From contig NC_006576.1 of the NCBI RefSeq assembly GCF_000010065.1, forward strand, positions 1,440,001 to 1,472,000: a stretch of DNA of 32,000 nt, given 5' to 3'. The notes beneath the pieces are model-generated. The model saw nothing but the letters and a program-made list of their open reading frames with translations, searched no databases and was not told the DNA's origin. Position 1 is the stretch's first letter; each line of letters begins with the position of its first letter. The position numbers were made by a program, and so were the translations under genes. The DNA comes from Synechococcus elongatus PCC 6301. Its GTDB lineage: Bacteria > Cyanobacteriota > Cyanobacteriia > Synechococcales > Synechococcaceae. Shown here piece by piece: positions 1-32,000 of this stretch.

Positions 1-1
1 G

Positions 2-727
2 ATGGCCTCCACAGATCAGCATTATGAACAACTGCTCGCGCCGATTTACGAATGGATGGCTGGTGGCGCTGAGGCAGCACTCACTGCTGGTGCTGCTGAC
101 TTAGAGGGACTTTTGCACTCGCCGGGGCTCTGTTTGGATTTGGGTGCGGGCTTTGGCATGCATGCGATTCCACTCGCACAAGCAGGCTTTGAGGTGATCG
201 CGATCGATTCTTCGGCGCAGCTCTTGGCGCGGTTACAGGAGTTAGCGGGTTCTCTGCCGATTCAGTCGGTTTGTGCTGATTTGCTGGACTTTCCTGAGCA
301 TCTGCCGGCAGGCCGCAAGCCAAGCCTGATCGTCTGCATGGGCGACACCTTAACTCACCTCGATAGTCTTGAGGCAGTCGATCGCTTAGCGAGTCTGGCC
401 GCTGAACATCTCGCACCGGGTGGGCGTTTTCTGGCGACATTCCGCGATTATTCGCAGCCACTTCAGGGCGATCGCCGCTTTATTCCGGTGCGATCGGATC
501 AGTCTCGAATCCTCACCTGCTTTCTGGAAGAACAAGGCGATCGCATCTGTGTGCATGACATCCTCCATGAACGGCAGGGCGATCAATGGACGATGCAAGT
601 CAATCACTATCTGCAGCTGCGGCTAGCACCCGAAACAGTTCGCCAGATTTTTGTAGATAAGGGCTTCATGACGCAGATAGAGGCAGCACCGAGAGGTATG
701 CTGCGCCTAATTAGCGATCGCCATTGA
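2..727 (+). CDS. class I SAM-dependent methyltransferase
   Basis: 241-aa ORF from ATG 2-4; it could extend off the window edge. Rossmann motif I-like LDLGAGFGMHAIPLAQAGFEVIAIDSS, then CMGDTLTHL. Host-like GC with several HIP1 copies, the last at 714-721. Confidence 0.75.
   Translation: MASTDQHYEQLLAPIYEWMAGGAEAALTAGAADLEGLLHSPGLCLDLGAGFGMHAIPLAQAGFEVIAIDSSAQLLARLQELAGSLPIQSVCADLLDFPEHLPAGRKPSLIVCMGDTLTHLDSLEAVDRLASLAAEHLAPGGRFLATFRDYSQPLQGDRRFIPVRSDQSRILTCFLEEQGDRICVHDILHERQGDQWTMQVNHYLQLRLAPETVRQIFVDKGFMTQIEAAPRGMLRLISDRH
714..721. repeat. HIP1 octamer GCGATCGC (representative copy; last one before the island)
   Basis: Read directly. By eye, copies recur every few hundred bp in the flanks (e.g. 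4384-4391, 4791-4798). I found none between 722 and 4383. Confidence 0.9.
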
Positions 728-1006
728 AGTGATGACAGTATAATCGTATATTTATTAAATTAAGTAAGGAGTTTTCAGCGCTTCATTTACATGGATTTCA
801 CTACACCCTCCAAGAAATTGGAAGACATCTTCTGAAAGATTGCACCCAATCAATATCTCTTGCCTAAATGTTAACAAATAGTTTGGTGGTCTAATGACCT
901 TCATCAGCAACAGCTAACTTAATGTAAGAATTTTGTAATCACGCAATACATTAAGATAATTCTGAGACAAGCTTCATCACAGCATTTTGCCCTTATACTG
1001 GAGAAG

Positions 1007-1012
1007 TATAAT
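1007..1012 (+). promoter_or_regulatory. candidate -10 box (TATAAT) upstream of the ATPase gene
   Basis: Perfect TATAAT about 80 nt upstream of ATG 1091. There is no good -35: TTGCCC sits at a 14-nt spacing, and ATTTTG at 17 nt. In AT-rich DNA this could occur by chance. Confidence 0.25.
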
Positions 1013-1077
1013 ATGTAGATTCTTGATTTACGGCAATAGACTGCCAACTCATGATCAAGAAGTTAAACTAAGGCTTT

Positions 1078-1082
1078 AGGAG
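1078..1082 (+). promoter_or_regulatory. Shine-Dalgarno (AGGAG) for the ATPase gene
   Basis: AGGAG lies 8 nt upstream of ATG 1091. Confidence 0.55.
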
Positions 1083-1090
1083 TCGAGAAA

Positions 1091-2464
1091 ATGAAAATTA
1101 AGCGAATTTCTGTATATGGTTTATTTGGAGTTTTTGATCACACAATTTCCTTAAACACTAATCAAAGAATTACTATTATTCATGGTCCTAATGGCTTTGG
1201 AAAAACAGCAGTATTAAGACTATTAAACAGCTTTTTTAATTCTCGATATTCCGAGTTAAGATCAATTTCATTTAATAAATTCAAGGTAGAGTTAAATGAT
1301 GATACAGTTATTGAAGTTGCAAGAGAAATAAAAGACTTTCACGAGTCAGGAAGAGTTGATATAACTTTTTATTTATACAAACCTAACATCGAGAGAAAAT
1401 CCTTCTCTTTAGGTCAGGTTAAATATTCTCCCGATATAGGTTTTCCTATTGGTATCCTAGATGAAGTAGTGCCAGGTCTGGAAAGAATAGATACCAGAAA
1501 GTGGATGTATCTTCCCACCGATGAGGTTTTATCTTTAGAAGAAGTTGTTGAGCGTTTTGGAGACTCATTACCTGACTCTTTATCTGCAAATTTAAGGGGA
1601 TCTTATTCAAAAGAAGAACCTGTGTGGTTGAAGGACATAAAAAATGCTATTCACATTCGCCTCATTGAATCGCAGCGACTACTTAATCTCGTTCCTAGTC
1701 GTTCTTCCAGAACATATCGTGGAACACCTTTAATGCTATCTACTGTCTCCGCTTATTCGGATGAACTTGCAAAGCTCATGCAAGATAAATTCAAGGAATA
1801 TGGCACAACATCGCAATCTCTTGACAGAACATTTCCATTGAGAGTGGTAAAGCAACAGCCATCTTCGGACGTATCAGATGAGCAGCTTCGCAACCAGTTG
1901 GATGAGCTTGAGTCAACTCGTTCTCGTCTCATAGAGGTAGGACTACTAGATAAAGAAGAAGATTCAGAATTTCAAATTCAACCTCAAGATATTGATGAGA
2001 GCACCAAAAATGCGTTATCAGTTTATGTCGAAGATGTAGAAAAGAAATTGAATGTATTTTCTGAAATCGCAAGAAAGATCGATCTTTTGAGAAGAATTAT
2101 TAACAATAAATTTGCTTATTCCTATAAGGAAATAAATTTTAGCAAGGAAAAAGGATTTGTTTTTTCAACACGCTATAAATCCTTTACTGATTCAAATAAA
2201 CTGTCACCGACAGATTTATCATCTGGCGAACAGCATGAATTAGTTCTTTTGTACGAGTTATTGTTTAAGGTCAAACCTAACTCACTGGTTCTCATCGATG
2301 AACCTGAACTTTCTCTACATGTAGGCTGGCAAATTCAATTCCTAAAGGATTTACAAGAGATCATAGAGCTCGCAGACCTAGATATCCTAATGGCTACTCA
2401 CTCACCAGATCTTATTCAAGATAGATGGGATTTGACAGTTGAGCTGAAAGGGCCAGAAAAGTGA
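1091..2464 (+). CDS. ABC/AAA-type ATPase (AAA_15/AAA_21-like; AriA-like component of a PARIS/split-OLD type module)
   Basis: 457 aa. Walker A G32PNGFGKT39 (nt 1184-1207), Q-loop-like IESQRL, and a long helical insertion between the N- and C-terminal ATPase halves. ABC signature L376SSGE380, Walker B L399VLIDE404, H-loop ATH437SP. The stop codon overlaps the next start (GTGA at 2461-2464). Very low GC. Confidence 0.85.
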   Translation: MKIKRISVYGLFGVFDHTISLNTNQRITIIHGPNGFGKTAVLRLLNSFFNSRYSELRSISFNKFKVELNDDTVIEVAREIKDFHESGRVDITFYLYKPNIERKSFSLGQVKYSPDIGFPIGILDEVVPGLERIDTRKWMYLPTDEVLSLEEVVERFGDSLPDSLSANLRGSYSKEEPVWLKDIKNAIHIRLIESQRLLNLVPSRSSRTYRGTPLMLSTVSAYSDELAKLMQDKFKEYGTTSQSLDRTFPLRVVKQQPSSDVSDEQLRNQLDELESTRSRLIEVGLLDKEEDSEFQIQPQDIDESTKNALSVYVEDVEKKLNVFSEIARKIDLLRRIINNKFAYSYKEINFSKEKGFVFSTRYKSFTDSNKLSPTDLSSGEQHELVLLYELLFKVKPNSLVLIDEPELSLHVGWQIQFLKDLQEIIELADLDILMATHSPDLIQDRWDLTVELKGPEK

Positions 2465-3333
2465 AAGATTTACTTTCAAACGACCGTCATGCAAACCAGA
2501 TTCGGTTGCGAAGAAGCACATTTCAAGGAACATTTTTACTTGTAGAGGGGTCCTCAGATAAAATTTTTTATGAAAATTTAATTGATCAATTAGAGTGTGA
2601 AGTAGTAAATATTTCAGGCAAGCCATCTAGTAAATTACTAGTTATTTCTGTGCTAAAAATATTGGAGAAAAGACCAAGATTCAATGGGATTCTAGCAATT
2701 GTTGATGCAGATTTTGATCGACTTGCAAATCTGCAACCTCACAGTTCTAATCTCCTCTACACGGATACTCATGATCTTGAATCCATGATCATCAATTCCC
2801 CAGCTTTTTACAAGGTAATTGCCGAGTATGGATCTAAAAATAAAATTCATCAATTTAATCGAGATATAAGGGTAGCAATACTTGAAAGTGGTACTTCAAT
2901 TGGCTATTTGCTTTGGATTTCTCAATGTAATGAGTTGAATCTAACTTTTAAAGGCATTAGGTTTAGTAGGTTTATTGACGAAAACAGTTTGCAAATAGAT
3001 GAAATCGAACTAATTCGTGAGATTAAGAATAAATCACAGGCCTTCTCATTAGACGATGAGGATCTGCGACTTCAACTGAATGATAAAAAAGATAATGGTT
3101 ATGATCCCTGGCAGGTTTGCTGTGGTCATCATTTAGTCGAAATTCTGTCACTTGGCTTACGAAGAACTCTTGGTTCTAATCAGGCGTCTGATATTGAGCC
3201 TGATAAGCTTGAGCGTTATCTAAGACTTGCCTACGAGGAAAAGTATTTCCTTAATACAGATTTATACGCAAGTATTCGCAACTGGGAAGACAACAACATG
3301 CCATTTAAAGTGCTAAAAAATGATAGATCTTAA
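2461..3333 (+). CDS. DUF4435/OLD-type Toprim domain protein (AriB-like putative nuclease effector)
   Basis: 290 aa. GTG start with a 4-nt overlap on the ATPase stop. N-terminal FLLVE29GSSDKIFY supplies the Toprim Glu (codon 2545-2547). IVD82AD84FD86 supplies the DxD metal site (from nt 2704). There is no other plausible start upstream of E29 apart from TTG at 2506. Confidence 0.8.
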   Translation: MKDLLSNDRHANQIRLRRSTFQGTFLLVEGSSDKIFYENLIDQLECEVVNISGKPSSKLLVISVLKILEKRPRFNGILAIVDADFDRLANLQPHSSNLLYTDTHDLESMIINSPAFYKVIAEYGSKNKIHQFNRDIRVAILESGTSIGYLLWISQCNELNLTFKGIRFSRFIDENSLQIDEIELIREIKNKSQAFSLDDEDLRLQLNDKKDNGYDPWQVCCGHHLVEILSLGLRRTLGSNQASDIEPDKLERYLRLAYEEKYFLNTDLYASIRNWEDNNMPFKVLKNDRS

Positions 3334-3787
3334 TCAATGGTAACTTTGCGGTTAATACTAATTAATTTGAAATATTTATAAATACCTAAGTGGCTGACAA
3401 TTAGCGGATAAAGGTATTTTTATCTCAACAATTCTATTATTTTAACTGAATAGTTAGAGTGTCGCAAGACAATCGTCTATAAAAATTATCTAGCCTGCTA
3501 AAAAACTAAGCTCTGAAGGCACTTTGTATACAAAATGCCGATTGCACTGATCTGACGACTTGTAACTTTTGCCAGATATTAGTGCCATGATTAACTATTA
3601 GATGTTGAATATGATTAATGGCAGCTAGGGTTGCTTCTCAAAATTCTAGGATTAAAGCAAATAACTGTCCTGAGGCCTAGAAAGCGGTCAGTTTTTAGTC
3701 TACCAGTCGTAAAGATGTTTATAGTTGTAGGGCTCTTTTTAGAGAAGAGAAACTGTTTTTTATAAAGCATTAGTGATGGTAACTGAA

Positions 3788-4141
3788 TTAAAGCAATTTT
3801 GAGCCCAGCAGAACGGACTTGTCAAGGATGCAGAGCGCTACTTCTCTGTTCTCGCTCTGGAATCCCGTGACAAGGCAATCAGACATAAGCAGACCGATTT
3901 GCTTACATGGAAAGTTGACCACTGCTACGACAAGCCCACCGATCAGTTCTTCCGGCTTGTAGAGTGCGGTGATCTGCGCACTTGATTTCTTGACACCAAT
4001 CTCTTCACCGAAGTCGATATGCAGGATGTAGGCTGGCCTCCGCGCACCCACAAACTCAGTTGCATCAACAATCTTGCCGACACGAAGCTCAACCTTCAGA
4101 AACTTGTCGAAGGTAATAGTTTCTATGGGATGCACCTCCAA
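3788..4141 (-). CDS. csaA: CsaA/Trbp111-type tRNA-binding OB-fold protein
   Basis: 117 aa with strong family motifs: LRVGKIV...HIDFGEEIGVKKSSAQITALYKPEELIGGLVVAVVNFPCKQIG. TTG start at 4141 (GTG two codons in is an alternative). No HIP1. Intermediate GC (29/61 in a hand sample). Confidence 0.85.
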   Translation of the reverse strand: MEVHPIETITFDKFLKVELRVGKIVDATEFVGARRPAYILHIDFGEEIGVKKSSAQITALYKPEELIGGLVVAVVNFPCKQIGLLMSDCLVTGFQSENREVALCILDKSVLLGSKLL

Positions 4142-4411
4142 TACGCCTAAAAACCCCGTTTAACCACCGCTAACACCCTCAAGGAAATAGCAGACTCTTA
4201 GCGTTTCACTTGAGAAGTCAGAAATAGATAACACATTACATCTACGCAGCTACTACTTAACTGTGCAGTGTTAGCAGCAAGAGTACGGAGACAAACCGTT
4301 ATCAGCCGGATTGTCATTGACATTACACCCATCAGCTGTGACAACCCAGAACCGTCTAGGATCAGGGACACTGCTAAGCTGCCGCGATCGCGGCAAACCG
4401 TGGGGTTGAGC

Positions 4412-5389
4412 GTGATTGAAGCTGAACAACTGTGCAAGGTCTATCCCGTTGCGCTCAAAGATCCGGGCTTGATGGGCAGCGTCCGCCATTTCTTCAAGCG
4501 GCGTTTCCGCGACATCGAAGCCGTCAAAGGCGTTAGCTTTCGGATCGAACCCGGCGAAGTCGTCGGCTTCTTGGGGCCAAATGGCGCAGGCAAAACCACC
4601 ACGCTGAAAATGCTGACCGGCTTGATTCGGCCTTCTAGCGGTTCTTGTCGGGTCGCAGGAGCTGTCCCGTTTCGGCGAGAGCCTGCCTTCCTCAACCAAA
4701 TCAGTTTGGTGATGGGGCAAAAGCAGCAACTGATCTGGGATTTGCCAGCCCTAGACTCGCTGCGGATCAATGGCGCAGTCTACGGGATCAGCGATCGCGA
4801 TTTGGATCGCCGCATTGGCGAGCTGGCTGAAATGCTGTCGCTGCAGCAGCAACTGCGGCAACCCGTGCGTAAGCTCTCGCTCGGCGAACGGATGAAAGCC
4901 GAACTCTTGGCGGCATTGCTGCATGGCCCCAAAGTTCTCTTTCTGGATGAGCCAACGCTGGGGCTGGATGTCAACGCGCAGACAGCGGTACGGGAATTTC
5001 TGGCGACCTACAACGAACGCTATCGCGCCACGATTCTGCTGACCTCGCACTACATGGCTGACATCACGCGCCTCTGCGATCGCGTCATCGTCATTCACTA
5101 CGGCAGCCTGATCTACGACGGCGAACTGGATGGATTGCTCGATCGCTTTGCACCCTACCGCCAAATCCAACTGGATTTAGAAAGTCCGCGATCGCCCGAG
5201 GATCTGAGTCGCTATGGCGAAGTCGAAAGTTGCGATGGGCTTTCCGTTCGGTTGCTCGTGAAGCGATCGCAACTGACTGAAACCGTGACGCGGCTATTGG
5301 CCGATCTGCCCGTCAATGATTTGCGCGTCGAAGATCCGCCGGTAGAAGAAGTGATCGGTCGCGTCTTTAGTGCAGGAGCCGTGGCATGA
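4412..5389 (+). CDS. ABC transporter ATP-binding protein (ABC-2 type exporter ATPase)
   Basis: Walker A GPNGAGKTT, signature LSLGERMK, Walker B VLFLDEPTLGLD, H-loop TSHYM. The ORF is open from 4268, but the conserved domain begins at VIEAEQL. I prefer GTG 4412 (or TTG 4406) as the start. The stop overlaps the permease start (ATGA at 5386-5389). Confidence 0.85.
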   Translation: MIEAEQLCKVYPVALKDPGLMGSVRHFFKRRFRDIEAVKGVSFRIEPGEVVGFLGPNGAGKTTTLKMLTGLIRPSSGSCRVAGAVPFRREPAFLNQISLVMGQKQQLIWDLPALDSLRINGAVYGISDRDLDRRIGELAEMLSLQQQLRQPVRKLSLGERMKAELLAALLHGPKVLFLDEPTLGLDVNAQTAVREFLATYNERYRATILLTSHYMADITRLCDRVIVIHYGSLIYDGELDGLLDRFAPYRQIQLDLESPRSPEDLSRYGEVESCDGLSVRLLVKRSQLTETVTRLLADLPVNDLRVEDPPVEEVIGRVFSAGAVA

Positions 5390-6174
5390 ACCGAGGCTGG
5401 CGCGTCCCCGCAACGCTGTTCAAAACCTACTACGACTACATGGTCGAGTATCGCGCCGAGCTGATTCTCTGGGTGCTCTCCGGCTCCCTACCGCTGATCA
5501 TGATGGGCGTCTGGGATGAGGCGGTACGCAGCGGCGACTTTGGCCTCTCCACCCAAGCCGTTGTTCAGTACTTTTTGGCCGTTTTTCTCACCCGCCAACT
5601 TACCGTCGTCTGGGTGATTTGGGAATTTGAGAAAGAAGTCGTCAAAGGCCAGCTCTCCTTCCGACTCTTGCAACCCCTCGATCCGGGCTGGCACCACTTT
5701 TACTCGCATTTGGCCGAGCGCTCAGCTCGGTTGCCGTTTATCGTGCTGCTGTTAGGACTGGCAATTTGGCTCTATCCCGCTGCTTGGGTGATGCCGTCGC
5801 TCTGGCGGTTGTTGCTCTTTCTAGTGGCGATCGCAGCTGCGTTTTGCCTGCGCTTTTTAATCCAGTACACCTTTGCCATGCTCAGCTTTTGGATTGAGCG
5901 AGCCAGCGCTCTTGAGCAGTTTTGGTTTCTGGCTTACCTCTTTCTGTCGGGGATGGTCGCGCCACTCTCCGTTTTTCCAGAGTCGATGCAGGCGATCCTG
6001 CTTTGGACACCTTTTCCCTACCTGATCTATTTCCCCGTGGCGATCCTGCTGGATTTGCCCGTGGCGATCGCCCCTGGATTCGCCATCCTAGCCAGTTGGA
6101 TGGGGCTCTTTTGGGTTCTCAATCGCTGGCTCTGGCGTCGCGGCCTCCGCCACTACTCCGCCATGGGTGCTTAG
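5386..6174 (+). CDS. ABC-2 family transporter permease
   Basis: 262 aa with about 6 hydrophobic segments. Translationally coupled to the ATPase gene. Confidence 0.8.
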   Translation: MNRGWRVPATLFKTYYDYMVEYRAELILWVLSGSLPLIMMGVWDEAVRSGDFGLSTQAVVQYFLAVFLTRQLTVVWVIWEFEKEVVKGQLSFRLLQPLDPGWHHFYSHLAERSARLPFIVLLLGLAIWLYPAAWVMPSLWRLLLFLVAIAAAFCLRFLIQYTFAMLSFWIERASALEQFWFLAYLFLSGMVAPLSVFPESMQAILLWTPFPYLIYFPVAILLDLPVAIAPGFAILASWMGLFWVLNRWLWRRGLRHYSAMGA

Positions 6175-6205
6175 CGCTCTTCTTCCAAAATCGCCAAGAA
6201 ATCCC

Positions 6206-6550
6206 TTAGGACTGCTCGGTTTTCGGGGCTGGGGTCGAGTTGATGCTGTATTTGGAGAATATCGCGTCGATTTTGGCATTTTGCTGCTTCAATCGCTCGG
6301 TTTCGCTCTTCAACTGCTCGGTCTCTAGCTTCCTCTGCGAGAGCATCTCGTCGAGCTTCGCGTTCTGCTGCCTTAATTGCTCGGTCTCTTGCTTCAGCCT
6401 CTTGATTTCTTCTTCGGTTTCCACCGTGCCACTCAATGCCGATAGCCACCAGTAGCAGGACTGTCGCAGCGACGAAAACCACGAGGCTCCAGTCGAGGAC
6501 GGTGTATTCGAATCCGTATTGTTCAAAGGGGATGGTTTCAGCATCGCCAT
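6206..6550 (-). CDS. coiled-coil protein, frame uncertain (alternative same-strand ORF 6171-6572)
   Basis: The frame of 6206-6550 gives heptad-like repeats (ETEQLRQQNAKLD / ETERLKQQNAKID) with host-like codons. Hand-tallied third-position G+C over 6241-6420 is 45/60 in this frame and 15/60 in the 6171-6572 frame. The other frame carries the only clean TM helix, near the 5' end. See findings. Confidence 0.5.
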   Translation of the reverse strand: MAMLKPSPLNNTDSNTPSSTGASWFSSLRQSCYWWLSALSGTVETEEEIKRLKQETEQLRQQNAKLDEMLSQRKLETEQLKSETERLKQQNAKIDAIFSKYSINSTPAPKTEQS

Positions 6551-6684
6551 AAAACCTCAACAGTGCCGCCAACGCCTAGAAAAAGGTCACTAGCGATCGC
6601 GGCAGAATCGCTAAAAAACTCAGCATGGCCCCAGTTTAACGATCCCTTTTACCTGTGACTGATCTGAACCAACTGCCCTTGCGG

Positions 6685-6897
6685 CTAGGGACGACGCACA
6701 AAAAGTTGAAGCAGCGCGCCTGCCATTAGCCCTACTCCCACACCTCCAGCGATCGCCAGTCCTAACGGGATCCGCACACTTTCCAACACCAGCAAGCGCA
6801 CACTGACCAAGCTGGGATTTTGTGCTGTCAAAGCCGCGATCGCCCCCAACCAGAGGGTGCAGATCAGGCAGATCAGAAATGTGACGAGTCCTTTCAT
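6685..6897 (-). CDS. small two-TM membrane protein (LapA/DUF1049-like)
   Basis: 70 aa with two hydrophobic helices. Its ATG overlaps the rsmI stop (ATGA at 6894-6897). Confidence 0.6.
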   Translation of the reverse strand: MKGLVTFLICLICTLWLGAIAALTAQNPSLVSVRLLVLESVRIPLGLAIAGGVGVGLMAGALLQLFVRRP

Positions 6898-7772
6898 GGC
6901 TCTGGAGAGGCAGCGCCTTCATCTTCCGGCAGTGGCACTTCGAGGGCAAGTTGATAGAGCCGCCGCTTAGGAGTACCGGTTTGAGCCGCGAGCGTCCGAC
7001 TGGCTTCAGAGCGGGAGACGCCCGCCGCCAACAGTGTTGCTAACTCTTGCCGGAGTGTGTCTTCGCTGAGCGCTTGGGTTTGCACCACTGCACCAGCCAC
7101 GACCAACGTAAATTCTCCTTGGGGTTCCCGCCGCGTAAATTCCGCGATCGCTTCGGTCACACTGCCGCGCCAAAACTCCTCGTGTAGCTTGGTGAGTTCG
7201 CGGGCTAAGACGATCGCGCGATCGCCCCCAAAAACCGCTGCGAGGTCTTCCAGTGTGTCGCGTAGGCGATGGGGCGACTCATAGAAGATCAGCGTTCGGG
7301 CTTCCTGATGGAGCGATTGCAAAACATCGCGTCGTGCCTTGCGTTTAGCCGGCAAAAAGCCTTCAAAGGCAAAGCGATCACTCGACAGTCCCGAAGCACA
7401 GAGGGCTGCGATCACCGCACTGGGGCCAGCGATCGGCACCACCGTTAAGCCTGCGGCGATCGCGGCTTGCACCAATTCCTGCCCCGGATCGGCGATCGCG
7501 GGCATGCCGGCATCACTGACCAAGGCGATGCTCTGACCCGCTTGCAGACGGGCAATCAGCTCTGGTCCGCGCTGCTGACGATTGTGCTCGTGGTAGCTCA
7601 CCTGGGGGCGATCGATACCCAAAGCTTGTAACAATCGCCCCGTACGCCGCGTATCTTCAGCTGCGATCGCATCTACCCCGCGCAAAATTTTGACGGCGCG
7701 ATAGCTGATGTCCTCGAGGTTGCCGAGCGGCGTGCCGACGAGGTAGAGCGTACTAGGACAAGGCTCGGTCAC
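6894..7772 (-). CDS. rsmI: 16S rRNA (cytidine1402-2'-O)-methyltransferase
   Basis: LYLVGTPLGNLEDISYRAVKIL...AAEDTR and the tetrapyrrole-methylase-like fold are typical of RsmI. The ORF is open to TTG 7841, which would overlap the divergent gene. GVT-type start GTG at 7772 lies 8 codons before LYLVGTP and is preferred. Confidence 0.9.
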   Translation of the reverse strand: MTEPCPSTLYLVGTPLGNLEDISYRAVKILRGVDAIAAEDTRRTGRLLQALGIDRPQVSYHEHNRQQRGPELIARLQAGQSIALVSDAGMPAIADPGQELVQAAIAAGLTVVPIAGPSAVIAALCASGLSSDRFAFEGFLPAKRKARRDVLQSLHQEARTLIFYESPHRLRDTLEDLAAVFGGDRAIVLARELTKLHEEFWRGSVTEAIAEFTRREPQGEFTLVVAGAVVQTQALSEDTLRQELATLLAAGVSRSEASRTLAAQTGTPKRRLYQLALEVPLPEDEGAASPEP

Positions 7773-7811
7773 AGTGCAGGGGTAGAATCTCCATGCCGAG
7801 TCTAGAGTGCT

Positions 7812-8681
7812 ATGTCCCCTCTCCAGTCGATCGCCGGTCAACCCGTCGAGTCAGTTCTCGCGATCGCCCGTCAAGTCGGCTGGGAAGCGGCAGACATTGC
7901 ACTGCAGTTCTACACCGCTCAGTCTGAAGCAGCACCGAAGCTGTGGCAGGAGGGGGATGACCCCGTCACGGCAGCGGATTTGGCAATTCATCGCCACGTT
8001 CTGGAACGGCTACAAACCGCTTTTGCCGATCAGCCCTTCGGCTACCTCAGCGAAGAGAGCGATCGCACCGCGCTGACTTTGCCACTGCCGGAAGAGTGGG
8101 TTTGGATCATCGACCCCTTGGATGGCACCCGCGATTTCATCGATCACACCGGCGAATTTGCGGTGCAGATTGCCCTGACCTACCAACAGCGCCCGGTCTT
8201 GGCGGTCGTCGCAATACCCGCTCAGCAGTTGCTTTATTGGGCGGTACAAGGCCAGGGCTGCTACCGCGAAACGCAAGACGGCACTCAGACGAAATTGACG
8301 GTTTCCGATCGCCAAGAGGATCTGATTCTGGTTGCCAGCCGAACCCATCGGGGCGATCGCTTCCAGCAATTGCTCGATCGCCTTTCTTTGCCGCAGCAGA
8401 TTTATGTGGGCAGTGTCGGCGTCAAAATTGTCGCGATCGCAGAACAACGCGCCGATGTTTACCTCTCTCTCTCGGGTAAATCAGCCCCGAAAGATTGGGA
8501 CATGGCCGCCCCCGAGCTACTCCTGCTCGAAGCCGGTGGGCGCTTCAGCCATGCCGATGGTTCTGCTCTTCGCTACAACACCGGCGATATCAGCCAGTGG
8601 GGTTGCTTGATTGCCAGCAACGGTCCCGCCCACGATCGCCTCTGTCAAGAAGCCACCGCACTCCTTGCCAGCTTGGACTAG
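7812..8681 (+). CDS. inositol monophosphatase family protein, CysQ-like 3'(2'),5'-bisphosphate nucleotidase
   Basis: 289 aa with the WIIDPLDGTRDF metal-binding motif. The C-terminal half fits the IMPase/CysQ fold. Confidence 0.85.
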   Translation: MSPLQSIAGQPVESVLAIARQVGWEAADIALQFYTAQSEAAPKLWQEGDDPVTAADLAIHRHVLERLQTAFADQPFGYLSEESDRTALTLPLPEEWVWIIDPLDGTRDFIDHTGEFAVQIALTYQQRPVLAVVAIPAQQLLYWAVQGQGCYRETQDGTQTKLTVSDRQEDLILVASRTHRGDRFQQLLDRLSLPQQIYVGSVGVKIVAIAEQRADVYLSLSGKSAPKDWDMAAPELLLLEAGGRFSHADGSALRYNTGDISQWGCLIASNGPAHDRLCQEATALLASLD

Positions 8682-8971
8682 GCCAAATCAGGAGCTTGAG
8701 TCGCCAGGTTTTCAGAACGCCGCTTCTCAATAATCTGGAAGAAGATTTGCCGAGCGGCTGCCATCTCCTCATCAGCCAGTTCCGCGAGGAAATTATTGAT
8801 AGCTCGGCGATCGCTCGGATCCTCCTGCTCGCTGCGCGTCAACAAAAAGAGCCAAATAATGTGCCGACCCCAGAGTTCTTCTGTTGGCGTGGCCAGAAGA
8901 CGCGCATCCAGCTCTTCCGCATACTTAGCGGCAATCCAAGCCAGTAGTGCGGGAATGCGATCGCGCTTCAT
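8678..8971 (-). CDS. hypothetical protein (97 aa), translationally coupled to the cysteine synthase-like gene
   Basis: ATG 8971 overlaps the upstream TGA (ATGA at 8968-8971). The ORF-track start at 9013 lies inside the upstream gene. I recognised no family. Confidence 0.55.
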   Translation of the reverse strand: MKRDRIPALLAWIAAKYAEELDARLLATPTEELWGRHIIWLFLLTRSEQEDPSDRRAINNFLAELADEEMAAARQIFFQIIEKRRSENLATQAPDLA

Positions 8972-9954
8972 GTTGTCACCTGCGGCATTTGCAGCCCTTT
9001 TGAGGCCAGCCACTCGGCGTTGAAGAGTCGCGATTGATAGCGGGCACCGCCATCACAAAGTACCGTCACGATCGTGTGGCCCGGCCCCATTTCCTTGGCG
9101 AGGCGATAGGCCGCCGCGACATTGATCCCCACGGAGCCGCCCATGAAGAGGCCATCGCGGTGCAGCAGTTGATAGATGATCTCCAGGGCTTCAGGGTCAG
9201 CAATCTGAATCGCATCGTCGATCGGTACATCTTGCATGTTGGCCGTAATCCGGCTGTTGCCGATGCCTTCGGTGACTGAGCTACCTTCGAGATGAATTTC
9301 GCCGGTTTTGACCCAGCTGTAGAGGCCGCTGCCCATCGGGTCAGCCACAACGCAGCGCACCTTAGAACTTTGCTCTTTCAGGTAGAGTGCAACACCCGCA
9401 TAGGTTCCACCGGTACCCGTTGCCGCCACCCACGCATCAACAGTTCCTTCGGTCTGCTGCCAAATTTCGGGGCCAGTTGTCGCGTAGTGGGCTTGGCGGT
9501 TGGCTAAATTGTCGAATTGGTTCGCCCAAATAGCATTGTCCAGTTCTTCTGCGAGGCGCCCCGAGACTTTGACGTAGTTGTTGGGATCGCGATAGGGCAC
9601 TGCAGGGACAGTTCGCACTTCCGCGCCCAGTGTTCGTAGTAGGTCAATCTTTTCCTGCGATTGCGTCTCAGGAATCACAATCAGGCAGCGGTAGCCCTTG
9701 GCATTGCAGATATGTGCTAGACCGATGCCCGTATTGCCCGCCGTTCCTTCAACAACCGTCCCGCCCGGCCGTAATTTACCCTGCCGCTCGGCGTCTTCAA
9801 TGATGAACAGCGCCGCCCGATCCTTGACCGATCCACCCGGGTTGAGGAACTCGGCTTTGCCGAGAATGTTACAGCCAGTCGCCTCGCTCAGGCTGTTGAG
9901 GCGAATCAGCGGCGTATTCCCGATGGTGTCGATAAAGCCGTTGCGGATATCCAT
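8968..9954 (-). CDS. PLP-dependent cysteine synthase / cystathionine beta-synthase family enzyme (CysK/CysM-like)
   Basis: GNTPLIRLN, then NPGGSVKDRAAL (PLP lysine) and GTAGNTGIGLA. The start is taken at ATG 9954 (MDIRNGFIDTIGNTPL). The upstream 60 codons of the ORF run across an intrinsic terminator. Confidence 0.85.
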   Translation of the reverse strand: MDIRNGFIDTIGNTPLIRLNSLSEATGCNILGKAEFLNPGGSVKDRAALFIIEDAERQGKLRPGGTVVEGTAGNTGIGLAHICNAKGYRCLIVIPETQSQEKIDLLRTLGAEVRTVPAVPYRDPNNYVKVSGRLAEELDNAIWANQFDNLANRQAHYATTGPEIWQQTEGTVDAWVAATGTGGTYAGVALYLKEQSSKVRCVVADPMGSGLYSWVKTGEIHLEGSSVTEGIGNSRITANMQDVPIDDAIQIADPEALEIIYQLLHRDGLFMGGSVGINVAAAYRLAKEMGPGHTIVTVLCDGGARYQSRLFNAEWLASKGLQMPQVTT

Positions 9955-10015
9955 GCGTTTTTCGGTTGGGCAGCCGGGTTTGATCCTACCAACTTGCTTT
10001 GGTTCTCTCACCCTC

Positions 10016-10042
10016 AATAAAAAAGCCCCAACGAGGGGGCTT
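10016..10042 (-). terminator. intrinsic terminator of the upstream small gene
   Basis: On the minus strand: stem AAGCCCC, loop CTCGTT, stem GGGGCTT (10023-10042), followed by TTTTATT. Confidence 0.7.
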
Positions 10043-10130
10043 GGTCTCCTGTCACGATTAGCGAAGTGGATATCTCGCGCCGCCATTGTCTGGAGTTTTG
10101 GGGGATCGATCAGCAAATTTAAGGAACTCT

Positions 10131-10385
10131 TCAATCTTGTCGAGGGCGATCGCCCGAATCTTCCAGCAAAAGTTTTCGAAACTCAACATAGTCGTTGGCC
10201 GGCAGAGCTTCTGTCTGGGTCTTGCTCTTCCCTGTTGTCTGCGGCTTGATCCGCTTCCGACCTTGGAGCAGGTCATCAAACTCCTGCCGTAGTGAAACTT
10301 CAGCTTCTTTGGGGGGCTCTGGTGCAGGAGCCTGCATCTGCTGCTTCAGTTTCTGCAGTTTGGCGCGATCGCGATCGTTCAGCAT
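10131..10385 (-). CDS. hypothetical small charged protein (84 aa)
   Basis: ATG 10385 (MLNDRDRAKLQKLKQQ...). Followed by a canonical terminator. The start is uncertain because the ORF is open to 10448. Confidence 0.5.
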   Translation of the reverse strand: MLNDRDRAKLQKLKQQMQAPAPEPPKEAEVSLRQEFDDLLQGRKRIKPQTTGKSKTQTEALPANDYVEFRKLLLEDSGDRPRQD

Positions 10386-10451
10386 CTGAGTCTTCCAGAG
10401 CGGTTCTGTTTTGAGTGTAGAGAAGGGACAGCAGCCCGCGATCGCCACGCT

Positions 10452-10493
10452 CTACAAACAAGAAAGTGTTGGAGGCCAATCAACCCCCAACAC
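10452..10493 (-). terminator. probable glnN terminator
   Basis: 7-bp stem GTGTTGG/CCAACAC (10466-10472 and 10487-10493), followed on the minus strand by the T-rich run TTTCTTGTTTG. Confidence 0.55.
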
Positions 10494-10535
10494 TGAATTC
10501 GGCTCACAGACTGAGTCCTTAGCCCGTCGCCACCC

Positions 10536-12707
10536 CTATTTGATGAACAGCATCTCTTGGTAGGTCGGCAGCGGCCAGAAGCTATCCGCCACTTCAGCCT
10601 CAAGGGCATCTGCGTAGGTGCGAACGTTATCCATCAACGGACGGAGCGTTTTAGCGCAGTACTGCAGATGCTCAACCGTGTCAGAGGATTCATGCTCCAA
10701 GGCTTCACTGAGCTGGGTCGCCGCACCCACCAACGAACTCGTCAGTTCAGCAATTTTTCTGGCGCTTTCCTTCTCGAAATCGATGCCCAAGCCACTGAGG
10801 CTGGCGATGGTTCCCGACAGCTTCGCTAGGTATTCCACTGCCGCTGGATAGATAATCGTTTTGGCAATACTGACGGCGAGCTTCGCTTCCACCTCAATCG
10901 AGAGGATGTATTGCTCGGCGTAGACCTCGAAGCGGCTTTCCAGTTCAACGGGCGTAAGCACACCGGTTTTCTTGAACAGATCCTCGATGTACTCCTCTTT
11001 GAGCACCGGCAGAGCATCAGCCGTTGTCGGCAAGTTAGCCAAGCCCCGTTTCTCGACTGCTTCGCGGTGCCATTCCTCGGAATAACCATTGCCACCGAAG
11101 ATCACGTTGCCGTGTTCTTCCATCACCTCTTTGAGGACAGTGAGGATGGCCGTGTTCAGATCCAAACCTTTGGCGAGTTCGCTCTCGAGCCGATTGCCTA
11201 TCCAGTCGAGCGAGTCCGCCAAGATCGTATTCAAGACGATCAACGGCCCTGAAACCGATTGGCTAGCACCGACAGCACGGAACTCAAAGCGATTGCCCGT
11301 AAAGGCGAAGGGTGAGGTCCGGTTGCGATCGCCTGCATCTTTGGTCAGGTAGGGCAGAACATCTACGCCCAAATCCATGATCCCTTTCTGCTTAGATTCG
11401 GTGACGGTGCCAGTTTTGATCTGCTCAAACACCTCTTCCAGCTGCGTGCCCAAGTAGACCGACATGATCGCCGGCGGAGCTTCGTTCGCACCCAAGCGGT
11501 GATCGTTGCTGGCCGTTGCGATCGCGGCTCGCATCAGCGGCCCATATTTGTGGACACCGCGAATCACAGCGCCACAGAAGACCAAGAACTGAGCATTATC
11601 GTGGGGCGAGTCACCCGGATCGAGTAGGTTGCCTTGGGTTGCGTTGCCAACTGACCAGTTGACGTGTTTGCCCGAGCCATTGATGCCTGCGAAAGGTTTT
11701 TCGTGCAGCAGGCACATAAAACCATGTTTCTTGGCTGTCTGTTTGAGCACCGTCATGATCAGCTGCTGGTGATCGCTAGCCACGTTGGCGGCTTCAAAGA
11801 ACGGCGCAATTTCAAACTGACCTGGAGCCACCTCGTTGTGGCGGGTTTTCGCAGGGATGCCAAGTTTATACAGGGTCTCCTCCACGTCTTGCATGAAGAC
11901 CTGCACCCGCTCGGGGATAGCCCCAAAGTAGTGGTCATCAAATTCCTGGCCTTTGGCCGAGGGACGGCCAAACAGGGTGCGACCGGCAAGGAGCAAATCA
12001 GGACGCTGGGCGGCAAAGTTGGCATCGACCAAGAAATACTCTTGTTCAGCACCACAGCTGGAGTTGACCTGAGAGACTTCAGTGTTGCCCAGTAGGGTCA
12101 AAACCTTACGCGCAGCTTTGTCCATGGCTGCGATCGATCGCAGCAGCGGCACTTTCTTATCAAGGGCTTCACCAGTCCAGGAGACAAAAACGGTCGGGAT
12201 GCAGAGCGTGGAACCATTGTCGGTTTCCATGATGTAGGCCGGGCTGGTCACGTCCCAGCCGGTGTAGCCCCGCGCTTCAAAGGTGTCGCGAATACCACCA
12301 TTGGGGAAGGAGGAGCCGTCCGGTTCCCCTTGTACCAGCACCTTGCCCGAGAACTCAGAAATGACCTTGCCATCGCCCTGAACCGAGATAAAGCCATCGT
12401 GCTTCTCGGCGGTAACGTTGGTCATGGGATAGAAGACGTGGGCGTAGTAGAGCGCCCCTTTCGACATCGCCCAGTCTTTCATGGCTGTGGCAACTGCATC
12501 AGCCACCGATGGATCGAGCTTTTGCCCCGTAACAATGGTGTTCTTGATCGACTTGAAGACAGCTTTAGGGAGCCTTGCCTGCATCTTGCTGAGGTCAAAG
12601 ACGTTCTCTGCCCAGATCGCTTCAAGGGACATCGGAGGCTTAGAAGGTAGCGGCTCCCGATTGGTGATCTGGTGGACAGCGTTAACCCGGGCTGCGTTGC
12701 CGCTCAT
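10536..12707 (-). CDS. glnN: type III glutamine synthetase
   Basis: About 723 aa. Full-length similarity to GSIII by recognition ([26 protein letters not shown]..., [18 protein letters not shown]). ATG 12707 is preferred over the TTG at 12719 used by the ORF track. Confidence 0.95.
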
Positions 12708-13134
12708 GGACTTTCCCAAAAAAGCTAGTCAATTGATCGTACTCAATGGTGACCAGCTCGATCGCTAGAAAAGATACAGAACCAAGGGCCAGATTTTGAT
12801 GAAAAGCCTAAGTTATCGCCTCCTTGCGATCGCACCAAGAATCCTTTGAACCCTAGATTTGAAGCCGACAGTGACAAGGATGGGTTGCAATCAGTCGCAA
12901 GAATTTAAATTCCTTTTGAAGAGAAAATTAGAGGTCATCATCAGCCTTGATTTATAGGGTTTTTAATTACTTATTTTCAGTTCTCAAAAGACTGGAAAAT
13001 GCCAGCACCCTATGAAGGATGCAGAGTCTGCGATCGCAATTGTAATCAGCCAAGCTGGTCAAAGGGCAGATTCAGTCCCTCCCCCAACCAGCAATGGGCT
13101 GTAACTGGGAGACTCTGCTCTGAACTGTCATTGT

Positions 13135-13818
13135 CTAGATGCCACTGGGCGGGGGCGGAGCCTGCAAAATCTGGTCGGTGACAATATTGACAGCTGCATT
13201 ACCAGCTACAGCAGGCTGGCCAACCCGCCGCGAAATTAGCTGGCGAACGCCGCGTTCGCGGAAGTAGACCACTGGATCAGAGCCAAAGGCATCAATTTGG
13301 GCAACCACAAGACGCCCACCCGCCAAGGTTGAGCCAACGCGGACTTGCTGGGAGCCGCCGATGCTGCCAGGGACTTCGACAATTGCAAAGGGCTGACCTG
13401 CCGCAACGAGAACACCAGTAACAGCAATTTGTTCAGCAAACGGGACAGGAGGCAGGGGAATGCCGGCCGGTCCGGTCGAACCACCGCCAGCGCTACCACC
13501 GGGGCCTGAGGTACCGCCGCCTGCGGGCGTGGCGGGTTTGGGAGGCGGCGGTAACTGAACAACTGCAGCAGTTTGCAAGTTTCCAAACGGATCAGTTCGA
13601 CCCGTCACCACTGTTTGCAGACGCTGTTGCGGGGTAATGGCCGGTTGCAATCCGGGGGGTGGCGCTGCAGGCGTGGTGGACACTGGCGGTAAGGCCGGTG
13701 GAGGGACTGGGGGCGCTGGGGGTGTCACAGCGGTGTCGTTGTTTTGACTGCCGCCACAAGCGACCAACAGCAGGGGCAAACTGGCGATCGCCCAACCCTG
13801 TACGCTTCGAAAGTTCAT
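13135..13818 (-). CDS. proline-rich lipoprotein (possible PilP-like C-terminal beta domain)
   Basis: ATG 13818 has GGAG 8 nt upstream. Signal peptide with lipobox LLLVAC-GG. A long P/A/G-rich linker precedes a C-terminal GVLVAAGQPFAIVEVPG...VRVGSTLAGGRLVVAQI segment. Confidence 0.7.
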   Translation of the reverse strand: MNFRSVQGWAIASLPLLLVACGGSQNNDTAVTPPAPPVPPPALPPVSTTPAAPPPGLQPAITPQQRLQTVVTGRTDPFGNLQTAAVVQLPPPPKPATPAGGGTSGPGGSAGGGSTGPAGIPLPPVPFAEQIAVTGVLVAAGQPFAIVEVPGSIGGSQQVRVGSTLAGGRLVVAQIDAFGSDPVVYFRERGVRQLISRRVGQPAVAGNAAVNIVTDQILQAPPPPSGI

Positions 13819-13942
13819 CGTGCTCACTCCCTGTTGGAACGGTCTGCGATCGCCCCAGACTCTCTTACTGCTTTATACAAGCTGAAATGCACACTGGCGA
13901 CAAGTTCCAGCCCAAGGAAAGCGTAGGATAACTGCAAACGTT

Positions 13943-14188
13943 TTGCCCCTCAAGCCTGTGCCCAAGGACACCCACGAGCTGCGATTTGAGCTGCACCATC
14001 AGTTGGTGACCCTCTATCGCGACTTTTTCGATCGTCTGGTTGAGGCCGATCTCCGCGATGGCGATGCTGCTCGACTCGCACAGCGAATCCTACTCTCACG
14101 GCAGGAAGCGCTGAAACAACTCGTTGACCCGGAAGAACTGCCTGCCTACGCGCAGCTTTATCCCGATGATCTAGAAGAAGAGGCCTAG
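13943..14188 (+). CDS. hypothetical acidic protein (81 aa)
   Basis: TTG start (GVT alternative: GTG at 13958). Followed by a hairpin terminator. No family recognised. Confidence 0.45.
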   Translation: MPLKPVPKDTHELRFELHHQLVTLYRDFFDRLVEADLRDGDAARLAQRILLSRQEALKQLVDPEELPAYAQLYPDDLEEEA

Positions 14189-14241
14189 AGGCCAGCTTCA
14201 GCAGGATATTGATGCTCGCAACGCTCAGCAGTTAAGGCAAC

Positions 14242-14272
14242 AAAAAAGAGCCGCTCTCTGAGCGACTCTTTA
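14242..14272. terminator. bidirectional hairpin terminator (tRNA-fMet on the minus strand, small ORF on the plus strand)
   Basis: AGAGCCGCTC-TCT-GAGCGACTCT with 9/10 pairs (14247-14269). Flanked by an A6 run upstream, which reads as T6 after the stem on the minus strand, and by TTTAGTT downstream. Confidence 0.6.
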
Positions 14273-14274
14273 GT

Positions 14275-14351
<77 letters not shown>

Positions 14352-14446
14352 CCAGCCAGATTTCTACTATGTCAGAGTTTTCAACCGCTGTCAATCCCTA
14401 AAACCCTACCGATTATTCCAAGTGGGTATCGAACCTTAGCGCTGGC

Positions 14447-15400
14447 TCACAGTAAGGTCAGTTCCCCGTCGACTTCAAGGCGTTTACAAGGGGCAATGAC
14501 CATGAACTGCTCTGCTAAAAGATCCGCGATTGCTGGGCTAATCCAACCGATCTGCCGCAGCGCTTGAATGGCGACTGCAATTTTGGCTCGCTTGGCACCA
14601 TCCTGAACCTTGATCGCCAAGCCCAAGCCTTCACCAACCTGCCCGATGCACTGCACGCCTTCGGCGCCGGTTTTGCTCACCAGGCGGCCCTCCGTCAGGC
14701 GCATCAGTTCCGTATCAAATTCACCCTCTCCGGCAATCAAATCGGGGTGATAGGTCATGGCCCGCTGAATTCGCTCCAGCTCAGGGCTATCACCAGAACT
14801 GAGATGGGCGTAGAGGGTCGCCATCTGCTGCAGCTCCATGGAGACCGTAGGAACCCCGCAGTCATCTCGAGCCACGATGAACTCAGCGGCTGGAATGCCC
14901 AGCAAATCACCCACAATCGAGAGGATGGCTTGCTGCACCGGGTGCGATCGCCGCATGTAGCCTTCTAGCGGCCAGTTCTGCTGCTTAGAAGCTGCCAGCA
15001 TGCCCGCATGCTTGCCTGAGCAGTTGTACTCCAGGGGGCTGCGGCGCCCCACAGGCGTTGGACATTGCAGCGCCGTTTGATCAATATCTGCTTTCCAGAG
15101 GATGTTGAAAGCCTGCCGTGCTTGCTCCACCGAGCCTTTATGCGAGCTGCAAATAATTGCTAGGTCGCGATCGCTCAGCCCAAAGCGCTCCATCGTGCCG
15201 GTCTTGAGCACAACCAAGGCCTGCAGGGGTTTGAGCGCCGAGCGGATGAAGCTGCTGTGTTCGGGATTGCCGGCAATAAACAGGGTGCGGCCCCGGCGAT
15301 CGCAGACGACGGCCTCAACCAAATGGGAGGATTCCAAAATGCCTTCGCGTAGCAGCCGCACCGCGATCGGGGCGGTTTGTACCCGTTTGGTTAAACTCAC
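14447..15400 (-). CDS. asparaginase II family protein (thermolabile L-asparaginase-like)
   Basis: REGILESSHLVEAVVCD...IRSALKPLQAL...CSGKHAGMLA motifs. GTG 15400 overlaps the upstream stop (GTGA at 15397-15400). The ORF-track start at 15457 lies inside the upstream gene. Confidence 0.8.
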   Translation of the reverse strand: MSLTKRVQTAPIAVRLLREGILESSHLVEAVVCDRRGRTLFIAGNPEHSSFIRSALKPLQALVVLKTGTMERFGLSDRDLAIICSSHKGSVEQARQAFNILWKADIDQTALQCPTPVGRRSPLEYNCSGKHAGMLAASKQQNWPLEGYMRRSHPVQQAILSIVGDLLGIPAAEFIVARDDCGVPTVSMELQQMATLYAHLSSGDSPELERIQRAMTYHPDLIAGEGEFDTELMRLTEGRLVSKTGAEGVQCIGQVGEGLGLAIKVQDGAKRAKIAVAIQALRQIGWISPAIADLLAEQFMVIAPCKRLEVDGELTLL

Positions 15401-15897
15401 AATCCTGCCCTCAACAGCACAATTAGCAAGGCACTGGCCCCAATAAACGCCACACAACTGCCAATCGACTGTCTGAGTCGATCGAGCAGCGGCTGAACCT
15501 CATAGCTGGCCAGCAGGCGATCGCGAGCCAACACTTCCGTGGGTTTCTGCCAAAACTGGCCGTCGTACCAGCCCGACTCTTCGTAGGGCACACTCTCCGC
15601 CGCGAGGCGATCGCGCACATGCCGCCATCCACTGTAGAGCTGAATTTGGGCAAACAGAACCGGCAGTGCCGCGCCGGCGGCCGCGCTCACAATAAACTCC
15701 ACACCAGCCCGCGATGGCCGAAAGCTCGCAGCCGCCACAGGGGCAGCAATCAGCCAGCTCAAGCCCCAGATCCAAAGCAGGGGACGATAGTAGCCCAAAC
15801 CCGGCCGACAGACCCAGCTAAAAAACCAGGAGTCCTGCAGAGTTTGATATTCATTCAAGGGCTGCTGTTCTTCGGGAACAGGACAAACGGATCGCAT
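15397..15897 (-). CDS. Ycf36/CGLD27 (DUF1230) family membrane protein
   Basis: ATG 15897 gives MRSVCPVPEEQQPLNEYQTLQDSWFFSW, the characteristic N-terminus, followed by two TM segments. Confidence 0.75.
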   Translation of the reverse strand: MRSVCPVPEEQQPLNEYQTLQDSWFFSWVCRPGLGYYRPLLWIWGLSWLIAAPVAAASFRPSRAGVEFIVSAAAGAALPVLFAQIQLYSGWRHVRDRLAAESVPYEESGWYDGQFWQKPTEVLARDRLLASYEVQPLLDRLRQSIGSCVAFIGASALLIVLLRAGL

Positions 15898-15915
15898 CGT
15901 TATGCCCAAGTTTGC

Positions 15916-16335
15916 TTACAGATTCGACGATGACAGGTCGGGAGGGGCCGGTGGCTCGAAGGGCAGCCGCTCCGCATGTCCCCAAAAAGCTTCGAGATCG
16001 TAGAATTCGCGTTCTTGGGGCAGGAAGATATGGACGATCAGATCACCGTAGTCCAGCAGTACCCAACGACCTTCAGCCATCCCTTCGCTACGCAGCGGCA
16101 AACGCTGAAAGTCTTCGCTGAGTTTTTCTTCAATCGATCGCGCGATCGCACGAACTTGCGTGATTGAAAAGCCGCTGCAAATCAGGAAATAATCCGCGAG
16201 ATAGGCCACCTCAGAGACCCGCAGAATCGCGATATCTCCTGCCTTGCGATCGTCTGCTGCCGTTGCTGCTGCCAAGGTCAAAGCCAAGGCCGAATCATCA
16301 ATGAGCGTAGGCAAAGACGGAGAAGCCAAGGTCAT
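15916..16335 (-). CDS. rsfS: ribosome silencing factor (iojap family)
   Basis: 139 aa with [16 protein letters not shown] and [22 protein letters not shown] motifs. Confidence 0.9.
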
Positions 16336-16372
16336 GCGATCGCGGTGAAACCGCTGAGGATAGAATTTAGGC

Positions 16373-17122
16373 CTATTCTAGCCCAGCCCTTTTGTTGCCC
16401 TCAGGGCGGCTGCAGCGCCAAATCTTTTGGGTATCGGCATTGCCGAAATAGAGACAGTCAATCGCCGTAAACCCAGCGGCCCGCGCCCAAGCCTGCATCT
16501 CAGCGTCAGTCTCAGGAAAATCACTCTGGCGAATGTGGGTGTTGATAAACTCCTGCTCAGTCGCCGTCATGGCAGACCATTGGCCTTGCATGAGTTGCTG
16601 GTAGCGATCAAGGTACTGGCCTCGACTTTCATTGGGAAGCCGAAAGACATCTGCAAGCAATAGTTGGCCGCCAGGCTGCAGACATTGCCCAGCGGCTTGC
16701 CAAAAGGCTTGTTTCTGTTTCGCGCTGAGGTGGTGAACCGCGAAGGCGACCAAGATTTGGTCGAAGCGATCACGACAGGATTGCAGATAGTCCAGCAATT
16801 CACTCACCTGCAGCAACACCGGCACCTGGAGCCGGCTGACCTGGGCTTCAGCCAGTTGGAGCGCGACTGCGGAAAGATCGACCCCGCGATAGCTACGAAT
16901 CAAACTGCCTTGCAGCGCAGGCACCGATTGACTGGCATCGCCACAACCCAGTTCCAATAGATCAAAGGGTTCTGTCAGGCTTTGATAGTGCGATCGCAGG
17001 ATGCCGTAAACCTGCTGGTGATCCATGTAGTCGTACTGCAAGATCTTGTCGTAAACCTGCCAGCCCTGACTAAACGTTATTTGGACCGCCGCAAACGAGG
17101 GTTCTGGTTGCATCTCGCTCAT
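16373..17122 (-). CDS. class I SAM-dependent methyltransferase
   Basis: Motif [14 protein letters not shown] 17122 lies 5 nt after the upstream gene's stop at 17128 (ATG 17113 is an alternative). Confidence 0.75.
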
Positions 17123-17127
17123 CCGCT

Positions 17128-17478
17128 TCAGTACTCCCGACAGACAAACTTGAGAGCAGCACTTTTGGTGCGGGCGTTCACTGCCTGCCAACGATCGCTC
17201 AGCCCAGTACCACCGTTGAGGGCATAGCTCAGACCTTGATTGGGATCTTGGCAGTCCACCTTCAACTGCACAGTCGCGGGCGGTTGCCCCACTTCAGCCC
17301 AGCGCACAGTCACTTGACGATAGCGACCATTGCCATCGCGTTGGACAGCAGCTTCTACAAAAATCGTTAGATCAGGATTGGTGACAGCAGCAACCCGAAT
17401 CCAGTTCTCAGCCTGAACGGGAGGGATCAGCAGTCCCAGCGAGAGACAACCCAGTAGCCAAGCGACATTGCAGCGCAT
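17128..17478 (-). CDS. secreted hypothetical protein
   Basis: 116 aa. Signal peptide MRCNVAWLLGCLSLGLLIPPVQA-EN. Two Cys residues in the mature part. No family recognised. Confidence 0.6.
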   Translation of the reverse strand: MRCNVAWLLGCLSLGLLIPPVQAENWIRVAAVTNPDLTIFVEAAVQRDGNGRYRQVTVRWAEVGQPPATVQLKVDCQDPNQGLSYALNGGTGLSDRWQAVNARTKSAALKFVCREY

Positions 17479-17576
17479 GATTGCGAATCCTTAGCCTTAT
17501 TCCTGAGATGTTTCTATTCTCGACAGGAAACTTGAAGGATGTCTACCTAGCTGGCCGCTTTGTGAAGTGTCGGGGC

Positions 17577-18119
17577 TTAGACCTCTGCCGGCGGTTCAGG
17601 CGGTTTGACGCCGAGCCGAATCTCAGAATAGAAAGAGCTGCGGCTGAGGCCCGTGCGATCGCGAATCAAGCTAGTCCGCAAGCGCAGGTTGGGATGGGCA
17701 AACCAAAACCGTTCTTCTACCTGCCCATCGGGCTGCTCAGTGGTCAGCGTCAGGCCCCGATGGTCGCCTTCAAACTGGTAGCGCCCCTGCCAGCAGCGAT
17801 CGCCCCGCTGATGTACGAGCCGATCGCCCTCGGCTAGGAACACCAACAGACTCGTGCTGGCTGGCTGTTGGGGGGTTGCCTCCCAACGACTCTGGAGAGC
17901 AGCGATGGCGAGGCCTTGCTCAGCTATCAGAGCTTGGAGTTCTGGTGCATCCGCTGCGAGGAAATCAACGAACAGGGTAGTTTGGTCAGACTGATGCCAG
18001 TCTTGGGTAGCCCCGAGACGATAGCTCGTGCGCTGGGAAAACCACTTGCCCGCACAAGATTCCAAAAATTCAGCCAGGCTCACGGCAGCGCTTGCGACTC
18101 GACCCTTCGAGTCTCCCAT
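17577..18119 (-). CDS. CpcS/CpeS family phycobiliprotein chromophore lyase
   Basis: AEFLESCAGKWFSQRTSYRL matches the conserved F..S.G.W.SQRT.H.L N-terminal signature of S-type bilin lyases. ATG 18119 is preferred; the ORF is open to 18188. Confidence 0.7.
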   Translation of the reverse strand: MGDSKGRVASAAVSLAEFLESCAGKWFSQRTSYRLGATQDWHQSDQTTLFVDFLAADAPELQALIAEQGLAIAALQSRWEATPQQPASTSLLVFLAEGDRLVHQRGDRCWQGRYQFEGDHRGLTLTTEQPDGQVEERFWFAHPNLRLRTSLIRDRTGLSRSSFYSEIRLGVKPPEPPAEV

Positions 18120-18221
18120 CCCAGTTGAGCTTAGGGCAAATGGCAGTCGCTCAAGATGGCTCGTTCCAGTCGTCCGTGTTCTGGACAAGGAGCGATCGCA
18201 TTCTGAAGACCCTGGACAAAA

Positions 18222-19157
18222 TTACTCACTCTCAGGTCGGTAGCCCAGCTCTTCCAATTGGCTGCGCGATTGTCGCCACTTGGGCTGGACTTTGACGAAT
18301 AGTTCTAGGTAAATTTTGCCGTCGATCAGCTTCTGCATTTGCTGGCGAGCTTCGCTGCCGATCGCCTTCATCATCGAGCCACCCTTGCCAATCAAGATCG
18401 CTTTCTGAGAGGGGCGTTCCACGCAAATCATGGCAAGGATGCGGGTGATCTTTTCATCCTCTTCAACCCGTTCAATCACCACCGCGACGGAGTGCGGCAC
18501 TTCCTCGCGGGTTTGCAGCAAAATTTGCTCACGAATCAGCTCTGCCATGATGAAGCGCTCGGGCTGATCGGTGATGAGGTCGGGCGGGTAGTAATAGGGC
18601 CCAGGTTCTAGAGCGTGGGTCAGCTGTTCCAGCAAAGCACCTGTTCCTGCACCGGTTGTGGCTGAGAAGGTCTGCAACGGCCAATCGCGATCGCCCGCGA
18701 GTTGCGCATAGCTGGCCGCGATCGCTTCTGCATCTTCTGGTAACTGGCGATCGACCTTGTTTAGGCCAAGAACCGTCGGCACGCCAGCCCGTTGAATCAA
18801 ATCCGCGATAAAAGCATCACCCCGTCCTGCCGGCACACTGCCATCAACAACAAACAGCACGAGGTCCACAATCCGAATCGCACTGCTGGCGTTTTGCACT
18901 AAGACGCTGCCGAGCTGGTGCTGGGGCTTGTGAATGCCGGGGGTATCGACAAAGACAATCTGAACTTGATCCGTCGTCAGCACACCCCGTAGCCGATTGC
19001 GGGTGGTTTGCGCCACTGGCGAGGTAATCGCAATTTTTTGCCCGACCAAGTGGTTCATCAAGGTTGACTTGCCCACATTGGGCCGCCCGATCAGCGCCAC
19101 AAAGCCCGAACGAAAGCCCTCTGGGGCAACCGGAATCGTGGTGAAAAGGTCGGACAT
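18222..19157 (-). CDS. era: GTPase Era
   Basis: G1 GRPNVGKST, G3 DTPG, G4 NKVD, and a C-terminal KH domain (VIERVEED...ILIGKGGSMMK). Confidence 0.95.
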   Translation of the reverse strand: MSDLFTTIPVAPEGFRSGFVALIGRPNVGKSTLMNHLVGQKIAITSPVAQTTRNRLRGVLTTDQVQIVFVDTPGIHKPQHQLGSVLVQNASSAIRIVDLVLFVVDGSVPAGRGDAFIADLIQRAGVPTVLGLNKVDRQLPEDAEAIAASYAQLAGDRDWPLQTFSATTGAGTGALLEQLTHALEPGPYYYPPDLITDQPERFIMAELIREQILLQTREEVPHSVAVVIERVEEDEKITRILAMICVERPSQKAILIGKGGSMMKAIGSEARQQMQKLIDGKIYLELFVKVQPKWRQSRSQLEELGYRPESE

Positions 19158-19250
19158 GAAGCTCTCAAGGGCAGATCGTAGACCTCAACCCTAGCCGCGA
19201 TCGCCCCACCCTGCCTAGCATGATCGGCAGCGCTGTCCTCATCTACTGCC

Positions 19251-19685
19251 ATGCTGACGCTGCTCCTGCCCGCGACCTGTCGTCACACGATCGCCGTTCA
19301 TTTACAGCAGTGCTATCCCCAAGAAGGTTGCGGTTTGCTGTTGGGAGTGGACAGACGAGTTGAACAGGTTTGGCCCGCCACCAATGTCTGGCAGCCTGAG
19401 GACACCGATGAGGATCACGATCGCTGCGATCGCTATCAAGTTGATCCCCAAGCACTCCTGCAAGCCCAGCGCTACTGCCGCGACCGCCAATGGCAAATTC
19501 TCGGCATTTATCATTCGCATCCCGACCATCCGGCGGTTCCCTCAGAATGCGATCGCCAGCAGGCTTGGCCTGAGTATGTTTACCTCATCGCCTCAGTCAC
19601 GCAAGGTAAGATTGAAGACTGTCGTTGTTGGCACCTGAACGACCAACGACAGTTTGAGGCGATCGCGATCGCCGAGCCGACCTGA
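19251..19685 (+). CDS. JAMM/MPN+ (Mov34) family metalloprotease
   Basis: 144 aa. Conserved Glu in QEGCGLLLG. HSHPDHPAVPSECD (nt 19512-19553) fits H-x-H-x7-S-x2-D exactly. Confidence 0.85.
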   Translation: MLTLLLPATCRHTIAVHLQQCYPQEGCGLLLGVDRRVEQVWPATNVWQPEDTDEDHDRCDRYQVDPQALLQAQRYCRDRQWQILGIYHSHPDHPAVPSECDRQQAWPEYVYLIASVTQGKIEDCRCWHLNDQRQFEAIAIAEPT

Positions 19686-19711
19686 GCAGGCTAAGGGCCC
19701 TAATTCAATCC

Positions 19712-20887
19712 ATGCTCAACCTCGACACGGACTCTATTCAACTCACCCAAGACGACTACGCCCGCTACTCTCGGCATTTAATCCTGCCGGAAGTGGGTCT
19801 GGAAGGTCAAAAGCGTCTCAAGGCTGCCAAGGTGCTCTGCATCGGTACCGGTGGTCTGGGTTCACCACTGCTGCTCTATCTGGCGGCGGCAGGAATCGGA
19901 CGGATTGGGATTGCCGATTTTGATATCGTCGACCACTCCAACCTGCAACGGCAAGTCATTCACGGCACCTCGTGGGTGGGCAAGCCCAAAATTGAATCGG
20001 CGAAAAACCGGATCCACGAGATCAACCCCTACTGTCAAGTCGATCTCTACGAAACGGCACTGAGTTCCGAAAATGCGCTGTCGATCCTCGAACCTTACGA
20101 CGTGATTGTCGACGGCACCGACAACTTCCCGACGCGCTACCTCGTCAATGACGCCTGCGTGCTACTCGGGAAGCCCAACGTCTATGGCTCAATCTTCCGC
20201 TTTGAAGGCCAAGCGACGGTTTTCAACTACGAGGATGGCCCCAACTACCGCGACCTCTATCCAGAACCGCCGCCACCGGGCATGGTGCCCTCCTGCGCTG
20301 AGGGCGGTGTGCTCGGCATTTTACCGGGGATCATCGGTGTGATTCAGGCAACCGAGACGGTCAAAATTATTCTGGGTCAAGGCCAAACTCTGAGCGGTCG
20401 CCTACTGCTCTACAACGCACTGGATATGAAATTCCGCGAGCTAAAACTGCGGCCCAATCCAGAGCGTCCGGTGATCGATCGCCTGATCGATTACCAAGAG
20501 TTTTGTGGGATCCCCCAAGCGCAAGCAGCCGAAGCAGCTGCCACGGACTCGATCCCCGAGATCAGCGTCACGGAACTCAAGGCCATCCTCGATCGCCAAG
20601 ATCCGGAAGTCTTGCTAATTGACGTGCGTAACCCCCACGAAGCAGAGATTGCCACGATTCCAGGAGCCATCTTGGTGCCACTGCCCGACATCGAAGCCGG
20701 TGCAGGTGTTGAGACAGTGCGTGAACTCCTCAACGGCAAGCGCGAGCTGATCGTTCATTGCAAGATGGGAGGGCGATCGGCCAAAGCCCTCGGCATTCTC
20801 AAAGAGGCGGGGATCACCGGCACGAACGTGGCTGGCGGGATCAACGCTTGGAGTCAAGACGTCGACCCCAGCGTGCCGCAGTACTAA
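19712..20887 (+). CDS. MoeB/ThiF-type E1-like adenylyltransferase fused to a C-terminal rhodanese domain (MoeZ-type)
   Basis: YSRHLILPEVG, nucleotide loop IGTGGLGSP, NLQRQ and PSCAEGGVLG. The C-terminal rhodanese has the active-site loop HCKMGGRS. Confidence 0.9.
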   Translation: MLNLDTDSIQLTQDDYARYSRHLILPEVGLEGQKRLKAAKVLCIGTGGLGSPLLLYLAAAGIGRIGIADFDIVDHSNLQRQVIHGTSWVGKPKIESAKNRIHEINPYCQVDLYETALSSENALSILEPYDVIVDGTDNFPTRYLVNDACVLLGKPNVYGSIFRFEGQATVFNYEDGPNYRDLYPEPPPPGMVPSCAEGGVLGILPGIIGVIQATETVKIILGQGQTLSGRLLLYNALDMKFRELKLRPNPERPVIDRLIDYQEFCGIPQAQAAEAAATDSIPEISVTELKAILDRQDPEVLLIDVRNPHEAEIATIPGAILVPLPDIEAGAGVETVRELLNGKRELIVHCKMGGRSAKALGILKEAGITGTNVAGGINAWSQDVDPSVPQY

Positions 20888-20918
20888 CTACTAGGGGCGA
20901 TCGCCTGTAGTCATCCCA

Positions 20919-20965
20919 GCCCGATCGCAGTCCCTCCCAGCGAGGTAGAGGCGAGCGGGCTTTTT
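20919..20965 (+). terminator. intrinsic terminator after the E1-rhodanese gene
   Basis: GCCCGATCGC (20919-20928) pairs 9/10 with GCGAGCGGGC (20951-20960), followed by TTTTT. Confidence 0.65.
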
Positions 20966-21322
20966 GCTGCCCACGCGACCGTGAGCATCGCATCACAATT
21001 CCCGAAAAATGCAGGAATTGAATCCTGAATCTTAGTGGTTTTGGATAACTAGTGGTTAGGTCCACCCGCTGTAGCAACGGCGCGATCGCCATCACACAAA
21101 CTGTTACGTTCGACGCCGCGACTCCTAGGGAGCTAAGCACAGGAAGACAAGTGCTGTAGCTCAGACCCAGTCAGGCTTTTCGCAATTTGGTGGACTGCGA
21201 TACAGACAGCTGCAGGATGAGCCATCACAGTTTGAAATTGAACAGTAAGTTTTTCTTAAGACCCAAATCCAAATAGGCGTAATACCCTAAATCTTGAATC
21301 TCGGTGGTGTGAGAGTGCGGTT

Positions 21323-21841
21323 ATGACAAAACGCAAATCTCCTAGGCTCCATCGGCCTCGGCGCAGCCGTGTTGAGCCCTGTGAACCTGTCATTGACAGT
21401 ATTCCTTGGGAACTTTACGAGGCGCTGCGTCAGCAGCATGAGGCATTACTCGATTGGGTTGCCCAGTTAGAGGCTACGGTGGCTGATCCACTCTTGCAGC
21501 CGCCATCTGTGCCTGCAGCCGCAACCGATGCGCAAGTGCAGCGTCTGCGCACAGAAAACCAAGAACTTCGCGATCGCTTAGATCGCCAGCAACGCTATAT
21601 CTGCCAGTTAAAGCGGGCTTTGGAATCGAGCTTGGAAGGGCAAGTACCCATGGAGCTCTTGGCCAGCTTGCAACCCACGGTCGAAGCAGCTCCAAGCCCA
21701 GCCACGATCCCCCCAGTCCCCGCTGAACTCCTCTCTTCACCGCTGGAACCCGCAATCGCCAGTACCACCGTTGCGCCCAGCCCTCGTAAGAGTTTTGCGG
21801 CTGTGCAATTGCCACGCTTCCGCGAGGTACATCGCAGTTGA
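21323..21841 (+). CDS. hypothetical protein with basic N-terminus and central coiled coil
   Basis: 172 aa beginning MTKRKSPRLHRPRRSR, then QVQRLRTENQELRDRLDRQQRYICQLKRALE. Host-like composition with HIP1. Confidence 0.55.
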   Translation: MTKRKSPRLHRPRRSRVEPCEPVIDSIPWELYEALRQQHEALLDWVAQLEATVADPLLQPPSVPAAATDAQVQRLRTENQELRDRLDRQQRYICQLKRALESSLEGQVPMELLASLQPTVEAAPSPATIPPVPAELLSSPLEPAIASTTVAPSPRKSFAAVQLPRFREVHRS

Positions 21842-21927
21842 GGCTAGGGGACTAAGGTTGGCGGCTGAGGGCTAGTGACGGAAGCGATCGCCCCTCGACC
21901 GAAAACTTTCTCAGCAGAGAAAATTAA

Positions 21928-23673
<1,746 letters not shown>

Positions 23674-23698
23674 TCCCGCTGTTCTGATCGCTCGAACC

Positions 23699-23929
23699 CT
23701 AGGGCGATTTGCCCTCAACCTCAGTCTGGGGTTGGGGGCTTGCTGCGATCGCGAGTGATCGCCAGCGCCAGACCAGCGCGACTCCCAGCAGCAGGGGTGG
23801 CAGCAAAACCAAAGTCAACGCCACGGTATCGGTTGCCGGGAGGGGGAAGCGGGGACCCAGTTCTCGAATTGTCCAAGAAATAGCGATCGACAGACCGAGG
23901 AGTTGCAGTAAAAACAGTCCTGATTTCAT
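23699..23929 (-). CDS. small two-TM membrane protein (hypothetical)
   Basis: 76 aa. Its ATG overlaps the stop of the fibrillin gene (ATGA at 23926-23929). A competing 85-aa ORF in another frame looks less protein-like. Confidence 0.45.
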   Translation of the reverse strand: MKSGLFLLQLLGLSIAISWTIRELGPRFPLPATDTVALTLVLLPPLLLGVALVWRWRSLAIAASPQPQTEVEGKSP

Positions 23930-24543
23930 GCGGATTGACCAGTGCCAGGCCGTTGCAAGACAAAGACGCTGCCTTCATTGCCGCGATTGATCCGCAGGTC
24001 TTGGTCGAGATACGTCAGCTCAATCCAGCCACGCCGATTGCCGGGCTGAACCGGGAAATCAATGCCCGTCCAAATGCGCTGATCCTGCCCCAGTCGCTCG
24101 ACCCAAGTCGCCACATTGCGGTAGCCCAAGAAGCGCTCCAGTCCCAAAACAAGGCGCTGAAAGCTGACTTCCAGCCGGCGATCGGAAACTACTTCAAACT
24201 GGGCGGCAACGCTGACCAAGCCTGTCCCCAGAAGACTTTGCACCTCAGCTAAGTTGACGACGCGGCGATCGCTCAGGCGCAGACATTGCCAAATTTCACC
24301 CAGAGCGAGCAGGGGTAAGCGATCGATGCCCAGCAGTTCCAAACTGGTGGTGAACAACAGCTTCCAGTCGCCCTCCAGCAGGGCCGTTGCCGTCGTGGGC
24401 TCAGGCGTAGGATTGATTGCCTCCAGCTCTGCAATCGCCCGCAGGATACGGTCTGCCTCCGCCGGTTGAGGCTGCCACGGTTGTGAACAAGCAGCGATCG
24501 CTGCCAACAGGTCGTGCTTTTGGGCTGAGCAGTGAGCCGTCAT
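23926..24543 (-). CDS. PAP/fibrillin family protein
   Basis: 205 aa. LLAAIA...ILRAIAELEAINPTPEPT...LEGDWKLLFTTS is the typical fibrillin N-terminal pattern. Confidence 0.8.
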   Translation of the reverse strand: MTAHCSAQKHDLLAAIAACSQPWQPQPAEADRILRAIAELEAINPTPEPTTATALLEGDWKLLFTTSLELLGIDRLPLLALGEIWQCLRLSDRRVVNLAEVQSLLGTGLVSVAAQFEVVSDRRLEVSFQRLVLGLERFLGYRNVATWVERLGQDQRIWTGIDFPVQPGNRRGWIELTYLDQDLRINRGNEGSVFVLQRPGTGQSA

Positions 24544-24617
24544 GGCTGCGGTCCCTACGTTAGGATAAAAGATCGGTGCGAGTCATTGATCGTGCCCTAG
24601 CTTGCGTTGCCGCCACT

Positions 24618-24857
24618 ATGCTCAAAAATCCTTCTCTCAAACAGTATCCCCGTCAGCAGCCAGCGCCGTTGCTGCCGGCATCGGATGAGCCCGATCTGTT
24701 GACTTGGCTCGAAAGCAGTGGCCGTTTAATCGCCCGCGATAATGTCGCAGAACCCGACTTCCCGACCGCTGAGGAAGAGGAAATTTCAGCCTTGATGGGC
24801 GTTGAGGATTCGTCCTACGACGATTACGACGAAGACGATTCCTACGACGAAGACTAG
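24618..24857 (+). CDS. small acidic cyanobacterial protein (DUF3134-like, tentative)
   Basis: MLKNPSLKQYPRQQPAPLLP...LLTWLESSGRLIARD with a D/E/Y-rich tail. The ORF is open from GTG 24576, which is preceded by AGGA. The family call is from memory only. Confidence 0.6.
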   Translation: MLKNPSLKQYPRQQPAPLLPASDEPDLLTWLESSGRLIARDNVAEPDFPTAEEEEISALMGVEDSSYDDYDEDDSYDED

Positions 24858-24862
24858 GCGGA

Positions 24863-25969
24863 GTGGCTCCTGTGTCTTGGGGACAGGCGCTCCGCAACTA
24901 CAAGCCCACCGGCCAGCAGCTGTTTTTCAGCCTAACCGCTCTCTTGGCGGCTGCGGTTTGGGGTCGCGATCGTCAGTTAGACATTGGGCTGTTCAGCCCC
25001 CAAAGTCAATTGCTGGCTTTGGGGTTGGGTTTTAGCCTCGCGGCGATCGCCGGCTACTGGGTCGTGCCGCTGCTTCGTCGCATCAAGGCAGGGCAATTTA
25101 TTCGCGAAGATGGGCCGCAGTCCCATTTGCAAAAAGCCGGAACCCCGACCATGGGAGGCATTTTTGCGATTCCTGCTGGCCTCTTGCCTGCCCTGATTCT
25201 GGCGGGGCGATCGCCCCTAGTGTGGGCGCTGGCGTTCGTGACGCTGGCCTATGCCACGATCGGTTGGCTGGATGACTGGCAAATTCTGCGGCATCGCAAC
25301 AACAAAGGAATTTCTCCCAAGCTCAAGCTCTGCCTGCAGTTTGGGGCTGCCTTCCTCTTCTGCCTATGGCTGATCAGCCAGCAGGGTTGGCAAGGCACAA
25401 TCACGACGATCACTCTGCCCTTTGGCTGGAGTTTAGCCCTCAGTCTGCTGTTCTGGCCCTTGGCCGTCTTCACCTTGGTGTCCGAGAGCAATGCGACCAA
25501 CCTGACCGATGGGTTGGATGGGCTAGCAGGGGGAACAGGTGCCGCTGTCCTTGCTGGCTTGGGTCTCTGGCTGGCACCTCAAGACCCGGCGATCGCGACC
25601 TTCTGCTGCAGTTTGGCTGGGGGCTTCCTCGGCTTTCTCCTCCACAATCGCAACCCAGCCCGTGTCTTCATGGGTGATACCGGATCTCTCGCTTTGGGCG
25701 GGGCGATCGCCGCGATCGCGATCGTGGCTAACTGCCTCTGGGTGCTGTTGGTGATGGGCGGCTTATTTGTCTTGGAATCGATCTCCGTCATACTCCAAGT
25801 CAGCTACTACAAAGCCACCAAAGGGCCTGATGGCAAAGGTAAGCGCTTATTGCGCATGGCTCCTTGGCACCATCATCTCGAACTGGGGGGCTGGAGCGAG
25901 ACACAGGTGGTCGCCAGTTTTTATGGCTTGACGCTGCTGTTGATTGCCAGTTGTTGGCTCTTAAACTAG
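24863..25969 (+). CDS. mraY: phospho-N-acetylmuramoyl-pentapeptide transferase
   Basis: 368 aa, polytopic. NATNLTDGLDGLA, VFMGDTGSLALGG and APWHHHLE motifs. GTG start. Confidence 0.95.
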   Translation: MAPVSWGQALRNYKPTGQQLFFSLTALLAAAVWGRDRQLDIGLFSPQSQLLALGLGFSLAAIAGYWVVPLLRRIKAGQFIREDGPQSHLQKAGTPTMGGIFAIPAGLLPALILAGRSPLVWALAFVTLAYATIGWLDDWQILRHRNNKGISPKLKLCLQFGAAFLFCLWLISQQGWQGTITTITLPFGWSLALSLLFWPLAVFTLVSESNATNLTDGLDGLAGGTGAAVLAGLGLWLAPQDPAIATFCCSLAGGFLGFLLHNRNPARVFMGDTGSLALGGAIAAIAIVANCLWVLLVMGGLFVLESISVILQVSYYKATKGPDGKGKRLLRMAPWHHHLELGGWSETQVVASFYGLTLLLIASCWLLN

Positions 25970-28356
25970 CTGAGCAAGTCCTCATTGACGGTGCTAAAGC
26001 TGCGGCCTTCAGCCACCACAATGCGATCGCCGCCCTTCTCTAGAGCTCGGCTGAGCACATCAATCGCTGCTGTAGTCAAGCTCGACAGGTCGGTTCCATG
26101 GATCGGAAATTCGGCAATGCCAGCACTGATCCGAATCGGAGCCTGACCCACCAACTCCGCTGAAGCCTCTCTGGACTGCTGGAGTAGTAATTTCACCTGT
26201 TCGATCCGCTGGATCGCGATCGACCAACCGACGCCGTAAAAGCCCAAGACAAATTGCTCATCGGTCCAACGGGCAACAACATCCTCGCGGCGGCAAGAGC
26301 GCTGGAGTCGGGCAGCCAGCTGGATCAGCTGCTGTCGATGAACTCCCGGAGCGATCGCCTCTCCTTCTGGCGGGGGCGACAGTTGAATCACCGCTAGGGT
26401 CAAGGGCTGACGATAGCGCTGGGCCAGGCCTAGTAGCAGCGACAACACCTCTCGGGCACGCCGTTGATTCACCAAACCAGTCAGGTTATCGGCGGCAGCC
26501 AGCCGCTGGAGCTGGCGGTACTTTTCCAAGCGGTTGTAAATCCGAGCCACTAGCTCGGAACTGGCGATCGGCTTCGTGATTACATCATCAGCGCCGTAGC
26601 GCAGGGCTTGCTGAACCAATTCAGAATCGTAGCGCTCCGCCAAAATCAGGATGGGCTGATTGATCCAGTAGCGATCGCTGCGCAGGGCTCGACAGAGCTC
26701 AAAGCCGTTGTAGCCCGGTAAATCGGCATCCAAGATGATCAGATCAGGCTGACTGCTCTCGAGTATTTCCCAGAATTGTTCGCCGCGCTTGCAGACCGTT
26801 AATTGCCAGCCCCAGGGTTGCAAGAGCTGTTGCAGGTAGGTCAGCAAAGCCGGGTCATCATCAGCAATGAGGACAGTGTCTGGGGTAACCTGCGGCTCCA
26901 GAAAGGTAAAGGCCTGATCAAGGATGACTTCCGCACTGACGAACTTGTGAAAAAAGCGCTGGCTACCCAGTCTGGCTGCCTGAATCCGCGAGGGCAAACT
27001 ACTATCGGAGACCAGCAGAATGGGCAAGTGCGGTTGACTCTGGACTAAATCCACCAGCAACGGATCCTCGAGTTGCTCGGGTGCAACCTCGAGAATCAGC
27101 AGATCGATCGCTTGGGAATCGAGACTATCGGCCGCACTGTCGAGATCCAGCCGGATCGTTGCCCCAAGGCCGCGCAGATTCGCTTTAGTGGCAACTTCTT
27201 CCGCCCATTGGCGATCGCGGCTCCAGACTTCGATCTGATTGCGGAGTCGTCGGCCATTGATCGCCGAAGCTGGGGCTAAGGGCGTGAGCGATCGCACCGG
27301 CGGTAGGGCATCCGAGGCTCCGAGCAGCACCCGCAGCTGTTGCACCTGAGCCAGCAGCGATTCTAGGGTAGTGGGGTTGGCCTCAGTTTCTAACTCCAAG
27401 GAGTGTAATCCAGCCGCCAGAATTCGGGCATTCTGCGACTCCTTCTCAAAGCCGAAGCTGCCGAGCGCACCCGCTAACGTCTGAGCATGACGGTAGGCCT
27501 CAGTCCGTTCAATGGCAGGAATCTGCTCCCAACCTGACAGGGTAATCGCGATCGCATCCAGCCGTTGCCAGTACTCATGGCGATAGCGTTGCCAAATCGC
27601 TTGCCGATTGGGAATTTGTGGAGCGTCATCTATGGACTGTGCAGCGTGGTTATCGAGGGTCTTGGGTTGCGATCGCCAATGCCAACCGAGGCCGTAGAGG
27701 AGTTCTAAACTTTCTGGAGAGCCGGCCACTGCCAGTTTGTAGTTGAGCTCTGTCACAATTTCCGAGAGCTGCAGGGGATTCGGCGCAACAGATTGAGGCC
27801 AAATCATACGCAGCAAAATCGACTCACTAAAGACGCGATCGGGAGAACTGAGCAACAGTTCTAGTAGGTCGTACTCCTCGGGTCGTAAATTGAGGTTGAT
27901 GCCGTCGAAGGAGGCTTGGCGCGATCGCGGCTGGAGGATGAAGTTGCCCCGACGGAACTGATCTGATTGCAAGGTCCGCAAGCGCCGCACCACTGCTCGC
28001 AGACGCGTGACAAATTCTGTCACGGGCATCGATTGCAGCCAGACTTCATCGGCCCCAGAGTCTAACAAGGCAATCGCCGGATCGTAGTCACCAGGGGCCG
28101 TGATCAGGACAATTGGCAGATCGTTGCGAGCCTTTAGTCCCGGCTCAGATTGACGCAACTGCTGACAGAATTGCGTCGTGTCGCTAGCTGACTGTAAACC
28201 ATTAATAAAAATCAGGTCAGCATTGGCTGATTGGAGACTTTTAATCCCGATGGGTAGGGAGGGAACAACCTTAAGCGCAATTCCTTCAGTTGTTAAAGCC
28301 TTACGCCAGCCTGCGGGGAGTTGCTCATTATTTACTACTAATAAAGCGCAAACCAT
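25966..28356 (-). CDS. multi-domain response regulator: pseudo-REC / OmpR-type wHTH / HPt-like / pseudo-REC / REC / degenerate GGDEF
   Basis: 796 aa.
- REC1: N9N10 and N52 occupy the acidic-pocket positions.
- wHTH: residues about 135-228.
- HPt-like: AYRH290AQTLAGALGSFG.
- REC3 is canonical: D499DD, D543, K595.
- GGDEF domain: NLTGLVNQRRA, active site reads TDEQF (nt 26251-26265), with RRED five residues upstream (nt 26281-26292). Confidence 0.9.
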   Translation of the reverse strand: MVCALLVVNNEQLPAGWRKALTTEGIALKVVPSLPIGIKSLQSANADLIFINGLQSASDTTQFCQQLRQSEPGLKARNDLPIVLITAPGDYDPAIALLDSGADEVWLQSMPVTEFVTRLRAVVRRLRTLQSDQFRRGNFILQPRSRQASFDGINLNLRPEEYDLLELLLSSPDRVFSESILLRMIWPQSVAPNPLQLSEIVTELNYKLAVAGSPESLELLYGLGWHWRSQPKTLDNHAAQSIDDAPQIPNRQAIWQRYRHEYWQRLDAIAITLSGWEQIPAIERTEAYRHAQTLAGALGSFGFEKESQNARILAAGLHSLELETEANPTTLESLLAQVQQLRVLLGASDALPPVRSLTPLAPASAINGRRLRNQIEVWSRDRQWAEEVATKANLRGLGATIRLDLDSAADSLDSQAIDLLILEVAPEQLEDPLLVDLVQSQPHLPILLVSDSSLPSRIQAARLGSQRFFHKFVSAEVILDQAFTFLEPQVTPDTVLIADDDPALLTYLQQLLQPWGWQLTVCKRGEQFWEILESSQPDLIILDADLPGYNGFELCRALRSDRYWINQPILILAERYDSELVQQALRYGADDVITKPIASSELVARIYNRLEKYRQLQRLAAADNLTGLVNQRRAREVLSLLLGLAQRYRQPLTLAVIQLSPPPEGEAIAPGVHRQQLIQLAARLQRSCRREDVVARWTDEQFVLGFYGVGWSIAIQRIEQVKLLLQQSREASAELVGQAPIRISAGIAEFPIHGTDLSSLTTAAIDVLSRALEKGGDRIVVAEGRSFSTVNEDLLS

Positions 28357-28964
28357 ATCGAGGGACTCCGTTAAAATTGCTCATCTCTAGAGACTTGGTC
28401 TAGAGGAGATTCATAGAATTGCTGAGGGAAATTTTGTTGACCAATGGACTTTTACACTCTGCTGATGGCTTCCACAGGCTGACTCATTGTCATTGTCAGT
28501 CCCAAAACAGGGAGGGATAAATGTGTTAAAAAAGTAAATTTTTTGGAAGGAATAGACTGTATTAATGCTAGGGCTGCTCCAGAATTTTAGCTGTTTGCTT
28601 ACTCTGGACATTCATGAATATTAATACCAGATTGTTTGACGTCAGGGCGGTTATCTTGACAAGGTTTATCAGCTTCAATCAGATGGAGCAGCCGCACCTC
28701 AGGGTGGCCGTCTAGACTCAGTCGATCGATTGAGGATCACGGCATTTTGGATCCATGCCTTGATAAAGGTTGTTGGAGTCTAACGCGATTGTGGTCTGCG
28801 GATCAGTTGTGCCGAGCAGACAACACCTGAATTGTTCAGGCCGTGGAGATGGGGGCAGCACAAGACCGAGGCTGGATGCGGGCTCAGTGCAGTGCCCTTG
28901 CGATCGCGTCTTGGACATCATTGAGGTGGAATAGCGAAACTGTCCTAGCGGCTCTCTGAGCAAT

Positions 28965-30131
28965 TTGTCGAGAGGGGCGATCGCCTCGTATGCTGGGCAG
29001 CAGTTTGCGTCGGAGCCCCAGTGGTTGGCGTTGCCCTTTCTATCCTTGGTCATTCCGACCTTTAACGAAGCGGAAAATATTCAGCCCCTGTTGCTGCAGC
29101 TGAATGAGCTACTCGATCGCGCCTTAGCCGATCGCTATGAACTGATTGTGGTGGATGATGACAGCCCCGATCGCACCTGGGCTTTAGCTGAACAGCTTCA
29201 GCCAAAGCTACCGATGCTGACCGTGTTGCGTCGCCAAGGTGATCGCGGTTTGGCGACAGCCGTAGTCTACGGTTGGCAGCGGGCACAGGGAGAAATTCTC
29301 GGGGTGATCGACGGTGATCTCCAACACCCGCCGGAAACGCTGCTGGCCTTGATCCAGACTATGCAAGCTGGGGCTGACTTAGCTGTGGCGAGTCGGAATG
29401 TCTCTGGCGGCGGCGTCAGTGATTGGAGCGTCTGGCGGCGGTTGGGTTCACGGGGGGCACAGCTGCTGGGCCTGCTGATTTTGCCTGAGGTGCTGGGACG
29501 GGTCAGCGACCCTATGAGTGGCTACTTTATGGTGCGGCGATCGCGGCTGGATCTGCCCAGTTTGCAACCCCGCGGCTACAAAATTCTGCTGGAAGTCATT
29601 GCCAAGGGACAGATTCGACAGATTCGAGAGGTAGGGTTTATCTTCCGCGAGCGCAGCCAAGGCGAGAGCAAGGTCACGGCGCGGGAATATTGGCACTACC
29701 TCCAGCACCTCTGCAGCCTGCGACTCCAGCGCTGGGAAAGTGCTCGTTTCCTCAAATTTGTTGGGGCGGGGGCCACGGGCGTCATCGTCGACAGTGTTGT
29801 CCTCTATCTCTTGCACGATCCCAGTCGCTTGGGCTGGCCCTTGCTCCTCAGTAAGTTCATAGCGGCTGAGGTCGCAATTCTCAATAACTTTGTCTTCAAT
29901 GAATTCTGGACATTTGGGGATTTGGCCCGGGGTAGCCAGCGCCGCTATTGGCCTCGTCGCTTCCTCAAGTTCAATCTGATTTGCTCGTTGGGTATTTTCT
30001 TAAATCTGCTCATTCTTAGCCTTTTGGTGGAAGGACTGAAGCTGCACTATCTGCCATCGAATTGGGTAGCGATCGCGGTTGTGACGCTCTGGAACTTCTG
30101 GCTGAATCGCAAACTGACGTGGGTCGGTTGA
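28965..30131 (+). CDS. family 2 glycosyltransferase (polyprenol-phosphate sugar synthase-like) fused to a GtrA-like membrane domain
   Basis: LSLVIPTFNEAENI, VVDDDSPDRT and DGDLQHPPE motifs. The C-terminal ~130 aa has 4 TM segments typical of GtrA. The start is uncertain (TTG 28965, or TTG 29025/29031). Confidence 0.85.
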   Translation: MSRGAIASYAGQQFASEPQWLALPFLSLVIPTFNEAENIQPLLLQLNELLDRALADRYELIVVDDDSPDRTWALAEQLQPKLPMLTVLRRQGDRGLATAVVYGWQRAQGEILGVIDGDLQHPPETLLALIQTMQAGADLAVASRNVSGGGVSDWSVWRRLGSRGAQLLGLLILPEVLGRVSDPMSGYFMVRRSRLDLPSLQPRGYKILLEVIAKGQIRQIREVGFIFRERSQGESKVTAREYWHYLQHLCSLRLQRWESARFLKFVGAGATGVIVDSVVLYLLHDPSRLGWPLLLSKFIAAEVAILNNFVFNEFWTFGDLARGSQRRYWPRRFLKFNLICSLGIFLNLLILSLLVEGLKLHYLPSNWVAIAVVTLWNFWLNRKLTWVG

Positions 30132-30138
30132 TGCACGG

Positions 30139-30696
30139 ATGGAATCCACAGGGTTAAGAATTCATTGGCAGCCCCCTTCGGAATCGGCGCAGAGCGAGCA
30201 ACTGATCTACGGAATACACCGCACTCTCTTCGGGGACTGTTTGATTGCCAAGACTGCAATCGGTATTTGTCAGCTGGAGCTGTTTGACAGGCTGAGTCCT
30301 ACTGAAGCGCGGCAATATGTCCAAGCAACTTGGCCAAAGGCAGATATCGAGGATCAGCCGACTGCAACGATCGCGATCGCCCAGCAACTCTTTTGCCATG
30401 CAGCCAAGGATCCAGACCCACTCTGTCTGCATGTACGTAGCACAGTCTTACAACAGCAAGTCTGGCAATCGCTGCTGCAGATTCCTCGGGGAGCCACCAC
30501 GACCTATCAAGCCTTAGCAGTCGCGATCGGACGACCCAAGGCTGCCCGTGCAGTTGGCAATGCAGTTGGTAAAAATCCGATCGCCTACCTCATTCCCTGC
30601 CATCGCGTCGTTCGACAGTCGGGGGAATTAGGGGGCTGTCGCTGGGGGCGCGATCGCAAACAACAGCTCTTAGCTTGGGAAGCAGAATGCTTCTAA
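30139..30696 (+). CDS. ogt: methylated-DNA--protein-cysteine methyltransferase
   Basis: 185 aa. TYQALAVAIGRPKAARAVGNAVGKNPIAYLIPCHRVV carries the PCHR active site. Confidence 0.9.
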   Translation: MESTGLRIHWQPPSESAQSEQLIYGIHRTLFGDCLIAKTAIGICQLELFDRLSPTEARQYVQATWPKADIEDQPTATIAIAQQLFCHAAKDPDPLCLHVRSTVLQQQVWQSLLQIPRGATTTYQALAVAIGRPKAARAVGNAVGKNPIAYLIPCHRVVRQSGELGGCRWGRDRKQQLLAWEAECF

Positions 30697-32000
30697 AAAC
30701 CCAAAGCGTCCAGTTGCTGAGTCAGAGGCTTTTCCGTCGCGATCGCTCGCACGAATCCTTGCTCATCTTCACTAAAGTCTTGCCAAGCAGTAAGTTGCTG
30801 AGCGAGTAAATCAGCAGTTGCATCTGCGATATCCCCTTGGCGGGCTTGCAGTCGTTGCCGCAACGTTTCTTCCGAAGCTTGGCAATGCAGAATCTGAATC
30901 GGAATTTGTTGAGCCTGAGCTGCTGTTAGGGCAGCCCCTCGATAGGCTTGTCGGTCGTATTTCGCATCGAGTATGACGCGATAGCCCGCTTGAGCGAGGC
31001 CCAGTCCTAGGTACAGGAGGCGACCATAAGTGCGATCGCTCATTTCAGGGCTGTAGATCTCAGGCCCGCCCCGTTCCAAGAGCGAGATACCCGCCAAATG
31101 CTTGCGGACAGCGTCCGATCGCAAAATGATGGCTCTCTGCCGTTCCGCGATCGTGCGTCCTAGGGTGGACTTACCCGAGCCCGAAAGACCACTGAGGAGC
31201 AGCAATTCTCCCTGCTGAGCCGGCTGGGCATAGGCATGAGCTAACTGATAGTAAGCAGCCGCTTGATCAAACGCCTGTTGCCGGCGATCGCTGTCAATTG
31301 CTGGATCATCTAACAGAAACGAAGTGACTTTTGCGCGGACATAGGCTTGACGACTCAAATACAGGGGCAAAACCTGTAGCCCTTCCCAATCGCCACTCAT
31401 TTCAGCATAGGCATTGAGAAAAGCTGTGCCTAAATCTTGGCGTCCCCGCGCATCCAAGTCCATGACCAAGAAGGCGATGTCGTACATGGTGTCGACAAAG
31501 CGAAATGGCTCATTGAACTCAATGCAGTCAAAGAGGAAGAGTTGATTGTCCCAACGGCAGAGATTGCCTAAATGCAGATCGCCATGGCATTCCCGGATTT
31601 TGTCAGCAGCCAGCCGCGCTGCAAATAGGTCAGCTTTCGTATCAAAGAAGCGATCGCTAAAGGCTTTGGTTGTGTCAAATTGAGCCTGAGTCTGTGGACC
31701 GCCGATATAGTGCAGAGTCTGCTGATAGTTCTCATCAAATGCTTTGCGGATCTGGGCAACTTGACCGTAGCTGCGGACATGGTCATCAACCCAGGTTTTA
31801 GTATGAAACTCAGCAACGACCGCTGCCAATTGCCGCATCACGCTAGCATCGAGCTGACCAGACTCAAATTGTTCCGAAAATAAGCAGCCCTTGGGAAACT
31901 GCTTCATCTGCAACACATATTCAGCGGCTGGCTCTGTTTCAGCAAACTGATAGCGATCGCCGGCTTGTGAAATTGCCAAGACTTGCTGATAAAGCGGGGC
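30693..32000 (-). CDS. bifunctional APH-like kinase / P-loop (AAA_33-type) kinase fusion, 5'-truncated by the window edge
   Basis: The reading frame stays open to nt 32000. The kinase catalytic loop is HGDLHLGNL followed by DCIEFNE. The C-terminal domain has Walker A LSGLSGSGKST. Confidence 0.8.
   Translation of the reverse strand, partial: APLYQQVLAISQAGDRYQFAETEPAAEYVLQMKQFPKGCLFSEQFESGQLDASVMRQLAAVVAEFHTKTWVDDHVRSYGQVAQIRKAFDENYQQTLHYIGGPQTQAQFDTTKAFSDRFFDTKADLFAARLAADKIRECHGDLHLGNLCRWDNQLFLFDCIEFNEPFRFVDTMYDIAFLVMDLDARGRQDLGTAFLNAYAEMSGDWEGLQVLPLYLSRQAYVRAKVTSFLLDDPAIDSDRRQQAFDQAAAYYQLAHAYAQPAQQGELLLLSGLSGSGKSTLGRTIAERQRAIILRSDAVRKHLAGISLLERGGPEIYSPEMSDRTYGRLLYLGLGLAQAGYRVILDAKYDRQAYRGAALTAAQAQQIPIQILHCQASEETLRQRLQARQGDIADATADLLAQQLTAWQDFSEDEQGFVRAIATEKPLTQQLDALGF

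Follow-up and report, generated by a model that had tools for sequence, protein, structure and literature searches.

The window analysed here, a 32,000-nt stretch of Synechococcus elongatus PCC 6301 DNA, carries two genes read in the same direction, the second of which begins before the first has ended:

1091–2464, forward strand: ORF1, ATG start, 457 aa, predicted AriA-like ABC/SMC-type ATPase
2461–3333, forward strand: ORF2, GTG start, 290 aa, predicted (sequence and structural model) AriB-like DUF4435/Toprim nuclease
2461–2464, forward strand: GTGA start/stop overlap of ORF1 and ORF2, read from the sequence, through which translation of the two is probably coupled
1078–1082, forward strand: Shine-Dalgarno-like AGGAG, 8 nt 5′ of the ORF1 ATG, assigned from sequence alone

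The overlap, placed at these positions by an earlier note on this DNA, was recovered in our analysis, and the GTGA junction is kept in three other cyanobacteria (loci L007, L008 and L010). We consider the pair more than a product of chance, because both frames stay open (for 457 and 290 codons) despite a base composition of 35% GC, homologues of the two proteins number in the hundreds, dN/dS was well below 1 in three comparisons (0.09–0.27), and the junction is conserved; both genes are under purifying selection. The counterpart in PCC 7942 (CP000100.1, 177550–179792) encodes ORF1 and ORF2 proteins that are 100% identical to those described here.

The first gene carries the motifs of an ABC-type ATPase, namely:

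1184–1207, forward strand: Walker A GPNGFGKT, residues 32–39, invariant in alignment A4; K38 corresponds to K39 of E. coli AriA
2216–2230, forward strand: ABC signature LSSGE, residues 376–380, from the AriA alignment and alignment A4
2285–2302, forward strand: Walker B LVLIDE, residues 399–404, from the alignment with 8ux9_B; E404 corresponds to AriA E393
2393–2407, forward strand: H-loop ATHSP, residues 435–439, aligned with AriA CTHSP

All four had been picked out in the earlier note and were confirmed, with D403 and E404 of Walker B and T436, H437, S438 and P439 of the H-loop invariant in alignment A4. The ~330-aa insertion described there stands as to length, Walker A and the signature being ~336 aa apart, but not as a single insertion, as this interval includes the remainder of the N-terminal ATPase lobe. 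The Pfam families foreseen for this protein were both found (AAA_15, 9e-21, 75.3 bits; AAA_21, 7.5e-16, 59.5 bits). Against the PADLOC models, ORF1 scored best with AriA (PDLC04164, 7.5e-25, the best of 127 families), and the match to PDLC02979 spans its full length; PtuA models follow closely (2.8e-23) and nearly equal those of AriA, so that the ATPase alone cannot discriminate between families. When ORF1 was compared with PDB sequences, the top match was AriA (8ux9_B, 1.8e-12), and the ORF1 family profile ranked AriA (3e-23) ahead of PtuA (5e-12), by 11 orders of magnitude, and of OLD (2e-9). By these searches, which bear out the proposed comparison with AriA structures, the closest solved-structure relative of ORF1 is E. 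coli AriA, and ORF1 is predicted to be an AriA-type ABC ATPase with its catalytic motifs all intact. The central 280 residues could be aligned with AriA neither pairwise nor by the family profile. That the pair serves DNA repair or recombination as a housekeeping function, which would fit the weak resemblance of ORF1 to SMC/Rad50/RecF N-terminal domains (Pfam) and the names “excinuclease” or “ATP-binding protein involved in virulence” given to some of its homologues, is extremely improbable: NCBIfam yielded no repair-family match above cut-off, the surrounding island is foreign in composition, the neighbourhood is different in each of four genomes, and both P2-like phages and plasmids carry homologues.

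The second gene encodes the following Toprim and C-terminal features:

ORF2 residues 26–30: LLVEG, containing Toprim E29, read from the sequence
2545–2559, forward strand: Toprim E29-G-S-S-D33, corresponding to AriB E26 and D30 (hhalign)
2704–2712, forward strand: D82-A-D84, invariant, corresponding to AriB D88-R-E90 (hhalign)
2779–2781, forward strand: E107 in the THDLE motif, corresponding to AriB E122 (HSLEN)
3118–3132, forward strand: C220-C221-G222-H223-H224 in the C-terminal helical domain, G222 invariant

E29, which had been named as the Toprim glutamate within LLVEG, was confirmed; every sequence of alignments A1 and A3 has it, as do 49 of 51 in A2. D33 is found throughout A2 and A3 and in 76 of 77 sequences of A1. 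The D82-A-D84-F-D86 site claimed in the earlier note is present (DADFD, residues 82–86) with D82 and D84 invariant, but D86 varies (D/W/S/E). The hhalign alignment used to map residues between ORF2 and AriB (probability 10%, E 0.003, ~100 residues) pairs AriB E26, D30, D88, E90 and E122 with ORF2 E29, D33, D82, D84 and E107, all invariant or nearly so across 77–97 homologues, and the Toprim motifs of the two proteins agree (VEG..D, D.[DE]F, H.LE). Further downstream, CGHH of ORF2 was paired by eye with RGHT of E. coli AriB; H224 was considered as a possible defect and rejected, as this variant is common in the closest clade, where 21 of 51 sequences have it. The AriA-contact residues R28 and R31 of AriB correspond to S31 and K34 in ORF2, a point against the PARIS reading, in columns that vary within the family; strict conservation is not expected there, since AriA and AriB co-evolve inside clades in published trees (PMC11464382).

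Family-level searches connected ORF2 to AriB. Pfam assigned DUF4435 to residues 25–230 (3.9e-16, 60.0 bits), again as foreseen, and among PADLOC models AriB (8.8e-25, 86 bits) was the sole match below E 1e-3, the next being PDC-M38B (0.0014) and GajA (0.0089). The same AriB model gives 86 bits for ORF2 vs 39 and 49 bits for E. coli B185-type AriB proteins. E. coli B185-type AriB also gives a weak mad4 match. Neither phmmer nor a 77-sequence family profile recovered E. coli AriB with ORF2, and phage and Vibrio DUF4435 relatives of ORF2 likewise fail to match AriB by sequence; what these ORF2 searches returned instead were de novo TIM barrels, which are spurious, and weak Toprim proteins. As ORF2 has no sequence match to solved AriB, the link was made by fold. 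A first model from a shallow alignment (51 sequences at 63–75% identity) reached a pLDDT of 65, and the final AF2 model, built after adding profile-search relatives at 40–60% identity, a pLDDT of 94.9. Foldseek with this model retrieved AriB 8ux9_A (E 1e-5, TM 0.59) and 8v46_D (TM 0.51), both with probability 1.0; these were the only PDB matches at E ≤ 0.001 and both were full-length, the remainder being partial Toprim matches (E > 0.06), with gyrase domains next in rank. TM values of 0.5–0.6 with an rmsd of 6 Å indicate, for the modelled protein, the same fold with clear divergence or an altered domain orientation. The Toprim core that the earlier note had expected is thus present in the predicted fold, and on sequence and model together we assign ORF2 to the two-domain Toprim proteins of AriB type, with a complete set of metal-binding acidic residues.

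The published PARIS rule asks for AAA_15 at a minimum of 32 bits or AAA_21 at a minimum of 27 bits, plus DUF4435 at a minimum of 27 bits (Rousset et al. 2022, PMC9122126), the layout required being two adjacent co-oriented genes, the ATPase followed by the DUF4435 protein, or a fusion. The two overlapping genes score 75.3 bits (AAA_15), 59.5 bits (AAA_21) and 60.0 bits (DUF4435), so standard defence-finding software would call the pair; profile comparison with PADLOC models, the other check suggested beforehand, places AriA first for ORF1 and AriB first for ORF2. Rule, models and fold all support the PARIS reading of the earlier note, and we see in the pair one more, unremarkable member of a known and widespread family of defence systems, which has been reported from 5.2% of prokaryotic genomes (PMC9122126); its branch is distinct from that of E. 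coli B185 PARIS.

It is very improbable that the pair belongs to another family joining an ATPase to a Toprim protein or nuclease (AbiL, MADS mad3/mad4, RloA/RloB, Septu PtuA/PtuB, Gabija or class 1 OLD) and merely resembles PARIS while having a different sensing mode or a DNA target. Such a reading could draw on the near-equal PtuA and AriA matches of ORF1, on the lack of direct sequence similarity between ORF2 and E. coli AriB, and on the placement of all candidate families in one ATPase clade (PMC11464382); Septu PtuA, GajA and class 1 OLD have an ATPase of the same AAA_15/AAA_21 clade as ORF1, and GajA and OLD share Toprim chemistry with the ORF2 family. ORF2, however, matches no PADLOC model other than AriB below E 1e-3, and its whole fold is matched by AriB alone; a BFVD fold search gave no significant match, a viral RloB-like protein standing at E 0.14. 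Gabija was rejected, as ATPase and Toprim lie on separate proteins, no helicase gene (UvrD-like GajB) is found nearby and GajA model matches are partial and weak. Septu was rejected because ORF2 is a DUF4435/Toprim protein with no HNH (PtuB) match at E ≤ 1, though ORF1 matches PtuA models; class 1 OLD because there are two proteins in place of a single polypeptide and OLD-like_TOPRIM (PF20469) reaches 15.7 bits on ORF2, under its 23.2-bit cut-off; and MADS because no mad4 match for ORF2 was seen at E ≤ 1 among PADLOC models. The RloA/RloB-like and AbiL-like alternatives raised in the earlier note gained no support: ORF2 has no Pfam RloB (PF13707) match at E ≤ 1, and for an AbiL-like (AbiLii partner) assignment the sole match below 1e-3 was again AriB, in a PADLOC library that may hold no AbiL model.

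The pair stands out from the surrounding genome in base composition and in its homology to other cyanobacterial loci, on which the following features were delimited:

728–3787, no strand: low-GC acquired island, between the stop codons of the host methyltransferase and tRNA_bind genes
1058–3315, forward strand: core mobile unit, common to other cyanobacteria, defined by a single blastn alignment with Nodosilinea
3334–3787, no strand: AT-rich 3′ spacer of the island, without a gene or known RNA

The island is 3.06 kb long with 35% GC vs 56% in the host; GC is 0.33–0.36 in all four of its segments vs 0.56 elsewhere in the window, GC3 is 0.28 vs 0.55–0.64, and HIP1 (GCGATCGC) sites number 0 vs 85 in the remaining 29 kb. 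The core unit shares 83% DNA identity over 2262 nt with Nodosilinea sp. LEGE 07088 (L007, 6596–8855), where the pair also lies in a low-GC island (0.378 vs 0.58), and the spacers flanking the unit differ between the two organisms. In keeping with the earlier note, composition and Nodosilinea homology strongly support the gain of the pair by horizontal transfer, and the two genes move from one cyanobacterium to another as a single unit. The 3′ spacer had no Rfam match, held short ORFs only and showed no homology to other loci, and neither an integrase or other mobility relic nor an Rfam family was found in the island spacers. None of 80 distant cyanobacterial loci of the neighbouring ABC-transporter gene had the methyltransferase or tRNA_bind alongside, and a look-up of one flanking-gene protein by exact sequence gave the same context only; since this search for an empty site was unproductive, the island borders rest on base composition and Nodosilinea homology. 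The tRNA_bind neighbour was rejected as a component of the system, its GC3 being host-like and the gene being absent beside the pair in other genomes.

We also weighed whether the pair persists in S. elongatus as a PARIS relic or as a selfish, toxin-antitoxin-like addiction cassette that gives no protection from phages, as might happen if it were not expressed or if none of the host's phages supplied a cognate trigger, and regard this as decidedly unlikely. AriA/AriB formally behaves as antitoxin and toxin (PMC10802264), yet deletion of either gene in E. coli is non-toxic (PMC9122126), which argues against simple addiction. A relic would be consistent with the report that a distant E. coli homologue defended only under an inducible promoter (PMC9122126), with the absence of mobility genes from the present island, and with our search for a promoter or terminator, which gave none that was convincing (14 promoter-like sites vs 11.7 expected). 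It is less easily squared with intact ORFs, fully conserved catalytic residues and dN/dS well below 1, or with an island that is the same across the S. elongatus assemblies compared, apart from one mismatch located outside both genes.

The same pair recurs in a cyanobacterial clade (Nodosilinea sp. LEGE 07088, Trichormus variabilis ATCC 29413, many Nostoc, Scytonema and Planktothrix) at 66–88% identity for ORF1 and 63–75% for ORF2, where annotation goes no further than “AAA family ATPase” and “DUF4435 domain-containing protein”. The copies of Nodosilinea, Trichormus and Nostoc are GTGA-coupled and set in unrelated neighbourhoods; insertion site and neighbours differ from genome to genome in the four compared, and GC of the pair is below that of its flanks in all genomes checked. 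An IMG/VR pattern scan found this clade in no phage, the phage copies found being just distant enterobacterial ones in P2-like elements: gp05/gp04 of Yersinia phage vB_YenM_31.17 (ORF1 30% identity over the full length, E 9e-51; ORF2 28%, E 9e-29) and WP_001531543/WP_001531545 of an E. coli ST131 P2-like prophage (33% for ORF1 and 26% for ORF2, both full-length). The validated E. coli O42 PARIS-1 was not reached from these, blastn with the Yersinia pair giving matches to 17 E. coli genomes, all of them partial.

The reference PARIS is E. coli B185 AriA/AriB (structures 8UX9 and 8V45–8V49). There AriA, which has a coiled-coil helical bundle, forms a homohexamer, and AriB is kept sequestered at the head-head interface in a 6:3 complex. 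Both systems consist of two genes, an ATPase gene followed by that of a DUF4435 protein, are of similar size (457 + 290 aa in S. elongatus vs 464 + 316 aa in B185), and share the ABC motifs (K38/K39, E404/E393, signature, H-loop) and the Toprim acidic set; the two-domain AriB fold (Toprim plus helical domain) is the sole full-length PDB match of the ORF2 model. ORF2, by contrast, could not be matched to B185 AriB in pairwise comparison, and ORF1 reaches ~31% identity to a B185-type AriA in its last 154 aa only, with 21% in the first 80 aa, its centre being unalignable where the trigger-binding surfaces lie in B185 AriA. The contexts differ as well: the S. elongatus pair lies on an island in a cyanobacterial chromosome, outside any satellite or prophage, and that of B185 on a P4 satellite.

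We conclude that the pair is very probably a PARIS-family (AriA/AriB) abortive-infection module on a 3-kb acquired island in S. elongatus. The homologous B185 system of E. coli (PMC11464382, PMC10802264, PMC12409363) suggests that an ORF1 oligomer would keep ORF2 as an inactive monomer until a phage protein docked on ORF1 in an ATP-dependent manner; freed ORF2 would then dimerise and cleave one or a few tRNAs of the host in the anticodon stem-loop, and the resulting halt in translation would abort infection. Trigger and tRNA specificity of the S. elongatus branch probably differ from those of B185. That the cyanobacterial and P2-phage branch is functionally distinct from B185 in kind, beyond specificity, is unlikely, and the suggestion follows from ORF2, which beyond the Toprim motifs shows no detectable sequence similarity to its B185 counterpart, and from the unalignable middle of the ATPase; the nuclease might, for example, act on another RNA or on DNA in place of tRNA, or the sensor might respond to a trigger other than an acidic anti-restriction protein.

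For specialists the assignment holds little surprise, with PARIS in about 5% of prokaryotic genomes and a locus that falls under the standard rule. S. elongatus PCC 7942 is a main cyanobacterial genetic model, and an intact PARIS module there offers a handle on abortive infection in a phototroph. As in the earlier note, we found no paper naming or testing this locus, or PARIS in any cyanobacterium; the branch is apparently without prior tests, and setting it beside B185 could clarify how PARIS clades differ in trigger recognition and in the tRNAs they choose. If the branch were distinct in kind, S. elongatus would give access to a new PARIS mode in a tractable phototroph. More speculatively, PARIS might respond to anti-restriction proteins on conjugative or engineered DNA, and such a response could influence strain engineering and the use of cyanophages.

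The P2-like phage copies from Yersinia and E. coli ST131 are, as far as we found, likewise uncharacterised in the literature. They are enterobacterial and phage-borne, unlike the S. elongatus copy, which has no phage genes around it; their gene order is that of S. elongatus, with the genes directly abutting. Two sites are occupied by these pairs, one flanked by the genes for repressor and integrase, the other by those for tail-fibre assembly and the tail sheath; we take both to be P2 defence hotspots.

The candidate PARIS locus (AriA/AriB-type anti-phage system) comprises two coupled genes, together termed the pair, carried on a low-GC island, with the following features.

728-3787: island of foreign composition, 3,060 bp, flanked by host genes for a methyltransferase and a tRNA_bind protein; GC 0.33-0.36 (rest of window 0.56), GC3 0.28 (rest 0.55-0.64), HIP1 octamer GCGATCGC at 0 sites (rest 85 sites in about 29 kb)
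8 nt upstream of the ORF1 ATG, + strand: AGGAG, read from the sequence
1091-2464, + strand: ORF1, AriA-like ATPase gene, ATG start, 457 aa; GPNGFGKT at residues 32-39, LSSGE at 376-380, LVLIDE at 399-404, ATHSP at 435-439
2461-2464, + strand: GTGA common to the end of ORF1 and the start of ORF2, read from the sequence
2461-3333, + strand: ORF2, AriB-like DUF4435/Toprim gene, GTG start, 290 aa; LLVEG at residues 26-30, DADFD at 82-86

The gene positions and GTGA overlap claimed in an earlier note were borne out, and every motif quoted there was found in the two translations. Its ~330-aa insertion in ORF1 holds as a length (~336 residues separate Walker A from the signature motif) but not as one single insertion, because this stretch includes the remaining N-terminal ATPase lobe; D82 and D84 of the ORF2 DADFD site are invariant across the family, but D86 is variable. 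The pair corresponds to 177550-179792 of CP000100.1 (PCC 7942), and proteins 100% identical to ORF1 and ORF2 are annotated in Synechococcus elongatus as 'AAA family ATPase' and 'DUF4435 domain-containing protein'.

As first defined operationally, PARIS consists of two genes, one scoring at least 32 bits against AAA_15 or at least 27 against AAA_21 and the other at least 27 against DUF4435 (PMC9122126). Pfam searches returned AAA_15 (75.3 bits) and AAA_21 (59.5 bits) for ORF1, as expected of the proposed ABC-ATPase, and DUF4435 (60 bits) for ORF2; AriA and AriB were the best PADLOC models, one AriA model being covered end to end by ORF1, and the PARIS-type architecture proposed earlier is thereby upheld. 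The hallmarks of rival families were absent: neither a fused Toprim domain nor a GajB helicase was present for Gabija, there was no HNH partner for Septu and no RloB or mad4 match to ORF2, and the OLD-like_TOPRIM score fell under its cut-off; the RloA/RloB-like alternative raised in the earlier note gained no support. Since PARIS is reported in 5.2% of genomes (PMC9122126) and the pair falls under the standard rule, it is very likely an ordinary PARIS within an already known family.

For ORF1, the closest solved structure by sequence is E. coli AriA (1.8e-12), and a family profile likewise ranked AriA (3e-23) ahead of PtuA (5e-12) and OLD (2e-9). The residues mutated in published E. coli work, AriA K39 and E393, align with K38 and E404. 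No alignment with AriA was obtained for the central region (~residues 90-300); pore residues and trigger-binding residues of AriA show little conservation in published alignments (PMC11464382).

ORF2 showed no direct sequence similarity to solved AriB, and hhalign gave a weak alignment limited to the Toprim core, pairing AriB E26, D30, D88, E90 and E122 with ORF2 E29, D33, D82, D84 and E107, which are invariant or nearly so among 77-97 homologues. With a shallow alignment, structure prediction at first gave a low-quality model (pLDDT 65), for which AriB nevertheless ranked top; a second, from a deeper alignment, reached pLDDT 94.9 and pTM 0.90. At E<=0.001 this model matched only the AriB chains 8ux9_A (E 1e-5, TM 0.59, full length) and 8v46_D in the PDB, the remaining matches being partial gyrase/topoisomerase IV Toprim domains; the DUF4435/Toprim assignment is supported by both profile and predicted fold. 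In the C-terminal domain, residues 220-224 (3118-3132) form an almost invariant C-C-G-H-[D/H] motif, which we paired by eye with R-G-H-T of E. coli AriB; H224 of S. elongatus is shared by 21 of 51 close relatives. K58, which is basic and conserved broadly, stands where the second helix begins and may, as a suggestion only, be the counterpart of the K60/K64 'tweezers' of AriB.

The pair does not belong to the type of B185, the studied E. coli PARIS. The PADLOC AriB model scored ORF2 at 86 bits, versus 39 and 49 bits for the B185-type AriB of Pseudoalteromonas and Planktothrix. Outside cyanobacteria, the nearest relatives found were full-length pairs, one from a P2-like phage of Yersinia, where it sits between repressor and integrase genes (ATPase 30% identical, E 9e-51; DUF4435 protein 28%, E 9e-29), the other from a P2-like prophage of E. 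coli ST131, where genes for tail-fibre assembly and the tail sheath flank it. Pairs on Vibrio plasmids (ATPase 36% identical to a B185 AriA fragment, DUF4435 protein 25% to ORF2) bridge the S. elongatus/P2-phage and B185 types. Given that Planktothrix agardhii plasmid p1 carries a B185-type pair (3098-5490 of that locus; AriA 51% identical to a B185 AriA fragment), cyanobacteria harbour at least two PARIS branches.

Horizontal acquisition, also proposed in the earlier note, is supported by the compositionally foreign island and by the same pair, with an identical GTGA junction, in unrelated neighbourhoods of Trichormus variabilis and Nostoc. Because HIP1 sites are wholly missing from 728-3787, the insertion seems too recent for amelioration; outside the island they occur about once per 340 bp. 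A Nodosilinea sp. LEGE 07088 locus matches the island DNA at 83% identity only over 1058-3315, a stretch that opens 33 nt ahead of ORF1 and closes 18 nt short of the ORF2 stop, and its copy is likewise a low-GC island (0.378 vs 0.58). Together with the unrelated neighbourhoods and a dN/dS of 0.09-0.27, this restricted match argues that the mobile unit is just the two genes, both maintained by selection. No gene, mobility relic or Rfam family was found in the AT-rich spacers.

The Nodosilinea module (6631-9481 of its locus) sits in a second high-GC cyanobacterium, with a 109-aa Phage_int_SAM_4 integrase fragment just downstream. When the S. elongatus and Nodosilinea copies are compared, divergence is far quicker in the nuclease (amino-acid identity 72%, dN/dS 0.27) than in the ATPase (88% and 0.09); in more distant comparisons the two ratios are similar. 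In Trichormus variabilis alone, a 75-aa DUF433 gene (6441-6668 of that locus) overlaps the ATPase gene start.

For the pair itself, the two folds or families, catalytic residues, gene coupling, purifying selection and mobility are shown; the remainder we infer from E. coli PARIS work (PMC11464382, PMC10802264, PMC12409363). By homology, ORF1 oligomers would hold an inactive ORF2 monomer until ATP-dependent binding of a phage protein to ORF1, whereupon ORF2 would be released, dimerise and nick the anticodon stem-loop of particular tRNAs, and the resulting translation stop would lead to abortive infection.

Our literature search found no paper naming the locus or testing PARIS in any cyanobacterium, in agreement with the earlier note; a 2025 preprint applied DefenseFinder to this genome, and S. 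elongatus systems do not appear in those of its supplementary files that were consulted. The value of the locus is modest and mainly practical, in that a tractable model phototroph carries an untried PARIS branch.

Several minor features surround the pair. The methyltransferase gene product (2-724) has no exact protein on record, and one nucleotide differs between 600-990 and CP000100.1; on these grounds the window may represent a sister strain of PCC 7942 instead of that strain. Directly adjoining the module, which has tRNA-cleaving relatives, is the tRNA_bind gene (PF01588, CsaA/YgjH-like; 3788-4141, - strand). This neighbour has a host-like GC3 (0.57) and does not lie beside the module in the Nodosilinea, Nostoc and Trichormus genomes; the adjacency looks coincidental. 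A 17-nt imperfect inverted repeat (919-935 and 3639-3655, 82% complementary) flanks both genes, falls outside the Nodosilinea-shared region and may reflect chance in AT-rich DNA. Finally, the AT-rich spacer 3' of ORF2 contains a 22-bp near-perfect palindrome, GGCACTTTGTATACAAAATGCC (3518-3539), a possible operator or hairpin.
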